Both the position numbers and the translations under genes were made by a program. This document shows, in pieces, positions 1 through 64,000 of a DNA stretch of 64,000 nt. The notes under the pieces were generated by a model that was not told the origin of the DNA, ran no database searches, and saw only the letters and a list, made by a program, of their open reading frames with translations. Source of the stretch: Guillardia theta CCMP2712. Lineage: Eukaryota > Protista > Cryptophyta. How positions within the stretch are numbered: the stretch's first letter is position 1; each line of letters opens with the position of its first letter. The stretch is taken from positions 816,541 to 880,540 of the forward strand of contig NW_005434655.1 of NCBI RefSeq assembly GCF_000315625.1, read 5' to 3'.

Positions 1-70
1 AGGAGATGCTGGTGGAAGGAGCGAAGAAGATCACTGAAGCAGAGGAGAGCGAAGGTGGGCAGAAGCAGGT

Positions 71-104
<34 letters not shown>

Positions 105-289
105 AGGCGAGGAGGAGGAGGAGGAGGAGGAGGAGGAGGAGGAGGAGGAGGAGGAGGAGGAGGAGGAGCAGCAGCAGCAGCAGCAGAGCAGCAGCAGCAG
201 CAGCAGCAGACGAGGAGGAGGACGAGGACGACGACGAGGAGGAGGAAACAAGCTGTAGCCGCAGCTGCAGCCGCAGCACTCATTCTCAC

Positions 290-1509
290 CCGGACCGAGG
301 TCTTGTCCATCGAGACGCCCCAGCCCCACCTCGTTGAGCAGCTGGAGCAGGCGAGCAGAGTCCGTGACAGACCCGCAAACTCCGAGGTGGGGGTAGCAGA
401 TGCAGTCAGCGAGGCTGCCCATGGGCATGTAGACCTTCTGCGGGAGGAAGAAAACCGGATCCCCCAGCTGGACTGAGCCTGACCCTGACTCCCAAAGGCC
501 GCAGAGGACGCGGAGGAGGGAGGTCTTGCCTGCTCCGGAGGGCCCCATGATCAGGAGGGACTCGCCGGCCTCCAGCGTGACCCGAAGATCCTGCACAAGC
601 TTGCGGACGGTGCGGGGGACGCAGACTGACAAGCTGCGGATGACGAGGCCTTGGCCTTCAGCCTGCTGTGAAGGCGGAGGGGAGGAGGAAGAGGAGAAGG
701 TCTGCATGCTGATCTCCCGCTCTCCTCGCTGAGACCTGTCGAGGAGGGCAGAGTCCGTGCTGCGATTGACGTCCTCGAAGGTGAAGACCTGTTCGAGCTG
801 CTTGCTCCCGACGATGGCGATCACGAGAGCTTCGAGGCGATCGAGCCCGGTGGCGAAGGAGGAGAACTCGTCCGTCCTGTTGGCGATGACGAAGAGGGAG
901 TAGCGAAGCATGAAGAATGCATCCTGCGCCTGCTTCACGACTCCAAACTCCACCTCTCCTGCAAGGTACTGCGGAGCCACAAGGACGGCCGGGAGGATCC
1001 CAGTGAGGTACTGGGTCGCGTTCTGGAACATCTCAAGTCCGAACATGCACCAAATGACGTTGCGGTTGTTGGCGATGAGAGCAGAGAGGAAAGAGCGAGA
1101 GGTCTGAAGCTCCCGCCCCCCCCCGTTGTACATGGCGATCGACTCAGCGTTCTCTCGCACCCGGACGAGGTTGAAGCGGAGATCAGCCTCGCACTTGCGC
1201 TGGATGAAGTTAAGGACTGTGAGCCTCTTTCCGAAGAGCCAGGTGATGGCGCCGGTGATGAGAATGGAGTAGAGGATCGTGAAGACTGCAAGCTTGCCTG
1301 AGATGTTGTAGAGGATGGCGCCGAAGGAGAAGATCTGAAGGCCAGCGCCGAGAAAGACGACCATGAAGTTGAGAGAGGTTTTTGTGAACGACTCGATGTC
1401 ACTGACGATACGCTGATCCGGGTTGTCGATGCTGTGTAGAACGTCCTCATCGTGGCTCCCCTCCGATGACTGCAATGGTTCATGTCAGAGTTTGCGGGGA
1501 AGAAAGGGT

Positions 1510-1553
<44 letters not shown>

Positions 1554-2355
1554 AAAGATGGGAGGGGAGAGAGAGGAGGAGGGAAAGAAGGGGAAAGAGG
1601 AAAATGCCAAGTGCAGGTGGAAGAAGCTCGAGAAGCAGAGCAATGCACAACGGAGCAGATGAAAAGATAAGGAGGACGAGGACGAGGACGAGAAGGACGA
1701 GGATTAGGACAAGGATTAGGACAAGGAGGACGAGGACGAGGACNNNNNNNNNNNNNNNNNNNNNNNNNNNNNNNNNNNNNNNNNNNNNNNNNNNNNNNNN
1801 NNNNNNNNNNNNNNNNNNNNNNNNNNNNNNNNNNNNNNNNNNNTGAAGCAGATGTTCTTTCCGCCTCCGCTTCTTCCTCGTCTTCCGCCATTGCACCTGA
1901 CGATGACGCCGTCGTCGACGCCGCGGTGGACGAGGAGGAGGAGGAGGAGGAGGAGGACGAGGTACCTCAGCAGCTAGCCTGAAGAATGCTCTCTCATTGC
2001 AGTAGTACAAGGTGATGAGGTGGTTTGTCATCCACTCCCTCCACATGAGCGCCAACCTCTGCAGCGTCCACTCTGGAAACATTCTCAGGCGCTATGCTGG
2101 AAGACGAGGAAGAAGAGGAGGAGGAAAGAAGATGAGGAGGAAGGGACCTTTGAGAGCGAGGACGGGAACGGCCACAGCGATGATGAGAAAGTAGAGGAGA
2201 ACAGCACCCCAGAACCTGCCTTCCTCCTTTTTGGAGAGGGCCTGCCAGACTTACAAGGTCAGGGAGCTGTTGGACAGAGGAAGAGGATCAGAACCGTGAA
2301 GAACTCTCCCTGCTGGAAGTTGAGTTTGACAAGGAGGGAAGTCGTGCCGAAAATC
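290..2355 (-). CDS. ABC transporter, ABCD/ABC_membrane_2 family half transporter; multi-exon, partial (3' end runs off the window, 5' end unresolved)
   Basis: Spliced translation: IFGTTSLLVKLNFQQGEFFT / ALSKKEEGRFWGAVLLYF / LQRLALMWREWMT / IDNPDQRIVSDIESFT...EADLRFNLVRVRENAESIAMY (EAA-like motif). Walker A GPSGAGKT at ~521-549, then FFLPQKVYMPMGSL. Confidence 0.92.
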
Positions 2356-2390
2356 TGAGTCGAGGTGAGGAAGACGATGGGAACGCAGAG

Positions 2391-2447
<57 letters not shown>

Positions 2448-2453
2448 CACGTG

Positions 2454-2488
<35 letters not shown>

Positions 2489-2720
2489 TAGACAGAAGGA
2501 AAAGGATAGGGAGAAGGAAGAGGAGGAGATCAGCAGGAAGGAGGCAAGGACGAAGGATAATCATTTTAGTCTTGAATATGGACAAGATCATGAGGGAGGA
2601 GGGCGAGGGGAGGGAGGAATGAGCTGAAAGCACATCCCATGATGGTCTACAAGTGACTCTTGACCTCCCCAGTCTGCAGCAAAGCATCAGCTAGCCACGT
2701 GCTGGAGGTGAAGGAGGAGA

Positions 2721-5700
2721 ATGAAATCCTGGGTCAGTGCCCTCATCCTCTGGCTCCTCTTCAACATGCAGGCTGCACCCGAGGCTCGGAGTGACCCTGG
2801 ACATGTCGATGCCGCAAGAGCTCCCTGCGCTCTTCGCTGGAGACTTGAGCAGCTGGTCTTGAGAGGAGGGGTCGATGATCAAAGGCTGCAGCAGACATGG
2901 AAGGACGTCAGTGTCATTCCTCTCCCCTCTTTCGTGCCTGAGAGCAAGTTGGCAGAATCTTTCCCCACTGGACCAAGAGCTCAGGAGGAGGAAGAGGAAG
3001 TGGAGGGAGGCTGTGCAAGAAGAAAGTTCTGACTTCGTTGAAGAGAGCAAGGAAAGCCATTCAGTGCCGCCATAGTTCTCCTTCCTGTCCTGCTGACGCG
3101 CCTCATGCAGGATCTGGACCCTGATCGCCCTGATGCCTACGTGGAGCCCGAGGTGACTAGTCAAGACCTTGCGCGAGCTCGCTGCTGATTCCTCTCAGGA
3201 GCCTGTTGAGAATGAAGACTTCGATAGAACCGGTATTGTAGTCCCTCCCTCCCTCCCTCCCTCCCTCCCTCCCTCCCTCCCTCCTCTCCCTCCCTCCCTC
3301 CCTCCCTCCATCCATCCNNNNNNNNNNNNNNNNNNNNNNNNNNNNNNNNNNNNNNNNNNNNNNNNNNNNNNNNNNNNNNNNNNNNNNNNNNNNNNNNNNN
3401 NNNNNNNNNNNNNNNNNCAATTCAGGGTCGAAAGACCAGGAGGAGGAGGAGGAGGAGAGAGAGAGGAGGAGGAGGAGGAGGAGGAGGAGGAGGAGGAGGA
3501 GGAGGAGGGGCGACCGACGGCGCAGCCTGACCGCAGCGACAGCATTGGAGGTCATGCCGGAGTATGAGGAGGAGCCCTTGACAGGCAAGCTGAATGTGAG
3601 GTTGAGAGACAAAGTACTTGTGTTCTGTGTGCTGCCTTCTGTCCTCTGAACGCTATCGCAGCTCACTTTCATGTTGACTAAGAACGATTACAAGAAGGTG
3701 CTGCCACCAGTCCTCTGCCGCGTCACCTGCTCGTTCACCCTGATCTCCTCCTCCTCCTCCTCCTCCTCCATTCCCTCTACGCGCCTCTTCTTCCTCCTCA
3801 ACTTCTTCTCCTCTCCACCGTCTCCTCCTCTCCAACTCCTTCCCCCTTCACTTGTCCACCTCCTCTGCACCTCCTTTTTCCTTCCACTCTTCCTGCTCCT
3901 CCTCAGCTGCTCCCCTCCCTCCTCCTCAGCACCTCCTTCGGATTATCTTGGTGTGATGTTCAATTGAAACACGTCTCCAGCGACTGTCATACTCGGAAGC
4001 TATCGAGGTCTGCGTTCCCTCCTCCTGATCCTAACCTTGACGCTCCAACAAACAGGTCGAGCGAATATGGCAGAACAATCGAGCTGTCCTGCAATCTCAG
4101 AGGTAAAATTCGCTCTTCTTATTTCATTTCCTCAGCTCCTAATTCGGCCACATCAGCGAATCAGACCACGACAACCGAAACTTGCTGCCGTGGGAGCAGG
4201 TGAGGAATCAGATGATCGTGGAGACGGTGGAGTGAGGATGGGATGGTGTAGAATCAGGGGGTCGATGCAGAGAAGGGCGGCGACAAGGAAATCGGGGACA
4301 ATGGTCCTCTCTTGACCATGCAGGAAGCAAGCCAGATGCTTGACGAGGCTATCGAGTACGTCAGGGAGCGAGATCGAGGTCTTGAATTGTGGGCAGAGGA
4401 GACTAGAAACTGACGGAAAAGCTGTCAAGCTCGACTGATGTACCGCGGCGAACTGTACAAAGACAGTGACGGTGAGCGTGGTTGAGTTGTTTCTGCAAAG
4501 GTGACTGTACTGCAGATGTAGAGATGAAAGGGATTGAATACAAGGGTGAGGCATGAAATGTTAGTGTCGGAGTTGACAACCAAAAGATAGACAACAAGAA
4601 CGACAACAGACATCACCATCACATTCTTGACAACAAGAGTCAACACCAAGTTCACTACCTCAAGGGACAAGAGACCATGAGCAACACAAGTCTACAAGAT
4701 GCCTTGATGGCTCCCGAGGACCCCGAGCCAACGCCGAACCTGTTCGATGACTACGAATACTGTGATCTGAAATCATGCATGAGATATGAAGCCCTGAAGG
4801 CTGTTGCAGACAAGGAAAAGAAGAAACGAATCGACTCCGACGACGTATATATTGTGTCTTGTTCATGATCATGTTTTCATTGGCTATGATGTCTTCTTGG
4901 CCATCATATCTGTATCATCCAAGATGTCTTCACTAACCAAACATGTCTCTTTTCATCAACAAGCAAGACATCAGTCGTGTCTTGTGATATTTTTGCTCCT
5001 CAGTCGATTCGAAACCTCGTTGCCTCTGAACTCTTGAACGTTTCTTCCACGACAAGTAAGATTTCTTACGGCGAGCTTGTCTCCGGGGAACCGCCGTAAG
5101 TACCTCCTCTCCTGTCCTTGTTTCCTCCTCGAGATTGAATTTGATTTCTTCATCATGTCACTTCTTGTGACCGTGAAATTCTGAACGCAGCGACGAATGG
5201 CCTTTCCGACCTGGAAGGAGGACCAAGGATAATATTTTCGACCACGAGATAGACGAAAATCTCCTGGAAGTCAGTTGGACCTGGTGTTGTGCACGTTTCT
5301 CAGCTCACTGCAGAAGTACACCCTCACGTGGGACAAGATCTTGAAGAACGAAGAGTTCTGGATCGAGAGGATTAAGAGGTCTATGGACAGGGAGGTTTGT
5401 CCTACCTCTCCCGTGCTGCCCGTGTTGTCACCCCTGGGTTCTCATGACCATATATGCTGATGTGAATTTGAATGAGAGATTCTCCTTCCCTTCACTCTCC
5501 TTCCCGCTAGTCTCTTCCCTTTCTCTCTCCTCTCCTCCCCACCCTTGTCTCCTCTCAATGCTCTTCCTTCCCCCCTCTGCTTCTCTTCAATCCCCTCCCC
5601 TCTCCTTCCCCCACCTCCTCTCCTCCACCCTGACCGCTCCCTGCTCGCCGCAGTACTTGGAGACTCTCCTGCAAGTGCGGGAGAAGTGGGGATTCGTCCC

Positions 5701-8157
5701 AGTGCCTGACGTCGATGTGGAGGGAGTGACATGCTGGAACTCGACTGTTCCTCCTCCTCTGCTCCCTCCTCCCTCTCCAAGGCGAGACGACCTCATCCTC
5801 CCCGATGCATTCAAGACGTTCGCTGCTGCTGTCTGGGCAGCGAAAGATGGAGAGAGAATCTTCTTGAGGGCTGGAAACCACACATGGAAGGGAGCAGAGT
5901 AAGAGGAGGAGGAGAAGGAAGAAAGTTGGGAGGGGAACACGGGAGGAGGAGGAAGAGGGAGGAGGAGAGATTGACAGCTGTTCTCCGCAGGTCAAGGAGT
6001 GACCTCGCCATCCAATATGACGGGATCTTTATGAACTCAAAACTCCCTCCTCGAATCATCGAGGTGCTCTTTGGCATCGTCAGCGTCCCCAACTGTGAGC
6101 TAGATCCCTTCCTCCTGGCTTCTCCTGACCTTCCTCCTCCTCCAGTTCTCCGTGCAGAACCGACGCTGAACCTCCTGGAGCTCGAGCAGGCAGGGCAGGA
6201 GGAAAGTTTCTGCTTGCATGTCACCGGAGAGGAAGGAGCGAGACTGTGCGGGAGGATGATGCTTCAGGCCAACTCGGTCGGCTCCTTCCTGGGGGTGCGA
6301 CTGGCGATGGAGAACAACAACAGCTACCTGGAGGACGAGAAAGACGATGCGGTTTACATGAATGCGATAGAGACGAGGGGGGGGCCATGGCTGTTCCAGC
6401 ACTGCGAGCTCAGAGCTTGCGGGGCCGTGGCCCTGTGCGCGGCGAGACGATCGCTGACCAAGATACGGCAGAGCGTGATAGGAGGGGTATCTCACCAGCG
6501 GGAACGTCACTCGGGAGGAGGAAGAGCGACGTGCGGGCTGCTGGCAAGGGACTTTGCCAGGGTCGTGCTGAACGAAGACACGATCGAGATGACAGGGACC
6601 GTTATCCTACCTGCGCTGCATGCGGTCGGGATGAGCCAGGTCTCCGTAGACAGGAGCGTGTTCCAGCGTAACATTCACTCGGTCGGCGTGCTGGACAGAG
6701 CGCAGGTGAAGCTCTCGAGCTGCTTCCTGCAGAACAACTTCCAGGGCGCGTTCCTCGCAGTGAACAAGCAGGGGGAGGTCGCACGGGATGACGAGCTGGG
6801 GGAGGAGGAGAGAAGGATGGTGGAGGTTATGCTGACAGAGAGGGCGAAGAAGGAGCAGGGGATGAGAAAGTTCTTCCATCAGTTCCCCATCCACTGGGAC
6901 AAGTACAGGAGAGCATGGACGAGGGTCCCGTCGCGGCCCACCAGGAGGATGGACCCCCTGCTGGGGAACGTGACAGACGGCTGGCTCTACGGCCTTCCTG
7001 GATGGACCCATGGAGTCCCCGACAGCGTGAAGGAGCGAGTGGAGGCACTGATGGACGCAAGTATCGCCTCGTCCTCGAACCTGCTAGAGCTCTCCTCCTC
7101 CGTCTTCAAGTGGGGCCAAGTCGGCTGCCCGCTGTCCCTCCGGATCGCCAACGGAGATGCGGAGGGTGACCAGCTGACCATCAACTTCAACGGAGGCTCC
7201 CACGAAGCCTCGCTGCACGTGCGGGGCTGCAACGTGTCCGGGGCCCTGTGGTCCACCAACGATCGTCCGGGAGTCTTCAGGAGCGAGGACGTGCTGGAGA
7301 TGCAGGACGTGTGGAAGGAGACGTTCGTTGAGGGGCCCTACCGCATGAACTGCTCCCACATGCTGGAGCAGTTTGGGTTCAAGTGGGACGAGAGCATGCG
7401 GGACTGGCTGAAGCCCGTCCGGCGAGCCGACGGCTCCTACGTGTTCGTGCGATGGAACGAGACGAGGTTTGAGGACGAGGCTCCTGGAGGGTATCCGGGG
7501 ACACCGGAGGACTACCCGATGTTCGACCCTGAGACAGGAGCAGAGATCTTGCCGCTGAACGAGACGGTAGTGAAGAGGAAGTCTATCCCCTTCCTCAACT
7601 TCGAGACCGGCGAGCCCCCAAAGGCGATCGCCGAGCACTGGAAGAAGGAGAAACGCATCATCCAGCTGAAGGAGCTGCTGGAGCTGAAGAGGCTGCGGGA
7701 GGACCCCGAGTACTTGACCATGAAGCTAGGTGAGCTCGAGCATGCTCCTTCTGGAGGGTTGCTGAGTCGAGGATGCAGCAGGGGATCCGGAGCCTGAGGA
7801 GGAGGGGGTGGGGCTGAAAATGAAATACTACAAGACAGACGCCGAGCGCCGCGTCGCCTCCATGCGCCTCCTGGAGAAGTTCTTCAACCGACCCTACCGG
7901 GGCAAACTGTACGTGTCCACTACCACCAACTCCTCCTCCTCCTCCTCCTCCTCTTCCTCCTTCTCCCTCCTCCTCCTTCCTCCTCCTCCTTCTTACTCAC
8001 ACCCTCTTTCTCCTTCCCCCTCATTCCTCCCTTGCAGAGAGGCTGGCAACGAGGAGCCTATCACCCTCTACGACTTTCAGCCCAAGGTCAGGAAGCATTT
8101 CCTTGGGGTCAGAAACGCAGCTGACCCCGACGCCCGCGTGTACTATTACTGTGTTTA
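2721..8157 (+). CDS. Large multi-exon protein: signal peptide + LVLRGG leader, C-terminal right-handed parallel beta-helix (pectin lyase-like/CASH) region
   Basis: GT-AG exons 2721-2906, 2956-3063, 3111-3152, 3199-3232 and further small exons. FAAAVWAAKDGERIFLRAGNH is a typical beta-helix cap. The long exon ~5991-7729 has repeats (FQHCELRAC, VLNEDTIE, VDRSVFQRN, LSSCFLQNN). It could be two genes. Confidence 0.6.
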
Positions 8158-8485
8158 AGTGAGTAAAAGTTCAACACCGTCAGTCAACATCGGCGGCGAG
8201 TCAGGCCCGGACCGGGCCTGCCAGCACTCCGGCAGTCACTGTTGCTGCGTTCGGCCTCAGCCCGGCCGACTCAGCCGCTCAGTGCCAGCGGCCCGGCGCT
8301 CCGAAGTTTGAAGCCGGGCCGGGCTCGGTTCAAGTTCGCCGAGTCGCGGCAGCGAGTCCCGGTGACGGTGAAAGGAGGGAATGAGGGGGATGAGGTCTTC
8401 ACGTGTGCTGGGGAAGTTTGGACCATCGAAGGAGAGGAGGAGAAGGGAAGGGAAGGGGAAGGAGAGGAGAGATGAGGGGGAGACA

Positions 8486-9973
8486 ATGGCGGAGCAGATG
8501 AACAAGATATCAAGAGCTTGTACTCAGGTTGTCGAAGTCTACGGGAGAAGTCTGGTTAAAAGCACATAGATACTCGCAGATTACATGTCCAGAGTGTTCA
8601 TCGATGCTGAGAGTGAAGTGAATCTAATGGCAAAAAGATGCGAAGTGGATTAGGATATCAGATACCCGTGGATTCAGGGAGAAAATGCCAACCGTGCAAT
8701 GGTTGAGGACATCGCATGTGCAGGAGGGATGCGGCCGATGCTGATCTCGATGTCAGGGCGACTCTATGGCGTCAAAAAAGACTCCTCCTCACAGCATCAA
8801 GGTCTTCACACGTCAAAGAAGCTCTTCTTCCATCCCCTTGACAACTGTTTGCACAGCTGAACAAGCGAGGTGACAGACTTGAAGTTCGCGTCACCCTCCC
8901 GCGGCACATACCGGATTCCGTCTTAGATATCAAGGCAGATAATGGAGGTAACGTATCAAACGTCCTCCTCATCGTCTCCTCATCGTCTCCTCATCGTCTC
9001 CTCATCGTCTCCTCATCGTCTCCTCCCTCCAGTCTCCTCCCTCCAGTCTCCTCCCTCCAGTCTCCTCCCTCCAGTCTCCTCCCTCCAGTCTCCTCCCTCC
9101 AGTCTCCTCCCTCTACTCTAGTCTCGAACTCACTTGCCCCGTAGGCTTCAAGTTGGACACCGGAAGCTGGGGAGGGGGCTACCACCTGGAGGCCGCATGG
9201 CCGCAGAATGTGGAGGGGAAGGTAAAAGCAGGAGATGATGTGGAAGTGAACGCGAGCATGGAGGCGGGGGTCCTTCGGATGTTCTTCGAAGTTGAGCAGG
9301 AGAATGCGGACGGAAACAGCAAGAGAGCCGGAGACAAGGTGAAGACAAGCAAGTCGAAGCAGCCGGCGAAGGGGAAGAAGGAGACAGGGAAGAAACAAGG
9401 CAAGAGGGGCAGGGCAGAGGTAGAGGAAGGGGGAGACTCGGCAGAGGTGGGCGCGAGTGACAAGAAGCCGAAGAAGAAGGCAAAGACGATCGTGTCGGAT
9501 AAGAGCACGGCTCTTTCTCTCATGGAGTCGATCGTCGATAAGGCAGAGGCTGAGGTGGAGGTGATGCTGTTTGTCCTACGATGTCGACGCTCGTGATGTT
9601 GCTTGCTGTGCCAGACCAAGCTGAAGAAAGAGAAGGAGAAGAACGACAAGATCAAGCAAATCATGGTAGGTGTGCGTACATGCTGTTTTGGGACATTGAC
9701 GTCTTGGAAGGATAAGCGCAATGAGAGAAAGTCGATGAAGCAAGAGAAGAAGACTGTGAGTTTGCACATGTCATCCATGCTAGAGATGATTCTCATCCCA
9801 GGTGTTGATGCAAAAGCTCAAGGAGGTGAGCTCCAAGAAGCAGGCGCAAGAGAAGAAGAAGGAGGAGGTGATTGTGTGGGATGATATCTCTTTTCTCTCA
9901 ACCGCCATTGCAGGCCCCAGAGACAAAGAGCAAAAAGAAGCGAGTGAGCTGGGGACAGAACGAGTCAAGATGA
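8486..9973 (+). CDS. Hypothetical protein with an HSP20/CS-like beta-sandwich, Lys-rich coiled-coil tail and C-terminal KKRVSW motif
   Basis: Exons give LEVRVTLPRHIPDSVLDIKADNG/GFKLDTGSWGGGYHLEAAWP...NASMEAGVLRMFF. Last exon 9914-9973 reads APETKSKKKRVSWGQNESR*. Confidence 0.5.
8965..9112. repeat. Compound intronic minisatellite: about 5 x CTCCTCATCGT (11 bp) then about 6 x CTCCTCCCTCCAGT (14 bp)
   Basis: Read directly from the sequence. Confidence 0.9.
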
Positions 9974-10139
9974 CGAGGGAGGGGATTACAATGAGAGTGA
10001 ACTTTTAATCTTAGAGACGATGCTCTTCTTCGAGTGATGTGCCTGCACTACCTTGTTGTCATAGACCACAGCCGGCTCCTTTAGCCTGTCAGCCATCAAG
10101 TCCCGATGCTCATTCAGCCCTCTGCTTGCAAGACGGTCA

Positions 10140-11327
10140 CCTCATGATCCCCCCGACTCAAGATGAAACTGCACTTGCCTGGTCAGAGTCGACACATGCT
10201 CGTCCCATCGATGGTTGTGTATGATCTTGCTCCTGGTCCTCTCATCTAGTCGCTGATACCAAGGGCTCAGTTTGACCCTTGGATAGCCGTACTTACCGAG
10301 CACTCCAGGCAGACCTCGTTCGCCGCGTGCTTCCTTCCACTGCATCGTCCCCAGGGACCATACTTGGCTACATGGCCCACACTGCCAGGCCCCGTCAGCA
10401 GGAGCGAGAGCAGGAGGAGGAGGGCAGAGGAGTTATGGGAGCAGGGAGACCCGAGGGAGTTTGTCGTCAGCATCTTTGACTCCTGCAACCATCAACCCGT
10501 TAGATCACAGTGGAGAGGAGAAACTTGGTACCATGGCTGCCGCAGAATTTCTCGCGTCCATGCGCCCCTCCTTGGTGCTACAGCACATATCAAGGGCAGG
10601 ACGAGACAAGAGAGTCTGAGCATCACGATCGAGCTTGTCTCTCCCAGATCTGAAAGGTCGTGCTCTTGTGATTCCGAATCAAAGAGAGCTTCTCCTCGAA
10701 CTCCTTGACGGCAGCAGATTTCTTGGTTCTGCTCTTCCTCTTCTCCTTTGATTGATGCTTGCTGCTGTTCTTTCTCTCCGCCTCCCTCTTTTCCGGTGGT
10801 TTCTTCTTGGGGTCCTCCTGCTTTACTGTTGACCATCGTTTCAGAAGCGACAACGATCATGTTACCTCGGCCAAGTCCTCATCGCTCTCTGATTCTGCAT
10901 GATTGATACGCTGTGTAAGTAAGTCCCCGGAGATGTCCTTCCAAACAAACAGTCATCCTTCATACCAACATCGCTCAACCACTGCAGCTGTACATATTTC
11001 GTGATGGAGTTGCCGAAGGAGTCGAAACCTCTCCACATGCTGCTGATGAATTCTCCCACCTGGAAGACCACAAGTGCTATCAGCTCTCAACCGCATCCGC
11101 TATCATCTGCCGCGCGAGCGAGAGGGTAACACACAAGGTCACGAGTACTACATGCCATCAGGGGCATAGCGCGACACGGTCTTTCAAGTTTACAGCAGCA
11201 TCTGCGAATGGCAATGGGACATGGCAAAGTTCTCTGAGCATCCGATTACATCGAAGCTGTTGCCCTTCGATCTCTCTGCCGCGCCTTCCATGCCCACCGC
11301 TGCTGCCCCTTCCTGCGCCGCTGCCAT
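10140..11327 (-). CDS. Hypothetical multi-exon protein
   Basis: ATG at 11327 (MAAAQEGAAAVGMEG...). Short exon-like segments with GT/AG boundaries and a Lys/Glu-rich segment KQEDPKKKPPEKREAERK. No family recognised. Confidence 0.4.
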
Positions 11328-11394
11328 GATGCCAGCCTTGTCCCAGCGCTGCCCGACAGCTGAACAGAGTGTGATCCGATCATCCGATCGGGAC

Positions 11395-11810
11395 TCCAGT
11401 AGGGCCGGCCCGGGCCCCGCCGGCGGCGCGCGGCCCGGGCCCCGCCGGCCCGCCGGGGCGGCGGGTCACCGGGTGCCGCAGTGCCCGGGGGGGAGAGAGC
11501 GCGGCCGGGGGGGGGGGCCGCGAATCATCGCGGCCAGTGCGGCACTGACGGTGACTGCTGGCCGCGGGCTCAGGGCTTGGAGTCCGACCGACCGTGGCAC
11601 GGCCGGGCGTTGCACCCTGAGTCCGGGGCGGACTCGTGCGGCCCAGTGCGGCCGGCGGGCCATTGGCACTACCGGGCTACCGTCTACCGAGGCTCAGGCT
11701 ACTACCGACGCACGAGCGGGGGCGGCGCCCAGCCCGCCCCCCCCGCGTGCCACTGACAGTGAGTCGGCGGTGCCGCCGCACCGTCACTGGCAACAGGCAA
11801 GGCTGCGCGC
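11395..11810. promoter_or_regulatory. CCGG/CpG-rich island in a divergent intergenic region
   Basis: Very GC-rich, palindrome-rich stretch directly upstream of the minus-strand gene start. Shares 12-mers with the island at 38750-38945. Confidence 0.4.
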
Positions 11811-12818
11811 AAGACAAGTTGAGTCACAAATATAAATTAGTTTCGCAGGATCAAGTTGGAATTCTGCTTGCAATCATCGGAGGGCCACCTCTCGTTTTAC
11901 TGGGGCTGGACCGGGTCCTTTGCGTTGCTTACACCACCCCACCCCCCTATCCTCCAGTACATTTCAGGCTCTCAGTTGGGGGGGACTCGCACCGGATATC
12001 GGGGGAGTGCGGCGGAAGATAGGGTCGTGATTGTGGAGTGTGGTGGGTAGGGGTGGTGACGAAGGATCTTCTAATCGGGGTGGTGGGGGTTCAATTCTTC
12101 CACTTCTGGGGGAATCGGTGCTGTAGTAAACTTACGCAGAATTGAGGGTGGGGGTCCAAAAGTGCTCTTCGGCGGTAGGGTGGGTCCCCCATGTGCGGTA
12201 CCTCCAGGCATGTGGTGGTGGGTACTCTTCGGTTTTTGGGGAACTGGGGTGGGTAGTTTGAGGGGAAATGGAGGGGTGGGGTCAAAAAAGAGTCATGGCG
12301 GTTTGATCACTCATCCCCCGTACGCACAAGTGGAGGACTAGGAAGGGGGACGAGCCGCGTGGCAATGGCAGGAGGAGGAGGAGGAGGAGGAGGTGGTGGT
12401 GGTGGTGGTGGAGCATCAGCAGGTAGAAGGAGCTGGAAGCAAGAGCAAGGGCAGGAGCAGGAGCAGTCATGTAAGATCTGGAGCAGGAGCAAAGAAAAGG
12501 ACACTGAAAGTACCTTGTAGGCTCCTCAGAAGGGGAGGAGCTCGGAACCAGCTCAAGACGATGAAGCTAGGACCCTAGAAAGATGGAGACGGCTGGAAAG
12601 AGAATAAGGATAGCAGGGGGGGAGCGAGGAATCGAATGAGTGCTAGGGGGAATAGAGCACCTTGCTTCAAAGGTGGGGGCGAGGTACTAAATGTGCTGTA
12701 GTGACGGAGGCTCCAGCTTGGGGAGTGTCAGGCAGGGAGCAGATTGCTAAGTCTCAGGTGCAAGCTGCATGTTTCGATGGATACACATACTGCATTCCTC
12801 TGACTCCTCTCATCACAG

Positions 12819-15800
12819 ATGCGCGTTCATCCTTCAAGCGAGGAAGGAGCGGATTCAGTGAGTGATGCACTGCCCTCCTTCGCACCTGCGCACAGGTCGT
12901 GGGATGCGCGACCCATGTACAACAGGAGGGTCTCAGCAGACGCGCTCGTCACGGGCTTGGAGGACAGGAAGGCGAAAAATCGAGTGGTGAACGGAGCACA
13001 CAGAGCAAGGTCGAAGAGTGTTTATGATGCTGAGTCGGTCAAGAATGGGGTCAAGGAGCAGAGGAGGACAAGTTCGGACTCAAGAAGGCCAGGCTTCGCC
13101 GCGCATGAACTCTTCCAGAAGATTGAGAGCGAGCGTAAGTTCTGAGATCTGATGGTGTTCCCTTGGTAAGCTTTGATGGCGCAGGCGCAATACGGAGGAA
13201 TTCCTCCAACGTCGAATTGAACAAGGATCTGTCCATGAACGGGAAAGAAGATGGGGGGCAGGCAAAGAATGGAGGTGCTCCATCTCAAACCATGCCAGAA
13301 GAGAAGCTGGTCGTCAAAAAAGAGGGAGAGGTCGAGAGCGGTGGTGGGGATAGAGATTGGCGGAAGAACAGGGGGATTGTCGAGGACAGGATTGTGGCTC
13401 TCAGGAGATTTCTGACCTTGATCAGTGCCTCTAGTATCCTCTTCTCTTGCTTGCAGCACGAGATGATCATCCAGAACACCAATCCTCACTCTCTTGCCAT
13501 CAACACCCTCAAGATCCTCTGTCTCATCCTCGCCTTCGTCAGCGTCGGTGATGCTGCACTAGCTCGCGGATCCTCGGCTGACATGTTGTTTGACTGCAGT
13601 CACTCTGTACAGGATCTTCTACCTCAAGAAAATCTTCATCAGGATCCAGTTGCATCTGCGATCGCTGCATCGCCTGGATCTCAACGTCGCCCCTCTCAGC
13701 ATCGTGAAGGAACCCAAGTTCCTCCTGCAGACAGCCATCTTCCTCCTCCACGTCCCTCCCTTCGTCTCCTTCACCATCCCCGTCCAGTTCGGCCAGAACT
13801 TCATCCTGTACCAGATCGAGTCGGTCGGCGCTCTCTGGAGCACGACGAGGGTATTCCTCCTCTGGTCCTGCTTGCGCGACTTCGTCCTCCGATCGCTGCC
13901 CAAGAGACACACTGTCTCCAACTTCACCGAGATCGACCTGGGAAGCGCGTTTGCGGTCAAGACTATCATGCATGGTTACTATGCTGTGTTCTTCATCGCC
14001 ATGGTGTGGATAGTGAGTGTTCTGCTGGCGGCGTACTGGTTCAGAGCCGTTGAGGTCACAGCCTGTCAGTTCGCGTTCACGACAGACCCGCGATGTCTGC
14101 GGGTCAACGCGAGGATGTGGTGGAACGAGCAGGGGGAGTACGAGAAAGTGAATGACCTGTACATGCAAAATGCGATGTGGGCGATGTTCACGACGAGCAC
14201 GACAGTCGGTGAGGAGAAGAGAGGGGAGGAGTGGAAGGAGGAGGACGTAGAGATGCGATTGAGGAGGACGAGGACGACGGGGGGGAAGGAGGAGGTGGCG
14301 GAAGATGAGGAAGGGGGAGGAGTGTTTGGGGGGGGGAGGAACAGGGGAAGGAGGATGAGGTACGCTCGAGCTGACTGTGCTCCCTCCAGGATACGGGGAC
14401 GTGCTTGCAACGACTTCACTTGGACGCCTCGTGTCGATCTTCATGTCCATCATCGGGCTGTCCATGGTCGCCATGCTGACCGCGTCGCTAATGCAGAGAC
14501 TTCAATTCACGAACAAGGAGCAGACGGCGCTGCTCATGTTCGACAAGCTCTCCGCCCTCCACCACCTGGAGAGGCACGCGGCAGAGTTGCTGCAGGTGTG
14601 GTACAGGATCAGGCGGGAGCAGAAGCTGAATGCCAGCAAGAGAGAGAGCGCGAGGAGAGTACACTTGCAGCAGATCAAGGACGACTTCAAGAAGAAGAAG
14701 AAGGTAGCCCGCGCAGAGATGGAAGACTGCTTCTCCGACCAGGCCAAGATCGATCAGATCCACGAGCGCCTGAAAACCTTGTGCTCTTCCCTGCAAGAGA
14801 GGATGCAGAAATCTTCACCCCGCGGTAGCCTGAAGCGTCAGGGGTCCCACGATGGCTCCGTGGTCTCCTCAAGCTCCAGAAGGAGCAACGGTACCAATCC
14901 TCTTCCTCCTCCACCTGTTCCCCCTCCTCCTCCTCCCGAGGCTTTGTTGGTCTCGTCCTTCGCTCCCCGGGACTGGCGGCGGAGCCCTGTGAAGGTGGAC
15001 GAGCAGATCACCAGGAGCAGCAGGCTTGCTCTCCTCTTCGCCTCCCTGGGGACCCTCTTCGCGCTCCTGCAGAACGAGCTGATCTTCGCCGAGGAGGATC
15101 CTCATGATACTAGGATCAACGCGCTCAAGTTCGCCAACACTTGCTGCTCCGTCGTCTGTGTGGTGGGCTAGTGCTCCCCCTCTCCTCTCCCCCTGGTCTT
15201 TTTCATCTCTCTCGTATCCTCCATCTCGACCTCCTCCTCGTCATCGTCGTCATCATCCTCCACCTCTTCCACCTCCTCGACCTCGTCCTCGTTCGCTCTC
15301 TATCCCCGACCGGTTGCCGCTGACTTTCTCTGCAGGTCTTTCTTCATCGTATCTACGCGCACGAGATTCTCCTGCAGCGCATCATCGGGCACATCCAGCG
15401 AGGCCTCGAGCTGAGCACGCACGTCCCCGTCTCCTCCGTCTTTCACAGCAGCAAGTTCTGGACGGAAGCAGCCGTCTGCCTCCTCCACCTCCCTCCCTTC
15501 TTCACCTTCGAGATCGCCAGCATGATGATGGGCAACATCGTGGCCTACCGCGGGGAGACAGTCATGTGCTCTTTCAACATTCTCCGCGTCTACCTCGCAT
15601 GGCGCGTCTTTCGGCAGAAGCATCTCACCCACCTGCCCAACCGTCACACCATCGAGCTGTTCACACGCGTCAAGTTCAACTCCATCTTCGTGCTCAAGCT
15701 CATGCTCAACAGCTGGAACGCCGTCTTCTACCTCCTCCTCTGCGGCTTCCTCTTCGTCCTCCTCGTCGGCTACCTCTACCGCAACGCCGAGATCTCCTCC

Positions 15801-16722
15801 TGTCTCCTCGCCACCACCTCCCACCCCATGTGCCTCCTCCCCGAAGCCAGGAAGTGGAAGATTGCCGGCAATGAGTTCGACAAGACCAACGACTTCTTCC
15901 TCCTCAATGCGTGCTGGTTCATCTGGACCTCTGTCCTCCCTGGAGCAGGAGGCGGCAGCATGTGCTCCACCCACTTCAGCCGCTTCCTCGCCGCCATGGC
16001 GGCGCTCTACGGCATCCTGACCTCCTCCATCACGGCAGCGACGCTGGCGAACCTGTTCAACTACAGCACGGAGGAGAGCACAGCGCTGGGTATCATTTCC
16101 AGGGAGAAGTCGAGGGAGAGGGTCAGGGCGATCGCTGCCGACATCCTCATCCTCTGGTGGAAACGAGCGACCGGCCGTCCTCTCACCCGCAGGCAGAGGA
16201 ACCTGAATACCTCCAGCTTGAGGTGAACCCAGCTCTCTCCCCCCCTCCTTTCCTCTCTCTCCCCCTCCTTTCCTCTCTCGCTCCCCTCCTGTCCTGTCCT
16301 GTCCTGTCCTGTCCTGTCCTGCCCCCACCTCTCGCTTCCCCTCCCCTCTCCCTCCCTCTCCTCTCTCTTTCTCTCTGCTCTCATCTCCCACGTCCTGCTC
16401 TCCTTGTCGCTCGTATCAAGGGGATGACTATGTGCTGCAGGCAAGCCCTGAGGGAGGAGAAGATGCTGGTGAATGTCGAGCTGGAGGATGTTGCCAGCAG
16501 CAGCAGCAAAGTACAACAGGTAGGAGGAGGAGGAGGAGGAGGAGGAGGAGGAGGACGAGGAGGAGGAGGAGGAGGAGGAGGAGGAGGAGGACGAGGACGA
16601 GGACGAGGAGAAGGGCAAGGAAGGGGAGGAAGGCAAGACAGTGAGGTCTTTTTCTGACTGACTTGCTGTCTCTTGCTCAGATCTCCAAGAGGTTGAAGTA
16701 CATTGAGAGTTACTTGGAAAGG
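12819..16722 (+). CDS. Tandem two-domain small-conductance Ca2+-activated (SK/KCNN-like) K+ channel; 3' end runs into the gap
   Basis: Two homologous 6TM units (LQHEM...LLHVPPF and LQNEL...LLHLPPF). Pore 1 NAMWAMFTTSTTV|GYGD is split by intron 14209-14389. CaM-binding-like helices AAELLQVWYR and AADILILWWK. ORF 14377-15171 joins unit 1 to unit 2. Confidence 0.9.
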
Positions 16723-16885
16723 GTGAGCGAGGAGGACAAAAACGAGAACTCCTCCTGATGTTCTCTGCTCCTGCTCCTGCTCCTGCTCCTGCTACTGCTC
16801 CTGCTGCTGCTCCTCTGCTGCTGCTCGTGCTCCTAGCTCCGATTAGTAGATGGAGTTTGCAGCCTCTCGTCCACTTCGACGTCTC

Positions 16886-17884
16886 NNNNNNNNNNNNNNN
16901 NNNNNNNNNNNNNNNNNNNNNNNNNNNNNNNNNNNNNNNNNNNNNNNNNNNNNNNNNNNNNNNNNNNNNNNNNNNNNNNNNNNNNNNNNNNNNNNNNNNN
17001 NNNNNNNNNNNNNNNNNNNNNNNNNNNNNNNNNNNNNNNNNNNNNNNNNNNNNNNNNNNNNNNNNNNNNNNNNNNNNNNNNNNNNNNNNNNNNNNNNNNN
17101 NNNNNNNNNNNNNNNNNNNNNNNNNNNNNNNNNNNNNNNNNNNNNNNNNNNNNNNNNNNNNNNNNNNNNNNNNNNNNNNNNNNNNNNNNNNNNNNNNNNN
17201 NNNNNNNNNNNNNNNNNNNNNNNNNNNNNNNNNNNNNNNNNNNNNNNNNNNNNNNNNNNNNNNNNNNNNNNNNNNNNNNNNNNNNNNNNNNNNNNNNNNN
17301 NNNNNNNNNNNNNNNNNNNNNNNNNNNNNNNNNNNNNNNNNNNNNNNNNNNNNNNNNNNNNNNNNNNNNNNNNNNNNNNNNNNNNNNNNNNNNNNNNNNN
17401 NNNNNNNNNNNNNNNNNNNNNNNNNNNNNNNNNNNNNNNNNNNNNNNNNNNNNNNNNNNNNNNNNNNNNNNNNNNNNNNNNNNNNNNNNNNNNNNNNNNN
17501 NNNNNNNNNNNNNNNNNNNNNNNNNNNNNNNNNNNNNNNNNNNNNNNNNNNNNNNNNNNNNNNNNNNNNNNNNNNNNNNNNNNNNNNNNNNNNNNNNNNN
17601 NNNNNNNNNNNNNNNNNNNNNNNNNNNNNNNNNNNNNNNNNNNNNNNNNNNNNNNNNNNNNNNNNNNNNNNNNNNNNNNNNNNNNNNNNNNNNNNNNNNN
17701 NNNNNNNNNNNNNNNNNNNNNNNNNNNNNNNNNNNNNNNNNNNNNNNNNNNNNNNNNNNNNNNNNNNNNNNNNNNNNNNNNNNNNNNNNNNNNNNNNNNN
17801 NNNNNNNNNNNNNNNNNNNNNNNNNNNNNNNNNNNNNNNNNNNNNNNNNNNNNNNNNNNNNNNNNNNNNNNNNNNNNNNNNNNN
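16886..17884. other. Assembly gap (~1 kb of N); other gaps at 1744-1843, 3318-3417, 23206-23305, 40616-40715, 44431-44530
   Basis: N runs, most flanked by microsatellites. Confidence 1.
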
Positions 17885-20800
17885 TTTTACTCCTCGAACA
17901 TATGATTCTGGAAGTCCGTCCCTGCCAACCAGCCCGTCAAGTCCTCCTGTCTTCTTCACCTCCTCCTCCCTCTCCTCCTCCCCCGCTTCCTTCCGCCCTC
18001 CCTCTCTCCTCCTCCCTCCTCTCCTCCCTCTCCTCCTCCCCCTCTCCTTCTCTTTGCCTTCCTTCCACTCATCTTCCCCCTATCTGCTTTCCTTTCCCCT
18101 TCCTGCCCTTCTCCTCCCTCGCCTCTTCCTCCCACTCCTCCCGCTACTCTCAACCCGCTCTCCTCACCGTCTATCTCGTCGTCTCCATAAAGATATTCCT
18201 TCACCAGCCAGTGGGGACGATGAGGCTGAAACATCCAGTGAGAAGGGAGGAGGAGGAGGCAGAAGGAGGAGGAGGAGGAGGAGGAGGAGGAAGGAGGCTG
18301 ATCTATTGCATGATAGATGGGAAGCGAAAGAGATGATGTTGAGAAGGAACGACGGAGGAGAGAGAAGGGATGGATTGACGGCAGGGGGCTAAAAGAGGAG
18401 GAGAGAGGAGGGAGGAGGGAGGAGGGAGGAGGGAGGAGGGAGGAATCACTTTCTACCTGAACAACATAATCGGTGACCAGAGACCTTGCGTACTCCTCCT
18501 CGTCGCTGCTGGAGTACCTGGAGGAGGTGGAAGGTAAGCAAGAGAGAGGGAGGGGGGAAGGACGGGAGGGAGGGAGGGAGGGAGGAAGGATGAGGGAGGG
18601 AGGGAGGGGCAGTTGCTCATACTTCGCCTTCCCATCTGAGAAAGAATCGTCGGGGATGTTACCCAAGTCAAGATCCTCGTCATCATCCACCAGCCCCAGC
18701 CGCAGCCTGTTCCTCTGCTTCCTCGACCTCCCCAGGTGCTGCGAGCCCGGCAGGTCCCGCACGTCGAAGGATGCGTCCCTGTGGTGATCTGGGCCCAGCA
18801 GCTGCTCGTGACCCTTCCATGCTCTCTTGCAGTACTTGTCATACAGCCTCTCCCCCGGACGATCCTTCTCCTTCCTCTCCTCCCTCTCCAGCACCCCGTA
18901 GCCGAAGAAGAGGTCGAGCTTCAGCGGAGGAGGAGGAGGAACGACCCCTTCGCTGACCTTCCACTGCTCAATCAGCTGGTCCTCCTTCACCCGCGTGATG
19001 GGGCTGAACGGAGAGCCGAATCTCTTTATCTTGTTCGCTATCCTCTGCTCGCACCCGAACGCCAGGTTGTGAAACAATCCCGACGCTACTTGTATCCTCC
19101 TTCCGAACATCCCTACGACTGGCACCGCCACCATGCAGTTCCCATGGTTCCCCTGCCCCGTCTGTCCCATGTCGCTGCTTCCCATCACTCGTACTTGCCC
19201 GTCAGTGGTGACCACCAGTGAGTGCTCCGACCCGCATGCGATGTCGACGGCGCGGTCGAGCACAGTCTCGTCCTCAAGACCCGCAACGAAGGCCAGCTCC
19301 TCGGGCAGGAGGTGGTCCGTCTCTGATCCCTCCGACCACCTCAGCCCCAGCTGCCCCAGCTGGTTCTTGCCGAACCCGAACAGGGTCCCGTTGGTGAGCA
19401 GGACGAGAGTGTGTTCGTCCCCGCATGCGATTTTTCTGATCTCGCAGCCGTCAAAGAAGCTGACCCTCGTCATCCTCCTCCTGTCCTCCTTGTCCCCTAG
19501 CCCCAACTGCCCGTTGCTGTTGCTCCCACACGCGTACAGTCTCCCTCCTTCCGTCGCAATCATGCAATGCAGCGACCCGCACGCCACCACTGTCGCTCTC
19601 GCCGCGCCTCCTTGCTCCTCTGGCAGCTCGATCACTCGAGGTTCGCAGAACATATCATAACCCTCTTTACACCCGCCCGCCCCTTCCACCACCTGTATCC
19701 CCATCCCCAGCTGCCCCTTTCTGTCCCATCCCCATCCCACCACCTTCCCTCCCTCCAGGATCGCGAGCGAGAAGTCCCATCCCGCGGCGACGCACAGCAC
19801 GTTCTCTCCGCTGAGCGCTGGCACCAAGCAGGGCGACCGATCGCTCATCCTTAAGTCCGTGCCTCCCCTGCCCAGCTGCCCGACCTCGTTGGCTCCAGCA
19901 GAGAAGAGCATCCCCCTCCCTGTCCCCTCCTCCTCCACCAGGAACAGCGTGTGGAAGAGCCCGACAGCGATCTGAAGGATGCTCGCCCCGTCCAACCCAC
20001 GGACGCGGCAAGGAGCCGGCACGTCGTCGGGATCCACATCGCAGACACTCTTCATCTCCTGCACCACCTCCTTCCACCTGCTCCCCAGCATTTCCCTCGC
20101 CTCCTCCTCGTTCAACTCGTCCAGGGGAGACTGTCCCGAGGCCTCGTGCCTCAGCCCCAGCCCCAGCTGCCCGAACTTGTTCGACCCGAACGCCAGCACG
20201 ACGTTGGGATTGTGCAGGCAGACGAAACTCTGCATGCCTCCTGCGTAGATGGCAGAGATCCTGCCATGAAAGGGAGTACCTGCTCTGAAAAGGGGATGTG
20301 AGATCGCAAAAGTCTGTTCAGCCTCATAGGGCAGTCCCAGCTGTTTGTCCAGGTTGCTTCCCCACAAGAGCAGCTGCTCCTGACACTCTCTCATCTCCTC
20401 TGCTGACTGTGGGTGATGAATGTTTCTCCGCACATACGCTGCGTTCCTCTTCCTTGCCAGGTATTCGATTTCAACCTGCCAACACACCCTGAGTGAGAGC
20501 AGGGCAGGAGGAGGGAGAGGAGAGGAGAGGAGAGGAGAGGAGAAGGGAGGGGAAGGGAAGATGGGAGGAGGGAAGGGGAGGGAAGGGGTGGGGAGGGGTG
20601 GAGGAGAACTCAGAGGACCAGGTGAGAAGACAAGGGTTGAGGGGCAGGAGGACAAGGAGGAGGTGGTCTGACCATCTCCAAGACAGGGGGGAGGGTGTCG
20701 GGGATGTAGGTCATGTCAACGACGTAACCGTAGTCAGGTCGCTTCTGTATGTAGCAAGGCATCTCCACCGGCCCGTCGCCTACCCATGGATCGATTTCTG

Positions 20801-22403
20801 ACTCCCCGTCCACGTAACGCTCCCTCGCTGCCTCCCTCCAGGGCTCCTCGACTCGCTTCTGGGTCTTGAAGTAGTCCATGTTCGGCATGTTCTGGTGCTT
20901 CAGATTCACTGGGATGTGGAAACCCTCGACCTCGATGCTCTTGTCCTTGCCTTGAATACTCTGAGAGATGTTGTACATGAACTCCTGCTCCTGTCTCGCC
21001 TCCTCCTCCCTCTCCAACTTCTTCGCATGGGCCATACTCACTGACCGCCGGTACTCACGGGACTCTTCGTCCGCCTCGTCATCCTCCGGGACTCTCTTGT
21101 CCAGCCCCGTCGATCGGATCAACTCCGGTATATGCCGTCTCTGCCACTCTGCCATCCTCGTGTCGTTGTACTTGAGGAACACTGAGCATCTGGACTCGAC
21201 CATGTCGATCAGCTGCCTCGCCATCGTGTGCAGGACCCTCCAGTGTTTCGTCACTTGCGCAAAGGTTCGCAGCTGCTCGAGCTCTGGGGAATTGCTCTCA
21301 TTGAACGAGTGCTCCTTCAGCAAGTTCTCCTTGCACATGAGCACCGGGTTCACTCGCTTGTACCGCTTCGGCAGCATCCTCCCATACTGATCGCGGTCCT
21401 CAAACCCTGCAGCAGAATCTTCCGAAGCGGGGAGGTCGAGGTCGTCGAGACAAGCTTGCAGTGGGTCATCTGTGCTCTCGTCCTCCTCCTTCCGCATCTG
21501 CGCTATCCTCTGCTTCAACGCTGCTTCCTCTGACCGACAGTTCTCACGCTTCGCCACCTCCATGCAAATCTTCCTCGCAGTCTCTCTTTGCGGCAGGTTC
21601 TCCCCGCCCACGTCCTCCAACAGCTCGAGGAAGACCTCTGCTCCTCTCCTCTTGACGTCAATCGTTCCTTGACTCCTCGCCGCATCCTCCTGCTCTTGAG
21701 CAAACTTGTCCGCCCCCGGCCCATGCCACTGGTCCAACGACACAAGATCCTCCGGCCGTCCAATCAGCCCAGGAATCTGTCGCACATCCTCCCCCCACTG
21801 CAGCGGTCGCACACCAGGGCCCCTCCTTTCGCTGGTCTGTAAGGAGTTGAAGAAGTCTGCATTCTCTTCCAAGATCAGCTGATCCTGCTCTTTGAGCCTT
21901 TTATCATAGATGGGGATCCGGATCGCGGGTGGACCTTTGGCAGGGTCGTCCTCGATGCTATCAACCTCATAGATCCCTCCAGGAGCGTACTTGGGCTCCT
22001 CCTCCTCCTCCTGCGCTAGGTTCTCGTCGCCAACCATGCTCCCCGTCCTCAATATCTGCTCGGAGATGACCTGATGCAGTTCTGCCTCGGTATCCTCCAC
22101 CATCTCCTTCTTGGTCTTGCGGTGCTTCTTCATCAGCGTCTTCTCACGGCTCATCCTTGCCTTCCTCTCCTCCTGCCCCTGAATCATCTTCATCTCCACC
22201 TGACTGCTGTACGACCCGAATGCCCTCGAACCACCTCGGATCCTTTGCAGCGGCGGAAGCGACGAGAGGAGAACTTTTGTGAAATCTCCTCTGCAGCTGT
22301 GAACCTTCTCCTCAACTGTCAAGGAATGTGCGATGGAGGAAGGATGAAAGCACATTTGTAGAAAGAGGAGGAGAAACAAGGTCAAGAATGTGGCAGGCTT
22401 CAT
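17885..22403 (-). CDS. RCC1-repeat (beta-propeller) protein with N-terminal signal peptide + LQRIRGG leader
   Basis: Multiple RCC1 repeats (FGSNKFGQLGLG, IAVGLFHTLFL, VACGSLHCM, IACGDEHTLVL, IACGSEHSLVV). ATG at 22403 with hydrophobic MKPATFLTLFLLLFLQ. Intron at ~20476-20671. Confidence 0.88.
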
Positions 22404-23763
22404 CGTTGCTTGCCCCTTGTGTGCTCTGTCATGCCTCCCGCACTCCCAACGTGCTACTCATCTCGTCCAGCCAAATCCCTGTGGGCTCTTCCATGAGAGA
22501 GTGATTTGTAATGCACGCTACTTTCTAATTGATGACATCTGGTACGCAACTGCTCCTCTCCAACAACGTTTTCACTCCTCTACCGCAATCCCATTCTTCT
22601 TTGATTCCACCTGCAAACAGAACTTGGTTCAACAAGAGGAAGACAGATTACAGGCATGTGTCTCAGTTTCTCCATTCTGAACTTCCATCCCTTTCGGAAC
22701 CCTGCTTCGCATCTCGTTCCGACCTCCTCCTCCTCCTCCTCTCTTCCACAACACAATTGATCCGGATTCTACACCATTCGGTCGTTCCGTCTTCCCCTAT
22801 CCGGGCTCCTTTGGTCCTCCCATTCTTTCGACTCCATTTCTAATGTTCACTCCCTATCTCTCCACCTTCGAAAACAATATTTATGATTAACTTTCGATTC
22901 ATGTGCATCTGTCGACGACTTCCTCCCTCTTCCCTTGCTCCGTTCTACTCCAAACCTAAATCATTTCCTGATCTCCCGTCAAACTTTCTCTTCTTCTCCT
23001 CTCTACTTTTCTTCTCATAACCTCCTCCTCCTCCTCCACCACCACCACGAGGTGGTATTTTTCAATATTGGGGGGTTGGGGGGGGGGGGGGGGGGCTGGC
23101 TGCTTTACGGGGTTAGTGGGGGGGTGGGGGGGAGGTGGGGTGGGGTGGGGTGGGGGGGGGGGGGGTTTGGGGGGCGGCGAAACACAGAAAATACTAAAAA
23201 AGCAANNNNNNNNNNNNNNNNNNNNNNNNNNNNNNNNNNNNNNNNNNNNNNNNNNNNNNNNNNNNNNNNNNNNNNNNNNNNNNNNNNNNNNNNNNNNNNN
23301 NNNNNCATAATCAAAGGGGTACTAAATAGAGGATATCACAGACCAAATAGGGGTACTAGGAAATCTTAGCTGAGTGGGTAGGGGTACCGTTTAGTGCGAT
23401 CATATGGGAAAGAAGGGAAGAAATGCAGGGATGGTTGTCAGGGAGGGAAAGGAAGGGAAGTGAAGAGGATGGGGAGGAATCGAGAGGAGGAAGAGGAGAG
23501 GATGGAAGCGTATGAAGAAGAAGAAGAGTAGCTGAGAAGGAGGGGAGCATGAGGATGAGGGGAGAGGAGAAGGGGAGGGAACGAAGGGAAGAATGAGGAA
23601 AGGTCGGAAGTGAAATGGAGACAAGAGGGAAGAGGAGAAGAGCGAAGAGGAGGATAACGAGGGATCTTACAATGGATAGGAGCAAAGATGAAACAAGAGC
23701 GAAGATCGTAATGAGCATTGAAAGAAAGCAAAGACAAGGAGGGTTGACGGTGAGAGTACAAGC

Positions 23764-26702
23764 ATGATCGCCGTCAGCAAACAAAGAAATCCTGGGAAAG
23801 ACACATGTCTTGATCTCGAAGAATCACAAGAGTCACGGCACATTCTTTGTACCCAGAGTTGACATCCTATCGAAAGGGCAGATGGTGAGATAAAGAGTGG
23901 GACACGTCCTCGTTGATCTTTCACATGATCTGAAGGTATCTCCACTCCTTGATGTGCATGATCCTGACTTTCACGTGAAGATGGTCGATGCAAACCAGCA
24001 GCTGGATGATGCTCATACAGAGGATAGGAGCAGCGGCCACGCAGATGCTGGAAATTCGATGGCGGCGGTTCCATTGAACGATCGGAGCAACATGGCCAAT
24101 GGAAGGATTTATTCCTGGAAGCGATTTGTACCAGAGGTAGACGATATTCTTGAGCTGCGAAAGCAAAACGAGGATGAGAAGAGCGCATGGTCAGTAACGA
24201 GCGGATATCTTTTGTTCCTGCTGACGGATCACGCTCAGGTGTCATGCCAAAGTGCAGGAGGTGAAGAGGGACGAGGAGTCCAAGCGGGTCGAATGCCTGC
24301 TCAAGTACTTGAAAGATTGCTTCATTGAAGACAATCAAGTGGCAAAGGCCGGTGATGAAGAATGGGTGGAAATCAGCGACAAAGTATGCGACGCGAGCAC
24401 CGACTTTGAAAACCCCAAGAGAACGGTAATGATGACCTGTGCGACTGGACGTGAAAGATGCATCTTCTACTGAAGTTTTAATTTCTGGCTTTCCCTGCAG
24501 ATTTGGCCGAAGAATGGTCGATATTTCGTCAAACATGAGAACGAATCTCTCTTCTCAATTGGTAGACTGTGTGATCTCAACTGTGGTCGAGAGCTCACGA
24601 TCTGTAAACCAGGGAGGAAGTATGGGATTGCTTGGGAAGCTCTCGCTGCCTACAACGAGAATTTTCATCCGACTCTGTCAAAACATTCAAGGATAAAGAG
24701 TGGGAGCGTGATTTATCTGCCTAAGGACAAAGTAAGTTTGTCTCAGGGATTGTTATCCGCAAAATCGCTATGCAAGTCCTCTCGTGACAGCTTGGTCCAG
24801 GAGCATGAAGGGCAAGCCAATGACGAGAATGCTGGAGTGGGTACCAGTCGGTCAGCAAGGAAGAGACGTGTAGACAGGAATCTTTCGGACTTCTCACCTG
24901 CCAAAACTGAAAAGTCTCTCACGGAATCGTTTGAGGAATCCTTCGGTTCGCCGCAAGAAGACCGTGATCTCACATCTGGCAGGCCTGCCAAGACTAGGAG
25001 GTCGTTGGTTTCGAGGAGCAGGAGTATTGAGAGAAAATATCACGAATGCTTGTTGCTGCGCGACAAGCCAGAAAATTGCGTTTCATCGTATTGCGTCAAC
25101 TTTAGACAAACTGCGAGGAGAGGATTGCTGGAAGAGATTTTGCCGACGGACCATGATGTCGATCTGTACCACAACATGGAGAAGAAGACGACGGAAAAGG
25201 CGTCGAAAGATGCCGATGCGCTCCTTCAATACTCAGCCAATGGACTCAGCAAGATCTCGAGAGGGTTGGTTGGCTTGTGCAGCGTGCTCCCTCCCTGATT
25301 GCTCTTTGCAGAACTTTGAATCACATGTCTCCGGAGTCAAGCATCCTCTACAAGATGGTGAAGAACAAACGGTAACCCACCTCTGCTGTCTCATCTCTCC
25401 ATCATCTCCCTGGTCAGGTCGTTGGACCAGAGGATCTACTGGCGGGATTATCGTGAGAAGGAGACCACCGGCGAAGAGGGTGCTTCGCCCGTTTCACACC
25501 AGGAGCCGCGGGCTGTAGAGGAGGCAGACTCAGGGTCTTACAGGTCTGCCTTGAGAATCTTTGGTGGTCGGCTGGAGCTCAATGCCCCGATGCTCTGCAG
25601 GGAGATCGAGGAGTCCAACGCGAGCACCTCTGGATGGAGTTCATTCGTCCCTTCCCATCCCAACTTTGCCAACACCTTCTCCATGATCGATTGTAGCAAG
25701 AGGCTGCTGACTGATGCGCTCAAGGTAACGGGCCCGCTTGCTTGCCTGCTGGTCTGACTTGCCCTGACACTCAAGGCTTGCGGGAGGCCGCGCACTGAGG
25801 TGGAGCGGCAAGTGCAGCTGAACTTGGCAACAGACTATCTTGAGGTTATCTTCGGGATGCAGGGGCAGGCCTTCCGGTCGGTGCTGGAGACGATCTCCAA
25901 GAGCATGTCGGAGGTTGACAACAAGATTCAGAACCTGCGCGAGCTGCATGCGCAGCGCACTGGGAGCAAGGAAGAGTTCAACAACAGCGCATTCCTGCCC
26001 TTTCATTCCATGCAGTCGACTGCACCCAAGAGTTCTGACCGGAGAGACATCAAGAACAACGAGATGCTGAGCGAGTTCGAGGCCGCGTATGGGTGCGAGC
26101 GGCCAGCAGCTGAAGCGAGCAGGAGGAAGCTCACGGCTGGGAGCTCGCAGGCGCAGGAAAGGAGGAGGTTAGAGACACCGATTGAGATGACGAGGAAGAA
26201 GAAGACGATACAGGGGGTGGCATACAAGGACACGTCGAATGGAGGAAAGAGCGAGAAGAGCGTAAGGCAGGGTCAGCAAGAACTTCACGTCGACAAGGAG
26301 CGGGGAGTCCAAGAGCCCGCAAAGAGTCTGAATGTTGAGGTGACTCCGCCCAACGAGCCACATCCCGCAGCAGCTCCCAAGCCACCCATGACTGAAGACA
26401 AGACCCTTGACTCCTTCCAGGAATTCTTTGGAGGAGATCCCGACGACACAGAGGAGGAGGAGGAAGACGACGAGGAAGAGGAAGGGGAAAAGGATCGATT
26501 GCCTTCTCGAGGGGGAGAGGATACGCGCGCAAGCAGAGGCAGCAACGTGGTGAGCGACATGAAGGAGAGGGGGTCATGCTCATCGTTGGGGCAGGTGGGT
26601 CAGTCGGGTGGGTCAACACCAACAAGGGTGAAGAAGATGGCATTTGTTGTCAAGGTGAGATGCGATGTGTGTTGGAGAATGCAATGACATGTTCAGCAGT
26701 GA
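23764..26702 (+). CDS. Hypothetical multi-exon protein with a possible Tudor/Agenet-like domain and an acidic low-complexity C-terminus
   Basis: EVDDILELRKQNEDEKSAW|CHAKVQEVK...CLLKY...DEEWVEI resembles an Agenet/Tudor barrel. Series of GT-AG exons, including ORF 25800-26687. Confidence 0.5.
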
Positions 26703-27002
26703 GGGAGACAAGCAGAGAAAGTTCTTTACTGTCAATGATGAACGCAAACTAGGTCCAATTTCCAAACACACTCATTTGTGGAAGGTAGATGGCATAACAT
26801 GTTATAATGTACATAACCAGCAAGACATGTGTGTTGTTGTCTCTCGTGCACCTTTATTCGAGAAAAGAATCTATGAGATACAGATTGTAAGAGAAGATCA
26901 TCAAGCCAGCTTAACCAAAGGAAAATCTAAAAATGCAAAAGAATTGTCTCTTGCCCGAGGGAGTCAAAAAACCGCTAAAGTCCTTGTCGCAAATCTTGTC
27001 GC

Positions 27003-27931
27003 TTATTTCGATGCCGGGCCCTTCTTGACAACCTTTGCATCATTCGCCACCTGCACGAGATCAGGAAGCAATCGCAAGATACATCAAGGGAAGGCATGTC
27101 GCGAAGAAGCAAATAGAGCAGGGGAAGGGGACAAGCAAAAGCAGCAGTATGGCACCTGCTTCAAGAGCTTGAGAGAAGCCTTCTTCTCCGCCTCAGCCTT
27201 GGACTTCTTGGATGCTGCCTGCTTCTTGGCCGCTTGTCTCTGCGAGGTCATCACACTCAGTGCTCATCCTCGACAAGACACAAGCCCGACCTTCAACTCC
27301 CTCTTCTTCTCCTCAACAGCAGCTTCCTGCTTCTCCTCCGCCTTGTCACCCTCCTTTGTGATCTTCTCGACCTTCTGCTCCGCCTCGGCTTGTTCGAACA
27401 TTTTTTCTAGGTTTGCAGGAAGAGCGTCCTTCCTCACCTGACATGAACTTCAGAGGAGACTCAGTCAGCACAGAACAGTTCTCACCTTCTTCACTCCCAA
27501 GCTCGGCATGCTCCTCTGCTCCTCCGCTGCTTGTTGCGCTTCCTTGAGAAGATTCTCAGGCACGGGCTGCAATCCCTTCTCCGCGAGCCCATCCGCCTTA
27601 GCAAGCGCGTCCGCCACCTTCAGGGATGTCAGAAGGGCTACATCAGAGGTCAGCAGCTCGTGCTCGCTACCTGCAAGTGGAGGTTCATGTCGTCTGAACC
27701 CGCGTCCTCCTTCTTCCAGTCGACAAACTTTGGCACGACCTTGGGCAGGGACTCGAGAGAGGACTTTTGGTTTGGAGTGAAGCTGGCGAGAGCCAAGACA
27801 AGAGCAACGAACGCCGCAAGAGAAGCCGCGACGACGAGCAACCTGGTGGGTCTTCTTGATCCGGCAACTTTGGCTTCCTCCCCATTGTAAATTGGGACAG
27901 AGAGCGAAACTGGCTCGATGTAACTGTGCAT
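27003..27931 (-). CDS. Hypothetical type II membrane protein with a Lys/Ala/Glu-rich coiled coil
   Basis: MHSYIEP...LLVVAASLAAFVALVLALASF (TM segment). Five in-phase exons ending VVKKGPASK*. Confidence 0.7.
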
Positions 27932-28814
27932 TCTGACCCCCGAGTGCACTGCACAACGTGTCAGACACGGACAACGTGATTGACAATCCTCCATCATGAG
28001 TGATGCTTCTCAAACATGAAGAAAGTTCAACATCTCTAACTCTCTTCCAGTATTCTAAGGAGTGAATCATTTACGACCAATACAGGTTGTTGGCAATTTC
28101 CGCTAGTCACCACAAGTACGATGAAGGTATACGCTTCATATCGTTACAATGTAACAACACCACATTACATCGTGAGACATCGTGAGAAAGTATCCATAAA
28201 TGTTGCAAGGCAAACTTCCCTCACAAAACTCTCCCATTCCAACTCTGGAAGAATCCATCAACTCTCTAGGTACAATACAGACTTGGCACGATGCGAGCAA
28301 GATGCAAGCGTCCTTGTCAGGGAAACACAATTGGTTCAGCTTTCTCCAAGATCCTCAAACATTGAAATAACCTCCACTTTGAACCTCGATCTCATTCTTG
28401 CTTCTACAGCTCAGATCCATCTCAATTCGAACCTATCCCTGACTACACAATCTACCCTCTTCCATCTTACACTGGATCACCCTCTGGCATTACATTCAAC
28501 TTTTTCTCTCTCTCATTTTTTGCTTCATTTCTCGCCATCTCTCCATCCTCTCTCTCTCCTCTCCCTTCCCATCGCGCTCTGCCCTCAGTCCCTCCATCCC
28601 TCGCTTGTTCTATTTCTGGGGTGAGTTTTAATCACCCCTACCCCAGAATTCCACCACCCCACCTCCTAGTCGACATTTTTTTCACCCACCCTTACCTTTG
28701 ACAGAATTATGCCATATTATCGTACCCCTCTTTGAGACAAAAAACCCACCCTCACCCCATATTCTTTTTGGTTTGGGACCTCCCAGGGGCACTGCTAGAG
28801 GATATTCGGAATCA

Positions 28815-28880
28815 AAGTTCAGAAGTTCAGAAGTTCAGAAGTTCAGAAGTTCAGAAGTTCAGAAGTTCAGAAGTTCAGAA
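28815..28880. repeat. Octamer tandem repeat (AGAAGTTC) x ~8
   Basis: Read directly from the sequence. Confidence 0.95.
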
Positions 28881-28946
28881 TTTTGTAGACCTGGACCCCC
28901 GCTCAGGCAGCACCCGGCCGACTAGCTGAACATTTTTTTTGGCGCC

Positions 28947-30227
28947 ATGGAGAAGTTTGTGGACTTATCGGAGCGCATGCGAGGGGAGCGAATCGTCCGC
29001 AATGACGTGATGGAAAAATATACACAGAGGATCGAGCTTCTTACAGAAAATATCACGAAAAATTTTGAGGTATTCAAGAGTTTGTCAGAGAAACATGAGA
29101 GGAAGGTACTCTTTGACCTGAAAGGTGATGTTGTATGTTGTCTTTTGATGCGGAGTGTAATGACGTAAATGATCCGATGCAGCGAAGAAGATGCTCCCTG
29201 TGATTCGTTTTCAAATTCAAGGTGACATCTTCGATTGTTTTTCCATGAGTCTTAGATCCCACTGTCTCAAGAATGTCGGGAACAAATGGATGCGATTCGC
29301 AATACCGTGCACAGGAAAGGAGAATCCATCCTATTTGAGACAGGGCAAAGTACGATAGATTTCCATCTTTCAGCCATGCAGGATTGAACGTTTTTTGTTT
29401 TACAGCACTGATACAGTATTGTGGTTGGTTTTCAAAGAGCTGTGAACAATTCATCCATCAACAAGGGAAGGTAGAATTCAAAATTCGTTGTTGTTTCGCC
29501 AAGGCAAAAATACTCAAGAAGAATTTTTCTAACCTGCGCTCACAAGCTCTTGAATTGAAGCAATATGTTCTCGCGGACTCAGAGAAATTGTTCAAATGCT
29601 TCAATGAAATGGCATCAAGAATGCAGCAATCCAATCTTGGTAACGACGAAGCGAAAAGTGAACTACTGGAATTTTTCGAGAGAGCGGATTCAATGAATCT
29701 CAATGATTTCGATCTACCACTGTCACAGGCTTTGAGTACCTTCCAAAGCTGCCGGCACGAATTAAGCAAAATCAAAGAAGAGGCCTTCCAAAAGATTGAC
29801 GAATGTTCCTTGTTTTTTTCAGATACTCATTTGCAATCGGATAGCAAATTAGAGATCTACGGTAAGTACAGTTTTCAATTGTCAATTGAAGACTTTTCAT
29901 GGTGACTTGATTCACTCAGCCTCTATGGATGATTTCCGAACAAAAAGACAGAAAACGAGTTATTGGATCTATTTGGAGAAGGAGTACATGAGGAAGTGTT
30001 TGGAATACCAGCAAGAGATATGGAATCTCAAGGCAGAGAAGGAACTCTTGTACGATTCTGGCTCAAATTCTCACAGTTTTGATCTTGCCAAAGTTTGCAA
30101 TCCTGGGATTTTGAATCTCGATGGTGCTGATTATTATGGTGGAACAACGGACTTCGATTCAATTCTTGAAATGGAAAGTCACTCAGAAGAAATTAGACGG
30201 GGTCGCAAGCGCGCTGCTTATCACTGA
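28947..30227 (+). CDS. AT-rich hypothetical coiled-coil protein (multi-exon)
   Basis: ORFs 28947-29168, 29384-29905 and 29886-30227 are helical and linkable by short introns. Codon usage differs from neighbouring genes. Confidence 0.45.
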
Positions 30228-30269
30228 AATCTGGCATACCATTCCTGAAAGATCCGATCGGTGACGGGC

Positions 30270-30480
30270 AGCTTGGTCGGTGACAAAACGGTTCAGGCAC
30301 GGTATAGTAACTGTTTCATCGGTCCCTTCAAGATCCTCTCCTTTGTTTCTCACAACACTGTTCATCTCATTGAATACGAAGCCTGTGGAACAGATTCTCG
30401 ACAAACGTCAACGTGGTCGTGGTATCCAGTATCTTGTTCATTGGAAAGGCTATCCTAACCCGGCTGATCATTCAATTTGA
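30270..30480 (+). mobile_element. Degenerate Ty3/Gypsy chromovirus integrase C-terminus (GPY/F motif + chromodomain)
   Basis: One frame gives GDK...FIGPFKILSFVSHNTVHL (GPF motif). A shifted frame gives VEQILDKRQRGRGIQYLVHWKGYP (chromodomain). Frameshifted and truncated. Confidence 0.8.
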
Positions 30481-32352
30481 ATCTTCTTTATTAGCTCAAG
30501 CGTCACCTTCCCGCCTCTCTTCTTCCTCTTCTTCTGCAGAACCTTTACTCAAGATTCTTCTGAGCGAAGTCCACGACAGGGGGACCTTCTTGTTGGCACG
30601 CAGTGCCAGGTGGGAGCGATGTTGTTTCTGGACTCATACCGGACGCCCCTTGGACGTAGCGTGGGGAAACAGGACTCGGGATGACGATGCCAAACAGCTC
30701 CAGTGATGCTGCTGATCTGATGAGTGAGTGTGCTTAATAAACAGTGATCCTGAGATAATCTGAGTTCAACGGCTTACGCAAGGTTGCCAGTGTATACAAC
30801 GCGATCAAAATAAGAACTGCGATTCTTTCATCGCGGTTAGTTAAAAATTGAAAAGTCAGATTTTTAAGCTCCCCTAGCTGTCAGCGGCCGGACTCCGTGT
30901 CCGAGTCGGCTTCGCAAGACGCTCAGCGTCTCTCAGGTGATCCGACCGTACGACATGGCAAACGCATCCGATCGCCGCGTGTGAGTCCAGGATCTTTCGT
31001 CACTGAGTCACCTCAACGCGACGGTGGTAGGGGTGCATCGAATTTTGAACCGGCGGGGCGTGTCCATTTGTTTTAAAACGGCAATGGATTGTTTATTCGT
31101 TCATGTGAAGGACCGCAGAGTAAGAAGATGATCACAAGGTACACTTGGCATCAAGAATCCAGCACAAATTCTTACTTGGTGATCCTGCAGAAGTGGAGAC
31201 TAAGTCAATCGTATCATCAATTTTCTCTTTTGAAAAGTGAACTGAATAATAATATCTGTAAGATCATGACGAGTCCGCTTGATTAAGGCGCAATCACTGC
31301 ATCTCACTTGACTCCCTCCTCGGCATATCTTCTATACGCTTTGTTACATCGTTGCTTTACATTTTCAGAACAACTTTGATGATATTTGAATTTTTGAAAT
31401 ATGCCAATTAGTTGACTCTCACGAAGCTCTTGTTGAAGTATGTTCCCTCCTCTCTCCAAACTCTCCTCACTCAGGTCATTTGCATGTTTGCATATTTCCT
31501 GAAATACATCAACTTTGCTTTGCTTCCCTGATGGCGGAACTGTTGACGTCGAAGTACGCCTCAGATCGCATCAGGGATCAAGTCTCGAGCTTGTAAGCTG
31601 GCATGCAAGAATCTGTTGTGCGTTGCAACCAGACTGCCATGAATGTAGAATCAAGGTTGGAGGTGATATCTGATTTGACATTTATTATTCATTCGAAGCA
31701 TTCATCTCAGGATGTCGAACTACCAGCAAATTGACACAGACACACAGACAGAGAGAGGATGGAGCAAAAAGGTAGTGGTAATGAAGGCTATTCTCGAGAC
31801 TGAATCAGGATCTTTGCCTCTCATATTTCAATGCTCCCTTGAGTGCAAGCCCCAGTAAGGCGAAGGATGCAGTGAGCACCAGTGCACTCACCTGTTTCTA
31901 TGAGTCATGTTCCGACTTGGGCCGCGACTCAATAAGGCTGCTTCCTTCCCGGATCGAGCTTGTTCCAACTTACTCAAGAGTGTTGGGTCCTCGTGACCTG
32001 GTTCGGGACCTTCCATGATGGCGATTGTGTCAATTGGTCATCGGTGGATCCAACGGCAGCTGCATTTCAAGTAAAATTTCGAGTTTTGGGAGGGAGCGAG
32101 GAGGAGTAGAGGGGAGACAGTAGGAGAATGGAATCGAGAGATCGGAATCTGAAATTTGCAGAAAGAAACACAAGGAGAGGGAGGGAGATGGCCAGCTAGG
32201 TGCAAGGGGAAAGAGGGAGATGTGCCAGGTCTATGTTGGAAGGGAGGCATACAGCCACATTGACTTGCGGTCATCCTCGGTCCAATCGAGAGCATAAACA
32301 ACGAGTACCTGGTAGTCTGCTCCGCTCCTCTCAACCTGTTCCAGTGACGCAG

Positions 32353-32510
32353 GGAGGGCTTCAGGTTCAGTACCTGACTGATCTGTTCATCCAAGCGGAC
32401 ACCAACCAGAACGGAAGATTGGTGGGATGGGTAGAGGAGAGGCGCTGTCGTGCTGATGGTAGTGACAGGACAAGAAGGAGTTCAAGGAGCTGATGTTGCG
32501 GGCTAACTGA
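32353..32510 (+). CDS. 3' exons of an EF-hand protein (upstream exons unresolved; possibly a pseudogene)
   Basis: LTDLFIQADTNQNGRL|DKKEFKELMLRAN*: a canonical 12-residue EF loop is restored by splicing intron 32422-32468. Confidence 0.7.
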
Positions 32511-32721
32511 CAATGTTGTTAGTTCTCCAGGCTTGACTACGTCGCTCATGGTTCCAGGCATCCATCTTGAAATCCCTTATCACAATAACCTCAGGTCTTC
32601 ATCTGGCTCGCTTTTCGTCTATATCTGATCCTCTGCTCACTATTAGCCTGTCGGCATTTAGCTGACGTAGTCAGCCTGGAGAACTAACAACGTTGTCAGT
32701 TAGCCCGCAACATCAGCTCCT
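32485..32721. repeat. 58-bp near-perfect inverted repeat (32485-32543 / 32664-32721) with a 120-bp spacer
   Basis: The arms differ by one substitution and one indel. Confidence 0.95.
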
Positions 32722-32917
32722 CGACGCGAAACCCTGTTCGAATGATACACATAAGAAACAAGGGGACACTGCAAGTGCGCACAAGCATTGGGATGACATC
32801 GAGAAAGAGGATGATAGCTTTTTAAGTCTTCAAAACTTTGAAGTATCTTCTTCATTCATTGCCTATTGAAAGGCGAATAGCTAGTGAGCGTCGCAAGATT
32901 CTCTCAGGAGCCATTCA

Positions 32918-35116
32918 TCAATGCAGACTTCGCACTTCAAAGATGGATTTGTGCCTTAGCTTCAAGACTGACAACAATCCCCATGGGTAAAACAGGTCTC
33001 GATCCTCGTCATAGGTGAAACAGAAGAAGTTGTCACCATTCTCTGTTGCACAAACATGATTCTTCTCGCATACCCAAACTTCCATGACATTTGGGACCAT
33101 CAACTTGCCAAGTCCTCCCGTGATAAAGAAATCATCTTTTTTGTCCTGAGGTATCTGTGCCAACTGTTCCCAGTTGTACTTGGCCGTACAGCTTGTAAAC
33201 TCTGATTTGTGCGGCCATAATGCGTCAGGAAGGCACGCAGAGAAGTTGTTGCTCGTTCCATCTGAGCCGAGGATAGTGTTGCTTAGCAAGATTCGCTTGT
33301 ATCCATCCGTGCATTCCCATGACTGTGAGGTCGAAGGCTCAGGGGTCATCATAATCGCAGTTTCCGATGGAGTTGATGCAGATGTTACTTGCGTTGTTAC
33401 GGGAGTCTCTTCTGTTGGTACCGAGGTTTGGTCTGGCTGAAGGCCGAGAGGAGTGATAGTGTAGTTTGAGGAGTAAGAGCTGGAGTTCACCGATGAGAAC
33501 ATGTCTACCCCCAGCTGTGCCTTGACTCCCTCCTCGTTGAGGTTGATGTCTGTCAGCCGTTCCATTGCCATCGATGTGTATACCCTGCTTTTGACCATAA
33601 TGGCAAGTTCGATGAAAGTAGACGAATCCGATTCACTGGTTTCGCTGTTGATGATCACGTCGCTTTGTAAAGCCGGAGGTCCGGCAACATTTGCAACCAC
33701 GGCTCGGATCATGTCACGTGTGGTTGAGTCAAGAGTATCAGAGGCAGCTGCATAACTAAAGCTCACGTTGAGAAAGACATCCGAAGATGGCTGAACGATG
33801 ACCTGTGGAACACAGTCGTGAAACATGCATCCGACTGCCAACGTGGCGGTGTCATCCCAAAATCCAAACTTCACAGGGTCCATCTCTGTCTTTGAGAACA
33901 TTTTTTCTTGACCGATGTCATCCAGGATTGACTGCAGATGCGTTTCATTTGTCACATTCATAAAGAAAGATATCTTGACAAGAAGGGGTTCTGTTGTTGT
34001 TCGCAGCTTTCCATTCACAATCCTGTTCTTCCGGAAGCGACGGTTGGCCGCCCTCACCGCATTCTTAATTATCTTTGACGCCTTGGCCTGTCCTGATAGG
34101 GCTTTTCCAACGTCTACGAATTGATCGAGATCTAGATTGTTGGAAACCACTTCCAAACTAGCTTCCCACACACTTCCAGTCTTTTGATATGTAGTAACAA
34201 AGTCATAGGCACCCCATGCAACCTGAATCACCGTCCCATAGGGAGGTGGAACGAATCCCGTGGCCGTCCTGAATACGTCAAACAACAGTTCCTCAGTAAA
34301 ATCTTCATTCGTAATCATGTCAGCAGTCATCGAGAAAGAAGTCTTGATGATGTCGACCTGAGCAAGAAGCTTTGGTTGCAGAGTATATTCTAGGGCGAGA
34401 TCAGTGAGAGTAGAGGTTGCCTTCTCCGTCATGAATTCGAATGTCACAGAGGAGAACGTTGTCCCGCCACAACTACCCCTGCAACCCCAGAAGAATCCTG
34501 AATCACAGCATCCACAGGAGCCTGTAGATCTGAGACTGCAAGGACCGGTCCCTGGAGCATCTCCGCATGTTCCAACACAACCGTAGACAATTCCCTGGCT
34601 ACAGCATCCACACTCACTCGATGCTCGTTCGCTGCAAACCCCATTGCCTGCGCCACCACAGACTCCTGAGCATCCGTACAGCCAACCATCGTCGCAACAG
34701 CCGCAATGGTAAGTTCGGCGTGTGGAGCATGGGCCTGGGTCTGCAGCGCATGGGCAACATGTGGAGCAACCATATAGATATCCTGATTCACAACATCCAC
34801 AATCACATCCAGAATCATCGCGAAGGGATGAAGATTTCCTAGGCGTCGTTGATAAGCTTTTGTTGCTCTCATCATGCAAAAACCTTCTGCTGGATATGTA
34901 CGTCGAAACAAATCGCTTTGATCTGAAGCGTATAAGGGCAGAAGTCCTCGCCAGAGCAGATCTATACTTGCTTTTGGTATTCACGATGATACCCAAGTAA
35001 GCGCCTACAGAGAGCAAGAGCACAGCGATGAAAGCTGCCACGGAGCTGCAAGACCAGCGTCGTGTCTTCGCCATCGCAGGCTTTGTACATCCAGGCGCCT
35101 CACCGCTTGTCATCAT
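32918..35116 (-). CDS. Intronless 732-aa membrane-anchored or secreted protein with four CGCC Cys-rich repeats, a Thr/Ser-rich linker and a C-terminal Cys-containing domain
   Basis: Uninterrupted ORF. TM segment VAAFIAVLLLSVGAYLGIIV. Repeats CGCCxxGxxYGCxGxCG at ~32-aa spacing. Confidence 0.8.
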   Translation of the reverse strand: MMTSGEAPGCTKPAMAKTRRWSCSSVAAFIAVLLLSVGAYLGIIVNTKSKYRSALARTSALIRFRSKRFVSTYISSRRFLHDESNKSLSTTPRKSSSLRDDSGCDCGCCESGYLYGCSTCCPCAADPGPCSTRRTYHCGCCDDGWLYGCSGVCGGAGNGVCSERASSECGCCSQGIVYGCVGTCGDAPGTGPCSLRSTGSCGCCDSGFFWGCRGSCGGTTFSSVTFEFMTEKATSTLTDLALEYTLQPKLLAQVDIIKTSFSMTADMITNEDFTEELLFDVFRTATGFVPPPYGTVIQVAWGAYDFVTTYQKTGSVWEASLEVVSNNLDLDQFVDVGKALSGQAKASKIIKNAVRAANRRFRKNRIVNGKLRTTTEPLLVKISFFMNVTNETHLQSILDDIGQEKMFSKTEMDPVKFGFWDDTATLAVGCMFHDCVPQVIVQPSSDVFLNVSFSYAAASDTLDSTTRDMIRAVVANVAGPPALQSDVIINSETSESDSSTFIELAIMVKSRVYTSMAMERLTDINLNEEGVKAQLGVDMFSSVNSSSYSSNYTITPLGLQPDQTSVPTEETPVTTQVTSASTPSETAIMMTPEPSTSQSWECTDGYKRILLSNTILGSDGTSNNFSACLPDALWPHKSEFTSCTAKYNWEQLAQIPQDKKDDFFITGGLGKLMVPNVMEVWVCEKNHVCATENGDNFFCFTYDEDRDLFYPWGLLSVLKLRHKSIFEVRSLH

Positions 35117-36685
35117 GACAGCGGCTCAGGTGAGGGGGCGACGGCGCAGACGACTACTTAAATACCTGCACGCGCACGCGTCAGTCAAATCTTCACTGAG
35201 GGGGTGGGTGGTTGCTGTACGGTAGGGGTGTGGTGGGCTGTGTGGTCAAGTCTGCCGTGGGCTGTGTGGTCGGAACTTGAGGAGTGTTCGGGTGGGTGGA
35301 TGGCTGGGCAGTTGCCTGCATTAAGATTGGTCATACCTACATCATTTTCTAATTGGAACAAAGGAGAAAACAGCCATGGTTGAAACACAGATGCATCAAG
35401 ATGTAGATCACCGATAGGGGGGCGTTGAAAAGGGCATTTGTCATCGATCGGGGAATGTATAGTTTTGTTTGTACGGGTCCTTTTAGTCCCGGGGTGGGTA
35501 TTTCGGAGGGGTTGGGTCAATAGTGTATCAGCAGGGGTATACACTGAAGAGTCAGCAGAATTGACAGGGGGGTGAGGGTACAGGGGCGGTCAAATAAAAT
35601 TTGCCGAATTGGGCTACCCACCCAGATTCAAGATTCAAGGATTTCTGGCTGAAAACTACCAGTGGGGTAACTTGTGACGAGAATGTTGCCCCGTCACCCC
35701 GCGGACCGGCCCCGGGCCCGGGCCCGGCCCCCGTGAACCCGGAGCCAGTGACTCACCGTGAATCATTGAATGATGGTGGGATCATTGTTTGGTTCAAAGC
35801 CCATGGGAGGTAGGATAGGGTGGGTCCCCTACTCCACCCCTAGTATGGGTCTGAGATCCCCTCTACCCAAATAATCATATTTGATGTTGTACCCCTCTAT
35901 TTTAACCCCCACCCCTCGAAAATCCGCCTATGTACCCCAAGTACGCCTTCCACAATCCGTCTTACGGATCACCCCTACCCCACCCCTACCCCCTAATTCC
36001 TATCATCACCACCCCATGCTCCTACCTTCTTGAATTACCCGCCAGCCACATGCTGACAACCCTAACATTCCACTACCCCTTGTAATAATTAGGTACCCCT
36101 CCTTTCTTTCAAACACCCCATCAATTCTAAAATGTACCCCGTATTAGTCCTCTTGTGTGAGGGGTACTCTGAGAATTTGAAATATACTTCGAGATCTGGA
36201 CCCCACCTTTTCATGCCCGTACCCCAGTGAATTGAACGAACTAGCCTCCCCGAGAAATCCGCTCCCTCCCTCCCGCCCTCCCTCTCTCCTTCCTCCCTCC
36301 TCATCCCCCCTTTCCCCCATCATTCTCTGCTTCTGATCCTGATACAAGACCTACCTCTACTCCGTTACCCATTCTCTCTTTGGTTGCTTCAGTCTTGCTA
36401 CTCCGTTTTCTCCACAAGTGTTTCCCACTCGTCTTTCACTGCTGCTCCCCCGACACCTTGCCCTAACATCAAACACTTTACCCTGTCTCTCTCCTAGTTG
36501 CTATCGTCGAAGTCTACAAACCTGTACAAGTTCGTTCTACTGATGTTCGAAGTGCTTTGAGTGTGAGTTGGCTTTCTGATCGTATTTGTCCTCATCCGGA
36601 TACCGATTTCATTGATCCACGCCATTATTTTTCATTCCCCGAAGACAGGGTAACGACCACCCATAGTGAACAGCAAGCAAGCACA

Positions 36686-38678
36686 ATGAACAGAGCCATT
36701 CTTAGAGCGATCTCGCTGGGATGTGCTCTGCAAGCTGCTGCTGCCTTCGTGATCCCTTCAAGACTTACACTTGCCACCGGTCACCTCCCTTGCCATTCTA
36801 AGGGACTGTGCAATCTTCATCTTGCCCTGAAAGCAAACAAATGTACCATCTCTCGACAAAGAGGTTTACACCATCTTCCTCGTATGTCATCAGGAGCGTC
36901 CAACACAGGCAGCATAGCTGGATTTGGCGAATCGGGGGGTGACAGTGTTTCAACGGGTCTTCAATCAAATAGCGCAGCACGCAAGAAATCATTCCTCCGA
37001 GTCCTGTGGGACTTCACCAGACCTCACACCATAATCGGTTCGATCTTGTCTGTCGTGTCGTTGCATCTGTTCGCGCTGACAGCACCGGGTTTGAAAGCTT
37101 CGCAGCAGATTGTCAGGTCATGTTGATGGTTCCCCTCAGGTGTCAGCATAATCAACTTGTCTGCTTTCATGGTTGCACTCACCTGGTCACTTGTGTGCGC
37201 CTCCTTGGTGAATCTCTTCGTCACGGGGCTGAACCAGGTCCTCTTGCTCCATTGGTATTGTAGTGATTGATCTCGGTCCAGATTTATGATGTAGATATTG
37301 ACAAGATTAACAAGCCGTACCTGCCCATCCCAGCGGGAGAATTGTCCCTGCAGAAGTATATGCAGGTGATCATGAAAAATTTAAGATCTGAAATCTTTCA
37401 CAGTGCAAAAGTCATCGTACTTGTTTCCCTGATTCTTGGGATTGTAAGTTGCATCCGAATCTCACGATCCCCCTTACTTGCCAATTTTCCAGCTCCCGAC
37501 CATCTTGTTTTATCCGTTTGACAAGATCCCGCTCCTAGCTGGTCATATCAGAGACGTAGGAGAGAAAATCTGAGACTGACATGATTCCAGTCACCGGAGG
37601 ATCATGCGTACTGGGTACACTTTACTCCATGCCTCCCTTCCGCCTCAAACGCTTCCCCTTACTGGCTGCCATGTACGCCTTGGTTCAGGATTACAATCAA
37701 TCTTAGAGCTCTGTTGTCGCAGATGCATCATCGTTGTGAGAGGGACGCTGGTCAACCTTTCCTTCTATGCACACACTGCAGCTGTAAGTGCTTGGCGCTA
37801 GCGAACAACTTCTCCGCTCATTGTGGTTCGTTTTGTGCAGATCCTGGGCACGGAGATGCTTCCTGCAAGGAGTTGGATCGCTTCTTCATTCTTCGCACTG
37901 TTCGGATGGTACTTGTTGATCGTGCTTGCCTCGTTGACTCACCCGTCCTCCTACCAGCGTCATCGCGCTGATGAAAGACGTGCCAGATGTAATGCCCGTC
38001 CCCTTGCCTTGCTCATCTCTTGTTCCACTCCTCCGCATTCCATTCCCTTCCTCCTCTATTCCTCCTCTACTCCTCCATTCAAAGTTATGGGCAGGTCAGT
38101 GGCGATAGAGAATTTCAAGTCAAGACCCTTTCTGTTCGGTTTGGATCTCGCACGGTACTTGTTTTCGACTGCATTCTTTCAAGGTTCTTTCTTCTCATCT
38201 GTCACCCTCCCTCCCTCCCTCTCGTCTCTACAGATTTTGTCTCTCGGAACTGGAATCCTGTCCGCGAGCTTCACTGTGGCTTCTCTCTTCTGTCTCTACC
38301 ATAGCGTACTTCTCACAAGTGATCGTTCTGGTCGAGAAAGCACCAAGCGCTGACCCAACTCTGCTAGATCCGGTCTTCAAGGCCTTGCGATTCGTCGTTG
38401 CTTTGTTCTCAGGGGTAACTCATACTTCCCGCCTTCAGCTTTAGCTTGCTTGACCTTTGGCTGTGCCAGATCGCGGCGGTCTGGGTTCACAAAAGCAGCA
38501 GACTTCTCCTCCAAGAAAGTGAACAGGACGAAGAGAAAACATTCAGCGAAAAGGCGTACAGGTATTGGCTCATTGCAAACCCTCTCTTGGTGTTCTTAAT
38601 GTGTTTGCCATCAGCTACTACATGGATCTGTGGAAGTTATTCTACGCGTCATATCTGCTTCTTCCCTTTGCTGTTTAA
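36686..38678 (+). CDS. HPT: Homogentisate phytyltransferase (UbiA family, tocopherol synthesis), plastid-targeted
   Basis: FTRPHTIIGS, GLNQ|IYDVDIDKINKPYLPIPAGELS, YSMPPFRLKRFPLLAA, KDVPD, and C-terminal LWKLFYASYLLLPF match HPT/VTE2 better than HST. Leader ...QAAAA|F is an ASAF-type bipartite signal. Confidence 0.88.
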
Positions 38679-39004
38679 CGTTGAGAAGATGAAAACGAAA
38701 ATGAAACATTCCCTGGCTCTCTCTTTGTCACGTCGGAACTGAGGTCATGTTGGCCCGCTGCTGGGGCTCGGCCGCCGCATGACAGCCCAGATCATCGTAG
38801 TAGTGACGGGCGCCGGCGGCCCGGCGGGCGTGCCCGGACGGCCCAGTAGTACGGTCGGGCCCGGTGGCCGCGCGGACCGGTCCGATCACCGGGTGCCACA
38901 GACGGCCGGGCGTGACCGGACTGTATGCCGGTCACGAGCCGGTGAAAACAAATACCGTTTAAAGACCCATCGCCCATGGCGCCGTAACCTAGTGAGGCAA
39001 GGCG

Positions 39005-40385
39005 ATGAGGTCGGCGCGGGGGCGATGCAGTGAGAGCACGAGAACACCTCCAACTTCTGCTCATGCTACTCATGCTGCTCCTGCTACTACCTATCTTCTT
39101 GCCTGCTTCTTGCTGTCTTTCACTGCCTCCAAGAGTGAAGAATCCTTGCATGGGATCTCTTTGACCGGCACGAGCGGCAGGGCAAGCCGCGGTCAAGCGA
39201 TCCTCCTCCCTCCCCGTCGCCTTCTCCTCCATGGCGGGAGAGACGATGATTCGGAGCCTCCTGGAGAGTTGCTGGAGTCGTTGAAGCGAGAAAACTCACA
39301 CCTGAGGGGCGACGAATGGTTCTTTGTTGAGAAGAAGGAAGGCAGGTACCAGGCGAACGGCCCTTGCGATGGCGACTGGATCATCGGGCAGATGGAATTC
39401 AATATCATCAGTCCTGAAACATTCATGTGGCGACCTGGCATGACGAGCTTTGAAAGGGCCAGCGCTCTCTCTCGGTTTCTACCCACCGAGGATGTGCAAA
39501 CTGCATCGTCATGCTCTGACCGCGGGTCCTCGGCGATCTCCAGGGCCTTGCCGGATGAAGCTGTCGTGAGTGATGAGGAGACGAAGGAGGTTGAAGCCCA
39601 GCAGGAGCTAAGAGGGTCGAAGAGGAGGAAGTGGAAGACGAGGAGGGTGTACGTTGAGAAGCAGCCGCCGAGAGGAGAGGAGGAGGGACTGGAGCAGGAC
39701 TCCAACTACATCCTGTTCGAGGACGAAGAGCCATCCCTCTGCAGGCACGAGGAGGAGGAGGAGCTGGGAATCGGACAACAAGTTTACCAGGAAGAGAAGA
39801 GAATGGAGATGCTGGACGAGGAGAGGAGCGAGAACGGGGGCATGATAGAGGAGGAGAGGAGCGTGAACGGGGCCATGATGGAGGAGGGGAGGGGCGAGGG
39901 GGAGATGAAGAAGAAGCAGAATTTCCCGCCGCTCTTTCCCAACATGAGCTTGTACAAGAACTTGATACGCATACCTCAGCCCTATGAATCCTTCCCGACG
40001 GACCACAAGGAGCTGCGCGAGATAGGGGTGATCTACCTCCTGAGATAGTAAAGTAGGCCTCCTCCTCCTCCTCCTCCTCCTCCTCCTGCTTGCTCCTGCT
40101 TGCTCCTGCTCTTGCTGTCCCTCTTGCTGTCCCTCTTGCTCTTGCTCTTGCTGTCCCTCTTGCTGTCCCTCTTGCTCTTGCTCTCGTTCCTGCTCTTTCT
40201 CTTCATGCCACTCCTGCTTGACTTTCTATCGTCTACCATCACCTTCCTGTACATCGCCGACACCTACAAGTTCTGGCTCCTTGTCCTTCTCTCCTTTCCT
40301 GCCCCGTTCTCACCTCCTGCTCCTCTCTCCTACTGCCTGAGCATGCAGAGATTCTTGTCGTTTATTTCATGCAACCACCGATTCT
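39005..40385 (+). CDS. GYF_2 (DUF4339)-like domain protein with hydrophobic leader + LLLHGG; 3' end uncertain
   Basis: EWFFVEKKEGRYQANGPCDGDWIIGQMEFNIISPETFMWRPGMTSFERASAL (39314-39478) fits the W..GP....I...T.VWxxGM pattern. Confidence 0.6.
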
Positions 40386-40900
40386 GTACCCTTCCTTGGC
40401 AAACTTGTGCCGCGAGGATGGAGGAAAGAGGAGAAGAGAGGTCAAGGAGGAGAGAGGAGGCAGGGAGGAGGAGGACGAGGAGGACGAGGACGAGGACGAG
40501 GACGAGGAGGAGGAGGAGGAGGAGGAGGAGGCAGAAGGAAGGAGGACCAAGGTGTTTGGGGGGCGTGTAGAGACCCTTTGGAAGAATAACGATTTGACCG
40601 TCCAGGATCATATAANNNNNNNNNNNNNNNNNNNNNNNNNNNNNNNNNNNNNNNNNNNNNNNNNNNNNNNNNNNNNNNNNNNNNNNNNNNNNNNNNNNNN
40701 NNNNNNNNNNNNNNNGGGGGGGGGGGGGGGGAAGGAGGGAGGGAGGGAGGGATGGATGGATGGATGGATGGATGGATGGATGGATGGATGGATGGATGGA
40801 TGGATGGATGGAGGGAGGGAGGGAGGGAGGGAGGGGATGACGAGGAGGAGGAGGATACTGTTTCAGTTTCTTCGCTCGCTCATGACAGCATCTTGCAGGC

Positions 40901-42892
<1,992 letters not shown>

Positions 42893-43154
42893 GCACAGCG
42901 ACTAGTTTACAAGCGCACACGAGCAAAGGTCTCCTTCCTCCTCCTCTCAGAACCCAAACAAGTCTGCTCCTAACGTCACCACCCTGCCACGACTGTCAGA
43001 AAACACCAGCGACCTCTGCTTCTTCCTCTGCTTCACTACCACCCTCCTCTCCCCACTGACAGTCCCCTGCACCGCTTCCCCTCTGCACCCTCCTTGCCCC
43101 CACCCTACCAACTCACAACCCCTACCTCCTCCTCCTCCTCCTCCTTTTCCTCCT

Positions 43155-46100
43155 TCACCTCGTGGGCAAGACTTCCTTGTTGGGCACCGTGCTCCTCTTG
43201 GAGGCGTTTGCTGGCTTCAGCTTCTCCGCGATCTTCTCTGTCCTCCTCAGCTTCTCTGCCGCCTTGAGAGCCCAGCCAGGTCGGAGCTTCCTCCCCTCCT
43301 CCCTCTCCTCCTCTCCCCCCCCTGTCGGACTGGCCTCCTCCTCCTCCTCCTCCTCCTTATCCTGCTGGCTCTCCCTCCTCGAGAACTTCGCCAGGTACGC
43401 AGCAGGAGCCGAGCTGGACTTGAAGTCTTCGTCCTCCCACCCCCCCAGTCCCCCGCAGTCCTCCTGGCTCGCCCTGTCCTCCCCTCCGCCTCCCCTCCCC
43501 AGCAACCCAGCAGGATCAACCCCTGGGGGTCTGCTGGACTTCTTCTTCTTGATCTTGGGGGGCTTCGGGGGCTCCTTCTTCGCCTCCACCTGCAGCTCCA
43601 GCTGCTGCTCCCTCAGCTTCCTCGTCCTCGTGTCCCGGTTACTCCCTGCTAGCGTGTACTCGGGCGGCTTCCCGACGAAGACGGTGTGAATCGGGACCTC
43701 CGTGCCCACAAGCGCGAGCTTGCAGCCGAAGGCGCTGATGGGGAACGAAACTTCCTGCTCCCCTCTGTGCACCAGCTCCCACCCTCCTGTCTCGCAGCCC
43801 GGCTCCTTCTCGAGCCTCCTCCTCCCCCAGTTGAAGTCCTTGGCGTCCACTATGACTCTGATCATGTCCTCCATCACTCTCTCCGTCAGCCTCTCCGTCA
43901 CGTGCGTGCTCGCCGACATGTCCGGGCTGGCGTTCACCTCGAGCAGCCAGACGTTGAGCTGTTCGTCGAGGATGAAGTCGTACCCGTAGACCTCGCACGA
44001 GAACTTGCGGTTTTCCAGCATGTCCTGCGCACACATGAGGGCCCACTTGGAGATCCTCTTCATCTGCGGCAGGATCTTCTCCTCCCAGGCCTCCTGCTGA
44101 TTGTGGGAGAGGAGGAAGGACTTGAACGAGTCGAGGTCCCACATGGAGCTGTTCTTGACCTGCTCAAAGTTCTCTCCCTCCTTCTGGATGCTGTTGTTGC
44201 ACAGGTGCGTGTAGTTGTCCTCCAGGTCCTTCATGGAGAAGTCTGACATGCTGAAGCGAAGGTAGCACTCGTCGTAGAACCAGACCTGTGGATAAGTGAG
44301 GAGGATAACGGAGGGGAGGGGAGGGGAGGAGCTAGGGGAGGAGAGGAGAGCATAGAAGAGAAGAGGAGAAGAGAGGAGGGGACGAGGAGAGGAGAGAAGA
44401 GGAGGGGAAGGGAGAGGAGGGGAAGGGAGANNNNNNNNNNNNNNNNNNNNNNNNNNNNNNNNNNNNNNNNNNNNNNNNNNNNNNNNNNNNNNNNNNNNNN
44501 NNNNNNNNNNNNNNNNNNNNNNNNNNNNNNGAGAGGAGAGGAGAGGAGAGGAGAGGAGGGGAAGGGAGAGGAGGGGAAGGGAGAGGAGGGGAGAGGAGGG
44601 GAAGGGAGAGGAGGGGAAGGGAGAGGAGGAGAGAGGAGGGGAAGGGAGAGGAGGGGAGAGGAGGGGAAGGGAGAGGAGAGGAGAGGAGAGGAGAGGAGGG
44701 GAAGGGAGAGGAGGGGAGAGCAAGAAGTGGGAAGGAAGGAGGGAACTGACCGTCAGAGGATTCCAGTCGGTGACCATGACCCACTGACGGATGTCAAACT
44801 TGCGCCTGTTGATGAGGAAAGGTCGCTCGAGGTACTTTTGCACCACCCAGTGCATCTCCTTCCCGGAGATGCCGAAGCCGATGTACTCGAGGATGCGGTT
44901 GATGCGGTTGGCGCAGATGATGTCCCGTCCTCTCGACTTGCCCGCTGGCTTCACGATCCACACGTTGTCCAGCCCGTTGAGACTGGACTGCACGTTCATC
45001 TGCTGCAGCTGCTGGAGCAGGCTCTCACTCTCCTTCCGCAGCTCCCCCTCCTCCCTCTGCTTCAGCTTCCTCGCCGCCTTCGACTCGTTGACGATCTCCT
45101 CCAGCGTCATCTTCGCCCCCTGACCGAACTCCAGCTTCCCTCCGAACGGCCTGTATCCGACCGTCCTCTGCCTTTTGGAGAGAGCAGAGGTTGTCTCGGT
45201 GGTGGTGGTGGTGGTGGTGGTGGTGGTGGAGCGACGGTCGAGGACAGGGCAGGGCTCTCCGAGGATCATGGTCCACTCTGCTGTGGTGAGCTGGAGCTGG
45301 GAGGAGACATCGTCGATGTCAAGCACGTTGCAGCGGCGGATGAAGGAGTCGACCGCCAGGCATGTCAGCTGCACGCAGTAGAGGAAGTGCTCGCCGTAGG
45401 CATGCCCCTGCACATAACGCAGTGAGTGGAGGGAGGGAGGAGGAGGGAGGAGGGAAACGGCAGGGAGCATTGGGAACGATGGGAGAGAAGGAGAGAGCTC
45501 AGTGGAAGGGAAAGGGCCACATGAAGGAGGAGGATGGGGACGAGAGAAAGGAGAACGACAGGTTGTGAGGAGGAGCTGACCTCCGGGTCTACCATGGACG
45601 CTCCGTCCTTGAGAAATTTCTTCAGTAGGTTCTCTGCACAGACCTTGACGGAGGTCAGTTGGAAGTGACGGGAGAGAGGAGGAGGAGGAGGGTTGGGATA
45701 GTAGAAGCTAGTGAGGAGCACATGGATGAAAGCGATGAGCAAGGAGAACGGAAAGGAAACAGTGAGCGGAGGAAGGAGAGAGGATAAGGGGGGAAGAGGA
45801 GGAGGGGAGGAGGGATAGGGACCATTTTGAAATCCTCAACGAAGTCAAGCAGCTCTTCGGAGTCCTGCAGGTTGTAACTTCGCGGGAAGAAATCGTCCAT
45901 GTCGACGTCCTGACAACAAAGTGAGAGAGGGGAGGGGAGGGAGGAGGAAGCAGAGAAACAAACGACGTGAAGAGTTGTGGAGGAGGAGGAAACAACGGGG
46001 AGGGTTGTGGTGGTAGTGGAGGAGGAGAAAGGACATGAGGAGAGTCTGAGGGAGCGGACGATTGTCCTTGCTCTTCACCTCAAACCACTTGAGGTTGCGC

Positions 46101-47980
46101 AGATTTCTGGTCAGCCCAACTTTCGTCGTCAAGTTGCCATTCCTGGCAAAGTGATTCACCACTTGCTCCTTGTTGAGAGCCTGAAGAAGGAACGTAAGAT
46201 GCACGCAGTGGAAAGAGCGATCCCATAGGTTGTAGGGAGGGAGGGAAGGAGAGGACAGGAGGATAAGAGGACAGGAGGATAAGAGGATAGGAGGATAAGA
46301 GGATAAAGGAGGGTAGGCGGGAGGTAGTAGGGAGGGAGGGAGGGAGGTAGTAGGGAGGGAGGGAGGGAGGGAGGGAGGGCGAGGGGGTCCTTCAAAGAAT
46401 CACCTTGAATGGGATGTCGCTAGTCTTCACAGTCCACTTCAAGTCAAAGATCATACTCTCTTCCTGCTCCACTTCTCAGGGCGAGCAGGTGGAAAGGCAG
46501 TGGCGGGGGTCAGGAGGAGGAAGAGGAGAGAAGGGAGGGGGGGGGGAAGAAGGAGGAGGAGGAAGAGGAAGGAGTAGATATGTGCATGGAAACGTGGAGG
46601 GGACAAAGATGAGGAGGTGAAGGAGATAAGAACCTCTCTGTGCTCCTTCCATCCTCGGGCTAGGAGCGCTTTCCTGATCCCTTCATAATTGTGTCCCCCT
46701 CCCGCAATGCAGAAGAGTTTGTCGGACTCGGAGAAGCCGTACCTGCAGCACAATCAACACCCCCCTCCCCTCCCCTCCTCTCCCGTAGCTCACTTCTTCC
46801 TTAACCACTGCTCCTCCTCCTCCTCACTGCTGAACCTAATTACGACAGACACGTCAGCGTTCTGAATCAGAGCAAGGACGTGTTCACCTGTCCTGGTACC
46901 GCCGCGTCCTCGCCGCGATCTGGCGCTCGATGTCGGATCTCTTGGGACTCGCCACCTCCTCGTTCTCCTCGTTCCCTTGTCGCCGCTGACGTGGCTCGGC
47001 GCTCCCCTGGTTCGCCTCGGAGCTCTCCTGCGGGTCCTTCGCTCGCTCGACATTCTCCATCGCCTTCTCCCGCAGCCGCCGCTTCAGCAGCTCCTCCTTC
47101 CTCTGCCTCTCCTCCTGCTCCTCCTTCTCCGTCCTCTGCTTCTCCACGAGCTTCTGCAGCGCTTGCTTCGTCCTCTCGAGGAGAGCCTTGTTCCGAGCTG
47201 CCGCTTCCTTCTTTGCTGCGAGCTGATTTTCGTCCAGATCCTTCTCCTCTACGATGGCTTCCTCCTTCCTCTCCCACCTGTCGTTCTCCTTGTTCTCATC
47301 CTCTGCCTCCATCCCTTGGATCCACGACTGACTTCTCGGCAGCATGAACTTGGGAGCGACATTGTCGAGCCCCAGCTTGCTCTTCAGCTTCGCCGCTGCC
47401 TCCACCTGCTTCTTCAGCTTCTGCTCGTTGTCCTCCCTCGCCCTCCGCCCCTCATCCTCCATCCTCTTTATCATCTCCTGGTAGCGCTTGCGATACGCGT
47501 TGCGCTGCTTCCCCTCCATCGAGCTGCCGTCTCCCTCCCTGGGGAGAGAGCTCTTGGGCAGGGCGATCAGCGCCTGCAGGTAGGGTGACGCCTGGATTGA
47601 CTTTGACAACGTCTCCTTATCCACAACTTTCTTGCTCAGCCTCGTCTTGCCGTCAGCCTCGCTCCTGGACTTCTGCCCGTTCATGCCATGGATGAACTTC
47701 TGCAGGTTCTCCTCGAAGATCTTCATCTTTGCCGACTGCTTCTGGTCCCCATGGCGATGAGCTTCCCCCTCCCGTCCTGCACCTTGTCGCCATGCAGCCG
47801 GGGGAGGTTGCCGTTGACATCCTCTTCGTCGTCGTCCGCACTGATACCATCTCCATAGGAGGATCTCCTCGAAGACCGAGATCGGTTGGTGTGCTGTCCT
47901 GACGCGTTCACAAGGGGAGGGAGTAGGGTCCCCTCTCTCCCAGGGGCAGGAGGTCGCTGGCTCGACATGGGATTGTCCAT
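43155..47980 (-). CDS. TTLL3: Tubulin monoglycylase, TTLL3/TTLL8-like, with N-terminal coiled coil
   Basis: QVVNHFARNGNLTTKVGL, FFPRSYNL, NGLDNVWIVKPAGKSRGRDI, WVVQKYLERP, KFDIRQWVMVTDWNPLT|VWFYDECYLRFS, HLCNNSIQK, WLLEVNASP. Confidence 0.92.
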
Positions 47981-49569
47981 CACGGCTCAGCGATCTCCAG
48001 CAAGATGAAGCGATCAGTCCTCCAGCATGACCTGCATTGAGCGCGACGACAATGCGAGGACAAGCTCGGCAAGCCTTACTCCATCATGCCTGTCATTCTA
48101 CAACTTGACGTCAGTAAACGATGAAAAATCCTCCAAGGAAACTTTCAAGTCTTTCTGACTTCCCTCTGATGAAGCCATCTGAATCCCATCCTTAACAATT
48201 CTGCAGCTCCATCCTCCCTCTCCTTCGTCGACAGGCCACTCCTACGTCTCACGTCCGTTGATCTCTCTTCCTCTTTCACATGGTTTCACACCAATGAAAT
48301 CATCCCCAGTCGACAGAGCTCTCTTTCCGTTGAACCATCCTCTCTCGTCTCGTTCATCTCCTCCTCCTCCTCCTCCTCCTCCTCTTCCTCCTCTTCCTCC
48401 CTGCCTCTTCTCCTACCTCCCCTCCTCTCTCACTCTTCCCCTCCTCTCCTCTCTCCTCCTCTCCGTCTTGCGATGTACTGACATCTCAAACGCTCAACCA
48501 CCACCACCCACCCCCTGCTTTCCCCTCATCTCGGGCATCAAGTACCCCGGTAAATTGCATGTCAGAACACCGGTACTCGTAAAATTTGACCAAGGGTGAT
48601 AAAGCGACCCACATCGATGATGGGCGACGGATATGTGGAGGAGAGCGAAGAGAGGGAAGAAGGGGGGGAGAGGAGAGGAGAGGAGAGGAGAGGAGAGGAG
48701 AGGAGAGGAGAGGAGAGGAGAGATGAGGTAATGAGGAGGAGACGAGATGAGGGAAGAGGGGGAGATGAGATGGGTGTGGAGAGAAATGGAGGCGAGGCGA
48801 CAACAAAGCAAGGAGAGAAAAGGTTTCGGGAGACGAGGGAACAGAGTCGACATCATGGTAAGAAAACGGCACAGCAAGGTCGAAATAGAAGGATTGGGGC
48901 AGACTGAGATGAAAGAGTGGCAAGACGACATGCTGACCAGAAGGTATGAGTGAGAGACAGTGGGACAAACAAGAGTTGAAGAGCGACGAGCAATTGATGA
49001 ATGCAAGTGAGGAGCAGTGAGACAAACAGACGATGGTTTTCTATTTATCTAGCAGTCCATATGTCGATGCGAGAATTAAGACTAAGAAACTGTTTTTCGA
49101 CGAGTCAAGTGCAATAGTCAAACCCGCTAGTCTCCGAGGAACGTCGCATACTGCAATCTTGATCAGGACCTTATTCGCAACTTGGTTGAGAAAGATGTTA
49201 AGAGAGTTGCATCTTGAGATCCGGCGCAAGATGTGCGACCAAGAGATATTTTCTACTGAGTGATTAAAAATGCCAAACATTGCTATTCCCACCGATTCCT
49301 TCGAATCCTCGATTGTCAACCTCATAGCAGCTAGGTCGTCAAAACAGAGTCTTCATTGGGATGGAATGCCGCCATCGATGGCGTCCCGTCTGAAGCATGG
49401 TTGGTCGTATCATGCCTTCAAATGAGTAAGTGCTGGTGCTGGGGTGAATCTTCAACTTCATAGCAGAAAGTTGTCGCAAACGTGCAGGTCATGCGACAAG
49501 TAGGGATCGATCAAGTTAGGTGCTGCACCTCGCATGATATTTCGATGAAGGCCAACATGAATTGCAGGG

Positions 49570-50400
49570 CAGCAAAAGGACTTGCGTTTCCGTTATCCAG
49601 GAAAATACACCAGCGCTGGAAAAATTCATGTTGTCACTCACGGCATGGACGATAAAAGAAGATTCTTATCATGCAGACGAAGTATGTTTAAGAGTTATCA
49701 CTGCTTGCTTATGAGTGCAATGATATGTTGTCTTTATTGTTCCTTGACCAGCTAAACATCTACACTCTAGACAAAGCGTCTCCATGATTGTTGAATTTTC
49801 GTTTTATTTTCTCATCTGACGCAGAAACCTTGTCAAGTGATACCTGTTACCCTCGTCAAAGTTTGAGATGGATGGAGCACAACAGTGACCTCGATGTGTC
49901 TTTCATCTTTGATTCCCTGTATGTCTTCGATGTGCAACGGTCCACTGCCAGCTCTTCAGCCGAGCATTTCGAGCCTACAGGAGTGAGTCACCATCTGAGG
50001 CAGCTTTGCAACTCAAACTTACGATCCATGTTGTTGTTCTGAAAGCAAGTAAGCATATTTGCTAGCAGTTCTTGGCAAGGGCTGGAAAGAAAGTCAGTCA
50101 TGCTCCATGCCATCTTGAACATTAAGTTCGAAAACTAAACTCACTCAAAGAATCTCTGCTTTTTCTTCCTGGGACGGGGGGCCATGTCGAAATCCCTTGG
50201 TCCAGCTCCGTTATAAGGCATACATTCTGCCACCTGGAATATTTTTCAATCAACACCAAGCTTGTACAAAGCGATGCTGGTGGGTGAAAGACATTCAAAT
50301 GGGAATATGCGTTACGAGATACTTGAGCATCATTCATGGGGGGTTGAAGGGAGGAACAAACAAGCGTGGGAGGCATCGAGAGGAGATTCTCGGAGCATGA
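49570..50400 (+). pseudogene. Possible degenerate nucleotide-diphospho-sugar transferase (GT77-like) fragment
   Basis: YILPPGIFFNQH...IIHGGLKGGTNKRGRHRE weakly resembles the family C-terminus. Upstream frames contain stops. Confidence 0.2.
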
Positions 50401-50402
50401 CA

Positions 50403-51480
50403 TCAAGGCAGAGCATGCGAACTTGCACATGGCTCAGGTGTTACCGTCACTATGCCTGCTCCCTCCAGCACGCGGCTGATCCTCGCTAGCATCTTCTGCG
50501 GCGAGCACGGGTGACCCTCGTCCCCTCTATGACCGATGTTGGTGAAGGGATCAGGGTGGGGATGAGGGTATTTCTTGTATAAGCTCGTGAAGGGCAAATC
50601 GGATTTCCGTCCCTCCTCTCTCCGCCTCCTCTACCTAGCCTCCCTTCCGCTGCCGCTCCTCTTCACCCCTCTCTTTCCTCTCTTTCCCCACATCTATCCT
50701 CTGCCCTCTCTCTGCTTCTCTCGCGCTCCGCATTGCCATGGCATGTTCCGCACTACGACGTAAGCGAAACCACAATGTTTGTTTCTTAGATCCATTGCTC
50801 CATGTTCCATTACTCCCTGTATTCGTCTCCCTCTCTTTGTATAATCGATCTCTGGCCGCACAAGCAAGTCCATAAGCGCATGATATCGCATTTGGTACCT
50901 GACTCGCGCGCCTAGATTGAGTCCTTCTGCTATCTTTACTTCTTTTTCTGCGAACAACAACTGGAGATGATAGCGGTAGGCATAAGCATCAATGTCTTGA
51001 AGCTGTGCAGCCCCCATGTGTTCCTCATCTCTTTTGTTTGTGCGTATCCTCCCCTTCACCTGGACAAGAGCTGCTCTGTGGCTATGAGAGTCTGGGGTAC
51101 TTAGGAGGAAACATCAAGTCTTGAGCGTGTGCCTCGATTCTCTCATGCCTGAGCATGAGGGGCCGTTGGCGATGCTAACATCTGTGCTCTATCCCTCCTC
51201 AAAACATCTGTGCTCTATCCCTCCTCAAAACATCTGTGCTCTATCCCTCCTCAAAACATCTGTGCTCTATCCCTCCGCAAGTGTGACAGCTGCTGACTTG
51301 CCCAACAGCGCGATGGTCAAAGTCTCACCCGGAGCATGCTGGCAGATGACTGCAGGGTGACGAGCAAGGACGAAGACGAGGGCCGGAGACTCGGGAGGAG
51401 GGAGGGGCAGAGAGGAGCATGAGGTGGATCTTGCGGCCAGCCCTTGTGGGTCAGAACTCTTGTAGGTAGGAACTCTCATC
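50403..51480 (-). CDS. Hypothetical multi-exon protein
   Basis: Protein-like ORF segments 50694-51059 and 50403-50597 with splice-like boundaries. No family recognised. Confidence 0.4.
51177..51280. repeat. 26-bp tandem repeat x4 (AACATCTGTGCTCTATCCCTCCTCAA)
   Basis: Contiguous copies at 51177, 51203, 51229 and 51255, with no spacers. Confidence 0.95.
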
Positions 51481-52136
51481 CGTGTTACCTGAAGAGGGCA
51501 GTTTAAATGTGCAACCTGGCATGTGTCAGTAGTGTCACAGTATCAGTGATGTTGTCTGTAAAGTAGCGAATCTTTCAGTCCACTACACTAGGCTTCAAAG
51601 CTTCGCACTCGAGTCGCTCCTGGAGTAGTCCACACAAGTTGACCTTGCCTAGAAGCCACGAGGCAGAGGCGCAAGCCTCCTCGACTCTCCTGATTGTTTT
51701 GAGGCGGCAGTGACCGGGGGTCTGGCGGCTCTCATGCACGTGCAGTGCCGCGCCACCGGCCGGGCGGCCCGGTGACAGTGCCACTCGTCCGGCGCCGGCC
51801 GTCGGGCCCGGTCCCGGCCCGGCAGGCCCGGCAGGCCGTCACTGGCTTACGATAACTACCCCCTGTTTTACTGATGAAAGTACCCCTCATTCATAGTGCT
51901 TCGACTTTTCCTTCGAAACGTCATGACTCTTGCTTTCAAACGCCAGCCCCCACCCCACCCACCCATAAGTCCATTTCTAAAAAGTAACCCGTACTTTTCC
52001 TTGAATTGATTATTCGAGGACCCGGGTACTATTGACCGCCATCGTACCACTACCCCTGACTCCATATAGTACACAAGCGATCTGGACTTATCTTCCCTTC
52101 CCCCGCCGCCCCTGTCGCACTTCACTCTGTTGACTG

Positions 52137-52181
52137 GACTTGTTGTAGACTTGTTGTAGACTTGTTGTAGACTTGTTGTAG
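52137..52181. repeat. 11-bp tandem repeat x4 (GACTTGTTGTA)
   Basis: Read directly; 100 bp upstream of the ATG at 52281. Confidence 0.95.
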
Positions 52182-52280
52182 TGTCTTGTCTTGTTTTCTT
52201 GTCTTGTTCTCTAGTTTGGTTTTCTCAGAGTTTACACCGCTCCGTGTTTCATCGTTCATCTCACAACCTTCGACATAAAA

Positions 52281-52658
52281 ATGTTCTCGAGGCAATCCGT
52301 CTACACTGCGATTTTGGTACTCCTCTGCGCGTCGTCAGCAGCATGCTATCAGTCCTGCAACGGCAACTGCTCAACTTTCCAATCTACAAGCATCGTGAAA
52401 CCGGCTGTTCTCCCACCAGCGCTGACGGACTTCGAGCGATCATTCATGAGTCAGATGCTTCAAGGTTTCGAGGCCAAGGAGGTTCACACCAAGCCTGCAG
52501 CCTTTCCCTCCAAGATACCCTCCGAGTCCGGCTCCTTCAGCGTCCCTCACCTGGTGCAGCCAGCAGGCGTGGTCGGGGACTCGTCTTCCAGAATCATCAC
52601 GAGCGGCTCTCTCGGGAACCATCACAGCTTTCTCGATGAACATGTCGGGCTCTTCTGA
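52281..52658 (+). CDS. Small intronless secreted protein (125 aa)
   Basis: Signal peptide MFSRQSVYTAILVLLCASSAA. GC3-rich codons and an AT-rich 3' flank. Confidence 0.7.
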   Translation: MFSRQSVYTAILVLLCASSAACYQSCNGNCSTFQSTSIVKPAVLPPALTDFERSFMSQMLQGFEAKEVHTKPAAFPSKIPSESGSFSVPHLVQPAGVVGDSSSRIITSGSLGNHHSFLDEHVGLF

Positions 52659-52952
52659 GCAGGGGATATTCTCTTCAAATCTATTCCGACATGGTTGTAC
52701 ATTTCATTCTTATTCTTTAAGTGCTCTTGTCAGTCTGCATGACTGGCAATATTGAGTTATCAATGAATTTTTTCTGTGGAAGATTTCACTTGTCTGCTCT
52801 GTTTTCCACTGTGGCGTAATCTGATCAACGCAAAGGATCTCGTCGCGGTCGGTTCAGAGTGTGACATTGATTCCCGTGATCGTTTGATCGAGAATACTAC
52901 AAATTATAGCAATATTTACAATAATCTACATATCGAACCAACATGAAACAAG

Positions 52953-55900
52953 TCAGACAGTGTTGGTGTATACAGGGATGTATCTTGCTTGGGCTCCCTT
53001 GTCGAGAAGAAACTCATACGCCTCTCTTGCCTTAGCAGGCCATCGTTGATAATCCTTCCCTGCATGTCACGTCAAGCCAAGACCATGTCGGGTTCTCTTT
53101 CACCGTTCTTGATGTTTCCTGCCAGCTCAAGCCAAGCTAGCGGCGTGCTGCCAGACGAGTCCTGTACGTTGACGTCCAGCCCCTCATCGAGGAGGTACTT
53201 CATCACCTGCACCCTCTTCATCTGATGTGCAGACGACGCAGACAACTTGCCTGCAGGTGGCAGTTGAGAGCAGCGAAATGCAGAGCGGTTGCCCCCCTGC
53301 TGTCACGGGCGTTGACCTCACATCCCTCTTCGATCAACCTCTTCAGCCAGCTCAAGACTCCTTCGCTCGCAGCCTCGTGCGTCTCCAGCTCATGCTGAGG
53401 CTCAGCGATAGATTCGACCAGCACAGGGTGAAATGGAGGAGCGAAGTCAATGCAGTCCGTCAGGCCCTTGGGCTCGGACTTCTTCCTCCTCGCATCCTTC
53501 TCAGTGGCCACGTGTCTGTGCCATATCAGCAGCACCTGACAGCACACGTCACCTGACAGCACACGTCACAGCCCCCAAGACATGTACCGGCCGCAAGATC
53601 CAACGAGCCTGAATGCCGAAGGAAAGCTCCAGTAGAGTGTTAGTGGCCAAGTTGGCGACCTGTAAGGAGTCAAGGAGGTTCAGTTGGATTCATTGCAGCA
53701 CCTCGATCTCAGGGACATGTAGCATGTGTATGATGAAAGGAATCATGCCGTTCCTTATGAAAGCACTCTTGTTCCGGTCGATGAGCACCAGGTTGTAAGT
53801 CGCGTGCACGCTCTTGATGAAACTGACAGCATGTCCTCGCCATGGCTCTGCATGTTTACAGCAATCCACTACAAGAGTGAGCTCCTGAAGGTCCTGGTCC
53901 TTGACTCTCATCACGCTGTTGTCTCTTTGATCCGGCCCTCCTATCAGCAGTGCCAGGCACATCATTGTCAACGTCCGCTCGGTGTTGTCTGGATCGCCCA
54001 GCAAGCCTTGAAGAATCTTATCCACTCTCAAGCCCAGCAGGTACTGAACTGCCTGCAGCTGCTGAGGCGTTCGGATCAATCTGGAACTTGATGACCCAGC
54101 TTCTTCTGGAGACACCGCCTGTGATTTAGTCTTCTGCTCTTTGATCAGAGCAAACTGATCGAACTTGCTCATGCCTTCTGCGAACAGCTGCTCACCGAAC
54201 AAGTCAGAGCGTGATTGAATTGTTGAGATCAAGTCGTCAAGATGCAGTTGCAGCAAGCAACATCTCTCTGAAGCTTTCAGACTTCGAGGCAAGAAGCTTT
54301 CATCGGCTAGGGCTTCAACGCACAGGACATCTCCCTCTGCGAATGTTTGTCGGTCGACATCCTCGATCAAAGTGCCTTCCAATATCATGAAAATACTTTG
54401 AGAGTACTCATCTGAAGTGAGCAAGACCTGTCCTGCTTCTACAAAGACCATCCTGCTGCTATCTTGCACGAGGGTTCTGATTTGTTCGCTTGAAAACAAG
54501 CTAAAGAAGGTTTTCTCCCCCAGAGCATATTCCATTGCCCTGCTCCGCAAGTCCTGCACCTGACCATCGTCATCCTTTAAATCGACCTCCACCTCAGGCT
54601 GGAATACAATCTCATCTCCCTCCAAGACTTCATCTGCCGATGCCTCTCCTTCGATCTCCTCGTCGTCGAACGACTTGTACCTGCCTGCCACAAACCCTGC
54701 CACATTGACAAGCATTCCTAGGATGTGAAATCTCAACTTCGGATCTGATTCCCGGGCGAGAGAGCTGACAAGCAGTTTGATCGCGCCATTGTTGTACAGC
54801 AGAGGCTGAAGGCTGGAGTACAGGGAGATGTTTCTGAGGACAACCCAAGCACATGTGGTATCCTCAGCATCGCCTGCCTGCATGATGATGGTCATCATCC
54901 TCGGAATGGTGACCTCGGCGAGGGTTGAGTCCACGGCTCCACAGGCCGTCAGATTCCGCATGGCAGCGAGCAGCGAAGCCCCAGCCTCACTCTTTCCTCG
55001 CCGGACAAGCTTCCCCATGGCCACCAGGATGCCCGAGGCTTTCAGCAGGGGCCCGTTGGCCTTGACGTACGCGAGGTTGCTCAAGACTCTGACTGTGGGG
55101 GTCAAGATTTCCATCCCGTCGCTCTCCAGGGCCCGCATCAGGAGCTTCAGCACGCCTGCCTGGATGAGAGTTGTCTCTGTCTTGCCCCCTGTGCGCGACA
55201 CGTTCACCAGGAACCGCATGATGACGAGGTTGGTGTCCATGGTAGCGGACGAGTTCAGGTCGTACTCCTCCATCAGCGCCTGCGCAGTTCCTAGCTGGAC
55301 TATCCGTGGGCGATTGCTAACCTCACAGCTCAGGTGCAGGAAACATTCTAAGATCATCTGCTGCTGGCTCAAAACTTCGTTCTCCACAAGCGTGAGGTAT
55401 TGGTTCCTGTTCGCAAGCTTCAAGGCAAAGATCATCTTCTTTGCTGTCCGGCAGTACTTGAGATGCTCCACCAACATCAGCACAAACTTGCCCGACCTGT
55501 GCTCAACAATCATCCTGCAGAACATCTCGCTCTGAGCGAGAGAGTGCAGTATGACCATCGCAACGATCGCCAGAGAGCCGAAGTTTGACTTTGCTTGCAG
55601 CCATTCCTTAGCCTGCACATGCTCCATCTGGTCGAGATCCTTCTTTTCCTGATAGTCCAGCTTTCCTGCTCTCCGCCTCCCCCAGAGCTCATCGATGACC
55701 TTCTGCTGCTCCGCCAGGTTCTTCTCCTGCAGGGGGTCCATGCGCTGACTGACAAGGATCTCATGGAGCAGGTCGAGAACTTTCGCGTCCTGCAGGGCCT
55801 TGTGCTTTGAGACATCCTTGGAGAACTCGAAGAGGTCGAGGAGAGACAGCAGCTGGATCTCAGGCTTCTTCTCTTTCGTCCACGAGTTGCGTATCAGGAC

Positions 55901-56287
55901 GAACTTCTCAGAAATCGCCTCCTCCTCAGACACCGGAGGCTCCGGTTTGCTCAAGTCGCATATCGCCTCGACAATCAGGTCGCGGTGCTGAGGATTCTTT
56001 ATCCCTATTCGCTTCATCAAATCCGTCAATGTCTTTCTCTGTTTCCCGAAGAGCACCAGCCCACTCAGCTTCTCCTTCAAGAAGAGCTCTTTGTATCCTC
56101 CTTCGGTGACTGACAAGTCCACCTGCCTTCCAAGGGAGCCGTAGTTGGCCCACTTGTGGTTGGTTCCCTTCAGCATGTCCAGGAACACGAGCAGCTGCTC
56201 TGTGCTCCAGGTAGAAGGAGCAATCTTGCCCAGTGGGCAACATTTCTCAAGTGCCTTGGGCATCAGGCACAACGGACACATCCGCAT
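52953..56287 (-). CDS. Multidomain protein: SAM - armadillo repeats - cNMP-binding domain - ARM - ankyrin repeats
   Basis: SAM: WSTEQLLVFL...YKELFLKEKLSGLVL...IGIKNPQHRDLI. ARM: LIQAGVLKLLM, LYNNGAIKLLV. cNMP: FSLFSSEQIRTL...IFMILEG...FAEGDVLCVEAL. ANK: VNARDSRGATALHFAA, VNVQDSSGSTPL. The start may lie further upstream. Confidence 0.8.
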
Positions 56288-58264
56288 GGTGGGGGAGGCA
56301 GGAGGAGCAGGCTAAGTGAGCATGATGGAAGCTACTTCTTCGACATGCTCGTCCAACCTGCTCGTCTCGTCGCCCTCCTCCCTCCCCACCGCTCCTTCCG
56401 CAGTCTCATGTTCTTCCCTCAATTCTCGTCGGGGAGTTCCTTCTCCAGGTAAAGTCTTTACTTCGAAAATTAAACTTGAATTTTGAAATTAGAGAACTAA
56501 TTTTGAGGCTAATGTTGAATCCTTGGCCCTGATCCTACCAGTTGAGTGTGCTAACAAGTGCGTTGGACCCAGACAAGAAGTAGCCCAGCACGTGTGTCAA
56601 TGCTATGAATTCAGACAAGAATTGAAAAGAGGGATACCAACATCTCTTTGTTCTGCTAAGACAACACTTGGAAGGTACGATCGATCATTTTTCACTAAAG
56701 AACCAAAGTCTCGTCGTTCTCTCAAGGAAGAGAAGCTTTTGAACACGAGTGAAATAAGTGCTGCAAGGTGAGGACAATAGCGTGAGGATACACTTCCTAC
56801 CGTCAGAAGGGACAAGCAAGGAATATCAGGTGATCCCGGCGGCAGTTCGAGTGAACTAGAAGGGGAAATACAAAGTTTTGAACGAACATCTGTAGAGCAG
56901 GTTGGTGGAATGGATCCTTTACAGGTGCTACATTGATAGATAGAAACATCTGATAACTCTGATAACTATATCCTTACCATGCAATGTTGCAACGTCTCGT
57001 CGCAGATGATCGAGAATAGGACCTCAATCAGAACAAGACAAGGAAAGGATGAGAGGTGTTGGGTCAGGAGATGAGCGGAAGGGAATAAAGAGAACAAAAA
57101 GAGAGAGAAAGAAGTACGGACTTCAACAACGAGATGTCGTGAGCGCATCCGGGGGAAATTCCCTGCACTCCTTCATGTTTTACAGGTGCTGCAACTTGAG
57201 AAGGTGCCAACTCGGAAACAACGAAAGGCTGCGATCTGGAATCAGGAATAGCGGTAGAGGCAGGAGCAGCAGGAGCGGCAGGAGCAGAAGGAGCGGCAGG
57301 AGCGGCAGCAAGAACACTAAAGCAGAGCTATTAGGAGTAAAAGGAGGAGGAGGAGGAGGAGGAGGAGCAGGAGCGAGGAGCAGGAGCAGGAGCATCAGGG
57401 GGAGCAGGGGGAGCAGGGGGAGCAGGGGGAGCAGGAGGAGCAGGAGGAGCAGGAGGAATAGTTCAGGATCTGCACCGTCTTGTCCGACCGTATCCGGCGT
57501 ATGCGGACTTATGTCAGCACAAAATAAAATGATTGTATATTGTTCAGGGGTGGGTAGGGTGAGAGCGAATTGAGAGGGGTGATAAACAGAGAAAAGGAGG
57601 GGTGAACAAAGAAGGGGTGGTGTGGAAATTCCTTTTGACCCCTCCTACTCTCTATTTAGAATTATGCTTATAATCACCCGGTCCGTCCTCAGGAAATTTG
57701 TTCGCAAAGGGTGGGTCCGAATAGAGGCTATCTAAAACTAGTTATATAGCTGTACCTGTTGTCTGAATGGCCGACTACAGTACATGGGAGGGGTTCTCGA
57801 AAATAATTGAATTTTAATTCCGTTGAGGGGGGGGTACTGTAGGTAGGGGAAGGGGGTAGTTGACAGAGGTGGATCCAGGGGTAGGTAGTTTTCCGTTGGG
57901 GTCGTTAGAGGGGTGCTAATTAGTGAGAGGGGTAGGGTGGATTGATGATGGATTCAGGGGGTCTTTGAAAAATGGTTGTTGGAAATCAATTGGAAAGGGG
58001 GTAGTAAATGAGAGAATGCCAGGGGTTATCATTGATTTCAGATAATTATTGGGGGTAGGGGTACTGAATGACCACGAGTTCAAAATAAGCTTTCAATGTT
58101 GGGTGGGTTCCTTTGGAAGTGGGGTGAAAGCCTCTAATTGGGTGGGTGGGGACAATTGTTTTGAGGGGGTAGGGGTATCGGAAGAATGGTTTCAGGGGGT
58201 GGGGATCATCTTGGGGGGCGGTCATGCAAGCCTGGGCGATGAGAGAAAGTGGCAGCCGCAGGTT

Positions 58265-61200
58265 ATGAGAGGAGCGGAGGAGGAAGAGGAGGAGCGATCG
58301 ATCAAGACTACTGGTACGAAGGTGCTGCTAACATGCTGTTACAAGAATCAACCTCCAACTTCTCTTCTGTCGCGCTGCTTCCTTGACTATTCATTCTGGA
58401 ATGCTATGTCTCAGTTTGTTCGTTTTCTTGTAGATCAGAATGTGATGCCATGAATGTTGTTTGGAATGGCCGCAGTGTGGTTGATATGACATATCTGAGG
58501 AGAGTATGATGGTGTTGAGAGCGCCATGTCCTTGCTATTGGTGCAAGAAGGGTGCATCTCTCTTATTTGAAATAGAAAGCGTTGCAAACTTTTATTTTGA
58601 TAATACAAGTTTACTCTCTCTTGATCTACCAATGTTTTAGTTTTTGTGCATGCAAATTTAGTTGACGATATGCTATTTCGTTGAATAATGCATTGATTTG
58701 CAGGTACAACTTTAAGCAAATAGAGGCCAAGGCCCGATAGTCTCTGCAACGCAGACGTCACAGAGAGCGTTGCCACAACTTTATCTAAATTAGAATGATA
58801 CGACGTCTTCGCAAAGGGGCGAAAATATCGGGAAAGCGCTATGCGATCACAGCAACGGTGACATTGATGAATGCTTTCAACCGAAGTTGAATGTTGTTCA
58901 GATCCATAGTCTTCGCTTCTCTGAATCGATTCCTTGGCACTCGTCCAAGGTGACTTCAATCAGCCGACCAGAGGAAGATCCTTAGCCTCATCTTGTGCAG
59001 GTTTGGTATCATGAGAATGCTCGAGAGTGTGCGGAGCTAGACTCCAACTTTCAGGAAGTTGCAATCTTGTGGAAGCGCAAGGTTTGTACCTATCATAAGA
59101 AATCTCTATCTGCTTTATTCCTTCTCATCCCTTTGTCCAGTCTGGCAAGGAAGTCATGTCGTCATGGAAACCATGTTATGATGTACATCTCATGGTTGAG
59201 GAAGTCTGGCAGGTGCTGACGTCATGGGCTCAGGTGGCCAACGAAAAACCCACCCAGCACAAGCTTATCTGTTGGGACGAGGACATTTCTCTTGCCCTCA
59301 TGCTTTACCCGGTAGACTTGAAGCGCATGGTCAGTCTCTCTTCGTGAGTTTGCGGCCTGCCTCACCTGAGTTGATGCAGCTGGAGAAGTCGACAACCTTC
59401 ACCCTGATGGGGCGCGCTTTTCTCAGCTCCAATAGCAAAGCGATAGCGAGTGCAAAGGTGCTGTCTCCCTCCTCCCTCCCTCCTCCCTCCCTCCTCCCTC
59501 CCTCCTCCTCCCTGCTCCCTCTCCCTCTCCGTCGTGTGCTTATCTTGGCTCTCGCAGGTTGACGTGGCGAAGCTCGTGAACGAGGCATGCTACGAGCTCT
59601 ATCCCTGAAGTTGTTTCTGACGAGAGTTTAAAGCATGATGGCTGTGCGACCATGGAGTTAGAGCTTCAGGTCACATCCTGTCGCTCTTGTTGGGATCATC
59701 GCTGAAAGCCTTGCAGATTGAGCACAAGCCCCTGGGCAGATTGATGCTAACGCTCTTGGCGAAACCTCTCCTAGAAGACAACCTGGTGTCCCCGGAAAGA
59801 CCGTTTCAACGATGTGTATCAAGTCCAGGTAAAGAGAACTTGGCGGACTGGATGTAAAAGGAGCCGAATCTGCTTGTCTTCTTGTCTGCTTCCCTAACTT
59901 TCTGCTTTCTTGCGTCTTGTATGCGTTGTGACGCTGAATCTGATTCCATCCTGCCTTAGATCACACTTCGACGATCCAAACAGATCCCATCGAGGACAGT
60001 GTGCACAGTGTTGTAAGTGAGACGAGTGAGAGTGCGGAAGAGAAGAGGTGAAGGCGATCTTGACGTGACTCATGCCGAACGGGAATGACGCTCGTCATGT
60101 TCAGTCCGGAGATCCCCAGCATGAGTGTTGCTCGGCGACCGCGGAAGACGGCGAGCTTTCCTCTCCGCATGCATGTGAGCAATGGGCGGAGAAGTTCCGA
60201 CAGTCTCACTGTGCGCAGGCGCACGAGACTCTGGCCACGTGCGAGGACAAGGAGGAGGACATCAGGTGGGCGACTGGATGACTGTCACCTGGACGGTTGT
60301 GATGTTTCCAACAGGCCCTCGTCAGGATTCCTCTCTGCCCTGGTGATTCCTTTCCCCCCTCCTTCTCCGTCTCTGACCTTGCTTCCTCCATGTGCTGCAG
60401 TCAAAGACGATCCCAAGGTTCTGCGTTCCTTCCTCCTTCCCCCCTTGCTGCGTTGTGATGTGTTGCCGTCAGTTTCCAGTCCTTCCGTGCGATCATGGGC
60501 AACCCCTCAGGTCAGAGTCGTGGACCTTGTGATGGGACGTTCTCCTGACATGAGGCTGTTGTGCAGATGTCGTCGACACGACGGTGATGCATCGGCTGAA
60601 GTGCCTTGCGCGACTTGATGGAATGCGCAGCAGTCAGCAGATGCTAGAGGTAGAGAGAACGTCAAGCCCAACAACATCCCCGACAAGGAGGCAGAGGATG
60701 CGGGCAAGCCCGGACTCGAGGAGCAACTGGTGAGAAGCCCCGAGCTGAAGGCGCTGCTGAGCTCCAGCCACCCGGAAGTCTGCATTGAGGTGAGGAGGTG
60801 GAGGAGGTGGAGGTGGAGGTTGACAGGCATACAATCAAGGTCTTAAAGCTAAGGAAAGAGGTGGAGGAGCTGAAGGAGAAAGCTCAACACCAGGAGAACG
60901 AGATTGAAAGACTCAAGGTGTGTTCTGCTGCTCTTCAACTCCCCCCCCCCCACCCTGTTTCCCCTCCTCCCCTCGTGCCTCCTCCCTTGTGACTCGATGT
61001 TGCAGGAGAAGAATCAAGTGAAACCGCAAGTGTCGGACTGGAGGTGAAACGTCTCCGAATGTCAGTCCTGCAAGTCAATCTGACGCTCCTTACAGCTTCG
61101 CTCAAAAGGACAAAGCCAAGGCAATTCAACTCTCCCCTCTGTCCTCCTACCTGCCTCTCCCTCTCCTCCTTTTCCTGACACCTTCACTCTCTCCTTCTTG

Positions 61201-61520
61201 TTCTAACTTCCTTGTACTTGGGGATGAGTTCTTATTTCGCTTTCTCAGATCCTTGCGGAGGAGGCAGAAAGACTAACACTGGCCTACGTGCCTATGCTAA
61301 GGTTATCCCTTCCCTCCCCCTTCTCGTTTCGCTCGCTCACTCGTTCCCCTCTCTCCTCCTCCCTTCTCTTTCCCTCTGCATTCTTGATCCTCACGTTCTC
61401 ATCGTCAGGGAACTCTCGCAAGAAGTCGAAGAACTCAAGAAGGAGGTTCAAATCTCTCGCAGAAGTGCCGACTGGGTGCGAGTTGTGATCATGCATGATA
61501 ATGTTTTCATGATGACTTGA
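58265..61520 (+). CDS. NT-C2 (EEIG1/EHBP1-type)-like domain + C-terminal coiled-coil protein; many small exons
   Basis: VAILWKRK|SGKE...ICWDEDISLALMLY...LEKSTTFTL...KAIASAK|VDVAKLVN...LMLTL. Later exons are coiled coil (KLRKEVEELKEK). Confidence 0.55.
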
Positions 61521-61857
61521 TTGTGGTTTGAATGTCTGTTGATCACGTTGTCGATGATGTTGGAAGATGGGTTGCTACTGCTGCTGCTGCTGTTGATGTT
61601 CGTTGAAGACGGAGCTAGTAGATTTTCAGGATGGTGGTGATGGAGATGACCCATGTCTGTTTATGTTGCGATCGCGAATCTTTATAAGAGTATGTGTTAC
61701 AAATTCCTTCCGATCCCTTCAGTCAAGGTAACAAGTCGTGGAGCAGGCAAGGCCAAAGTCCACATCATTCTTCAAGCGGAGCCAGGGCGAAAGAAGTTTA
61801 TGAAGGTGGATGGCCTCCATCATTAACGTCTCAAGGTGGCCATGTCGGTCATGTGAG

Positions 61858-63714
61858 ACGTGTGTATCATCAGCTTGTGTAGTCTCTTGCATGTATCCAT
61901 ATTCTCTCGCGTCTTCACTCTCTGCAGCACGGCATGTTATCTTCTTTGATAAACTGTCATCAGTCACCTCGGACTTGAGCTGATGCTGCAGACCTGACAT
62001 CTTTCTCTTCATCTCCTCCACCTGCTCATCCCTTCTCACTCTCCAACATGACCATCCAATCCGCTACCGTCACGGTCTCCTTCTCTCCGCCTTCCTCTCG
62101 TGGTCCTCCCTCATGCTGTGGCATGTGTCAGCCCCACCACAGCATGGAGCACGTCGCCTCACCCTAACAAACACTTCGACCTCGTGCTCGAGTTTCTCCA
62201 GCCTCTCGTCGATGCTCATGCTCCTCTGCTCACTCGTCATCTCATAGCTCCCGTCCTCCTCCTCCTCTTCCTCCCTCACCTCTTCAATCTCCTGAATCAT
62301 CATCGTCACGCTCCTGGGTACCGCCACCTGATGTCTGGGTCACTTGACAGCAGGAGAGCAAGGAGGAGGAGATAGTGAGACGCTTCTGTGTGCTGATGGG
62401 ACGAGAGAAGGAGAAAGCCAGAGGTGGTGGAGGAGAACGAGCACCAGCCAGCAAGACTCGACGATGTTGGTGCTAGTGGAGGAAGGGGTGGTGAAGGACA
62501 AAGGAGGGTTGATGGATAAGGGGGTTTGAAGGGGCTCCACCTGCTTCCTTTGCCTTAGGACACTGACGACATTGGAGCAGGCGGAGGAGCTCCGGAGCAG
62601 AACATCCTCGATCCCTTCCCACGTCCACGACATGGTGTCCTCCACATGCCCCTCCCCCTCCTGAGCCTCCTGGTAGTGCTGAGACCCTCCCACAGCATCT
62701 GCCACCAGCCTGTTCATCTCCTCTACGTTCCTCTGGAGTATGCTCAGGGAGGATCGGATCCAGAAGGGGGGCAGCGCGTCTCCCTGCTCCTGCGCCTTCA
62801 CCTCGCTCGCTCCCTCCCTCAGGGCAGCCACCCGCTGGTTCACGAGCCTCTCCTGCTCCTGCAGCAGCTTCTGCTCGCGTTCCCACCTGAGCACCTGGCA
62901 AGTCTCCCGATGCCTCCTGCTCTCCTCCTCCAGGGCGAGCTCGAGCTCTCTCACCCGCCCCTGCAGACACACATCAGAACGAGGAGGAGGATCGTTGCGG
63001 AGGACAACCGTCTCCTTCCCCTGCTTCGCCTCCATGTCCAGCACGAGCCTCGAGAGCGAGAGGACCTGCTCCTCCAGCTCTGACCGCCTCATCCCCTCAC
63101 ACTCCACCGCCGCCTCCGACTTCCTCAACTTCTCCTGTCACTCCTCGGTCATGTGAGGCCAACAGAGGTTTCCGCCTTACCATGAGCATCGTCACCTGCT
63201 GCTGCAGCAGACTGCTAGGACCCTCGTCCAACGCCTTCGTCGGCAGACTGTCTGTCGATACGCTGCTGTCTTGAAGTCTGATATGAGCTTTCGGCTTCAC
63301 AGGCATTTCTTCTTTCACTCCCTGCTCCTCCTGTTTCAGGTTTGCTTTTGGTTGTTCGATCCCCTCCGCGCTCCCTCCCCCCCAAGACGACTTTTGAAGA
63401 TCATCCCCGAGGACTTTCGCGGCCCCTTCCTTGGCGTTGATCGACTTCCTTGTGAGCTCCCTCATGCAAGAGGTCGAGGAAGTGGCCGAGACACTCGACG
63501 AGTCAAGATTCTTCTGCCGCATGATGGCGTCGAACGTGTTGGACAAGAGCTTGTCCATAATCAGGTGCCCTGCCTCATCACCATGCCGAAGAATTTCCTC
63601 GGACTTACACTGACGCACGTAGTTCCCTCGATGCTGCGGGTTCATGGTTCCAGAAAAGGAGCTCGAGCAAGACAAGTAGGACAAGAGCAGCATGACCATA
63701 AAGCCATGCTTCAT
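61858..63714 (-). CDS. Coiled-coil hypothetical protein with a possible signal peptide
   Basis: ORFs 63097-63828, 62340-63128, 62070-62327 and 61719-62039 are Glu/Arg-rich helical segments linkable by short introns. Leader MKHGFMVMLLLSYLSCSSSF. Confidence 0.55.
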
Positions 63715-64000
63715 CTGGCAAGAACACAACATGTTAGTGCCTTTCATTCCTACTTGTCTTTCACATTTCTTCTTTCCATGGTCCTGCCTTCCTGAACTAT
63801 GCTTTCTGATTCCTTGTCTCTTGTTCAACTGTAGCCTCCCTCCTGCCCACCTTCCCTACGTCCCTCCCTCCGTCCGTCCGTCCATCTGTCCGTCTTCCCC
63901 CTCCTTCCCTTCTTTTCCCCCTCCCTCCCTCCCTCCCTCTCCCTTCCTCCCTCCCTCCCTCCTTCCCTCCCTCTCATCCCTCTCATCCCTCCCTCCCTCC

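Follow-up and report, generated by a model that had tools for sequence, protein, structure and literature searches.

A conserved ubiquitin-tail-like hexapeptide at the end of Guillardia theta leaders: a candidate processing site of periplastid-type presequences

Results

Three genes share a leader layout

The window is the whole stretch of DNA that was analysed, 64,000 nucleotides of one Guillardia theta CCMP2712 contig. The initial annotation had described three unrelated proteins in it that begin with a signal peptide, continue with a spacer and reach a motif resembling the C-terminus of ubiquitin. All three layouts were found where it had placed them, including those of the two further proteins (instances 2 and 3), and the charged mature regions that it had described are present in the cargo. 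The features are as follows.

2671 to 2906, plus strand: exon 1 of instance 1 (5' UTR and 62 codons), joined by a GT..AG splice to 2956
2721 to 2777, plus strand: signal-peptide-like N-terminus of instance 1, MKSWVSALILWLLFNMQAA, with an uncharged hydrophobic run at residues 3-14
2778 to 2852, plus strand: transit-peptide-like spacer of instance 1, 25 residues with no Lys and four Arg
2853 to 2870, plus strand: hexapeptide LVLRGG of instance 1, the proposed processing site (EQLVLRGG occupies 2847-2870)
2956 to 8175, plus strand: remainder of the instance-1 gene, from transcript contigs and junction sequences
17956 to 22229, minus strand: mature protein of instance 2, a charged region of about 520 residues, a probable intron and an RCC1-repeat exon
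22230 to 22247, minus strand: hexapeptide QRIRGG of instance 2, identical in Hanusia phi
22347 to 22403, minus strand: signal-peptide-like N-terminus of instance 2, MKPATFLTLFLLLFLQMCF, with its Met at 22403
36686 to 36748, plus strand: control HPT-like gene, MNRAILRAISLGCALQAAAA followed by Phe, a stromal-type leader with no RGG
39005 to 39220, plus strand: instance 3, Met at 39005, a long n-region, the hydrophobic run ATTYLLACFLLSFTA (residues 27-41) and the spacer
39221 to 39238, plus strand: hexapeptide LLLHGG of instance 3, with His in place of Arg, followed by RDDDSEPP

The instance-1 ATG at 2721 is preceded by an in-frame TGA at 2709-2711, and exon 1 (2671-2906) is spanned by transcript-like contigs from two runs (X1 record 1, X2 record 13); of the three instances, this one alone has transcript evidence in the window. 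The spacer, previously put at about 25 residues, has exactly 25 in the translation, and VDDQRLQQTWKD comes directly after LVLRGG. In the spliced mRNA the motif lies inside exon 1 with the donor 36 nt downstream. Because the exon runs 36 nt beyond GG, an exon-end or splice artefact is ruled out for this motif. The downstream part of the gene consists of many tiny exons of 27-172 nt separated by introns of 44-59 nt, an assembly gap at 3318-3417 conceals about 152 nt of exon, and a large exon at 6146-7729 encodes a conserved C-terminal domain. Two observations support joining the leader exon and the downstream large ORF into a single gene: the frame is unbroken across two transcript contigs, and the homologous locus L006 (about 45%) has an identical order from leader to domain. 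The earlier label "beta-helix" for this protein found no confirmation: the C-terminal domain gave no match in a Pfam search and nothing under E 0.05 in a profile search of PDB sequences, and its AlphaFold2 model, built from a 5-sequence alignment, has a mean pLDDT of 38.

Instance 2 starts in the same way as the Hanusia phi transcript product P0005, and its RCC1-like domain is matched at E 1e-68. An intron of about 200 nt with the donor ATG↓GTCAGA near 20672 probably interrupts this gene, judging from the sequence. In instance 3 the n-region of 26-28 residues is unusually long, and the signal-peptide call is weaker there. The DNA of the window is nuclear and of a cryptophyte; its best matches are in Hanusia phi, at 63-74% identity.

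The hexapeptide marks the border between leader and mature protein

In six-frame ORFs of at least 100 codons in the window (39,568 residues), the pattern [LIVM][RH]GG matched six times, three of the matches being the leaders. Of the other three, one belongs to an intron read-through, one to an antisense frame and one to an ORF edge, and in the real coding frames of the window the pattern is confined to the three leaders. The stricter pattern [LIVMFC]x[LIVM][RH]GG retained instances 1 and 3 only. Each of the three instances encodes the motif with different codons (AGA GGA GGG, CGA GGT GGT and CAT GGC GGG), so that a DNA-level motif is ruled out and the signal lies at the protein level.

The initial annotation's motif proved to be real, recurrent and conserved. 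In two of the three families it is kept in distant homologues whose leaders are otherwise unalignable. Across seven homologues of instance 2, R-G-G is invariant. Between instance 2 and its Hanusia orthologue, identity is 25% over residues 1-52, complete over QRIRGG (6/6) and about 63% over the mature part. The distant homologues of this family (E 1e-8 to 6e-6) have unalignable leaders with conserved ends, their hexapeptides reading LQLRGG, LHLRGG, LHLRGG, FRLRGG, LVLRGG and LSLRGG. If a single Leu of the N-terminal hydrophobic run is set aside, R62, G63 and G64 are the first invariant columns of the family, and the residues after GG, S-x-R-A/S, are fairly conserved. In one homologue an intact LVLRGG is preceded by LVLRGL, a degenerate tandem copy. 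A metagenome scan with a 4-sequence alignment of this family added one new homologue, and an ESM Atlas look-up of one homologue gave no usable match. The genes next to the metagenomic homologues were not diagnostic of a taxon. For instance 1, the L006 protein has a signal-peptide-like start, 26 residues and QCLRGG, followed by RRRxKxWxEV and DRPDAYV blocks that it shares with instance 1. LLLHGG of instance 3 is retained in P0007, an 83% relative that is the only one in the databases and therefore a weak test of conservation. In two families, then, the motif marks the border at which a diverging leader gives way to a conserved mature protein. Judged from these alignments, the hexapeptide, with the consensus L/Q-x-[L/I]-[R/H]-G-G, is both conserved and functional.

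The hexapeptide resembles a ubiquitin tail without a ubiquitin fold

A position table was built over 10 leaders. Gly occupies positions -1 and -2 in 10/10 leaders, Arg position -3 in 9/10 (His once) and Leu or Ile position -4 in 10/10, while position -6 is Leu in six, Gln in three and Phe in one. Residues L71-G76 of ubiquitin read L-R-L-R-G-G, and the description of the motif as ubiquitin-tail-like holds over six positions of the ubiquitin/NEDD8 pattern. Upstream of the hexapeptide no ubiquitin-like sequence was seen: locally aligned with ubiquitin residues 1-70, the spacers gave p values of 0.32-1.0 against shuffles. All spacers have fewer than 70 residues, and they hold no beta-grasp ubiquitin fold. 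A degenerate ubiquitin domain is ruled out by the lack of likeness upstream of the hexapeptide. Deubiquitinases and Ulp-type proteases process the tails of ubiquitin, NEDD8 and ISG15, including those in linear fusion precursors. Their narrow active-site cleft fits an invariant Gly-Gly, and cellular deubiquitinases normally require the ubiquitin fold.

The leaders are probably of periplastid rather than stromal type

Signal peptides were called from uncharged hydrophobic runs of 8-15 residues near the N-terminus. Such runs are present in all leaders, with long n-regions in instance 3 and some homologues. Between the signal and the mature protein lies a transit-peptide-like extension: the spacers measure 25-62 residues and are unalignable between homologues, conservation beginning at or after the motif. 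The leaders contain 5 Lys against 39 Arg, compared with 46 Lys against 51 Arg in the next 40 residues. Leader 1 has four acidic residues, which is unusual in comparison with stromal transit peptides; transit across the periplastid membrane reportedly does not depend on a positive net charge (PMC3017844). The candidate +1 residues after the signal, which in a periplastid leader should be neither aromatic nor Leu, are Pro or Ala in instance 1, Lys in instance 3 and Asn in L006. Instance 2 is ambiguous, and in its Hanusia orthologue one possible signal cleavage site exposes Phe. The leaders lack an ..A↓F junction like that of the HPT-like control, and they end in L-R-G-G in place of the Ala/Ser-Leu-x site of diatom stromal leaders. 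The HPT-like gene, by contrast, was correctly described as plastid-type, with a signal, Phe and no RGG (MNRAILRAISLGCALQAAAA directly before F); no other protein in the window has a signal followed by Phe, and the motif is absent from this one.

[quoted passage not shown] 2006 and Gruber et al. 2007. The leader end of such proteins has so far been set only by the start of conservation (PMC3101018), and in the literature searched we found no conserved motif described for the C-terminus of periplastid-type leaders. The cargo of the leaders comprises RCC1 repeats, a weak GYF_2 match and charged regions. It is of cytosol or nucleus type, which fits periplastid or nucleomorph cargo.

Discussion

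We propose that the hexapeptide is a processing site that ends a periplastid-type bipartite presequence and is cut after Gly-Gly by a ubiquitin-tail protease, a composite reading to which we give somewhat less than an even chance. The signal peptide would take the protein to the ER lumen around the cryptophyte plastid, and the spacer, as a non-aromatic transit-peptide-like segment, would provide the route across the periplastid membrane to the periplastidial compartment or the nucleomorph. The ubiquitin-tail mimic would be the maturation site, the leader being removed after Gly-Gly by a deubiquitinase or an Ulp/adenain-like cysteine protease that reads a ubiquitin/NEDD8-like tail. Taken separately, cleavage at the hexapeptide is probable, a periplastid destination is marginally favoured, and an enzyme of deubiquitinase/Ulp type is somewhat less likely than not. 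The diatom periplastid deubiquitinase ptDUP is reported to be absent from cryptophytes (10.1101/2025.03.31.646294), so a different enzyme would be needed; under a deubiquitinase-type reading it might be an OTU-type enzyme that replaces the missing ptDUP. It is conceivable, though doubtful, that cryptophyte periplastid and nucleomorph presequences end in a stand-alone mimic of the C-terminal residues of ubiquitin, and that a deubiquitinase-type protease belonging to the ERAD-derived import machinery takes these presequences off.

The leaders might instead be processed at this site by another protease, either an M16 enzyme of stromal or mitochondrial type with Arg at -2 or -3, or a trypsin- or thrombin-like enzyme that cuts Arg↓Gly (compare LVPR↓GS), the likeness to ubiquitin being convergent and incidental. 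The nearly invariant Arg at -3, the invariant hydrophobic residue at -4 and the lack of a preceding ubiquitin fold agree with such an enzyme, as does the preference of mitochondrial processing peptidases for Arg at -2 and of plastid ones for a hydrophobic residue at -2 (PMC3774753). However, both glycines are invariant in 10/10 leaders and no such pair is needed by the known M16 and trypsin-like specificities, the diatom stromal site Ala/Ser-Leu-x↓Ala/Ser/Met is unlike L-R-G-G (PMC3774753), and a trypsin-like enzyme would reject the His that stands at the Arg position of instance 3. We regard this explanation as unlikely. A site-1-protease (RxxL) reading was rejected, fitting at most one instance or lacking the defining features, and PEXEL, TEXEL and RxLR host-targeting elements (RxLxE/Q/D, RRLxx or RxLR, 20-60 residues past the signal peptide) were rejected as well, as RRLLL occurs in instance 3 only and the invariant part that the leaders have in common is R-G-G.

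That the motif keeps its position across homologues implies function and says nothing on cleavage, and the fairly conserved S-x-R-A/S after GG in family 2 would also suit a hexapeptide that stays uncleaved on the mature protein and serves in recognition or sorting, e.g. as a retention signal or as the place where a ubiquitin-system component of the ERAD-derived translocon docks. We consider this quite unlikely, given that in two families the motif falls precisely where unalignable sequence becomes alignable, as is classic for a presequence end, and that a degenerate LVLRGL before an intact LVLRGG is expected if the last site alone matters. It is improbable that the proteins are not periplastid cargo and that a signal peptide and propeptide lead them into ordinary or regulated secretion (e.g. 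to the extrusome or periplast), with RGG as the propeptide site. The signal-peptide-like start is indeed the sole element seen directly, but the cargo contains RCC1 repeats, long Lys/Glu-rich regions and a GYF-like segment, and has neither Cys-rich modules nor any that are obviously extracellular. That a short motif should have come up by chance in three N-terminal regions is scarcely credible and effectively refuted by the conservation data: the motif was defined post hoc with degenerate positions and very many windows had been scanned for the initial annotation, but the background outside the leaders is about 3 per 39,568 residues and two independent families keep the motif in otherwise unalignable leaders.

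The hexapeptide bears on two questions of complex-plastid biology, how periplastid proteins mature and what separates them from stroma-bound cargo. If processing at the hexapeptide is true, a sharply defined leader end would supply a sequence rule to predict the cryptophyte periplastid and nucleomorph proteome, would point to a specific class of maturation enzyme in a lineage without ptDUP, and would make it directly testable why the import machine retained ubiquitination. It would also be a natural minimal ubiquitin-tail site used without the ubiquitin fold. Were the enzyme of deubiquitinase type, removal of the presequence would be tied mechanistically to the translocon's ubiquitin cycle, and the targeting-signal peptidase would be of a kind not known from any organelle.

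Comparison with known systems

The leaders share with the periplastid bipartite leaders of cryptophytes and diatoms a hydrophobic signal and a poorly conserved extension on cytosol- or nucleus-type proteins, as well as the contrast with a signal-plus-Phe stromal leader, here that of the HPT-like gene; what sets them apart is the invariant R-G-G at their end, which is part of a ubiquitin-tail-like hexapeptide. The diatom stromal cleavage motif likewise ends the second part of a leader and places a hydrophobic residue shortly before the cut, but consists of Ala/Ser at -3, Leu at -2 and a small or charged residue at -1, without Gly-Gly, and diatom stromal transit peptides begin with Phe and contain hardly any acidic residues (PMC3774753).

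Bacterial double-glycine leaders of C39 ABC exporters also close with Gly-Gly and have hydrophobic residues at -4 and at positions before it. These leaders are prokaryotic, have 15-30 residues, no signal peptide and a dedicated ABC transporter, and Arg at -3 is outside their consensus; a double-glycine/C39 reading was rejected because the present leaders belong to spliced eukaryotic genes with a hydrophobic N-terminal signal.

Among viruses, the adenovirus protease cuts (M/L/I)xGG↓x and coronavirus PLpro cuts LxGG↓. At these clan CE and papain-like sites, as proposed here, a hydrophobic residue at -4 and Gly-Gly are read in a linear peptide with no ubiquitin fold, so such cleavage is enzymatically feasible. 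The viral enzymes process viral polyproteins, and the likeness to the present leaders lies in the pattern of their sites.

The tails of ubiquitin, NEDD8 and ISG15 (LRLRGG, LALRGG) agree with the hexapeptide in Leu at -6, Leu or Ile at -4, Arg at -3 and Gly-Gly at -2 and -1, whereas in the leaders only 25-62 unrelated residues behind a signal peptide take the place of the beta-grasp domain. As in linear ubiquitin-fusion precursors, the tail stands directly before the protein that a cut after Gly-Gly would release.

A shared leader layout ending in a ubiquitin-like tail

The DNA of the window is nuclear and eukaryotic; it contains 100-N scaffold gaps, microsatellites and numerous very short introns. 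In the databases, two of its proteins have their closest relatives among EukProt entries of the related cryptophyte Hanusia phi (74% and 63% identity), in keeping with the nucleomorph and periplastid setting assumed in the initial annotation. The initial annotation had reported one layout in three unrelated proteins (instances 1, 2 and 3), namely a signal-peptide-like start, a spacer, a ubiquitin-tail-like motif and a mature part, and all three were found as described. The HPT-like (UbiA-type) gene, said there to carry signal plus Phe and no RGG, does so; its long transit peptide is rich in Ser and Gly.

2721, + strand: ATG of instance 1, with an in-frame TGA upstream at 2709-2711 (sequence)
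2853-2870, + strand: LVLRGG of instance 1, translated as MKSWVSALILWLLFNMQAA, 25 residues, LVLRGG, then VDDQRLQQTWKD
22403, - strand: Met of instance 2, translated as MKPATFLTLFLLLFLQMCF..., with QRIRGG at 22247-22230
39005, + strand: Met of instance 3 (translation), with a hydrophobic run at residues 27-41 and LLLHGG at 39221-39238
36686-37126: HPT-like gene, textbook cryptophyte stromal leader ...LQAAAA/FVIPS, RGG absent

The 597-codon ORF of instance 2 probably splices into an RCC1-repeat ORF (Pfam RCC1-like domain, E 1e-68), judging from a donor ATG/GTCAGA near 20672 and an acceptor near 20474. The LHGG tail of instance 3 is the C-terminal tetrapeptide of Urm1 and not that of ubiquitin; this likeness may be coincidence, or His may be tolerated at -3.

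Residues ending ten leaders of three families, counted back from the proposed cut point after GG
Position -1: G 10/10
Position -2: G 10/10
Position -3: R 9/10, H 1/10
Position -4: L or I 10/10
Position -5: variable
Position -6: L 6/10, Q 3/10, F 1/10

This pattern is that of ubiquitin L71-R72-L73-R74-G75-G76, and likewise of the NEDD8 tail. The likeness is confined to the tail: the spacers upstream of the hexapeptide, 25-62 residues long, have no ubiquitin similarity (shuffle p 0.32-1.0), which rules out the leader as a decayed ubiquitin. Lys is scarce in the leaders (5 Lys versus 39 Arg in nine leaders, compared with 46 Lys versus 51 Arg in the next 40 residues), and the position directly behind GG holds S, G, A, V or R but in no case Pro.

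The motif of instance 1 is transcribed as part of a single spliced gene

Public-run contigs were aligned to 2300-8200. Two transcriptome-like assemblies cover 2671-2906, jump by GT..AG to 2956 and continue through tiny exons with 44-59 nt introns; therefore, the motif is present in mRNA on the + strand. The first donor lies 36 nt downstream of the motif, ruling out an exon-boundary artefact. Both transcript contigs keep one reading frame after splicing, and a metagenomic homologue (L006) has the same order of leader, RRRxKxWxEV block, DRPDAYV block and large conserved domain. The exon that carries the leader and the large ORF further downstream thus form one gene, as originally assumed.

..5095/5191-5269/5314-5392/5652-5898/5991-6094/6146-7727/7777-7908/8038-8175, + strand: exon blocks of the second transcript contig of instance 1

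In the 5' half of the gene (2956-4810), many exons are just 27-47 nt and introns 44-59 nt, and one intron of 283 nt lies at 3696-3978. Intron 3049-3109 has no GT..AG or GC..AG within its 4-nt ambiguity, GA..AG being best; it may be genuinely non-canonical, since a DNA-like contig (X12 record 6, 2608-3124) matches the assembly there. About 152 nt of the transcript contigs (loose end before 3561) match nowhere in the window, so at least one exon is absent from the assembly, and the sequence is concealed by gap 3318-3417, which a (CCCT)n run adjoins (3236-3417 with the gap). In contigs of three runs, the DNA-like X12 among them, 5537 is followed by 14 extra letters and then by sequence from 3910, which suggests either an alternative arrangement mediated by a repeat or a difference in assembly.

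The motif is conserved where the leader is not

Among 39,568 residues of six-frame ORFs in the window (>=100 codons), [LIVM][RH]GG occurs six times; three are the leaders, and the others fall in the read-through of an intron, in an antisense frame and at the edge of an ORF. At this background (~8e-5 per residue), the chance of one match within a zone of 60 residues following any one signal peptide is ~0.5%. Conservation is stronger evidence against chance than these counts. The three motifs use different codons, so the conserved entity is the peptide. Instance 2 and its Hanusia orthologue share 25% identity over residues 1-52 and ~63% over the mature part, and (L/M)QRIRGG is identical in the same position. 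When 1.84 billion representatives were searched exhaustively with a profile, five further distant homologues of this family emerged (E 1e-8 to 6e-6). They come from metagenomes and run assemblies, and each has a hydrophobic start, an unalignable spacer and the motif directly before the conserved region.

Junctions of the distant family-2 homologues: ...HLQLRGG/SSRS; ...GLHLRGG/SRAT; ...LLHLRGG/SGRA; ...LFRLRGG/SPGQ; ...SLVLRGG/APRA

An additional relative from JGI metagenomes reads ...LLSLRGG/GGSR. In a seven-sequence alignment, R, G and G are the first invariant columns, except for a single Leu within the hydrophobic run near the N-terminus. One homologue (P0014/P0040, L004:303-1883) has its junction segment tandemly duplicated, AMLVLRGLAPKVGQSRL.ARR then ASLVLRGGAPRAVESRQMARR, the upstream copy having lost its second Gly. 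For instance 1, the L006 homologue (~45% identical) reads MAVGMLLLFCAGIPAAS, 26 residues, QCLRGG/GGGGGGPRA.., then the conserved blocks; at L006:8603-9445, LRGG continues directly into a poly-Gly tract (LRGGGGGGGGP). Instance 3 keeps the motif in the sole relative found, which at 83% identity is a weak conservation test. These comparisons confirm and extend the original observation: in Guillardia, in Hanusia and in several relatives that are uncultured, presequences with a signal-peptide-like start have the hexapeptide as a conserved feature at their end.

Proposed processing and destination of the motif-bearing proteins

The motif sits exactly at the switch from unalignable leader to conserved protein, so it would most simply be a maturation site. 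Cleavage by an M16-type or trypsin-like processing enzyme would suit Arg at -3 but leaves the invariant GG and the His variant unexplained. Alternatively, the motif could be a recognition element that stays uncleaved. A third view takes the leader for a secretory propeptide of non-periplastid proteins; the Pfam search detected no extracellular-type modules in the mature parts, which are of cytosol/nucleus type (RCC1 repeats, a weak GYF_2 match at E 0.0014, long Lys/Glu-rich segments). The beta-helix fold given to the instance-1 cargo in the initial annotation is putative: the C-terminal domain matched nothing in Pfam, reached a mean pLDDT of 38 in AlphaFold2 and had no profile match among PDB sequences below E 0.05. 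Likely signal-peptide cleavage sites of the motif-bearing leaders would expose Pro/Ala, Lys or Asn (instance 2 is ambiguous). In cryptophytes, a signal peptide plus a transit-peptide-like region whose first residue is not aromatic goes with periplastid or nucleomorph proteins, and Phe at +1 is what passes a protein on to the stroma (PMC5443833, PMC6105332). A periplastid destination appears to fit best, and the best reading of these sequences is that the presequence would be cut at the motif, as the processing site ending a periplastid-type leader. The interpretation given in the initial annotation is supported in part.

Some proteases pass a ubiquitin-like tail through a narrow cleft, among them deubiquitinases, Ulp/SENP8-like enzymes, adenovirus protease and coronavirus PLpro; the two viral ones cleave sites of this kind even in linear peptides that lack a ubiquitin fold. 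Two invariant Gly, combined with Arg at -3 and Leu/Ile at -4, are what such tail-threading proteases require. The periplastid compartment is the sole non-cytosolic place known to possess a ubiquitin system. SELMA, its ERAD-derived translocon, has its own E1, E2, E3 and Cdc48, and the diatom deubiquitinase ptDUP was proposed to mature imported proteins (PMC3101018). A phylogenomic study found ptDUP (USP7/Ubp15-like) absent from cryptophytes and suggested an alternative enzyme (10.1101/2025.03.31.646294). Given the matching protease requirements, the periplastid ubiquitin system and this suggested enzyme, the deubiquitinase idea of the initial annotation is a coherent hypothesis; cleavage after GG by such an enzyme and coupling to SELMA are both put forward as hypotheses.

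Comparison with known leaders

A full-text literature search, covering subscription papers incompletely so that an earlier description is possible, found no RGG or LRGG linked to cryptophytes, Guillardia, periplastid targeting or plastid signal peptides. For periplastid proteins, the leader end has so far been estimated just from where conservation starts (PMC3101018). The stromal transit-peptide site is known from N-terminomics of one diatom as Ala/Ser-Leu-x before the cut and Ala/Ser/Met after it, in leaders nearly without acidic residues (PMC3774753), and both that site and those leaders are unlike the motif and leaders seen here.

What the first reader, a model, noticed from the sequence alone, without database searches (positions are those of the whole stretch)
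12819..16722. Tandem (2x6TM) SK-type K+ channel with an asymmetric, non-canonical second selectivity filter
Seen: one gene encodes two homologous SK-like units that align residue by residue and are joined in the open frame 14377-15171. Pore 1 is canonical (FTTSTTV|GYGD, 14199-14400, split by an intron). At the equivalent position, pore 2 reads WTSVLPGAGGGSMCSTHFSR (15924-15959), while its pore helix, S6 and CaM-binding-like helix are intact. Established: KCNN/SK channels are tetramers of single 6TM subunits, and TVGYG confers K+ selectivity. Inference: a dimer of this chain would form a pseudo-tetrameric pore with two GYG and two GAG/GGG loops, so selectivity may be altered (NaK- or TPC-like). 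I know no described two-domain SK channel of this kind. Both units also carry a Cys-paired turret (ACQF...RC and SCLL...MC).
Basis: partly seen in the sequence, partly recalled or inferred. Interest (0 to 1): 0.85.

Follow-up and report, generated by a model that had tools for sequence, protein, structure and literature searches.

The report
Tandem SK-like channel, odd second pore
This Guillardia theta gene encodes two SK/IK-type potassium-channel units fused in one chain, and the second unit replaces the universal GYG filter with a PGxGG loop conserved across a clade of cryptophyte relatives, so it is a natural, untested case of a potassium-channel pore built from two different filter loops.

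Summary
A seven-exon, all GT-AG gene on the + strand (12819-16758, about 1034 aa) encodes two homologous 6TM channel units. They align without gaps from S2 to the pore helix (BLASTP E 3e-39). Pore 1 reads TTVGYGD. The gap-free equivalent in pore 2 reads LPGAGGG.

- **Family:** the genome is Guillardia theta, and every named relative is a cryptophyte. A family profile hits SK4/SK2 structures at E about 4e-26, against 3e-14 for KcsA. An AlphaFold model of unit 2 (pLDDT 94) matches only SK2/SK4 over S2-S6 (Z 14, 204 residues).
- **Fusion:** it is real in relatives, shown by uninterrupted 757-798 aa ORFs, a 1329-aa complete transcript ORF in Teleaulax, and a 1111-aa G. theta paralogue that aligns end to end.
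- **Second filter:** it is not decay or error. P-G-x-G is invariant in 12 sequences with median 48% identity. That clade is monophyletic inside the unit-2 clade. Units 1 and 2 are equally conserved between paralogues (47% and 46%).

Tandem 6TM Kv-like and CNBD channels of protists are published. I found no description of an SK-type tandem or of this filter. I rate it a new variant of a known kind.

The parts
12819..16758 (+). Whole coding region of the tandem channel gene. Exons are 12819-13134, 13185-13547, 13600-14208, 14390-15162, 15336-16222, 16441-16519 and 16681-16758. It is about 1034 aa, with the stop at 16756-16758.
   Evidence: open frame, six GT-AG introns of 50-218 nt. Five of the six junctions fall in gap-free alignment with G. 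theta paralogue P0151. The first intron (13135-13184) and the start codon lie in a poorly conserved N-terminus and are the least certain.
13391..14502 (+). Unit 1, S1 to S6. It is interrupted by introns 13548-13599 and 14209-14389.
   Evidence: It is 46.9% identical to unit 1 of P0151 and sits in the unit-1 clade (SH-aLRT 96).
14061..14096 (+). Unit 1 turret with the Cys pair (ACQFAFTTDPRC).
   Evidence: Both Cys columns are at least 90% conserved in the family alignments.
14199..14400 (+). Pore 1 selectivity filter TTVGYGD, split by the 181-nt intron 14209-14389 inside the first Gly codon.
   Evidence: Removing 181 nt shifts the frame from 0 to 1, as the downstream homology requires. Ion_trans_2 hits the exon that starts at YGD.
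14512..14619 (+). Post-S6 helix of unit 1, equivalent to the SK HA helix (the calmodulin-binding region in SK/IK).
   Evidence: The family profile aligns this region to SK4 residues about 285-385. Pfam CaMBD is not detected.
14809..15006 (+). Low-complexity Ser/Pro-rich linker between the units, in the same exon as S6 of unit 1 and S1 of unit 2.
   Evidence: It is 19% identical to P0151. The equivalent part of P0151 has pLDDT below 50.
15007..16046 (+). Unit 2, S1 to S6. It is interrupted by intron 15163-15335.
   Evidence: It is 46.0% identical to unit 2 of P0151. The AlphaFold model of exon 15336-16220 has pLDDT 94.3. SK2/SK4 are the only whole-length matches.
15798..15833 (+). Unit 2 turret with the Cys pair (SCLLATTSHPMC), followed by a predicted beta-hairpin.
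   Evidence: nearly invariant Cys columns; strands at exon residues 173-182.
15900..15935 (+). Pore helix of unit 2 (LLNACWFIWTSV).
   Evidence: (helix 189-200 of the exon model).
15936..15956 (+). Non-canonical pore-2 loop LPGAGGG, at the gap-free equivalent of TTVGYGD.
   Evidence: The P, first G and third-position G of P-G-x-G-G are invariant in 12 clade members. All sampled words of 15880-16222 are held by four runs. This loop is the only dip in model confidence (pLDDT 74).
16068..16172 (+). Post-S6 helix of unit 2 (HA-like), followed in the last exons by an HB/HC-like V-x-x-E-D segment.
   Evidence: The Hanusia phi transcriptome fragment P0053 is 92% identical here.

Best explanation
This is an intact nuclear gene of the cryptophyte Guillardia theta. 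It encodes one polypeptide with two SK/IK-like (KCNN-like) 6TM channel units in tandem. It belongs to a family whose named members are all cryptophytes.

The internal duplication is old: unit 1 and unit 2 form separate clades. Within one subclade of unit 2, the K+ signature T-V-G-Y-G-D was replaced once by x-P-G-[AGS]-G-[GN]-[GN], and that loop has been kept under purifying selection since.

Inferred mechanism:
- Two chains assemble head to head, as K2P and TPC channels do, into a pseudo-tetramer.
- Unit-1 and unit-2 pore domains alternate. The filter is therefore two-fold symmetric, with two canonical GYG strands and two Gly-rich PGxGG strands.
- Each unit keeps its own SK-like S4-S5 two-helix linker and post-S6 HA/HB/HC helices. 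Gating is therefore most likely by a cytosolic ligand acting there, with Ca2+-calmodulin as the default guess.
- The mixed filter most likely still passes cations, but with weaker or different K+ selectivity than a four-GYG pore.

Shown: gene structure, tandem homology, SK relationship, conservation and monophyly of the second filter.
Inferred: stoichiometry, gating ligand, selectivity.

The confidence of 0.6 is for the whole statement. For the shown parts alone it is about 0.9, for dimeric pseudo-tetramer assembly about 0.65, and for altered selectivity about 0.45.
For: - **Gene model and internal repeat:**
- **Organism and family range:**. Named members come from Guillardia, Hanusia, Hemiselmis, Teleaulax, Proteomonas and Rhodomonas.
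- **Tandem architecture in relatives:**
  - At least 10 representatives of 757-1399 aa show two matched stretches.
  - L001 and L002 carry 798-aa and 757-aa uninterrupted ORFs from pore 1 to the end of unit 2. L001 carries nearly the whole paralogue with no intron.
  - A Teleaulax transcript ORF is marked complete at 1329 aa.
  - There is end-to-end alignment with XP_005834152.
- **SK relationship:**
  - Profile against the PDB gives SK4/SK2 at 4e-26, covering S1-S4 and pore-S6-HA/HB, with KcsA next at 3e-14.
  - Pfam SK_channel passes its cutoff in P0004 and P0005.
  - The top 19 Foldseek hits are all SK2/SK4 for both models.
  - VIA gives Z 14.2, rmsd 3.1 A, over 204 residues.
- **Constraint on pore 2:**
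  - The motif occurs in at least 11 representative clusters besides the window.
  - P-G-x-G is invariant at median 48% identity.
  - The clade has SH-aLRT 97 and is nested in the unit-2 clade (95). Its branch lengths are like those of GYG units.
  - Unit cores are 46.9% and 46.0% identical to the paralogue.
  - The Hanusia phi orthologue fragment is 92% identical.
- **Both units keep the same helix set after S6** in the full-length paralogue model.
Against:
- The gene's product is not in the protein collections, so it may be weakly expressed or unannotated.
- Pfam does not call SK_channel or CaMBD on the window's exon pieces, and CaMBD is found in no relative. Calmodulin gating therefore rests on homology of the HA region alone.
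- The dimer could not be modelled. Monomer models say nothing about how the two pores pack.
- From established knowledge, replacing GYG in only some subunits of Kir or Kv tetramers usually kills conduction. A conducting mixed filter is therefore not a given.
Confidence: 0.6

Rival explanations
1. The architecture is the same, but the channel is still K+-selective. If the loop is read one residue out of register (x-P-G-A-G-G against T-V-G-Y-G-D), the two glycines that allow the filter backbone conformation are kept. The carbonyl cage could then survive with Val to Pro and Tyr to Ala/Gly/Ser, much as K2P channels tolerate GFG or GLG in their second pore.
For: - The conserved core is P-G-x-G-G, with G at both positions that would match G77 and G79 of KcsA in the shifted register.
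- The pore helix of unit 2 ends one residue earlier than that of unit 1 in the paralogue model.
- The total loop length is unchanged.
Against: - The residue at the would-be Thr75 position is not conserved (T, Q, M, I, F, L).
- Pro cannot replace Val without changing the backbone.
- Tyr78 and Asp80, which buttress the filter, are both lost.
- Loop confidence drops in the model.
Confidence: 0.3
2. Unit 2 does not line a conducting filter. The protein is a non-conducting sensor or scaffold, or unit 2 serves only as a structural partner, for example as a dominant modulator of other SK-like subunits.
For: - Established knowledge: GYG-to-AAA subunits are dominant negatives in Kir and Kv channels.
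- The family holds further broken filters (P0008 TTVGFTT, P0017 STKGNNGA).
Against: - The loop itself is the best-conserved block of the region. A merely inert spacer would not need that.
- The pore helix, S6 and turret Cys pair of unit 2 are all kept.
Confidence: 0.1
3. These are two separate genes or transcripts, with unit 2 expressed on its own, rather than one fusion protein.
For: - No RNA reads could be laid.
- Several clade members in the databases are single-unit fragments (P0011, P0012).
Against: - The junction lies inside one open exon with no stop (14390-15162).
- Relatives have uninterrupted ORFs and a complete transcript ORF across both units.
- Unit-1 and unit-2 clades are separate, as expected for obligate partners.
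- The single-unit hits sit on contigs too short to exclude an upstream unit.
Confidence: 0.04
4. Pore 2 is an artefact or a decaying copy: a sequencing or assembly error, a missed intron that would restore GYG, or a pseudogenised second unit.
For: - The window has an assembly gap 130 nt downstream of the gene.
- The product is absent from the protein collections.
Against: - All 29 sampled words of 15880-16222 are held by four runs, and 41% by a run under another organism label.
- The same motif is present in independent assemblies, inside uninterrupted ORFs.
- There is no length difference that an intron could account for.
- The two units show equal conservation.
- The clade is monophyletic with ordinary branch lengths.
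Confidence: 0.02

Closest known systems
Animal SK/IK channels (KCNN1-4; KCa2.x, KCa3.1)
   Same: - The fold matches from S2 to S6, including the two short helices between S4 and S5 and a long post-S6 helix.
- This is the only family that matches over the whole unit by profile (E about 4e-26) and by structure (Z 14.2 over 204 residues; top 19 Foldseek hits).
- S4 lacks the regular Arg ladder.
- From my own recollection, the predicted beta-hairpin between S3 and S4 resembles the one reported for KCa2.2.
   Different: - SK/IK are tetramers of single 6TM subunits with four identical GYG filters. Here two units are fused and the second filter is PGxGG.
- The S5-P turret is about 30 residues longer and carries a conserved Cys pair and hairpin.
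- Pfam CaMBD is not detected.
- Identity to SK is only 15-21%.
[quoted passage not shown] 2020, PMC7576140)
   Same: - Two 6TM repeats sit in one chain at about 30% identity.
- First and second repeats fall into separate clades, which was read there as co-evolution and specialisation of the repeats.
   Different: - Those are Kv-like or CNBD channels of SAR lineages, and both repeats keep TVGYG-like filters.
- This one is SK-like and cryptophyte, and has a clade-wide non-canonical second filter.
- The paper names neither cryptophytes nor Guillardia (no occurrence of either term). It covers Kv-like and CNBD channels.
K2P (KCNK) and fungal TOK channels
   Same: Two pore loops sit in each chain, a dimer forms the pore, and the two filter sequences need not be identical (GYG with GFG or GLG).
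   Different: - They have 4TM or 8TM architecture and no SK-like S1-S4 or HA helices.
- Their second filter still keeps G-[FL]-G with an aromatic or large hydrophobic residue.
Two-pore channels (TPC1-3)
   Same: They have 2x6TM in one chain, dimerise into a pseudo-tetramer, and have two different filter sequences that give two-fold symmetry.
   Different: - There is no structural or sequence match beyond the generic 6TM fold (TPC2 E 0.02, TM 0.10).
- No EF-hand was found in the linker of relatives.
- TPC filters are not derived from GYG within the family.
NaK, CNG and HCN channels (K-channel-fold pores with altered filters)
   Same: They show that small departures from TVGYG on the same pore fold give non-selective cation conduction.
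   Different: Those have four identical altered strands. Here two canonical and two altered strands would be mixed in one pore.

Membership tests
SK/IK (KCNN) channels | Sequence-profile similarity to SK/IK that exceeds similarity to other K+ channels and covers both S1-S4 and pore-S6-HA. | tested here: met
   family profile A1 against the PDB gives SK4/SK2 at 3.8e-26 to 3.5e-23, with two stretches (profile 8-200 and 229-391). KcsA follows at 3.4e-14 over the pore only. Single exon pieces of the window found nothing by phmmer.
SK/IK (KCNN) channels | SK fold: 6TM with a two-helix S4-S5 linker (S45A/S45B) and a long post-S6 HA helix. | tested here: met
   helices 103-110 and 116-124 lie between S4 and S5, and helix 245-279 follows S6; only SK2/SK4 chains align over S2-S6 (Z 12.5-14.2, about 204 residues, rmsd 3.1-3.7 A).
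SK/IK (KCNN) channels | Pfam SK_channel (PF03530) at the gathering score. | tested here: inconclusive
   It is not found on the window's exon pieces, where introns split the domain. Among relatives, P0004 (36.0) and P0005 (35.4) pass the 31.8 cutoff, and P0002 and P0016 fall just below.
SK/IK (KCNN) channels | Calmodulin-binding domain (Pfam CaMBD PF02888) and Ca2+/calmodulin gating. | tested here: not met
   No CaMBD hit at E up to 1 on the window pieces, or up to 0.1 in ten relatives. The HA region does align to SK4. Binding itself cannot be tested here.
SK/IK (KCNN) channels | GYG filter in every pore-forming unit. | tested here: not met
   Unit 1 has TTVGYGD. Unit 2 has LPGAGGG.
SK/IK (KCNN) channels | Subunit of one 6TM unit that forms homotetramers. 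| tested here: not met
   Two units sit in one chain.
Two-repeat tandem 6TM channels of protists (PMC7576140) | Two 6TM repeats in one polypeptide, with first and second repeats in separate clades. | tested here: met
   unit-1 clade SH-aLRT 96, unit-2 clade 95.
Two-repeat tandem 6TM channels of protists (PMC7576140) | Repeat unit of Kv-like or CNBD type, with both filters close to TVGYG. | tested here: not met
   The unit is SK-like and the second filter is PGxGG. See for the published filters.
Two-pore channels (TPC) | Structural or sequence similarity to TPC chains, and EF-hands in the inter-repeat linker. | tested here: not met
   TPC2 E 0.02 and TM 0.10, TPC1 E 0.03. No EF-hand family was found in relatives that include the linker.
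K2P channels | 4TM/2P subunit. | tested here: not met
   This is 12TM/2P. Only the principle of two unequal pore loops per chain is shared.

The most novel reading that the evidence does not exclude
The PGxGG clade is a natural K-channel-fold pseudo-tetramer with two canonical GYG strands and two Gly-rich strands across the pore. It would conduct with a selectivity unlike any four-fold K+ filter, for example as a Ca2+/calmodulin-gated non-selective cation or Na+/Ca2+-permeable channel. That would make it a living intermediate showing how four-fold K+ filters can evolve into the asymmetric filters of TPC, Nav and Cav type channels.
Probability: 0.3. Interest if true: 0.8.

Novelty: new variant of a known kind. 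Interest (0 to 1): 0.62.

Why it matters
K+ selectivity is thought to need four identical TVGYG strands. Experimental mixing of intact and broken strands usually kills the channel. Here a mixed design (two GYG strands and two PGxGG strands in a covalent tandem) has been kept across many cryptophyte lineages at under 50% identity, so it presumably works. It is therefore a ready-made test of how much four-fold symmetry a K-channel filter needs. It may also be a model for the step from symmetric to asymmetric filters.

It also extends SK/IK-type channels, known mainly from animals, to a family of tandem proteins in an algal group with a tractable, sequenced model species. Finally, it adds a further, probably independent case of internal duplication of 6TM channels in protists.

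Tried and rejected
- **Pfam on exon pieces** gave only Ion_trans_2 on the YGD-S6 exon and nothing for SK_channel or CaMBD.
- **phmmer of single exons against the PDB** gave nothing. Only the family profile worked.
- **The search for homologous proteins** with the unit-2 exon found nothing. With the paralogue's unit 2 it found only three proteins. Word and length limits explain both.
- **Exact look-up** of the unspliced ORF 15522-16223 found no record.
- **A second run search** on the pore-2 stretch showed that no run on record as RNA holds it.
  - The four 2011 holders are of unknown kind. They hold 0.50-0.70 of the words over 12800-16800. I estimate about 0.72 for exon-only words, which would fit cDNA, but this could not be checked.
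- **Hidden micro-intron in pore 2:** rejected. There is no length difference from unit 1, this gene's introns are 50-218 nt, and relatives carry the same motif in uninterrupted ORFs.
- **TPC relationship:** rejected.
- **Six literature searches** found no description of SK-type tandems or of this filter.
Full report
**What is in the sequence.** The + strand between 12819 and 16758 carries an intron-containing eukaryotic gene. My model has seven exons: 12819-13134, 13185-13547, 13600-14208, 14390-15162, 15336-16222, 16441-16519 and 16681-16758. All six introns are GT-AG and 50-218 nt long. The joined frame is open for about 1034 codons.

Reading through the supposed donor there gives VSEEDKNENSS and a stop at 16756-16758. 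That tail resembles the corresponding part of the paralogue (RAKEDKEEG), so the gene probably ends before the assembly gap that starts at 16887. The first intron and the start codon lie in a poorly conserved N-terminus and are the least certain parts.

**The tandem.** The product holds two homologous units.
- They align over 382 residues at 30% identity, with no gap from S1 to S6.
- BLASTP of the two large exons gives E 3e-39 (34% identity, no gaps). The S6/post-S6 part gives E 2e-5.
- The junction is not a gene-prediction guess. One open exon (14390-15162) carries YGD, S6 and the post-S6 helices of unit 1, a Ser/Pro-rich linker, and S1 of unit 2.
- Pore 1 is TTVGYGD, split by a 181-nt intron inside the first Gly codon. 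Removing it produces exactly the frame shift that the downstream homology needs.
- Pore 2 reads LPGAGGG (15936-15956). In both units it is 23 residues from the pore-helix Trp to the Arg at the start of S6, so no missed intron or indel can restore GYG.

**Organism and family.** A first-stage note places GtACR2 in the same genome, so this is Guillardia theta.

An exhaustive HMMER search of 1.84 billion representatives with the unit-2 exon found only 268 proteins. At least ten are 757-1399 aa with two matched stretches. Every member that carries a name is a cryptophyte: Guillardia theta, Hanusia phi, Hemiselmis tepida, Teleaulax amphioxeia, Proteomonas sulcata and Rhodomonas salina.

The window's own product is not in the collections.
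- The nearest full-length protein is the G. theta paralogue XP_005834152 (GUITHDRAFT_137762, 1111 aa, a hypothetical protein).
- It aligns with my model from residue 152 to the end. Five of the six exon junctions fall in gap-free stretches of that alignment.
- A 76-aa Hanusia phi transcriptome fragment is 92% identical to S6 and HA of unit 2.

**Is the fusion real?** In relatives, yes.
- A metagenomic or metatranscriptomic contig (L001) carries a 798-aa uninterrupted ORF. It runs from S3 of unit 1 to the end of unit 2 and is 94-95% identical to the G. theta paralogue. Nearly the whole gene is there without introns.
- L002 carries a 757-aa uninterrupted exon from pore 1 to the end of unit 2, with upstream exons for the rest of unit 1.
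- A Teleaulax transcript ORF marked complete is 1329 aa.

For this locus I could not show a transcript.
I sent those letters to no search tool afterwards.
- No run on record as RNA holds the gene.
- Four runs of 2011, of unknown kind, hold 100% of the sampled words around pore 2 and 0.50-0.70 of the words over 12800-16800. I estimate about 0.72 for exon-only words. That would fit cDNA, but it is only a hint.

**Is it SK-type?** Single exon pieces gave nothing in Pfam beyond Ion_trans_2, and nothing in the PDB. The family as a profile is clear.
- SK4 and SK2 chains score 3.8e-26 to 3.5e-23, with one stretch over S1-S4 and another over pore, S6 and the HA/HB helices. The next family, KcsA, scores 3e-14 on the pore alone.
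- Pfam SK_channel passes its cutoff in two relatives and falls just short in two more. CaMBD is never detected.
- An AlphaFold model of the unit-2 exon, built with a 52-row family alignment, has pLDDT 94.3. The only dip (74) is at the filter loop. It shows two short helices between S4 and S5 and a 35-residue helix after S6.
- The top 19 Foldseek hits are all SK2/SK4, with Kv3.1 following at E 0.04.
- By VIA-align only SK2/SK4 chains cover S2-S6 (Z 12.5-14.2, about 204 residues, rmsd 3.1-3.7 A). All other hits cover the pore domain alone.
- The full-length paralogue model (pLDDT 74, with disordered termini and linker) shows the same helix set in both units, including three post-S6 helices each. 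It again matches SK2/SK4, not TPC.

Differences from SK are a turret about 30 residues longer, with a nearly invariant Cys pair and a hairpin, the tandem itself, and the second filter.

**Is the second filter constrained?** Yes.
- At the aligned position, most units of the family read T-[TS]-[VI]-G-[YF]-G-[DE].
- One group instead reads x-P-G-[AGS]-G-[GN]-[GN]. It contains the window (LPGAGGG), XP_005834152 (TPGAGNG), P0009 (QPGAGGN), P0175, P0011, P0012, P0054, P0057, P0074, P0078 (TPGAGGG), P0129 and P0025.
- Across these 12 sequences, at a median pairwise identity of 48%, P-G-x-G is invariant. It is the best-conserved block between S5 and S6.
- In a maximum-likelihood tree of 46 units, unit 1 of the window groups with unit 1 of other tandems (SH-aLRT 96).
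- Unit 2 groups with their unit 2 (95). The non-canonical units form one clade (97) inside the unit-2 clade, with branch lengths like those of GYG units.
- Between the window and its paralogue the unit cores are equally conserved, at 46.9% and 46.0%. The linker is 19%.
- Every clade member long enough to judge (the window, XP_005834152/P0001, P0009, P0175) pairs the odd unit 2 with a canonical unit 1. The apparently single-unit hits sit on contigs too short to tell.

So the duplication is old, and the filter changed once and has been kept.

**How it most likely works.** By analogy with K2P and TPC channels, and with the published argument for tandem Kv-like channels (PMC7576140), two chains should form a pseudo-tetramer with alternating unit-1 and unit-2 pore domains. 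That gives two GYG strands and two PGxGG strands across the axis.

Both units keep the SK-like S4-S5 linker and HA/HB/HC helices, so four gating modules would be present as in an SK tetramer. Ca2+-calmodulin is the default ligand, but it rests only on homology of HA.

Selectivity cannot be read from sequence.
- In the gap-free register, Thr75, Val76, Gly77, Tyr78, Gly79 and Asp80 of KcsA become P, G, A, G, G and G/N.
- In a register shifted by one residue, the two key glycines are kept and Val becomes Pro and Tyr becomes Ala.
- My estimates are about 45% for a conducting pore with weakened or changed selectivity, 30% for a still K+-selective pore, and 10% for a non-conducting role. The remainder is unknown.

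**Comparison with what is known.** Tandem two-repeat 6TM channels have been described in dinoflagellates, oomycetes and a chlorarachniophyte. They are Kv-like or CNBD channels with TVGYG-like filters in both repeats. The authors note that strong filter deviations are features of single channels, not clades, apart from animal CNG. KCa2/3-like proteins with GYG or GYX filters have been listed in parasitic protozoa as single units (PMC3283738).

Six full-text searches found nothing on SK-type tandems, on cryptophyte K+ channels of this kind, or on this filter. Subscription journals are not covered, so the absence is not proof. The database entries are only 'hypothetical protein' or 'Potassium channel domain-containing protein'.

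**Verdict.** It is a new variant of known kinds (SK/IK channels and tandem 6TM channels), with a clade-wide asymmetric filter as the new element. Function is untested.

Noticed in passing
relatives P0008 (unit 2) and P0017: The family holds two further, apparently independent non-canonical filters: TTVGFTT in unit 2 of P0008, and STKGNNGA in P0017, whose cluster includes a Rhodomonas salina protein. In the tree they fall outside the PGxGG clade.
   Followed up: partly
L003:7001-10195 (NCBI assembly GCA_031546385.1, contig JAVQIN010094666.1): A 1064-aa tandem member (P0010) lies as one uninterrupted ORF on a compact 15-kb contig next to an asparagine synthase gene. The organism was not identified, and this is the only named-source member not obviously cryptophyte.
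   Followed up: no
window 16222-16226, and P0053: The Hanusia phi transcriptome fragment ends exactly at ...SSLR. That is where the window's exon ends and where the unspliced frame meets TGA. It suggests a retained intron or a fragmentary contig in that transcriptome.
   Followed up: partly
window 16887 to about 17900: A run of N (an assembly gap) starts about 130 nt after the stop codon of the channel gene. The 3' UTR may be incomplete, and this may explain why no gene model of this locus is in the protein collections.
   Followed up: no
window 16228-16400 and 16523-16610: The last two introns are built largely of CT-rich and (GGA)n microsatellite sequence. Places 16344-16384 tripped the reads tool's filter and were left alone afterwards.
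   Followed up: no
same genome, other pieces (first-stage notes s1-432798, s1-431766): First-stage readers report another covalent tandem channel (AKT-like units) with non-canonical filters elsewhere in this genome. Internal duplication of 6TM channels may be common in G. theta.
   Followed up: no
window 14061-14096 and 15798-15833: A C-x(9-10)-C pair in a long S5-P turret is nearly invariant in both units across the whole family, and a predicted beta-hairpin follows it. Animal SK/IK channels have a much shorter turret. A disulfide-stabilised extracellular cap is likely.
   Followed up: partly
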